Assembly (NCBI GenBank): GCA_043822305.1
Contig: JBDRBU010000083.1
Span: forward strand, 1-21,892
Reading direction: 5' to 3'
DNA: 21,892 nucleotides
DNA from: Candidatus Firestoneibacteriota bacterium
Lineage (GTDB): Bacteria > Oederibacteriota > D2-FULL-39-29 > JBDRBU01
Shown here: piece by piece, positions 1 to 21,892 of the stretch
Layout: every line of letters starts with the position of its first letter
How positions within the stretch are numbered: the stretch's first letter is position 1
Made by a program: the position numbers and the translations under genes
Notes under the pieces: generated by a model
What the model was told of the DNA's origin: nothing
The model's database searches: none
What the model saw: the letters and a program-made list of their open reading frames with translations, nothing else

Positions 1-190
1 GGCAGACTTGATCATCTCAAACTCTATCAAATTATTCATTACTTATCCCCAAAATAGCCTTAAACGAGTCAAATTCAAAAAACTCTCTCATATATTTAGA
101 CTTACATCATTTCTCTGCATTAAACTTGAGGAAGTTTCTCTCTACAATAGAACCTGAAGAACCCTAATTACTTACATTTCTGGCGATTTC

Positions 191-269
191 CAATAACGTT
201 TGAGCATTTACGAACTTTGCGAAGCAAAGTTAAGCGAAGTGAAATGAAGCCGTAAATGCTTTGTTAGGC
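191..269 (-). mobile_element. Integron attC-like recombination site (79 bp)
   Basis: Minus strand reads GCCTAAC (matches RYYYAAC) aa AGCATTTACG ... CGTAAATGCT caaac GTTATTG. It has 10-bp inverted L-box arms and an internal hairpin AACTTTGC-TTC-GCAAAGTT, and lies 11 bp downstream of the stop codon of a co-oriented gene. Confidence 0.75.
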
Positions 270-280
270 GAAGATGTGTC

Positions 281-754
281 TCAGTCACAAATAACTACTG
301 AACCATCAGGGCCGTTGTATGTAAAATGCCAATGCAAGAGAATATCACGCCCAATCAGACAATCAAAATTTTTAAGAGGACAAGAAACAATCGGGATCTC
401 TTTGCCATTACCCCAAGGGAATATGATAAAACCATAATAAACAGGTTGCTGTTGTTCATCTTGAACTGAAGAAACTTTTTGAAAACCTGTGTGAACAAGT
501 CCAAGTTGATCAGCCACACGAGGTGTTATTACAGTACCACTTGCCCCTGTATCAATTAAGGCATTTACGCTAACTGTTGGAGCACTTTTCCCCTGTTGTT
601 TAAAATTTTCTTGAACAATCCGAGGATGAGTAATGGTAACTTTGATAAAAGCCCCCATTTGATTTAAAATGACTGGCGGTGGAATCTGGACTATTAATTC
701 TTTACCATCTTTCTCCACTTTACTCTGACCACCATACCTGTATGTATTTATCAT
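281..754 (-). CDS. Retropepsin-like (clan AA) aspartyl protease
   Basis: Catalytic motif ALIDTGAS and C-terminal LIGRDIL. Start moved from 787 to ATG 754, which has GGAGGA 6 nt upstream. Confidence 0.85.
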   Translation of the reverse strand: MINTYRYGGQSKVEKDGKELIVQIPPPVILNQMGAFIKVTITHPRIVQENFKQQGKSAPTVSVNALIDTGASGTVITPRVADQLGLVHTGFQKVSSVQDEQQQPVYYGFIIFPWGNGKEIPIVSCPLKNFDCLIGRDILLHWHFTYNGPDGSVVICD

Positions 755-778
755 AGCACATCCTCCATAATGAATCTC

Positions 779-798
779 CCCCACCATAAATGGCGGGG
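779..798. repeat. GC-rich palindrome flanked by ATCT direct repeats
   Basis: CCCCACCAT-AA-ATGGCGGGG (one mismatch). ATCT at 774-777 and 800-803. Confidence 0.8.
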
Positions 799-842
799 TA
801 TCTTCTCTGCAAGGAAAATATATTATTTATGGTGCCAATTCA

Positions 843-865
843 CCCTGTACCAATATGGTGCAGGG
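843..865. repeat. GC-rich palindrome flanked by TTCA direct repeats
   Basis: TTCA-CCCTGTACCA-ATA-TGGTGCAGGG-TTCA (839-869). The arms resemble the intragenic element in moeA and tupA. Confidence 0.8.
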
Positions 866-870
866 TTCAT

Positions 871-890
871 CCCTGTCTCAAGAGACGGGG
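871..890. repeat. GC-rich palindrome overlapping the stop codon of the 878..1129 gene
   Basis: CCCTGTCTC-AA-GAGACGGGG (one mismatch). On the minus strand it encodes the last residues (PVS) and the stop. Confidence 0.75.
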
Positions 891-1129
891 TATTTCTGAC
901 ACTCCCAGATAAAGTTTAGTGGTTCTTTTTCAACTAAATGATAAACGAGAAAGTTTGCATCTAACCCATATAAACGCACTCCTTCTTCTGCTGCTCGTTC
1001 ATAACTATCATAAGAATCCACTAGTTTTTCCTCAAATACAAGAATGAATTTGTCCTTATGCTCCTTGAGTAAGGATTCTTTGTTTTTATTAACGAAATCA
1101 AGATTTTTCTTCAAATTTTTTTCTCCCAT
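878..1129 (-). CDS. Small hypothetical protein of the type found upstream of clan AA aspartyl proteases (DUF5678-like)
   Basis: 83-aa ORF with KHKDKFILVF..VDSYDSYERA..EG pattern. ATG at 1129 has AGGAGG 8 nt upstream. Confidence 0.65.
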   Translation of the reverse strand: MGEKNLKKNLDFVNKNKESLLKEHKDKFILVFEEKLVDSYDSYERAAEEGVRLYGLDANFLVYHLVEKEPLNFIWECQKYPVS

Positions 1130-1212
1130 GTTTTCCACCTCCTATTTTCTCTCTATTTCAGTTGATCAAAAACTTATTTTATTTCTTTAATGTTTAAAAA
1201 AGTTTATCTTGT

Positions 1213-2526
1213 TTATTCTTTTTTTGTTTCTAAATCAAGTATTGCTATCGGTATTGATTCTTCTTTGGGATATTTTTCAATAACTTTACTTGAAATGGTT
1301 TCAACAAGTTTTTGTATAGTTTCAATAATCTCTTTTTCAGAATTACATTTTCCCATTTCTGCAAATACTACTTCAGAACTCTCAACATTTATTATTCTAA
1401 TATTTATTACAAATTCTTTAAATATATTAGAAATACTACTAATAACTACAAATCTTACATTTAGTATCTTTCCTATTTCAACAGCACATTCAGTTTTAGT
1501 ACATCCGGTTAATTGAAATTTCTGTTCTTTCAATATCTCTTTCATCTTGCTTCTTTCTAAAATAATAAATTTGTTTATTTTAAAAAAAGAAGTTGTTATG
1601 GTATCTGATAACCCTTGTTCAATATTATCATCTGTAATTACTGCCTCATAAGGATAATTTTGGTTCATTGTTTCCCTGCCTTCCTCATTATACCTTTTTG
1701 AATTTATTTTAACACCATTTTTGTAGGTATTTATTGTTGCTATTTCTCCATTCGTAAAATATTCCTTTACTAATCCATTTTTTTTACCATCTTTATAATT
1801 TATTTCTTTTTTAAGGATACCTGATTTGCCATACCACTTTGTTAAACCATCTAATTCATTATCTTTGTAATTCAATTCTACTATAAGGTCACCATCCAAA
1901 TAAAGGTTATAATTAAAACCCCAATGGCCATCCTTAAAAATAAAAATGTCATCTTCAAAGGGGAACTCATCTGGAGGTGGAGGACTAAAGCAATAGTAAT
2001 TTAAAACTATCAAAATACTATAATAATACTTACATATTCCATTTAGTTTTCCATCTTTATAATTTTCTTCTCTTTCAAGTCTCTTAATAATACCACCATA
2101 ATACTCTTTTAATAAACCATCTCTTTTGTCATCTTTATAACTTCCCTCTTTATCAAGTCCTCCCTTTTCATCATAGTATTTATATACCCCATTTCTTTTA
2201 TCATCTTTATAATTTTGTTCCAAATAAAGTTTTCCATTTTCATAATATACTTTTAATAAACCATTTCGTTTACCATCTTTATAATTTTGTTCACTATCAA
2301 GTTTCCCATCTTCATCATAGAATTTAACAATACCGTCTGGTATTTTACCAATTATTTTCTCATTGTCTTTTTTATCAAATATTCTTTTTGCTATTTCTTT
2401 ACCTTTGTTATAAAAAACTATTTCCATTATTCCATCAGGATATAGGGTCATTTTTCCGGTTACTTCAGAAAAAGCAATATCTGAAATTAAATGTAAAAAC
2501 AATATTATTAGAATTACTTTTTTCAT
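1213..2526 (-). CDS. Secreted MORN-variant (YwqK-like) repeat protein with C-terminal CsgG/HfaB-like domain
   Basis: Signal peptide MKKVILIILF. Repeated NYKDGKRNGLLKxYYENG units. C-terminal FIILERSKMKEILKEQKFQLTGC..ECAVEIGKILNV. GGAGG RBS upstream. Confidence 0.8.
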   Translation of the reverse strand: MKKVILIILFLHLISDIAFSEVTGKMTLYPDGIMEIVFYNKGKEIAKRIFDKKDNEKIIGKIPDGIVKFYDEDGKLDSEQNYKDGKRNGLLKVYYENGKLYLEQNYKDDKRNGVYKYYDEKGGLDKEGSYKDDKRDGLLKEYYGGIIKRLEREENYKDGKLNGICKYYYSILIVLNYYCFSPPPPDEFPFEDDIFIFKDGHWGFNYNLYLDGDLIVELNYKDNELDGLTKWYGKSGILKKEINYKDGKKNGLVKEYFTNGEIATINTYKNGVKINSKRYNEEGRETMNQNYPYEAVITDDNIEQGLSDTITTSFFKINKFIILERSKMKEILKEQKFQLTGCTKTECAVEIGKILNVRFVVISSISNIFKEFVINIRIINVESSEVVFAEMGKCNSEKEIIETIQKLVETISSKVIEKYPKEESIPIAILDLETKKE

Positions 2527-2571
2527 TAATTATCACCTCCACAATACCAAGTAATTCAAAGTCACATTTTT

Positions 2572-2766
2572 TCAAACTTTGGGACCATAATTTTCTCTCA
2601 TTATTTCCTTCGCTTCTTCATGTGTATAAAATTGACCTGTTTCCAATTGCATTTGCCCCTTCAATATCTTTTGTTTTACATATAAGTGTTCCATTATATC
2701 TTCTAAAGTAGACTTTTCAGGCATTTTCTTTACTAATGAAATCACATTTTCTTTTACTGACGACAT
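2572..2766 (-). CDS. Small antitoxin-like protein of the type preceding RelE/ParE toxins
   Basis: 64 aa with LVKKMPEKSTLEDIMEHLYVKQKI.KG...G..YTHEEAK. Strong GGAGGTGA RBS. Confidence 0.65.
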   Translation of the reverse strand: MSSVKENVISLVKKMPEKSTLEDIMEHLYVKQKILKGQMQLETGQFYTHEEAKEIMRENYGPKV

Positions 2767-2785
2767 TAAATCACCTCCATTTATA

Positions 2786-3538
2786 TTAAAATCTACAATT
2801 TATCTCGTATAATAATTTTTCATTTTCATATTTAAATATTAAACCTATATCTTCTTTACTGTAATCAATCTTATGAACTTTACCAATAAGAATTCCAATT
2901 ACTGCGCCCACAAAAACATCTGAAAACCAGTGTGCATCTTTATAAACTCGGGCTAAGCCAACTAATGTTGCCAGTGGATATGTTATATAATAACAATTAT
3001 AAGCATTCCCAACTACTTCTGCAACTACCCAGGCAACTGCTGTATGTCCGGAAGGAAATGAATCATTAGTTAAAGATGGTCCGATGAAATTTAAAGGGTC
3101 ATTATTAGAAGATGGTCTAACTCTACCTAAAAAACATTTAATACCATTTACTATTATTCCGGTTTCTACGATTGATTCTACAACTTGTCTTGTAACTAAT
3201 CTTTCCTTTTTTCCTCCAATCACATCCACAACACCACATATGGCTAAATCAAACATCCCATCACCCAGAATATCTATAAAACTAATAAAATCAAGTGTTG
3301 AATTTTTTGATGAGTTAAACTTATCCCGAAAATATGTATCATTTTTCAATATTGAGTATGTAATAATACTTACCGGCGCTATTATTAAAAAATCTTCTAA
3401 TTTTACATTAAATGGTGAAAGTACTTCTTCACCTAAATGATTACCTACATTTGTAAAAAAGTTATACTCCTCACAATAACCATTGTTAAAGAACAAAACA
3501 AAAAGTATTATCATATATCTCAATGCACAGGAAAACAT
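2786..3538 (-). CDS. PAP2 family phosphatase
   Basis: Three PAP2 motifs: K..LGRVRP, SFPSGH and ARVYKDAHWFSD. Signal-like N-terminus. Exact start uncertain. Confidence 0.9.
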   Translation of the reverse strand: MFSCALRYMIILFVLFFNNGYCEEYNFFTNVGNHLGEEVLSPFNVKLEDFLIIAPVSIITYSILKNDTYFRDKFNSSKNSTLDFISFIDILGDGMFDLAICGVVDVIGGKKERLVTRQVVESIVETGIIVNGIKCFLGRVRPSSNNDPLNFIGPSLTNDSFPSGHTAVAWVVAEVVGNAYNCYYITYPLATLVGLARVYKDAHWFSDVFVGAVIGILIGKVHKIDYSKEDIGLIFKYENEKLLYEINCRF

Positions 3539-3583
3539 ATTTTTTCTTTTTTTACTTTATTTTCTTTACCTTTTTGTATCCTA

Positions 3584-3606
3584 CGCAGGCTAAAGCCTGC
3601 GGCTAC
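3584..3606 (-). repeat. REP-like element with GTAG foot
   Basis: Minus strand GTAG-C-CGCAGGC-TTTA-GCCTGCG, a perfect 7-bp stem immediately after the GT4 stop codon. Confidence 0.75.
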
Positions 3607-3607
3607 A

Positions 3608-4768
3608 TTAATTTTTACTTTCCTTAATAAGTCTCTCATAAATACCAAGCATTTTCTTGGCCATGTTTTCTGAAGACATTTCTAATGCCCTTTCTCTGGC
3701 TTCTTTTGCTTTTGCATCATATAAATTTTTATCATGTAAGAGTCTTACAACTTTCTCAGCAAAGTCATTTAAATCATTCTTAGTTAAATATCCGCCCGTT
3801 TGTTTTTCAAAGCCGTTCATCATATCTATAACTCCCATTTCTCCTACACATACTACTGGCTTATTGAAATACATTGCTTCAAGTAAAACCAAGCCCTGAG
3901 TTTCTGTTAAAGATGCAAAAACGAACAAATCTTCAGCAGCATAAGCATTAACCCAATCCTGATGATTCAAAAATCCAAGAAAAACTATTTTATTATACAC
4001 TCCTAATTTTTTTGCTTGTTCTTCTAACTCTGGTTTTGCAACACCTTCTCCGGATATAACTAATCTTGCATTTGGAATTTCTTTTAAAATTAAAGGTAAT
4101 GCATCTATAAGAAAATTAATATTTTTTTCCCTCCCAAGTCTACACATACAAAGAAGCATTTTTTCATCTTTCCCAATATTATATTTTTTCCTAAAATCAT
4201 CACCGTTGTAACCTTTGAATTTATCCAGATCGATACCGGTAGGCATTATTTCTATGGGTACTTTAACTCCGTACTCAACCAAATCTTTTGCCATCTGTGG
4301 TGATGGTGATATTACAAGGTCACACTTATTTAGAATGTAGGCACTGTATTTCTTTGTTATTGCTGAAAGCGGTTTCCTGAGCCACTTTATATTCATATAG
4401 GTATTAATGTATGTTGGGTAAAGCGTATGATATGTATTTACAATAGGTATTCCTAATTTCCTGGCAACTGTGATACCATTCCAACCAAGAGGAAAAGGTG
4501 ATTGTGAATGTATTATATCAAGATTAAGTTTTTTCCAATCCTGCTTCATAAACCAAACAACGGGCAACCTGTATTTAGGAGGAAATGGTGCAGACATTGA
4601 CCAGCATCTTATTATATCTGGCTCATTATCCACATATTTAGGATACTTTGGAGCAACTATATAAACCTTATGCCCCATCTTCCTGAATTCTTTTGTATAA
4701 GACATTATAGATGTTACTGCACCATCAACTGATGGCAAATAATCATCTCCTGGCAATGCTATATTCAT
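3608..4768 (-). CDS. GT4 family glycosyltransferase (diacylglycerol glucosyltransferase-like)
   Basis: N-terminal D.YLP.VDG..TSI, TYHTLY, MPTGID, RLGREKNI and the SLTETQGLVLLEAM E-x7-E motif. GGAGG RBS. Confidence 0.9.
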   Translation of the reverse strand: MNIALPGDDYLPSVDGAVTSIMSYTKEFRKMGHKVYIVAPKYPKYVDNEPDIIRCWSMSAPFPPKYRLPVVWFMKQDWKKLNLDIIHSQSPFPLGWNGITVARKLGIPIVNTYHTLYPTYINTYMNIKWLRKPLSAITKKYSAYILNKCDLVISPSPQMAKDLVEYGVKVPIEIMPTGIDLDKFKGYNGDDFRKKYNIGKDEKMLLCMCRLGREKNINFLIDALPLILKEIPNARLVISGEGVAKPELEEQAKKLGVYNKIVFLGFLNHQDWVNAYAAEDLFVFASLTETQGLVLLEAMYFNKPVVCVGEMGVIDMMNGFEKQTGGYLTKNDLNDFAEKVVRLLHDKNLYDAKAKEARERALEMSSENMAKKMLGIYERLIKESKN

Positions 4769-4809
4769 ATTTTACCTCCCCCTTGTTAGTAAAAAAAGTA
4801 ATTAAAGTA

Positions 4810-4881
4810 TTTTTACTTTTCTTACTTTCCTTACTTTTCTTACTTTTTTTACTTCCTTTGCTTTCCCCACTTCTTTCACTT
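4810..4881. repeat. Degenerate 9-bp tandem array (YYYYYRCTT x8)
   Basis: tttttactt ttcttactt tccttactt ttcttactt tttttactt cctttgctt tccccactt ctttcactt, preceded by inverted AAGTA units at 4787-4809. Confidence 0.8.
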
Positions 4882-4892
4882 TCTTTATTATA

Positions 4893-5636
4893 CTACATTC
4901 CCCTGGCCAATGTAAAGACTCTTATTTGACTTGCTCCATCACCAAGTAGCATCGAACTACATTCATCTGCTGTAGCGCCTGTTGTTAATATATCATCAAC
5001 AAGTAAAACGCAAGCCCATTTAATTTTTCCCGGATTTCTAATTTCAAAAACTCCTTTAACATTCAAGAATCTATCTTCTTTACTTAATTTATGCTGTGGA
5101 ATAGTTTCTTTTACTCTAATTAAAACATCCGTAAATAAAGGAATTTTAAAATAATCTGCTAAACACTTAGATAATAACTCTGCCTGATTATAGTCCCTTC
5201 CACTTTGTTTTTTCTTATACATAGGAACCGGTATTATACAATCTATGTCATCTACTCCACAATTTTCTTTTATAAACTCTACCATTAATTCACCAAAATG
5301 TTTTGCCAATACTCTACATCCTTTATATTTTAATAAATGTATACCTTCTTTTAAAACACCTTCGTAAATTCCAACTGATCTATTATCAACAAAAGAAAAC
5401 CTCTGTCTTGTGCAATCCGCACAAAAATTTTCATCAGACGAAGTCAACTGTTTACCACAGTAAACACACATTGGATGTTTAATTATTTTTATCTTACCCC
5501 AGCAACCACCACATATAGATCCTTTTCTATCTTTATCTAACTTATCACTACAAATTTTGCAATTTGCAGGAAAAATAATATCTAATATCCCTATTATGAT
5601 ATTTTTTACTTTTTCCACTTTTCCCACTTTCCCCAC
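4893..5636 (-). CDS. comF: ComF family protein (double zinc ribbon plus phosphoribosyltransferase domain)
   Basis: Four CxxC pairs, LKY, IIPVP, R.YNQAELL, LLVDDILTTGAT..EC and terminal VFTLAR. Start ambiguous because several in-frame GTGs lie in a repeat. Confidence 0.92.
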   Translation of the reverse strand: MGKVGKVEKVKNIIIGILDIIFPANCKICSDKLDKDRKGSICGGCWGKIKIIKHPMCVYCGKQLTSSDENFCADCTRQRFSFVDNRSVGIYEGVLKEGIHLLKYKGCRVLAKHFGELMVEFIKENCGVDDIDCIIPVPMYKKKQSGRDYNQAELLSKCLADYFKIPLFTDVLIRVKETIPQHKLSKEDRFLNVKGVFEIRNPGKIKWACVLLVDDILTTGATADECSSMLLGDGASQIRVFTLARGM

Positions 5637-5647
5637 TTATTTTACTA
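5603..5647. repeat. Degenerate 9-bp tandem array (5 units) spanning the sprA-like stop and the comF start
   Basis: tttttactt tttccactt ttcccactt tccccactt attttacta. Encodes the MGKVGKVEKVK N-terminus of ComF. Confidence 0.75.
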
Positions 5648-8600
5648 GAATATTGCATTTACTTTTAAACTAATTCCGTAAGCATAATAATTATTAACAT
5701 TAGATACATAATCATTAAGATAACTAAATTGAAATCCTAAATCTGCTCTGATATTTCTTGAAAAATTATACTCCACTGAGGTTGAAATTGTATAAAGGTC
5801 CGTTTTAATTTCACTGCCTATAGTAGCCCCACTTGTTTTATTCCTAACCATATTTAAGTTAAACCTACTGTTTAATCTTACAGCTTGCTCAATTTTTATA
5901 ATTGCACCTCCAAATGGCCAAAAGTCTGGAAGTTTAATCGGGTCATTAAAATTAAGATTTAAACTAAGGTCAACTCCAGGAGTATAACTTATGTTATTGT
6001 ATTTAATATTGTTCTCTTCCCTGTCTTCTATATTTGCAATAAATAACAACGAACCATTGAAAGCATCCGAAACACGAAATGGACATGTAAAATTTCCAGT
6101 ATGTGTGAAAGAATTAGATGTAATTTTATCACTTGCATCTATTCTTTTTATGTTTTTATAGTCATATTCTATATTCATACTTGTTGGATTTAAAAGAGAA
6201 AGTATTGGTATTGGCGGTGAATCAATAATTACTCCACTCCCAACAGAGTTAACATTTGTTTTGGTTAAGAATTGCAACTGTCTGTTACTCTCATTGCTTA
6301 TACTACCTCTCGGATTAAATGTAATGGGTCCTAATTTAAACCTACCATTACCAGTATCACTAACTACTTGAGAGCTATTTAAAGCAAATTTTTCCGATGG
6401 GACTATCCACCACTCATCCCAAAAGGTTAAATTTTTTATTGGGAAGTTCTCACCTGCACCATCATAATTATTATAAAAAGCATTTGCAGAAACTCTATGA
6501 CTTAAATTCAGAGTTGGTGAAAAAGATTCCAAAAACCCCAACCATTCAGAAAGTCGGAATTCTGAACCTGCCTCTATTGAACTACTTGTTCTTAACTGAT
6601 TTACATTATAATCTCTATCAACAGCACCATTGTAGTTTGCCCTTGGTGTAAGCCCTTTAATCTTTGAATATGAAGAAGAAAGTCCAGCGCTTCTTGAATA
6701 TGTCTGAGGTGAAAAATCATCTACAAAAGGGAAAGTGCCAGAAGGTAATGAAATATTATAAGCATATATATTACCTTTCTTATCTAAAAACTTCATAGTG
6801 TAAAAAGGAGAAGTTGTTAAGCCCGATAAAAACTCATAACTTCCCATCCATTTATAGTAATTCTCACGAGAAATAATATAAGTATTCCTATCTAAATACA
6901 AAGAATGATTGATTTTGTCTTCTGAAAATCCAAACGATGCTTCAAAATTATTCGTCCCTAACGGAATACCAAATATATTTGAAGGCAGGGCATATGTTGC
7001 CTTAGAAGAAGCATTATAAGATTTTGTATATGTATTATCATTTAATAAAACATTAGGCAAATATTGCATATTTTCTAATTTATAGTTGCCATTTAAAGAT
7101 ATATTTAAAGGTGAAAGTAATGTAAAATTTAAAGTAGAATTGTAATTATCTGAAAATCTTTCCGGGTACGACAAATAGTTAGGATTTGACTTGTCTTTAT
7201 CATCTGTAAGGGTTTCATCTTTCCTATAATTAAATGTTAGTGGTAAAAAATTAACAGGTGTTAATGAAGAAGATACTGTAGTATATTTTGTAGTTTGTTT
7301 TATACTTTGATATGTTTGTGCTACTGATAAATTTGTATTAACACTCGCGTCTTCAAACATGTTAAATGTGCTGGCTATGTTTTTATAATCACCAGAGATA
7401 GAAAAGAAATCTCCATATCTCACTGAACCATTTAATCGTGATGCAATGCCTTCTTTCATTATAGAATCCGATACTCTTAAATTATTAACCCATATTTCCC
7501 CTCCTGTATTAGTACTTATAACTCCAATGCTCACTTGTTTTACATTGTTTAAATAAAAACTACCTACTTTTGAAGTTGGTGGACTACCTAACGAGAATGT
7601 CACTGTTTGCCATCCTGATGAAATCGTAGATAAATCTAAATTATATTGATAGTAATTTGTATCATCGCTTCCTACCCGAATAAAAAATATATCACCAGAA
7701 AATGTTGTCCTCTTATATATATCACATTTTAAGTAATTATAATCTAAATAACTTTGTGCCCTTGTGAATAGTTTACAAATATAAGGAATAGTAACTGATG
7801 AAGAAGCAGTATTATTATAAGTAATACTTAAAGACATCTCGCGATTTTTCTCTGTCTCAGTATCAGCCTTAAAAAAGCCATCTGTTAATGGCTCGTAAAC
7901 GCTATCAAGGTCCTTATTTATTGTTTTAACATCCAAATTAGATGCTAATAAAGGATATTTAAGTTCCCATTTATTACCTGTAAATTGAACAGATTCTACT
8001 ACCATAGAACCAGTCTGTGATGAAATATTTTTTAACCATAATCGGACATGTTTTATTAATGTAGGTGTTGGAGAACCATTTTTATCTGTTGTTGTTGTAA
8101 AATTCAAAGGTATCTTTATTAACTTCCATGAACCAATAGTATTTGAGATATAGGCAGGAGGGATATTATTCAAATCAAATTCATACCTGTAGTAATCATT
8201 ATTAGTAAAATCAAGTCTTCCATTATTATCCATATCCTCTTTATCTAATCTATTATTATTTTGTCCCACATTTGAAATACTTCCGGCAAATTTAACTGGT
8301 ATACCCGTATCTTCGCCTGTATTCAATAAATTATCATTATTCTTATCTTCTGTATCTAATAAACCATTTCCATTTATGTCTTCAGATATCACGCCAATAT
8401 CCAAATTAAAAGTAGTACTACTTGTCCAATCAGCGTTCATCCATATTTCTAAATACTTATATCTACTATAATCAGAACCAATAGTAGAAACTGGATACCT
8501 CATTCCATCCCATCTTCCATTTGTAAAATCGCAATCTATCTTTAATAATTGTTTCTTGGTAACAACACTCGTATCATGACCATAATCATCATAATTAGAT

Positions 8601-10702
8601 AAAGATAATTGATTTGCTCTATTATCAATATTTAAATCTGTATCAGTAGTAGAAGCCGGCATGCTTGAAGGAAACCAAGTATTACAATCAACCGGTAATC
8701 CAGAGATATTATCTGCTCCTTCCATACTATCAATCATACCTACACCTTTTTCTCCATTACTTGATTCATAAATATTCGGATTATAAAAACTTTTTGCAAT
8801 TTCTCCGGAAAAACTAATTTCTGTCGGTAAAAATATACTACTTCCCAGGACACTCTCAATCATACCTTTATTAATATTAACTTTACCATCAACATCAACT
8901 ACATTTAAGCTGGAAGGTGTAGAACCAATAGTAGGAACATCTAGAGGAGTTTGACTTCCAGTGAAAAGATAGGTTGAACCAATTGATAATGGAGATAAAT
9001 TAATATCTGCTCTTACACCAAATAAATTACTTTGAAATCCACCACCAAAAGGCATATATTCATATGTTGCCGTGATTTGTGTTTTATCAGTTATCTTATC
9101 CTCATTAAAAAAGAAAATAAAACCAGACTCATAATCTATAGTATAATCAACATCTCTTACTAAATTCCTTCCATCCATAACAATAACCTCGCTATACTTT
9201 ACAATGTTAAAATTAGGTAATTGATATGTTTTAAATTTATATTTATATTCTATATGCATTCTGTATCTGCTTTGAGTAGTAGAAGCAGTATCTGGATAAG
9301 CATTTGGACTTATTAAAATATTACTGTCATCATAAGCAAATGGTTTCTCTGGAGTTGGAGAAGTATTTTTTGTAATTTTTAAAAGACCACTATCAACATC
9401 TATACCATATGTATAATTTGTTATTGATTTTTCAGTATTATTAGCATCGTAAATTTTAAAAATAAATTCTGGGTCATACTGTGGTAAAAGTATTTTTTTA
9501 TTACCCAGATTATAGAAATTCATTAACTGATTACTATAATAAGTGGGACTATTGATCATAGGTTGAATTGGATTTAAATTAGCTTCATTAAAATCAAAAG
9601 TATTACCAGAATATCCAACCGAACTTGCTCCATTATTATACTTATAAGCAACAAAAAGGACATAATTTGACTGAATACTCTTATTAAATATAATCACACC
9701 GCTATTATAATCAATAGTATAATCTATTCCAGGATGAAGATAATCTAATGAATATGTACCAGTATCGGTTTTTTGCGTATATTGGGTTACATCAGTACCT
9801 CTATTTGGTGGATAACCAGGTGGATAGTTATTATTGTAACCATTCATATCATCCAACCATATTTGTTCACTATTAGTATCAATAGGTAAACAAGAAGTAT
9901 TTGATGTTATATTATAATATTTATATTTAACAAAATTTGTATCGTATATATCTGTTTTTACCTGAGTATAACCACCAACAAATGTAACTGTTTTAGTTTT
10001 ACCTTTTGTTTGAGCACCTATTGCCTTTAAACTAATATTTTTATATTTCATCTCTATTTCTCCGCCAAAAATCTTTTTGTTATATCCAGTGAATTCTGTA
10101 TTAGGTAAAGATAAAGAAACATCACCAAATTCCGCCTTCTGAACAAGTTCTTCACCTTCACCTTTATATATAAGTGAAATATCTCTTTGCTGTTCTTTTG
10201 TATCATCGTAATCTACATTTACCGTGATTCTTTTGCCCACAGTTCCAGAGAGTCTAACTTGAAGTTCCTGGAGTAAAGTAAAACCGCTTGTTATTCCAGC
10301 AGGAGTACTACCACCAATAGCAGGAACACCAGAAGGTGGATTGGTTTTTATAACATTACCATAACTCATTGATACAGATTTTCTTCCAGAAATTTCCAAT
10401 TTTGATTCCAATGGAAGATCTACACCAATATGGCCAATGGCTTCTGGTAAAGTTTCCTTCACTGTAACATCTACACCTCCCTCAAGGAAAACAAACTTTT
10501 CAAAAGCGATACCATAAAACGTTCTCTTTAGATTTTTTATTAAATACAAGTCATCATACTCGTAATTTAACTCTGAAACTATCTCCTCAAAAATAACATC
10601 TTCGCCTAAAAGAACACCAATTAGATTGAAATCAAAGTCCTCACCATTAATAGCATTAATACTTATCAGAAAAATTATTAATATACTTAATCCTTTCAAC
10701 AT
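5645..10702 (-). CDS. sprA: Large outer-membrane protein, SprA/Sov (T9SS translocon)-like
   Basis: SprA-type segments QELQVRLSGTVGKRITVNVDYD, YKGEGEELVQKAEFGDVSLSLP, LVRDVDYTIDYESG, LDIGVISED..N..LDTED and GEIWVNNLRV. Many amphipathic beta-strands and a terminal Phe. Signal peptide from ATG 10702 (MLKGLSILIIFLISINAING). Confidence 0.78.
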   Translation of the reverse strand: MLKGLSILIIFLISINAINGEDFDFNLIGVLLGEDVIFEEIVSELNYEYDDLYLIKNLKRTFYGIAFEKFVFLEGGVDVTVKETLPEAIGHIGVDLPLESKLEISGRKSVSMSYGNVIKTNPPSGVPAIGGSTPAGITSGFTLLQELQVRLSGTVGKRITVNVDYDDTKEQQRDISLIYKGEGEELVQKAEFGDVSLSLPNTEFTGYNKKIFGGEIEMKYKNISLKAIGAQTKGKTKTVTFVGGYTQVKTDIYDTNFVKYKYYNITSNTSCLPIDTNSEQIWLDDMNGYNNNYPPGYPPNRGTDVTQYTQKTDTGTYSLDYLHPGIDYTIDYNSGVIIFNKSIQSNYVLFVAYKYNNGASSVGYSGNTFDFNEANLNPIQPMINSPTYYSNQLMNFYNLGNKKILLPQYDPEFIFKIYDANNTEKSITNYTYGIDVDSGLLKITKNTSPTPEKPFAYDDSNILISPNAYPDTASTTQSRYRMHIEYKYKFKTYQLPNFNIVKYSEVIVMDGRNLVRDVDYTIDYESGFIFFFNEDKITDKTQITATYEYMPFGGGFQSNLFGVRADINLSPLSIGSTYLFTGSQTPLDVPTIGSTPSSLNVVDVDGKVNINKGMIESVLGSSIFLPTEISFSGEIAKSFYNPNIYESSNGEKGVGMIDSMEGADNISGLPVDCNTWFPSSMPASTTDTDLNIDNRANQLSLSNYDDYGHDTSVVTKKQLLKIDCDFTNGRWDGMRYPVSTIGSDYSRYKYLEIWMNADWTSSTTFNLDIGVISEDINGNGLLDTEDKNNDNLLNTGEDTGIPVKFAGSISNVGQNNNRLDKEDMDNNGRLDFTNNDYYRYEFDLNNIPPAYISNTIGSWKLIKIPLNFTTTTDKNGSPTPTLIKHVRLWLKNISSQTGSMVVESVQFTGNKWELKYPLLASNLDVKTINKDLDSVYEPLTDGFFKADTETEKNREMSLSITYNNTASSSVTIPYICKLFTRAQSYLDYNYLKCDIYKRTTFSGDIFFIRVGSDDTNYYQYNLDLSTISSGWQTVTFSLGSPPTSKVGSFYLNNVKQVSIGVISTNTGGEIWVNNLRVSDSIMKEGIASRLNGSVRYGDFFSISGDYKNIASTFNMFEDASVNTNLSVAQTYQSIKQTTKYTTVSSSLTPVNFLPLTFNYRKDETLTDDKDKSNPNYLSYPERFSDNYNSTLNFTLLSPLNISLNGNYKLENMQYLPNVLLNDNTYTKSYNASSKATYALPSNIFGIPLGTNNFEASFGFSEDKINHSLYLDRNTYIISRENYYKWMGSYEFLSGLTTSPFYTMKFLDKKGNIYAYNISLPSGTFPFVDDFSPQTYSRSAGLSSSYSKIKGLTPRANYNGAVDRDYNVNQLRTSSSIEAGSEFRLSEWLGFLESFSPTLNLSHRVSANAFYNNYDGAGENFPIKNLTFWDEWWIVPSEKFALNSSQVVSDTGNGRFKLGPITFNPRGSISNESNRQLQFLTKTNVNSVGSGVIIDSPPIPILSLLNPTSMNIEYDYKNIKRIDASDKITSNSFTHTGNFTCPFRVSDAFNGSLLFIANIEDREENNIKYNNISYTPGVDLSLNLNFNDPIKLPDFWPFGGAIIKIEQAVRLNSRFNLNMVRNKTSGATIGSEIKTDLYTISTSVEYNFSRNIRADLGFQFSYLNDYVSNVNNYYAYGISLKVNAIF

Positions 10703-10709
10703 AATATGA

Positions 10710-10738
10710 ATTTTACCATAATTTTTATATTCTATCAA
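10710..10738 (-). promoter_or_regulatory. Sigma70-type promoter for the sprA-like gene
   Basis: TTGATA-17 bp-TAAAAT with TG extension, 7 nt before ATG 10702. Confidence 0.55.
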
Positions 10739-10751
10739 TAAAATAAAATGG

Positions 10752-10781
10752 TTGATAGTCGTAGTTGAATTATTATATAAT
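10752..10781 (+). promoter_or_regulatory. Sigma70-type promoter for lptFG
   Basis: TTGATA-18 bp-TATAAT. Confidence 0.5.
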
Positions 10782-10821
10782 GTAGATGTCCAATTTATTA
10801 GGCACCATTAAAGTTAAATCA

Positions 10822-11946
10822 ATGAAAATAATTCATAAATACATAATAAAAGAAATTCTCGGACCTTTATTTTTAGGATTCTTTTTATTTACGTTTATAT
10901 TTTTAATAGATAAGATGGCTGAACTTGTGGATTTAATTATAAATAAAGGTGTAAGTTTAACAAACACCATTAAACTACTTATCTATATAATGCCTGCTTT
11001 TATTGCCATAACAGTACCTATGGGAATACTCATAGCAGTATTAATTGCATTTAGCAGATTAAATTCGGACAACGAAATAATGGCTATGAAAACAAATGGA
11101 TTAAATATAAAATCTATAGTTATGCCTGTTATTATCTTCGGTTTAATCTTAAGTATAGTAATGGTAACTTTTAATAACTACATTTTACCTCGAAGTAATA
11201 TGGCTTTTAAAAACTTATATTTCAATGTCCTAAAAGAAAGAGCCTCTATTGTCCTCCAGGAAAAATTATTTATAGATGAGTTTAATGACTTCATATTTTA
11301 TATAGAAGAAAAAGAGAATGAAACTGATAAATTAAAAAATATTACAATATATTCTTCAGAAAAAACCAATGAATCTCCTTATATTGTAGTAGCGAAATAT
11401 GGTTATTTATTGTCAGATCCAAATGAAAAAAGGGTTATACTAAAATTATATGATGGAACATTACACCAGATAAATTATCATAACCCATTAGTTTACAATA
11501 AAATAAAATTTAATACTTATGATTTGGATTTGGATTTAAAAAATGTATTAAGACAACATGATGTAACAGAAAATATTAAAACTGCAAGAGAAATGAACTT
11601 TAAAGAGTTAGGCGAAGAAATTAAAAAATATTTTAAAAATGGTATAAACACAAATTATCTTAAGATTGAATACCACAAGAAAATTGCAATTCCTTTTGCA
11701 TGTTTTGCCTTTACCTTCGTCGGAATTTCAATAGGAACTGCTTTAAGGACCAAGGGTAAATCAATGAGTTTTTTAATCAGTATTTTTATTATTCTTGTAT
11801 ATTATTTTCTTTTGATTTTTGGTGAAATATTAGCCGAAAAAGGAAAGATAACTCCATGGTTAGGTATGTGGTTACCTAATTTCGTCATAGGTATAATCGG
11901 AATAATATTACTATACTTTACAACTAAAGAAAAAATAAATATATGA
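10822..11946 (+). CDS. lptF: LPS export ABC transporter permease LptF
   Basis: MKIIHKYIIKEILGPLF, SRLNSDNEIMAMKTNG, IEYHKKIAIPFACF and GMWLPN. 3+3 TM layout. ATG 10822 preferred over 10786. Confidence 0.9.
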   Translation: MKIIHKYIIKEILGPLFLGFFLFTFIFLIDKMAELVDLIINKGVSLTNTIKLLIYIMPAFIAITVPMGILIAVLIAFSRLNSDNEIMAMKTNGLNIKSIVMPVIIFGLILSIVMVTFNNYILPRSNMAFKNLYFNVLKERASIVLQEKLFIDEFNDFIFYIEEKENETDKLKNITIYSSEKTNESPYIVVAKYGYLLSDPNEKRVILKLYDGTLHQINYHNPLVYNKIKFNTYDLDLDLKNVLRQHDVTENIKTAREMNFKELGEEIKKYFKNGINTNYLKIEYHKKIAIPFACFAFTFVGISIGTALRTKGKSMSFLISIFIILVYYFLLIFGEILAEKGKITPWLGMWLPNFVIGIIGIILLYFTTKEKINI

Positions 11947-13028
11947 AAAGTCCAAAAATTTTATATTGGTATATATCATCAGAATTTATTAAAACATTTT
12001 TATTATCGTTAATATCACTAACTATTATAGTTCTTGTTACAGAATTCTTTGATGAGATTAAAGGTTTATTGGAATGCAACCCAGCCATTTTAAGTATTAT
12101 TAAATATTTTTTTTATAAAATTCCTTATACGGCACTAAAAGCCACTCCATTTGCTGCATTAATTGCAACTTTGTTTTCCTTGCACAATTTTGCAAGAAAC
12201 AACGAAACCATAGCCATGCAAGCTAATGGTCTTAGCTTGTTTAAAATAATATTGCCGTTTCTTGTAATATCATTTATTTTAAGTTTAATAGTTATAGTCA
12301 TAAACGAAACTTTAGCAGCAAATATGTATTCAAAATCTACCCTTATAAAATACAAAGATATATTTAAGACAGAAATTTCTTATTCTGCTACTAAAAATAA
12401 TTTATCTTTTAAATCTAAAGAAGGCTGGATAGCATATATTAAATTATTTAATGGGGAACGCAACTTTATGAGGGATGTAACCATAATATTTTTTGATAAA
12501 GAAAATAACCTTTTAAAAAGAATAGATGCTAAAGAAGGTATATGGAATGGTAAAAATTGGGATTTCAAAAATTGTTATATGCGAGAATTTCTAAGTACAC
12601 CACATAGAGAAGTTGTTACTACATTCTCATCAATTACATTACCTATAACAGAAAAACCGGAAGATTTTGTAAAAAAAAGAAAAAAAATAGAAGAATTTAC
12701 TATAAAAGAACTTTCTAATGAAATAAATAAATTAAAAACCAATGGTGCAAAATACAACGAAGAATCAGTAAATCTACATTTTAAAATATCCTACGCCTTT
12801 TCAACCTTTATACTTACTCTATTAGGAATACCTTTTGGAGTAAAAACTGGTAAACACAGGAGTGTAATTCTTAGTTTCTTCCTAAGTTTTTTTATAGGAT
12901 TTCTTTACTGGCAGTTACTCGTTGTAGGATATTCCCTGGGTAAATATGAATCTTTGCCACCCATAATAGCTTCCTGGTTAGGAAATATTGTGTTTACTGT
13001 TATTGGAACGGTTATGCTGTTTATTTAA
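11943..13028 (+). CDS. lptG: LPS export ABC transporter permease LptG
   Basis: RNNETIAMQANGLSL, IDAKEG.W....W, HFKISYAF, LGIPFG and LPPIIASWLGN. ATGA overlap with lptF. Confidence 0.9.
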   Translation: MKSPKILYWYISSEFIKTFLLSLISLTIIVLVTEFFDEIKGLLECNPAILSIIKYFFYKIPYTALKATPFAALIATLFSLHNFARNNETIAMQANGLSLFKIILPFLVISFILSLIVIVINETLAANMYSKSTLIKYKDIFKTEISYSATKNNLSFKSKEGWIAYIKLFNGERNFMRDVTIIFFDKENNLLKRIDAKEGIWNGKNWDFKNCYMREFLSTPHREVVTTFSSITLPITEKPEDFVKKRKKIEEFTIKELSNEINKLKTNGAKYNEESVNLHFKISYAFSTFILTLLGIPFGVKTGKHRSVILSFFLSFFIGFLYWQLLVVGYSLGKYESLPPIIASWLGNIVFTVIGTVMLFI

Positions 13029-13048
13029 AGGGGACAGCGACCTTTATT
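13027..13048 (+). repeat. AAAGGGGWCAG-type short repeat, copy 1
   Basis: AAAGGGGACAGCGACCTTTATT, 17/22 identical to the reverse complement of 14062-14083. Confidence 0.55.
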
Positions 13049-13065
13049 ATCACTGATCAGGCGGG

Positions 13066-14049
13066 TTATTTTATTTCTTCTTCTGTGCTTGTCTTAGATA
13101 ATTCTTTAAAAACATCTCTTATGGTAAGGGAAAATTTATGCGTACCAGCTGTTCCACTTGCGAAACCTAATGGGAATAAAAACCCGTAATCAAATTCACC
13201 ACCAATATTGATATAAGGAATGTTAAATTTATATCCTAAACCAACTGTGAAATTCATATAATTATCCGAACCTGCTCCACCTCCAATGCGAAAAGAAAGA
13301 ATTCCAAAATTACCTGTTTTAGTACTATTATCTTCTACGCCCAGATGAACTTTAACTCTATTATTTCTATAAAATACTTCGGTAGTTACTAAATCATATT
13401 TACCAACATTATATCTAACTCCACTTCTTACAACCATTGGTAATCTTTCTTCTAAAATACCAACATCTGGTTGATTGATATCATCAATAAACAAACCAAA
13501 TGATAAATCTTTAATTGTAGATGTGAACAAAGAAAGTCCAAATGAAAAATTAGATTTATTTAAACCAGTAAAGTACGGATTTATAGACACCCATTCATTA
13601 CTAACATAATTTCTAATCAAATATTTAAAATTAATTCCAAACGATGCATCTTTTATAGGATAAGCATAAGCAAGGTAAAAAACAGTTTCATTATATAAAG
13701 ACTCATTAAAATTATACCAGCCAACTCCAACACTACCGTATTCCTTAAATGGCACACCAACACATATAAAACTTTCAGACAGGTTTGAAATACCCCAATA
13801 TAACTTACTATAAGAAGAAAGAACTTCCCATGATTTTAAATTACCCAAGCCAGCAGGGTTTGCATATATTGAATTTACATCATCGGCTACGGCAACAAAA
13901 GAGTTTCCCATGCCTAATACTCTTGCCGATGGACTCATAATATTAAAAGCACCATAAGAATTAGTGATAAAGATTAAGAACAAAGCAACAAATGACAGAT
14001 GATAAAAAACAATTTTCAATTTGTTCTTATTCTTCATTCCTTTTTTCAT
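13066..14049 (-). CDS. Outer-membrane beta-barrel of PorV/PorQ or PorP/SprF type
   Basis: Signal peptide followed by SARVLGMGNSFVAVADDVNSIYANPAGLG, then alternating beta-strands, DINQPD..LP...R.G and a late THKFSL strand. Confidence 0.75.
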   Translation of the reverse strand: MKKGMKNKNKLKIVFYHLSFVALFLIFITNSYGAFNIMSPSARVLGMGNSFVAVADDVNSIYANPAGLGNLKSWEVLSSYSKLYWGISNLSESFICVGVPFKEYGSVGVGWYNFNESLYNETVFYLAYAYPIKDASFGINFKYLIRNYVSNEWVSINPYFTGLNKSNFSFGLSLFTSTIKDLSFGLFIDDINQPDVGILEERLPMVVRSGVRYNVGKYDLVTTEVFYRNNRVKVHLGVEDNSTKTGNFGILSFRIGGGAGSDNYMNFTVGLGYKFNIPYINIGGEFDYGFLFPLGFASGTAGTHKFSLTIRDVFKELSKTSTEEEIK

Positions 14050-14061
14050 TGTTTTACCTCT

Positions 14062-14083
14062 AAAAAATGACTCTGACCCCTTT
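14062..14083 (-). repeat. AAAGGGGWCAG-type short repeat, copy 2
   Basis: Minus strand AAAGGGGTCAGAGTCATTTTTT, directly at the stop codon of the upstream gene. Confidence 0.55.
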
Positions 14084-16350
14084 TATTTTGCTACAACTAA
14101 TGTTCCTTTGCCTGCTGAACTTCCTCCTACTTTTATTTCGTAGATATAAACTCCGCTTTCTACAACCCTTCCTTGTTCATCTTTTCCATCCCATTCAAAA
14201 GAACTTATACCATCAGTATTATTAATTTCTTTCATAAGTGTTCCAGTGATATCCCATATTTTAAAACTTACTGTTTCATTATTAGCATTTGGAAAACTAA
14301 TTTTTACTTTATTAAAAGTAGAATTACAACTTAATGGTGTAAACGGATTTGGTTCACAATTTACCGATATGTTAGTAGGAGAACCAATAATTATACCAAA
14401 TTTTGAAAGATGTAAAGTTTTCGTTGATACATATATATTATTACCATTTACAGTAACATTTGAAGATAAAGGAACCCAATGCAATCCGTTCCAGAAAGCT
14501 ATGGTTAACTGGGTTTTTGCATTGGAAAGCAAGACAGAATTATTTGTACTATTAACATATGTACCATCACCCGACTGCCAGTGAATAGTAACTGTAAGTG
14601 CTTTATTAAATTTTTCAATAATTTCATTTGTATCAAAATTTTTTGCTGTTATATCATATGCAACTATTACATTTGTAGGAGATATCAAAGAAGTTGGTGG
14701 ATTATTATCATTTATTAAACTATATTGAGTATTAACATTTGTCGTTTCTGGCAAAACTGTAATTTTTGTTTCTGTGTCACTTAATGAAGTAACATCTCCG
14801 GCTAAATTTGCTGGAATGATTGACTGGTCACAAGTCGTGTAATTAACTGTTAATAAATTTTTTATTTTTGGTGTCTTCCATGTTCCCGTTAATTCTGCTT
14901 TCCATCTTAAATCACTAGCGGTATAAGTAATAGTACTTTCTACTCCATTTGAAAACTCCTTCCAGTTTGTCCCGGCATTAGCAGTTAAATAATACTTTAA
15001 AGTCTGTCCATTAAGTTCTTCGGTAGCAGTAAGTGTTGCTTTATATATCCTTTCCGCAGTGCTACTTATTTTTTTTGAAACTATGGATACAGGAGTTGCC
15101 CCATTATATATACCATCAGCACGATTTATTTTTGCAGTATTTCCACCAAATAATAAATATGTACCATTCCATCCAATAGATTTTATTGTATTAGTCCCCC
15201 AGGAAGCATCTAACATAGTTTGTGGAGGACCAGTAGGACCATCACCTAACCCTATAAAGTTACTATCTGCAATTCCTGCTCCATCATACTTTACAAATTT
15301 ACCTCCACTACCAACAATATACCAATCATAACCATTCCATACCATAGAATAAACAGTGTTTCCACCAAAGTTCCCACCTGCTGATGTCGTAAGTGCTGTC
15401 AATGAAGTAGCTACTGTCCCATCGTATTTTGTTAGTTTCCCATCTGCACCACCAACTAACCAGTAAGAATTATTCCAGGCTATAGAATAGATTTGACTTG
15501 TGCCAAAACTAAAATCAGTAGTTAAATTTGTCCAACTTGTTCCATCATATTTTCTCATCTGCCCATTTGCACCACCTATTAGCCAATACGAACCATTCCA
15601 GCCAATTGATGAAATTGCATATCCTGTTGAGTGAGTTCCATCTGTTATAAAAGTAGCTGCGGTTGATAAATCTGTACATGGTGCAATTGTAACTCCATCC
15701 CATCTATTTAACTTACCATTATCTCCGCCAATTAACCAGTAACTTCCATTATACATAAGTATATTAATTGAATCCGGAACACTATCATGATCAGGAGGAG
15801 GACTAGGATGATCTACTAAATGAGAATAATTTGTAAGAACAGAAGTAGCGATGGTATATGTAGAAAAATCATATTTATTTAATTTTGGCCCACAATAATA
15901 ACCTCCACCACCAATCAAATAATAAGAACCTCCCCAGAGTAAAGAATTTATATTAGCATTCCCAAAATCATAAATTGTACCAGATAAATCAGTAAAAGAA
16001 CTTCCATTATAAGAAACTATTCTTGGATGGTATGTTATTGTATCTATATCATAATAATAATCCCCTCCAATAAGCCATTTAGTAATACTATATCCCAATG
16101 TATTAATATTACTTGTTCCAAAATAATTAGTTATAGTTGCACCGCTAACTGAAAGGTCAGTAAAAGAAGATATATATGGCAATTTTGCAAAATGATTTGT
16201 TGTATCAAGCATTGTAGTAGAACTGGTGGCAGAAGTATCTATATTAGTCCAACTACTAAAATCTTCTGAAAATGAAAAATTTTCAGAATACAATAAACAT
16301 GGAAAGAAAAACAATATAATAGTACTAATAATTAAAAACTGCTTTCTCAT
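14083..16350 (-). CDS. Secreted beta-propeller protein with C-terminal FlgD-Ig / T9SS-CTD-like domain
   Basis: Signal peptide MRKQFLIISTIILFFFPCLLYS. Seven I..I.WNGSYWLIGG..GK..KYDG repeats. C-terminal EPNPFTP...IWDITGTLMKEI...WDGKDEQGRVVESGVYIY...GTLVVAK. Confidence 0.8.
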   Translation of the reverse strand: MRKQFLIISTIILFFFPCLLYSENFSFSEDFSSWTNIDTSATSSTTMLDTTNHFAKLPYISSFTDLSVSGATITNYFGTSNINTLGYSITKWLIGGDYYYDIDTITYHPRIVSYNGSSFTDLSGTIYDFGNANINSLLWGGSYYLIGGGGYYCGPKLNKYDFSTYTIATSVLTNYSHLVDHPSPPPDHDSVPDSINILMYNGSYWLIGGDNGKLNRWDGVTIAPCTDLSTAATFITDGTHSTGYAISSIGWNGSYWLIGGANGQMRKYDGTSWTNLTTDFSFGTSQIYSIAWNNSYWLVGGADGKLTKYDGTVATSLTALTTSAGGNFGGNTVYSMVWNGYDWYIVGSGGKFVKYDGAGIADSNFIGLGDGPTGPPQTMLDASWGTNTIKSIGWNGTYLLFGGNTAKINRADGIYNGATPVSIVSKKISSTAERIYKATLTATEELNGQTLKYYLTANAGTNWKEFSNGVESTITYTASDLRWKAELTGTWKTPKIKNLLTVNYTTCDQSIIPANLAGDVTSLSDTETKITVLPETTNVNTQYSLINDNNPPTSLISPTNVIVAYDITAKNFDTNEIIEKFNKALTVTIHWQSGDGTYVNSTNNSVLLSNAKTQLTIAFWNGLHWVPLSSNVTVNGNNIYVSTKTLHLSKFGIIIGSPTNISVNCEPNPFTPLSCNSTFNKVKISFPNANNETVSFKIWDITGTLMKEINNTDGISSFEWDGKDEQGRVVESGVYIYEIKVGGSSAGKGTLVVAK

Positions 16351-16368
16351 ATTTTTAACCTTTAAAAA

Positions 16369-16528
16369 TTTGTAAATATTCACTGAACCCCATCACCATA
16401 CATTTAAACTTTGGAGTGCAAAATCGGTAATTTTGCATTTGCAACAACATCGTTGTTACACTCCATAAAATCATTAAAATTGCTTCAATCTCCATTCACA
16501 ATGATGATGTTCAGTAAGGATTTACAAA
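16369..16528. mobile_element. MITE-like non-coding element with 27-bp imperfect terminal inverted repeats
   Basis: TTTGTAAATATTCACTGAACCCCATCA (16369-16395) versus reverse complement of 16502-16528, TTTGTAAATCCTTACTGAACATCATCA: 22/27 identical. Confidence 0.5.
16412..16465. repeat. REPIN-like inverted doublet of GGAG-footed REP hairpins
   Basis: TGGAGTG...CACTCCA closes two hairpins, TGCAAAAT-CGGTA-ATTTTGCA and AACAAC-ATC-GTTGTT. Confidence 0.6.
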
Positions 16529-16559
16529 AATTTCCCCCGCCACTATTCATGACGGGGGA
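16524..16559 (-). terminator. GC-rich hairpin with T-rich tail (second terminator candidate, or palindromic repeat)
   Basis: Minus strand TCCCCCGTCA-TGAATAG-TGGCGGGGGA followed by AATTTTTGT. Confidence 0.5.
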
Positions 16560-16584
16560 TAAAGTTTAATAAATACATTTATTC

Positions 16585-16631
16585 AAAACTCCCCTGTCCG
16601 TCCACCTCTGGCGGACGGACATGAGGAAGTT
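16585..16631 (-). terminator. Long hairpin after the pilin stop codon, likely intrinsic terminator
   Basis: Minus strand AACTTCCT-CA-TGTCCGTCCGCC-AGA-GGTGGACGGACA-GGGGAGTT-TT. Confidence 0.6.
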
Positions 16632-16640
16632 AACTTCACC

Positions 16641-17093
16641 TTAATATGTTGTAAAAGAGTTTCCCTTAGTATCTGTTCCTATGCTATTGCAATGAATTTC
16701 TCCTGCCTCTGCTCCAGCTGTATCTGTCACATATGCCCATCCTGTCCCAGTTCCTATAGCGGCAACATTAGCCACTGCGGTTGTTGCATTAGAATTTTGC
16801 AATGGACTTGCTTTCGCCGGTGGAAGTGGCCACAAGTAACTCGTGAATGAACTTGTTAAATCTGTTGGCCATGTTCCTTCTTTCTCAGAATAGTAAATGG
16901 AAATCGATGAACGGATTGCAGCCACATTTCCTTTTGTTGCTCCTTCTCTTGCTTTCTCTAACATTTGAGCAAATCTCGGAATTGCTATAGCCGCAAGAAT
17001 TCCAATGATAGCAACAACTATCATTAGCTCGATAAGAGTAAACCCTTTCTTCCCTTTCTTCCCTTTTTTCCCTTTCTTTTCACAGCATCCCAT
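16641..17093 (-). CDS. Type IV pilin / pseudopilin (prepilin N-terminal methylation motif), probable major pilin
   Basis: KG|FTLIELMIVVAIIGILAAIAIPRF motif. ATG 17093 has AAAGGAGG RBS. Own consensus promoter and terminator. Confidence 0.9.
   Translation of the reverse strand: MGCCEKKGKKGKKGKKGFTLIELMIVVAIIGILAAIAIPRFAQMLEKAREGATKGNVAAIRSSISIYYSEKEGTWPTDLTSSFTSYLWPLPPAKASPLQNSNATTAVANVAAIGTGTGWAYVTDTAGAEAGEIHCNSIGTDTKGNSFTTY
17043..17078 (-). repeat. 9-bp tandem repeat x4 encoding (KKG)4 in the prepilin leader
   Basis: Plus strand CCCTTTCTT CCCTTTCTT CCCTTTTTT CCCTTTCTT. Confidence 0.9.
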
Positions 17094-17141
17094 CTTTCTC
17101 ACCTCCTTTCAAATTTTTTGTTTAGATTTTATTCATTATTA

Positions 17142-17170
17142 ATTATAACAAAATATATTCATTTTGTCAA
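17142..17170 (-). promoter_or_regulatory. Consensus sigma70 promoter of the pilin gene
   Basis: TTGACA-17 bp-TATAAT with TG extension. Confidence 0.8.
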
Positions 17171-17182
17171 TAGCAAAAAATC

Positions 17183-18115
17183 TTATTTAGTGCTCTGCTT
17201 CTTTAAAACTACTTTTTCCCATTCTAATAAAATCGGGCTGGCCACAAAAACCGATGAGTATGTTCCGATAATTACCCCAAAAAACAACGCTAATGAGAAG
17301 TCGTGTACAACTTCTCCACCCAATATAAGCAAGGCAACAATAATTAAAAGAGTTGTTATAGAAGTCATCATGGTCCTGTTTAAAACTTCATTTACACTTA
17401 AATTAATAATGCTCTCTAAACTTTCTTTAAATTTACTCTTTAGATTCTCTCTTATTCTGTCAAAAACAACAACTGTATCTGTTAAAGAGTATCCAGCGAT
17501 AGTAAGTATAGCAACAACTATAAGCAAAGTAAATTCTTTGTTTAGAAAATAAAAAATGCCAATAATACAAAAAACATCATGTAAAGTTGCAATAGCCGCC
17601 GCAATGCCAAATTTAAATTCAAATCTAAACCATATATAAATCGTGATCCCGAGCATAGCCAGTAAGATCGCCCAAAATGCTTGTTGTTTTAACATTTTGC
17701 TAACAACTGGACCGATATCCTCAATCCTGTCAATTGTAAATTCCTCTCCGGCAAGTCCGGTTTTAAATATCTGTGTTATATACTCTCCTAATTGTCCAAC
17801 TTTAATATTTGATTTTTTTATTCTAAGTAATACTTTCAATTTTGGCTCTCCATAAGCATCAGAAATCTGCTGGATATTAGCATCAGGAAGTCCGTTTTTA
17901 ATTAAAATCTCCCTAATCTTTGTAATATCAATTTCTTTTTTAAATTTCAATGAGACGACACTACCACCCGAAAAATCTATACCCAAATTGGCATTCCCTA
18001 AAGCAATTTGTATAATGCCTATTATGCCTCCTATGACTAATATAGCCGATAAAAAATACGCAACAAACCTTAATCCTACAAAATCAACCTTTGGGTTTTT
18101 AAATATTTGAATCAT
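17183..18115 (-). CDS. secF: Protein translocase subunit SecF
   Basis: NLGIDFSGG, IGPVVS, FRFEFKFG, LHDV, LTIAGYSLTDTVVVFDRIREN, LNRTMMTSITT and GTYSSVFVASP. AGGAGG RBS. Confidence 0.96.
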   Translation of the reverse strand: MIQIFKNPKVDFVGLRFVAYFLSAILVIGGIIGIIQIALGNANLGIDFSGGSVVSLKFKKEIDITKIREILIKNGLPDANIQQISDAYGEPKLKVLLRIKKSNIKVGQLGEYITQIFKTGLAGEEFTIDRIEDIGPVVSKMLKQQAFWAILLAMLGITIYIWFRFEFKFGIAAAIATLHDVFCIIGIFYFLNKEFTLLIVVAILTIAGYSLTDTVVVFDRIRENLKSKFKESLESIINLSVNEVLNRTMMTSITTLLIIVALLILGGEVVHDFSLALFFGVIIGTYSSVFVASPILLEWEKVVLKKQSTK

Positions 18116-18136
18116 TTTCCCTCCTAATTAACTTTA

Positions 18137-18165
18137 ATTATACCAGAAAAATTTATTTTCTTCAA
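18137..18165 (-). promoter_or_regulatory. Sigma70-type promoter of secF
   Basis: TTGAAG-17 bp-TATAAT with TG extension. Confidence 0.6.
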
Positions 18166-18187
18166 CAAATATCTACTTCAAATAAAT

Positions 18188-18727
18188 CTACTTCACATAC
18201 TGCTCTAAATCTTTTAATGTGTTAATATTTACAATTCTATCAGCCGGTATCTCTTTAACCTTCATCTGTTTATAAAAGTTTATTATTTTTAAATCCCCTC
18301 TTTCCAAATTTCGTTTTATTGGCTCTATGCAATTTTTTGAATAAATAGCAAATAAAGGCTCAAAGCCCTTATTAGTTTTTGGAACGACCACATCAAACCC
18401 TTCTGATCCGATTATTAATTGTTTTATTAAATCGGGAGCAACATCAGGCAGATCACATGCTATAAAAAAAACTTTAAAACCCGAAGACATGACTAAACCT
18501 GTATATATCCCTCCCAGAGAACCAGCACCAGGAATAATATCTTCTTTCATCTCAACTTTTAAAAATTCATAATCATCCGGTTCATTCGTGATAATAATAA
18601 TTTTATCAAAAAACGGTTTAATGGAATTTATAACCCTCTCGATAAGGGTTTCATAACCTATTTTAAACAACGCCTTATTAGAACCAAATCTTTTACTTTT
18701 ACCACCGGCTAAAATACATGCATTCAT
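18188..18727 (-). CDS. mobA: Molybdenum cofactor guanylyltransferase
   Basis: ILAGGKSKRFGSNKAL, GSLGGIYTGL, ACDLP, EPLFAIYSK and NINT..DL. ATGA overlap with moeA. Confidence 0.92.
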   Translation of the reverse strand: MNACILAGGKSKRFGSNKALFKIGYETLIERVINSIKPFFDKIIIITNEPDDYEFLKVEMKEDIIPGAGSLGGIYTGLVMSSGFKVFFIACDLPDVAPDLIKQLIIGSEGFDVVVPKTNKGFEPLFAIYSKNCIEPIKRNLERGDLKIINFYKQMKVKEIPADRIVNINTLKDLEQYVK

Positions 18728-19956
18728 GACTTTAATAATATATTTACATAATCAAATAATTCAACATCAACAAGACTACCACCCCTGACAAATGAAGTTT
18801 CTTCCGGCAGCATTAAATATCCATCGGCTAAAACCATTGAGATTAAAATACCCGACCCTTGTGGCCCTGTAATTTCTGCTGTCCATCCATCTTTTCCTTT
18901 GCTTACCCACGCACCACCAGAGGGTGCGGGGTTTACTTTTACTCTGACAAACTCTCTCCGGCCTGTTTTTTTTCTATAATCGTTTTTAAAATTTGCTTTC
19001 ACAATTCTTTTCTTGTATGTCTTTCCCATCATTTTATATAAAGCTGGTTTCACAAACTGGTCAAAAGTTACCATAGCTGAAACAGGATTTCCCGGAAGAC
19101 CAAAAATTGCTTTTTGTTTTATTTTTCCAAAAACAAGTGGCTTACCTGGTTTTATAGCCACTCTCCAGATATCAAGACTACCTTTTAATTTAGTTATTAC
19201 ATCTTTAACAAAATCATACTCACCGACTGAAACCCCTCCAGAAGTTATTAAACAATCGTACTTTAACGCCAGTTTGATTTTTTCTTTTAAATCGTTTTCC
19301 GTGTCCTTGGCAATTCCCAGAAGTACGGGAATTGCTCCACAGAGTTCAACTAAAGAATAAAGTGAATAACTATTAGAATTTCTAACTTTTCCTTCTTTTA
19401 GAACTTTATTAATATCAATTATTTCATCGCCCGTAGCCAGTATAGCCACTTCTGGCCTTTTAATAACACTGACTTTAGAAATCCCCAGAGAAGCAAGTAT
19501 CCCTATATCTGGCGGTGTTAAAACTTTTCCAGATTTGATGATTAACTCCCCTGCTTTTACACTTTCTCCTAGAAATCTAATATTTTCACCTTTTTCTACT
19601 TTTCTAAAAACCTTGATGGTTTGACTATCAACAACTTCTGTATCTTCAAGCATGACCACAGCCTCAGCTCCTGCTGGAATTTTCAAACCAGTTCGTATCT
19701 TGACTGTCGTCCGCCTTGCAGAAATTCCATCAACTACATTTAATATAACCGGATTAGTTTTAGAAGCATTATATGTATCATCTGCACGAACAGCATATCC
19801 GTCCATGGCTGAATTATCAAAGTGTGGTATATCTTCAGAAGAATAAATATTTTCTGATATAACTAAACCGGATGTTTTTAAAATAGGCATCTTAAAAGCA
19901 GGTAAAACTTCTACCGAGTTCAATATTTCCAATAAAGCTTCTTCGTATTTTAACAT
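18724..19956 (-). CDS. moeA: Molybdopterin molybdotransferase MoeA
   Basis: P.FDNSAMDGYAVR, ATGDEI, RNSNSY, ITSGGVSVGEYDFV, IKPGKP, FGLPGNPVS and QGSG. Confidence 0.95.
   Translation of the reverse strand: MLKYEEALLEILNSVEVLPAFKMPILKTSGLVISENIYSSEDIPHFDNSAMDGYAVRADDTYNASKTNPVILNVVDGISARRTTVKIRTGLKIPAGAEAVVMLEDTEVVDSQTIKVFRKVEKGENIRFLGESVKAGELIIKSGKVLTPPDIGILASLGISKVSVIKRPEVAILATGDEIIDINKVLKEGKVRNSNSYSLYSLVELCGAIPVLLGIAKDTENDLKEKIKLALKYDCLITSGGVSVGEYDFVKDVITKLKGSLDIWRVAIKPGKPLVFGKIKQKAIFGLPGNPVSAMVTFDQFVKPALYKMMGKTYKKRIVKANFKNDYRKKTGRREFVRVKVNPAPSGGAWVSKGKDGWTAEITGPQGSGILISMVLADGYLMLPEETSFVRGGSLVDVELFDYVNILLKS
18907..18936 (-). repeat. Intragenic palindromic element in moeA
   Basis: Minus strand GTAA-ACCCCGCACCCTCTGGTGGTGCGTGG, followed by a second GTAA. 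The 27 bp at 18910-18936 are the exact reverse complement of 21293-21319. Confidence 0.9.
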
Positions 19957-19977
19957 AAATCACCTCAGGACATAATA

Positions 19978-20553
19978 CTATATATCAAGAGTTTTTGCAA
20001 TCTTTAAACCCAAGTTAAATGCTTTTTTTAAAAAATCAGTTTGTTTTAAAACACTACCTTTCTTATTTACTCCCAGGCAAAAGAGTTCTTCTGTATAATC
20101 AACATCAATTGTAACAAAAAAATTCTGAACAATAGATTTAGCATTATCAAAAAATTTACTAATTTTTGACCCTTCAACAGAAATAAAAACGCCCGGTTTT
20201 CTCTTTTTAATCGGAACTGATTTATAAACATATTTAGCCATCCATAAACATTGAAATCTGTCTATCATTATTTTTGTTTGGGCACTTAAACTTCCAAAAA
20301 ATATTGGCGATGCCAAAATTATGCCCTGGGCCTTATCTATTTTTTTGTAAACCATTTGCAGATCATCGTTCACAATACAAACACCGTCTTTTCTCGCATC
20401 CAAACATTCCAGACAAGGTTTAAGGTTAAGATTGTTTAAAATGATTTTTTCAACATCTGCTCCAACACTTCTTGCTCCATTTAAAGCATGATCAAGCAAT
20501 ATATCCGTATTACCACCAATTCTTGGACTACCGTTTATACCTAATATTTTCAT
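19978..20553 (-). CDS. Flavodoxin-like iron-sulfur flavoprotein / NADPH-dependent FMN reductase family protein
   Basis: MKILGINGSPR.GGNT, PC..C.......C..NDD and ILASPIFFGSLSAQTKIMIDR. Confidence 0.88.
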   Translation of the reverse strand: MKILGINGSPRIGGNTDILLDHALNGARSVGADVEKIILNNLNLKPCLECLDARKDGVCIVNDDLQMVYKKIDKAQGIILASPIFFGSLSAQTKIMIDRFQCLWMAKYVYKSVPIKKRKPGVFISVEGSKISKFFDNAKSIVQNFFVTIDVDYTEELFCLGVNKKGSVLKQTDFLKKAFNLGLKIAKTLDI

Positions 20554-20562
20554 CTTAGTTTT

Positions 20563-20590
20563 ATTATATCATCGAAATACTTATTGTCAA
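20563..20590 (-). promoter_or_regulatory. Consensus sigma70 promoter of the flavoprotein-moeA-mobA operon
   Basis: TTGACA-16 bp-TATAAT with TG extension, 9 nt before the ATG. Confidence 0.7.
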
Positions 20591-20632
20591 ACAAAATATT
20601 TAATAAATTAGTTTTTTTGTCATAATACTCAT

Positions 20633-21379
20633 ATGCTAAAGTTTATATTTTACTTATTTCTTTTATTCTTCCCTTTAAACATATATTCAAAAGATTTAAA
20701 TACAATAATTCTGGCCACAACAACAAGCGTTTATGATACCGGACTTCTTGATGTCATCCTACTTGTCTTTGAAAAAAAAACTGGACTTAAAGTAAAAGCA
20801 ATTGCCATTGGAACCGGACAAGCATTAAGCATGGCCGCCAGAGGTGAAGTGGATATATTACTCACGCATTCTCCAGAAGAAGAAAAAAAGTTCATAAATC
20901 AAGGTTATGGAATAAACAGAAAATTAGTTATGCATAATTACTTTATTCTAGCCGGGCCAGAAAGTGATCCAGCAAATCTTAAACAGGCAACAACCATTAG
21001 CGCTGCCTTAAAAAGAATAGCGGAAACTAAAGCCAATTTTGTTTCGAGAGGAGATAACTCAGGCACACATATTAAAGAAAAATATTTATGGGAAAAAGCT
21101 GAAATAGTCCCTGATAAAAAGTGGTATATTGAGTCCGGGACTGGAATGGCCACGACATTACAGATTGCCAACCAGAAAAATGCTTACTTGTTATCAGATA
21201 TTTCAACATTTCTTGCTTTAGAAAAAAATCTATCTCTTAAAATTTTATTTAAGAATGATAAAGACTTGTTAAATAAATATCATATCATGGAGGTAAACCC
21301 CGCACCCTCTGGTGGTGCGAAATTTAAAGATGTTAATCATGAAGGTGCAAAAGCTTTTTCAAATTTTTTCCTCTCATAG
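20633..21379 (+). CDS. tupA: Tungstate ABC transporter substrate-binding protein, C-terminally truncated
   Basis: LATTTS.YDTGLLD, GTGQAL, D.LL.HSP, MHNYF, FVSRGDNSGTH.KE, GMA.TL..A and LLN.YH..EVNP. Ends abruptly at FFLS-stop where an ATPase frame begins. Confidence 0.88.
   Translation: MLKFIFYLFLLFFPLNIYSKDLNTIILATTTSVYDTGLLDVILLVFEKKTGLKVKAIAIGTGQALSMAARGEVDILLTHSPEEEKKFINQGYGINRKLVMHNYFILAGPESDPANLKQATTISAALKRIAETKANFVSRGDNSGTHIKEKYLWEKAEIVPDKKWYIESGTGMATTLQIANQKNAYLLSDISTFLALEKNLSLKILFKNDKDLLNKYHIMEVNPAPSGGAKFKDVNHEGAKAFSNFFLS
21293..21319 (+). repeat. Intragenic palindromic element in tupA
   Basis: GTAAACCCCGCACCCTCTGGTGGTGCG, identical to the moeA copy and read in the same frame (VNPAPSGGA). 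Confidence 0.9.
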
Positions 21380-21774
21380 GACTACTTCAAAAACCTGATA
21401 AAGGAGAAATTATATTTAATGGGAAAAATGCAAACAAAAATATTTTTAAAAACAGGCAAACAATCGTTACGGTTTTTCAGGAACCACTTTTATTAAACAA
21501 TTCTGTTTATAATAATGTAGCTTTAGGACTTAAACTAAGGAAAATAAATAAAAAAGAAATCGAAAAAATGGTCCAGCCTTGGCTTTCAATATTAGGTATT
21601 GAGTATTTAAAACATAAAAATGTTAAAAAAATCTCAAAAGGTGAATCCCAGAGAGTAAATCTGGCCAGGGCATTTGTTATTAAGCCAAAATTAATATTAC
21701 TTGATGAACCTTTTTCAACGCTTGATACTCCAACCAAAAATGAACTTTTATACGACCCAACTTCCGCAGTTTAA
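21373..21774 (+). pseudogene. tupC: Internal fragment of an ABC ATPase (TupC-like) lacking Walker A and the C-terminus
   Basis: Open frame LIGLLQKPDKGEIIFNG...TVFQEPLLL..SVYNNVALGL...ISKGESQRVNLARAF...LILLDEPFSTLD, which stops soon after the D-loop. No start codon or GxxGxGK upstream. Confidence 0.8.
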
Positions 21775-21892
21775 AAAAAATAGCTCTGGTATCATTGAAG
21801 TTACAACTTTTTATCACTATGTTTTTGATCTCACTGAAAACTTTTTAACATCTAAAGGATTTGAATTTAGTCCTAATTTATTATAAATTTCT

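What the first reader, a model, noticed from the sequence alone, without database searches (positions are those of the whole stretch)
5645..16350. Clustered, compact type IX secretion-like module (SprA-like translocon, PorV/PorP-like barrel, CTD cargo) wrapped around lptFG
Seen: within ~10.7 kb lie a ~1685-aa SprA/Sov-motif barrel, a PorV/PorQ/PorP-type barrel and a secreted protein ending in a FlgD-Ig/T9SS-CTD-like domain. lptFG is transcribed divergently from the sprA-like gene. Established: the T9SS is characterised in Bacteroidota, where SprA (~2400 aa) works with PorV and CTD-tagged cargo, is powered by GldKLMN, and some cargo is anchored to LPS. Inference: the host does not look like a Bacteroidota member, because it uses GGAGG Shine-Dalgarno sites and TTGACA/TATAAT promoters rather than the Bacteroidota TTTG/TAnnTTTG type. 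This may therefore be an uncharacterised, reduced T9SS-like export route in another diderm lineage, possibly linked to LPS transport. No gldKLMN is present in this window.
Basis: partly seen in the sequence, partly recalled or inferred. Interest (0 to 1): 0.82.

Follow-up and report, generated by a model that had tools for sequence, protein, structure and literature searches.

The report
Type IX secretion pore without motor
An uncultured groundwater-type bacterium outside the Bacteroidota has the giant outer-membrane pore, carrier barrels and tagged cargo of type IX protein secretion but no detectable copy of the motor that normally powers it, so it probably exports surface proteins with a different, still unknown energy link.

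Summary
The genes are real and as described. The 1685-1697 aa protein is a true SprA/Sov homologue: TIGR04189 E 2e-50; both AlphaFold halves match only SprA; I count 36 barrel strands. It is shorter in its loops, not in its barrel. The host sits with Ca. Firestonebacteria. The system is phylum-wide: SprA in 59/61 genomes and PorV-family barrels in 61/61. GldL, GldM, GldN and PorU were found in 0/61, though the Gld searches had no positive control. The window is not a self-contained module. Its cargo-barrel pair is one of 10 such cassettes among 17 barrels and 20 CTD proteins in the genome. lptFG is the genome's only, ordinary LPS permease; the link is old synteny (24/40 loci), with no functional evidence. 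A conserved operon (giant cargo-PorV-TPR-ExbB-ExbD-ExbD-TonB-TonB-box protein) is the best motor candidate, but its marker is in only 29/61 genomes. The scan noted that operon and a motorless T9SS before on other DNA. I found neither in print (10 searches). Verdict: new variant of T9SS, energy source open.

The parts
5645..10738 (-). SprA/Sov-type translocon; likely start 10702 (1685 aa); 36 predicted barrel strands (7 + 4 + 25) with two extracellular insert regions
   Evidence: TIGR04189 E 2e-50; AlphaFold halves; Foldseek top four hits all SprA, E 1e-33 to 1e-48, next best 5e-7; profile versus PDB hits only SprA, E 2e-62; single copy
10703..10821 (.). Divergent intergenic region between the likely sprA and lptF starts, with sigma-70-like sites on both strands (+10752-10781, 11/12; -10738-10710, 10/12)
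   Evidence: consensus matches only, not enriched over shuffles
10786..11946 (+). LptF, LPS export permease (likely start 10822); neighbour, not shown to be part of the system
   Evidence: TIGR04407 238 bits, over cut-off; only copy in genome
11943..13028 (+). LptG, LPS export permease; neighbour
   Evidence: TIGR04408 239.1 versus cut-off 240; only copy
13066..14049 (-). PorV/PorP-superfamily carrier barrel, a divergent subtype; no cysteine in the C-terminal tail
   Evidence: NF033709 51.7 bits; 7/7 family members hit PorV_fam and 3/7 hit PorP/SprF TIGR03519; only PDB hit of the profile is PorV, at E 0.1; sole Cys at residue 96
14083..16383 (-). Secreted cargo (likely start 16350): signal-like N-terminus, WD40-like repeats, adaptor domain, C-terminal sorting domain
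   Evidence: orthologues of 37-41% identity upstream of orthologous barrels in a sister family
14083..14376 (-). CTD sorting domain (residues about 670-766)
   Evidence: TIGR04183 and FlgD_ig at cut-off; own CTD profile E 7e-24, the protein being a seed
14404..14412 (-). H-L-S motif ending the domain just before the CTD; possible self-cleavage site (lead only)
   Evidence: no ZU5 or Nup98 match in Pfam or PDB
4893..5636 (-). comF, conserved directly downstream of sprA; neighbour
   Evidence: within three genes downstream in 20 of 40 loci

Best explanation
The window holds the pore gene and one cargo cassette of a lineage-wide, vertically inherited T9SS variant that keeps the outer-membrane half and lacks the Bacteroidota energy chain and sortase. 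Proposed steps. (1) Cargo crosses the inner membrane by Sec; signal-like N-termini are seen, transport is inferred. (2) The single 36-strand SprA receives it; homology and fold are shown, function is inferred. (3) The CTD binds a PorV-family barrel at the lateral gate, usually the barrel encoded right behind the cargo; gene pairing is shown, binding is inferred from F. johnsoniae. (4) With no PorU the CTD stays on and the barrel is the permanent surface anchor, as for Bacteroidota type B cargo with PorP/SprF; this explains 8 to 30 barrels per genome (inferred). (5) Release of the loaded carrier needs energy in Bacteroidota. Here I think it most likely comes from ExbB-ExbD-TonB-type proton motors acting through large periplasmic TPR proteins (inferred, about 45% for this step). 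lptFG is a conserved envelope-gene neighbour, perhaps co-regulated from the shared gap, not a subunit.
For: SprA identity. Range: SprA 59/61, PorV_fam 61/61 with 8-30 matches, capped by scoring. Tree: the phylum's SprAs form one clade (support 1.0) beside Elusimicrobiota-labelled ones and apart from Calditrichota, Gemmatimonadota, Latescibacterota and 2300-2400 aa forms (midpoint root). Pairing: 10 of 17 barrels have a CTD gene directly upstream versus 1.1% of all ORFs. Missing parts: GldM 0/61, GldL_N 0/61, GldN 0/61, PorU 0/61 over cut-off with nearly all hits in its CTD. Own FGE-domain proteins score 87-97 on GldK (cut-off 350) and higher on EgtB. The window barrel has no tail cysteine of the kind SprF uses to bond GldK. 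Motor link: PorV+FlgD-TPR-ExbB-ExbD-ExbD-TonB-u339 is complete in 15 of 20 fetched loci and split over C123 and C41 here. u339 carries a TonB-box-like stretch (label recalled). 0 of 20 long, generic metagenome ExbB loci carry PorV, CTD or u339 genes.
Against: No experiment exists. The Gld searches had no positive control (say so), so divergent motors could be missed. The PorU search scored at most 10 candidates per genome. The u339 marker is in only 29/61 genomes and 0/5 of the sister family whose synteny best matches the window. The 20 operon loci were chosen by best hit to the PorV tail, so 15/20 is not a prevalence. The 36-strand count joins two partial models (pTM 0.50 and 0.53) and I assigned the membrane strands with the SprA layout in mind. 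The window barrel is below the PorV_fam cut-off. Barrel-CTD similarity correlates by Pearson (r 0.60, p 0.0008) but not by Spearman (0.18, p 0.14); three reciprocal pairs drive it, which co-duplication alone explains.
Confidence: 0.7

Rival explanations
1. The PorV+FlgD-TPR-ExbB-ExbD-ExbD-TonB-u339 operon is a separate machine serving one giant surface protein: it extracts, moves or retracts it, in the manner of Myxococcus Agl-Glt. General secretion through SprA is unpowered or uses something else. This keeps steps 1-4 of the best explanation and replaces step 5.
For: u339 in 29/61 genomes versus SprA in 59/61. A large CTD gene (1783-1939 aa in 12, cut by the contig end in one) precedes the barrel in 13 of the 15 complete operons. 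Only 2 of 17 barrels here carry the FlgD handle. Substrate loading needs no energy in F. johnsoniae.
Against: Release does need energy in F. johnsoniae. A paralogous TPR-barrel-ExbB(-ExbD-TonB) operon is in 5 of 5 tested genomes that lack u339. It lies directly behind a PorV gene in one of them and before three CTD genes in another.
Confidence: 0.4
2. An ordinary complete T9SS whose GldKLMN and PorU are too divergent for the HMMs or missing from the assemblies.
For: No positive control rang for GldM, GldL_N or GldN. The Bacteroidota-built SprA model scores this protein below cut-off.
Against: 0 of 45 high-quality genomes, including near-closed ones, have them. Bacteroidota-built SprA, PorV and CTD models do ring here. 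The window barrel has no tail cysteine.
Confidence: 0.1
3. The cluster is functionally tied to LPS transport: cargo anchored to LPS, or SprA coupled to the Lpt bridge.
For: lptFG lies divergently upstream of sprA in 24 of 40 loci across classes, directly adjacent in 9. LpxB is present.
Against: Single-copy, canonical LptF/LptG. Absent from 15 of the 39 loci with upstream sequence. comF is similarly linked (20/40). No PorU to attach cargo to LPS. LptFG is an inner-membrane extractor with no known contact to an outer-membrane translocon (established knowledge, recalled).
Confidence: 0.07

Closest known systems
Bacteroidota type IX secretion system (F. johnsoniae SprA-PorV, PDB 6H3I, 6H3J, 8GL6, 8GL8)
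   Same: 36-strand SprA-type barrel, PorV-family carrier, Ig-like C-terminal sorting domain, two-step export.
   Different: SprA is about 700 aa shorter (1685 versus 2403). GldL, GldM, GldN and PorU not found, GldK far below cut-off. Host outside the Bacteroidota and FCB range that reviews give.
Type B CTD cargo with cognate PorP/SprF carriers
   Same: Cargo gene clustered with its own barrel; CTD probably uncleaved; barrel as anchor (PMC10202324 passages).
   Different: Here this is the default route. Barrels score mostly as PorV_fam and CTDs as FlgD_ig or type A. No Cys-x-Cys tail for the GldK track on the window barrel.
Ton/Tol/Agl proton motors (ExbB-ExbD-TonB; Myxococcus AglRQS-Glt)
   Same: One ExbB, two ExbD, a TonB and a large TPR protein in one operon; GldLM is structurally related to this motor class. 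The Agl-Glt layout is recalled, not tested.
   Different: The operon holds a PorV-family barrel with a periplasmic FlgD-Ig tail, a CTD giant protein and an Ig/OmpA-like TonB-box protein, not a TonB-dependent transporter or GltA/B/H.
SprA homologues already annotated in Calditrichota, Gemmatimonadota, Latescibacterota, Krumholzibacteriota
   Same: Non-Bacteroidota SprA of 1850-2100 aa.
   Different: They form a separate clade. The Firestonebacteria and Elusimicrobiota proteins carry no SprA annotation. I did not test those phyla for Gld motors.

Membership tests
Type IX secretion system | SprA/Sov 36-strand translocon | tested here: met
   strand count from two partial models
Type IX secretion system | PorV-family carrier barrel | tested here: met
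   13 of 17 genome matches over cut-off; the window's own copy is under cut-off
Type IX secretion system | Cargo with signal peptide and C-terminal sorting domain | tested here: met
   20 CTD-ended proteins; signal peptides read by eye
Type IX secretion system | GldL/GldM (PorL/PorM) motor | tested here: not met
   0/61 for TIGR03517 and PF22827; own genome 0 for TIGR03513; no positive control
Type IX secretion system | GldK/GldN (PorK/PorN) ring or track | tested here: not met
   GldN 0/61 (no positive control); GldK tested only on three of this genome's FGE-domain ORFs, 87-97 of 350 bits
Type IX secretion system | PorU sortase / attachment complex | tested here: not met
   0/61 over cut-off, at most 10 candidates scored per genome; one weak C25 fragment in own genome
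Type IX secretion system | SprE/PorW accessory | tested here: inconclusive
   Two TPR proteins score 153 and 114 on NF052312 (cut-off 250), as generic TPRs may
Type IX secretion system | Plug, PorG, PorZ, SkpA | not tested
   no search run for these
Type IX secretion system | Proton-gradient-dependent export of CTD cargo | not testable with these tools
   uncultured host
SprF-type track-coupled carrier | Cys-x-Cys in the periplasmic C-tail | tested here: not met
   window barrel has one Cys, at residue 96; criterion from PMC12635249
LptB2FG LPS extractor | LptF and LptG pair in a lipid A producer | tested here: met
   LptG 0.9 bit under cut-off; LptB, LptA and LptD not searched
Flagellar FlgD | Flagellar export apparatus in the genome | tested here: not met
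   FlhA family 0 in own genome, controls ring in 4; the FlgD_ig hits are sorting or Ig domains

The most novel reading that the evidence does not exclude
Outside the Bacteroidota there is a widespread and perhaps older form of type IX secretion. One SprA pore serves a library of cargo-specific carrier barrels and is energised by ExbB-ExbD-TonB motors pulling on TonB-box adaptors, so the GldLM rotary motor and GldKN track would be a later Bacteroidota addition. One branch of this system may also move a giant adhesin over the cell, as a T9SS/Agl-Glt hybrid.
Probability: 0.3. Interest if true: 0.9.

Novelty: new variant of a known kind. Interest (0 to 1): 0.68.

Why it matters
Reviews and the TXSScan survey place the T9SS only in Bacteroidota or the FCB group, with GldLM and GldKN as core parts. 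Structural work says energy is needed to pull the loaded carrier off SprA. A whole phylum with SprA, many carriers and cargo but no detectable Gld chain makes two questions testable: what the minimal translocon is, and whether another motor can do the release step. The phylum sample includes relatives labelled Goldbacteria, whose cellulases were described without an export route in the passages I read. A 1685-aa SprA is also a natural minimal version for structure and engineering.

Tried and rejected
Single-sequence phmmer of SprA against the PDB found nothing; the profile did. Complex prediction of the TonB C-domain with u339 returned no answer, which is no evidence either way. The carrier-CTD and SprA-carrier complexes were not folded: one job only, and SprA exceeds the size limit. 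A ZU5/Nup98-type self-cleaving domain before the CTD was suggested by an H-x-S motif (3 of 20 cargo versus 8 of 1371 other ORFs; 4 of 60 in other loci), but Pfam and PDB profiles gave no support. A metagenome scan with the operon's ExbB returned generic ExbB genes, used only as a control, so operon range outside the phylum was not tested by gene context. A search of plasmids for an SprA-bearing record, to serve as a Gld positive control, found none. A single-protein search for the 514-aa TonB-box barrel hit 31/61 and missed two genomes known to have the operon, so it under-counts. C27:14972-17761 was dropped from the CTD list: its hit is internal and it reads as a BamA-like protein. Recent transfer from Bacteroidota is not favoured by the tree (no clade test run). 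McBride and Zhu 2013 is not held. From recall it reports partial T9SS gene sets in some non-Bacteroidetes FCB genomes, which would lower novelty for motorless SprA within FCB.
Full report
OBSERVATION. The window is contig C83 of a 2.15 Mb, 31.6% GC genome in 125 contigs, 96.8% complete. All named genes are present with the stated orientation: sprA-like on the minus strand, lptF and lptG on the plus strand, and barrel and cargo on the minus strand, converging on lptG. HMM scores are in the observation check. A terminator-like hairpin at 16533-16559 separates the cargo from the pilin gene upstream.

HOST. The closest named SprA homologues are Ca. Firestonebacteria at 50-60% (all 11 loci). LptF is 52-55% identical to the six of those loci listed. 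Proteins of other families in the same phylum sample resemble records labelled Goldbacteria. Shine-Dalgarno use is strong. The host is not Bacteroidota.

THE LARGE PROTEIN IS SprA. TIGR04189 matches four stretches. I folded residues 95-1200 and 545-1697 with 44-row alignments (mean pLDDT 77 and 83, pTM 0.50 and 0.53). For both, the four best Foldseek hits are F. johnsoniae SprA at E 1e-33 to 1e-48, and the next is 5e-7 or weaker. A profile search of the PDB returns only SprA. From the secondary structure I read 7 membrane strands at residues 113-243, 4 at 570-653 and 25 at 1095-1695. That makes 36, the number reported for SprA. The count is my reading of two open models. The protein is about 700 residues shorter through loops and inserts. 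It is single-copy. A relative was found in 59 of 61 phylum genomes, and 417 library clusters match at E 1e-30 or better, many of 1550-1850 aa. Of 20 such clusters looked up, one is labelled Elusimicrobiota and one Latescibacterota; the rest have no phylum label. In a 54-sequence FastTree the phylum's SprAs are one clade with support 1.0. The neighbouring group holds the Elusimicrobiota-labelled proteins, and FCB-type proteins lie apart. This fits vertical descent; it is midpoint-rooted and untested.

NOT A COMPACT MODULE. The genome has 17 PorV-family matches, 13 over cut-off, and 20 proteins ending in a CTD by my profile at E below 1e-3 (seeds included). Ten of the 17 barrels have a CTD gene directly upstream on the same strand, against 1.1% of all ORFs. 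Cargo include an S8 protease, an M6 peptidase, Kelch, Fn3 and TIG proteins. The window pair is one cassette. Its nearest barrel and nearest CTD both lie in the C117 cassette, and orthologous cargo and barrel genes flank lptG in a sister family. All 61 genomes have 8 or more PorV-family genes. In 40 sprA loci of relatives, chosen from the 59 for contig length, lptFG is divergently upstream in 24 (adjacent in 9), comF downstream in 20, a CTD gene directly after sprA in 23, and a PorV-like gene anywhere in only 5. lptF and lptG are single-copy and LpxB is present, so they are the ordinary LPS permease.

WHAT IS MISSING. GldM, GldL_N and GldN were found in 0 of 61 genomes. None of the 14 control genomes rang, so these are 'not found', not 'absent'. 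PorU reached cut-off in 0 of 61, and nearly all listed hits cover only its CTD. Three FGE-domain ORFs of this genome score far under the GldK cut-off. In F. johnsoniae SprF bonds to GldK through tail cysteines (PMC12635249); the window barrel has no tail cysteine.

CANDIDATE ENERGY LINK. The genome has five MotA/ExbB genes. Two barrels carry a C-terminal FlgD-Ig tail and sit among motor genes: C123 has CTD-only protein, barrel, TPR, exbB; C41 has exbD, 2031-aa cargo, barrel, exbD, tonB, u339. I fetched 20 loci around the best matches to that tail. Fifteen have the full order barrel-TPR-ExbB-ExbD-ExbD-TonB-u339, 13 of them behind a large CTD gene. One is cut by its contig end, three hold half the set as here, and one has none. 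u339 reads as signal peptide, TonB-box-like stretch, Ig domain and degenerate OmpA-like domain. Its Atlas look-alikes are mostly Elusimicrobiota and WOR-3. Against a general role: u339 is in 29 of 61 genomes and 0 of 5 in the sister family. In five genomes without it I fetched 20 of 21 ExbB/MotA loci. All five have a paralogous TPR-barrel-ExbB operon, four with ExbD and TonB. In one it follows a PorV gene and in another it precedes three CTD genes. Among 80 generic metagenome ExbB loci, 0 of the 20 of at least 8 kb carried PorV, CTD or u339 genes. So motors of this class are tied to carriers by gene order, but which one, if any, serves SprA is open.

MECHANISM. Shown: homology, fold, gene pairing, distribution. 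Inferred from F. johnsoniae (PMC10994853): CTD binding to carrier loops in the pore and energy-dependent release. Inferred here: cargo keep their CTD and stay on a cognate barrel, as type B cargo do (PMC10202324), and a Ton-type motor replaces GldLM.

LITERATURE. Ten searches listed no paper whose title or abstract start describes a T9SS in Firestonebacteria, Goldbacteria or Elusimicrobiota, or a Ton-powered one; most listed papers were seen as listings only. I read matched passages only, in PMC7031533, PMC12204202, PMC8542988, PMC4793230, PMC10202324, PMC10994853, PMC11205867, PMC5445135 and PMC12635249. I opened no supplements; those of PMC4793230 and PMC7031533 could list partial T9SS hits. 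Subscription papers are not covered. NCBI already names SprA in several FCB phyla.

EARLIER SCAN NOTES. I found the motor operon, before reading them. One search shows eight earlier notes on PorV/CTD genes beside ExbB-ExbD-TonB motors in other genomes; one calls a Goldbacteria system motorless with a separate motor operon, and one judges the pairing unrelated in its genome. One search shows a pilus with a T9SS-type anchor elsewhere in this genome. None matched this SprA by sequence or the lptFG link by words. They are unchecked AI notes and add no evidence.

VERDICT. Real, not an artefact, and not a full member of the T9SS as defined: the motor, ring and sortase tests were not met. It very probably works like the outer-membrane half of one. 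New variant of a known kind; interest 0.68.

Noticed in passing
window 14380-14877 (-); also G000 C51 and C20 cargo: A domain ending in H-[FL]-S lies just before the CTD in 3 of 20 cargo (8 of 1371 in other ORFs), with look-alike domains lacking the motif in about four more. It recalls ZU5/Nup98 self-cleavage motifs (recalled) and could shed cargo without PorU. No HMM support.
   Followed up: partly
L052:9684-10031 (G000 C123): A 115-aa protein that is only a signal peptide plus CTD, directly before a PorV+FlgD barrel; it could cap an empty carrier.
   Followed up: no
L012-L040, gene after sprA: In 23 of 40 loci a large CTD protein follows sprA directly. These proteins cluster by similarity with the 200-450-residue N-terminal extensions that SprA has in other classes, which the window's SprA lacks.
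   Followed up: partly
L059:5698-7156 (G000 C110): A motA-motB pair in a genome with no FlhA family hit; also seen in other phylum genomes. Orphan stator of unknown use.
   Followed up: partly
L056:5069-11310 (G000 C68): Operon TPR (963 aa), 514-aa TonB-box-like barrel with a short N-terminus, ExbB, ExbD, TonB; present in all five other genomes checked.
   Followed up: partly
window about 18893-18945 (moeA) and 21284-21340 (tupA): A short GC-rich repeat is read in frame inside both genes as the same peptide; 22 copies of its 24-nt core in the genome, 7 in-frame peptide hits in 5 ORFs. Looks like a coding-region repeat element.
   Followed up: partly
L063:6996-8417, L067:5851-7287, L060:6536-8005: PorV-family barrels with other C-terminal tails: CsgG-like (Pfam hit for one, similar by eye for the second) and TPR.
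   Followed up: no
window 281-1138 (-): Small aspartic-protease gene with a DUF5678-like partner at the contig end.
   Followed up: no

Follow-up and report, generated by a model that had tools for sequence, protein, structure and literature searches.

The window, by which we mean the whole stretch of DNA analyzed here (21,892 nucleotides), contains an identical 27-mer at positions 18910-18936 (minus strand) and 21293-21319 (plus strand), with a match of 100%, inside two unrelated genes. This raises the question of what this sequence is and how it came to lie in both proteins. As a preliminary description of this DNA had claimed, both copies are exact, lie on the coding strands, and are read as VNPAPSGGA. 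The 22-nt core pattern matched twice in the window, compared to 0 matches in 100 shuffles, and an Rfam search of the window at gathering thresholds returned no match. The features concerned are the following.

18724..19956, minus strand: moeA host gene, 410 aa, the sole tblastn match in the genome
18902..18936, minus strand: full 30-bp unit in moeA with both boundary pentamers (GTAAA ... GTAAG), +10 aa in MoeA domain IV
20633..21379, plus strand: tupA host gene, 248 aa, C-terminally truncated
21293..21319, plus strand: 3'-truncated unit in tupA (27 of 30 bp), net +5 aa, left arm equal to the native VNP(A) codons

The hairpin copies in moeA and tupA

The two products were assigned as MoeA (domains PF03453, PF00994, and PF03454) and as a TupA-type binding protein (PF12849). 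The element had been described as 27 bp long with a 6-bp stem, CGCACC/GGTGCG; the unit is in fact 30 bp long, the tupA copy missing its 3' end, and the stem has 10 bp with one bulged T. Together with a 7-nt loop, this gives the moeA unit a predicted fold of -10.1 kcal/mol (z -4.65).

At the insertion site, 114 of 119 homologues are 10 aa shorter than this MoeA and the remaining 5 are 9 aa shorter, and the homologue with 81% identity reads RVKVSKEKDG there, which bears out the earlier claim of a 10-aa insert whose removal restores RVKV-SKGKDG. Likewise, the approximately 5 additional residues proposed for TupA correspond to a gain of 5 aa relative to 118 of 119 homologues, and the native VNP(A) codons do match the left arm of the element, as had been suspected. 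An intact tupA paralogue on contig C7 does not carry the insert, and the window TupA is 5 aa longer. In alignments with solved homologues of MoeA, TupA, and RibF, the insert gaps fall on short nonconserved stretches; the sole structure model, built from a 4-sequence alignment, had a pLDDT of 33.6 and was unusable. The best DNA relatives of moeA were only 29 to 46% identical, so that no DNA-level empty site is available for the main family. MoeA homologues with 81%, 72%, and 66% identity show that closer relatives do exist. Selection may be relaxed on both window hosts, as their sequences suggest: moeA is devoid of 9 aa near residue 80 that are present in 118 of 119 homologues, and tupA ends early, ahead of a tupC remnant. 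No sign of relaxed selection beyond other repeat inserts was noted in fmt, ribF, aroE, pyrK, and lipA.

A hairpin family dispersed in the genome

The genome amounts to 2.15 Mb with a GC content of 31.6%. A search with a two-arm profile, in line with the genome search for further copies that the preliminary description had proposed, retrieved 47 units at a score of at least 25 bits, compared to 0 in the reversed genome; they occur in four reading frames and on both strands. By our grouping, these units form 38 loci, namely, 34 single units, two pairs, one array of 4, and one array of 5 units; at two of the single loci, a partial second unit below the threshold follows. Unit lengths were 30 bp (n = 27), 27 bp (n = 17), and 33, 28, and 31 bp (n = 1 each), and the 28-bp unit corresponds by eye to a bulge-less 27-bp unit. 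The unit is thus a multicopy, GC-rich stem-loop in the 20- to 40-bp range. The consensus arms were matched fully by 16 of the 27 units of 30 bp and by 2 of the 17 units of 27 bp, and the 30-bp form looks younger than the 27-bp form on this basis. Decay is visible in the stem, with almost no compensatory change. No P value is claimed, because the scan gave loops of 4 and 7 nt an advantage of 2 bits and the units share descent. The family consists of noncoding, bulged DNA hairpins of 27 or 30 bp with GTAAA at both ends, and we are highly confident that it is real and has been mobile.

Location in coding DNA and use of reading frames

To place the loci relative to genes, we used our own gene calls (1,949 genes), with coding sequences (CDSs) of at least 150 aa for the count of loci deep in CDSs. 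This was the case for 30 of the 38 loci (79%), and 78.5% of the genome qualifies, as random placement would give. Six other repeat families of the same genome were found deep in CDSs at 1/81, 5/58, 7/43, 6/15, 4/36, and 4/30 loci (Fisher P of 0.01 to 1e-19 in comparisons with the hairpin), and a seventh at 0/12. What stands out is thus the indifference of the hairpin to coding DNA beside coresident repeat families that avoid it. Its hosts include RsmA, RimP, Fmt, PolX, a CheA-like protein, PyrK, TamB, FtsW, a Mur ligase, Fpg, RibF, AroE, LipA, FtsK, and MoaD.

Among the 31 CDS loci, four frames were used, by 15, 4, 4, and 8 loci, and the peptides of the four frames are VNPAPSGGAW, KPRTFWCVG, LPTHHQRVRG, and FTHAPPEGAG. 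The G|TAA frame was found at only 4 of the 38 loci, all of them at native stop codons, which make up 1.2% of GTAAA sites. The sixth frame is open yet unused, with 2.2 loci expected. Having five open frames is nothing unusual at this composition (1,450 of 2,000 shuffles), and frame use did not differ significantly from target supply (chi-square of 9.5, P = 0.09). Relative to transcription, 19 of the CDS loci have the same and 12 the opposite orientation, and no strand preference was detected, since the G-rich strand holds 16 of the 38 loci (P = 0.42).

Net gains in the host proteins

A comparison with homologues from other genomes was possible for 13 of the 31 CDS loci; most homologues were only 40 to 60% identical, so that earlier deletions in the host may also have occurred. 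Of these sites, 5 showed a whole-unit gain, 6 a smaller gain, 1 none, and 1 was unclear. At most comparable sites, the net gain was 4 to 10 aa per copy. (i) Whole-unit gains were seen for MoeA (+10 aa), AroE (+10 aa relative to 11 of 12 homologues), LipA (+10 aa, 11 of 11), PolX (+20 aa, 2 of 2, with two units), and PyrK (+9 aa relative to 3 of 5 homologues and +12 relative to 2). (ii) Smaller gains were seen for TupA (+5 aa), RsmA (+5 aa, 9 of 12), Fmt (+4 aa, 4 of 5), RibF (+4 aa, 10 of 12), RimP (+4 aa, 5 of 6), and the Mur ligase, in which two units amount to +10 to +13 aa relative to 9 of 10 homologues. In larger sets, 120 of 150 further RibF homologues agreed (26 were not anchored), as did 83 of 119 for RimP (23 not anchored). 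(iii) Fpg had no length gain at its unit, and the alignment of the nucleotidyltransferase was ambiguous.

The proportion of sites at which the hairpin appears to replace host codons stands out as high. In RimP, the closest homologue (57% identical) reads YTHAPVNG, whereas this genome encodes FTHAPISG followed by AGFT, a net gain of 4 aa. Outside the family loci, the motif [FY]THAP occurs 0 times in 633,153 residues and VNPA 6 times; among anchored TupA homologues, 29 of 117 contain NPAKF or NPAKW. The native residues of TupA and RimP thus equal those encoded by an arm of the element, with net gains of only 5 and 4 aa, and this supports the guidance by microhomology that the preliminary description had suggested. 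Whether it acts in one step is a separate matter, as such arm-like sites could arise either by a homology-guided swap or by a full insertion and a subsequent deletion that brings back near-native residues. The rimP codons themselves were rejected as the source of the unit, since a local fold-back would yield a perfect inverted copy and not the asymmetric arm.

Ends, target, and arrays

A standout property of this family is how small its unit is, with the same pentamer at either end. The dinucleotide AA precedes GTAAA at 14 of 19 perfect left ends, compared to 17% genome-wide, and in moeA the lysine codon upstream of the unit is native according to MoeA homologues. No preference was apparent among the loci for the bases to the right of the element. 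The first base of the pentamer is G at 28 of 37 left ends and 31 of 33 right ends (ends with more than 2 changes were left out), and at the right end of the moeA unit the host's G was kept as the fifth base. The greater variability of the first base at the left and this retained G place the joint inside the pentamer. Variant pentamer bases were common to both ends at only 2 of 46 variant positions, a number that later decay would also reduce. Five arrays contain unlike or partial units, and in all of them the divergent unit is the 3'-most, as would result from the entry of new units at the left target. Truncation of 3' ends is also more frequent in single units; 3' truncations were seen in tupA, fmt, and C100, and 5'-altered copies in rsmA and ribF.

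A sister hairpin with filled and empty sites

The window holds a related form near its start.

770..908, minus strand: IS200/IS605-like two-hairpin mini-element hosting the sister hairpin
839..869, minus strand: sister hairpin, 27 bp, bulge-less, with TGAA on both sides

This bulge-less 27-bp form occurs at 5 loci in the genome, and three other sister copies have TGAA at the left and TAAA at the right. In the copies of the mini-element on contigs C7, C68, and C91, exactly 27 bp are missing at the sister site, and the copy on C107 is filled, which for the sister form only is direct filled/empty evidence of insertion. With the genome-wide catalogue, the homologue alignments, and this pair, the notion that a mobile palindrome of very small size writes peptide inserts into proteins has held up.

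Comparison with known repeats

The palindromic elements of Rickettsia (RPEs; Ogata 2000, 2002), summarized in PMC10969869 and PMC3184786, are about 105 to 150 bp long and lie in frame within housekeeping genes that are unrelated to one another, using several frames, with nearly half of them in ORFs. The hairpin resembles RPEs in being palindromic, in its in-frame insertion into unrelated genes, in inserts that are absent from homologues, and in the use of several frames. It differs in being a single hairpin of 27/30 bp with direct GTAAA ends, in lying deep in CDSs at 79% of loci, in forming head-to-tail arrays, and in often replacing host codons. The preliminary description had named only these larger Rickettsia elements as precedent; RPEs do insert in frame, but REPs located within ORFs, singly or in groups, are already listed in PMC3733652, and intragenic REPs of 20 to 40 bp are thus a further precedent. 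The hairpin shares with GTAG/CGTC REPs a length of 20 to 40 bp, a GC-rich stem with a tetranucleotide at its foot, a bulge, a variable loop, and tandem groups. Its tag GTAA is repeated at both ends and lies outside the tag variants listed in PMC3733652 for GTAG REPs (GYAG, GYRG, GTRG, GTMG, and GTGG); it is mostly intragenic (30 of 38 loci deep in CDSs), unlike the mostly intergenic REPs; and, unlike in REPtrons, no RAYT gene flanked by the hairpin was found in the draft assembly. The hairpin works like an RPE or an intragenic REP, but its size excludes it from the RPEs, and its tag, location, and partner exclude it from the GTAG REPs. That in-frame palindromes are already known as a general phenomenon from Rickettsia RPEs and intragenic REPs limits the surprise.

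An IS200/IS605 mini-element has two ends, each with a guide and a matching cut site (IS608-type rule). This rule fits the IS200 ends of the genome and the mini-element of the window but not the hairpin unit. The IS200 right end of the genome has a bulged GC stem, a TCT loop, and a GGGTAA tail, and in this respect the hairpin is similar to IS200/IS605 subterminal hairpins; it differs from the mini-elements in having one hairpin instead of two ends, in the unmet guide/cut pairing, and in the absence of strand bias. It also differs from the Ssn-related motif (SRM), as no motif match was seen by eye and the Ssn-like gene carries other repeats.

Yeast mitochondrial GC clusters (GC42) are described in PMC4478555 as short palindromes, rich in GC, that occur singly or in tandem in an AT-rich genome, have a short target, and move by an unsettled mechanism. 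The hairpin shares these properties, whereas the GC clusters are organellar and their stems are under demonstrated constraint. The small dispersed repeats (SDRs) of Nostoc (Elhai et al. 2008) include SDR5 (PMC4390886). They are similar to the hairpin as very small mobile repeats with a precise insertion into a short target, and they differ in phylum and target. Nostoc SDRs measure 21 to 27 nt and are self-nesting. These cyanobacterial repeats, set beside the hairpin by description, are probably the nearest in size. In the literature consulted, we found no description of this hairpin family; the supplementary lists of PMC3733652 may include a similar repeat.

How the hairpin may move

Taken together, the hairpin is probably a tiny selfish element whose movement depends on an enzyme acting on single-stranded DNA, and a compact variant of known protein-invading repeats. 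We give about an even chance to a specific form of this proposal, in which the family, found at GTAAA sites that are mostly intragenic, was spread in single-stranded form by an HUH nuclease of the host (Y1/RAYT-type), with cutting and rejoining inside GTAAA. From the observed family, its fixed ends, unit lengths in multiples of three, in-frame gains, and the sister filled/empty pair, we infer the following donor, target, and joining steps. A donor hairpin would move as a single unit, through copying or excision. The target would be GTAAA in an A-rich setting, with host DNA as its upstream part, and joining inside the shared pentamer would add 27 or 30 bp. Joining would regenerate the target and so permit head-to-tail arrays; where host DNA resembles the arm further, exchange or later deletion could use this likeness and replace host codons, leaving +12 or +15 bp. 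With five of six frames open, most landings would survive, and those in the G|TAA frame only on a native stop codon.

The Y1/HUH route is favored by the tetranucleotide at the foot of a bulged stem, the tandem growth, and the variable junctions, as reported for TnpA-REP. For this system, the sources describe a requirement for the bulge in Escherichia coli and, in one REPtron, a choice of the cut by tag positions 2 to 4 (PMC8266576), as well as strand transfer able to build tandem copies and variant junctions (PMC3333891). Applied to GTAA, such a tag scheme would place the cut inside the junction, at T|A or T|T. Several observations argue against the route. There were 7 Y1 matches in the draft assembly, six of them above the Pfam cut-off (one IS200 TnpA and five RAYT-like genes), and no hairpin unit is near any of the 7. 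The flanks of IS200 and of four RAYT-like genes carry other repeats (those of the fifth, on C68, were read with approximate bounds only), and no autonomous element with GTAAA hairpin ends was found in the draft assembly, so that the mover, probably a Y1/HUH nuclease, is inferred. In addition, the tag GTAA is nonstandard, the loci show no strand bias (IS200/IS605 elements insert preferentially into the lagging template), compensatory changes in the stem are almost lacking, a cut within the tag itself is hard to fit to cutting in cis, and the hairpin ends do not follow the IS608-type guide rule. Furthermore, 7 of the 13 compared sites are clearly below a whole-unit gain, unlike plain insertion, which counts against what is our best explanation.

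A rival explanation is copying without a dedicated enzyme, in which hairpin single strands from replication or repair anneal to short homologies, followed by template switching or gene conversion, with arrays formed by slippage. The THAP likeness of RimP with its net +4 and the lack of [FY]THAP elsewhere in the proteome, the frequent NPAKF/NPAKW of TupA homologues, the lack of strand bias, and the failure to find a cognate transposase all point in this direction. We nevertheless consider it doubtful, as MoeA, AroE, LipA, and PolX have clean whole-unit gains with only the pentamer in common, and the sharp right boundary and the upstream AA preference, located outside the shared bases, fit a site chosen by a protein. 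In a bolder combination, which we offer tentatively and think rather improbable, a minimal, coding-neutral hairpin, heedless of where genes begin and end, would edit proteins by a homology-guided one-step swap of native loop residues at arm-like codons (THAP in RimP and VNPA in TupA), even in Fmt, RibF, and the Mur ligase, via an undescribed GTAA-tag nuclease pathway.

Other enzymes are less convincing as movers. The genome encodes two small GIY-YIG proteins, at C78:39107 and, Ssn-like, on C85, and such a single-strand nuclease could nick at the hairpin and leave the joining to host repair. Ssn nucleases cut single-stranded DNA at their own hairpin repeats, and mobilization by Ssn is itself presented as a hypothesis (PMC11893778). 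Just upstream of the gene at C78:39107 lies a hairpin with the stem arms of the sister form, but its loop differs and it lacks TAAA ends; the C85 gene is flanked by its own SRM-type repeats, and the unit starts without the GTC of the SRM search motif, making this route unlikely. Reverse transcription of a transcribed hairpin from a nicked A-rich target, with fixed 5' and ragged 3' ends, would suit the 3' truncations and the 3'-most position of divergent units in five arrays; given that the sole reverse transcriptase found is a DGR enzyme beside Avd, that units occur in both orientations to transcription, and that rsmA and ribF have 5'-altered copies, we judge it very unlikely. Even less probable is a double-strand transposase or recombinase with a 4- to 5-bp target duplication: the same pentamer is present on both sides, and so is TGAA at the window sister copy, but the two ends share few variants, three sister copies differ between left and right, and no match to TnpB or IS110 was obtained in the genome. 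An assembly artifact or chance is hardly credible, even for a draft metagenome assembly, in view of 38 loci with graded divergence and intact frames, a stop frame present only at real stops, and empty and filled sites within one genome.

The way in which tiny palindromes move, REPs, RPEs, and their like among them, has yet to be settled, and this family is an unusually plain case, with a 27/30-bp unit, one target, 38 sites, arrays, and a filled/empty pair. As the same genome holds few candidate enzymes, the mechanism is testable with oligonucleotides and small proteins. The family also illustrates how selfish DNA supplies or replaces 4 to 10 residues in housekeeping enzymes and is in effect a natural scan of insert tolerance.

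Occurrence in other DNA

The 22-nt pattern was found in 0 of 40 genomes of relatives and a looser pattern in 0 of 98, none of them from the same family as the host organism. An exact-pattern scan of metagenome contigs gave 0 matches, and the two matches in a plasmid scan were at chance level. A shorter pattern had 38 viral matches, which were dismissed as terminators or chance since none had the right end of the family, and a fuller pattern had 0. The same exact-pattern scan of genome contigs yielded 1 match, in genome L053, which holds one further weak match, equal to the control. The match lies in frame in murD and has another loop.

Additional inserts, remnants and a look-alike hairpin

Some host genes of the main hairpin family, the 27/30-bp bulged hairpins with GTAAA at both ends, carry further changes. 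A second in-frame insert, belonging to a different repeat family, is found in rimP (locus L020, contig C19 of the same genome; about +7 amino acids) and in fpg (locus L033, C86; about +8 amino acids). In pyrK (locus L027, C51:19833-19864), the insert separates cysteines belonging to the Fe-S motif, and it contributes an extra cysteine itself. Two remnants were also identified: one at C97:9395, in which the two outer ends are kept and the inner hairpin is lost, lies in frame in a 598-amino-acid gene that looks like mutL, and the other, a right half at C77:28363, is intergenic. In another genome (L053:1501-1560), a look-alike hairpin is in frame in murD, directly after a second hairpin.

The moeA and tup genes of the window

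In the moeA gene of the window, 9 amino acids (27 bp) near residue 80 (~19690-19725, minus strand), present in 118 of 119 homologues, are missing, and the surrounding residues are also changed. At the 3' end of the window (20633-21892), tupA ends at 248 amino acids and runs into a remnant of tupC in a different frame, with tupB absent; this remnant stops at a repeat of which C41 and C42 also have copies. On C7, tupABC is complete.

Other repeats and mobile elements

The mini-element at 770-908 (minus strand) is IS200/IS605-like; TTTAT precedes all five of its copies, and its right end is similar to that of the IS200 on C64. Directly behind it lies a stand-alone gene for a retropepsin-like aspartyl protease (281-787, minus strand). 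The window also contains a GTAG-tagged REP (3583-3606, minus strand), of which there are several dozen genome-wide, some holding additional hairpins within their loops. Runs of 9-bp purine-rich repeats occur at gene ends (4800-4880 and 5593-5646) and were found on C26, C103, and C119 too. Elsewhere in the genome, we observed a CRISPR-like array with regularly spaced repeats (C39:22520-23270), repeated tRNA-like 5' fragments (C9:18167 and C102:18664-29328), and a diversity-generating retroelement (locus L070, C65:3641-6927) comprising Avd, RT, and target-like genes on the flanks, to which repeats on C62 are related.
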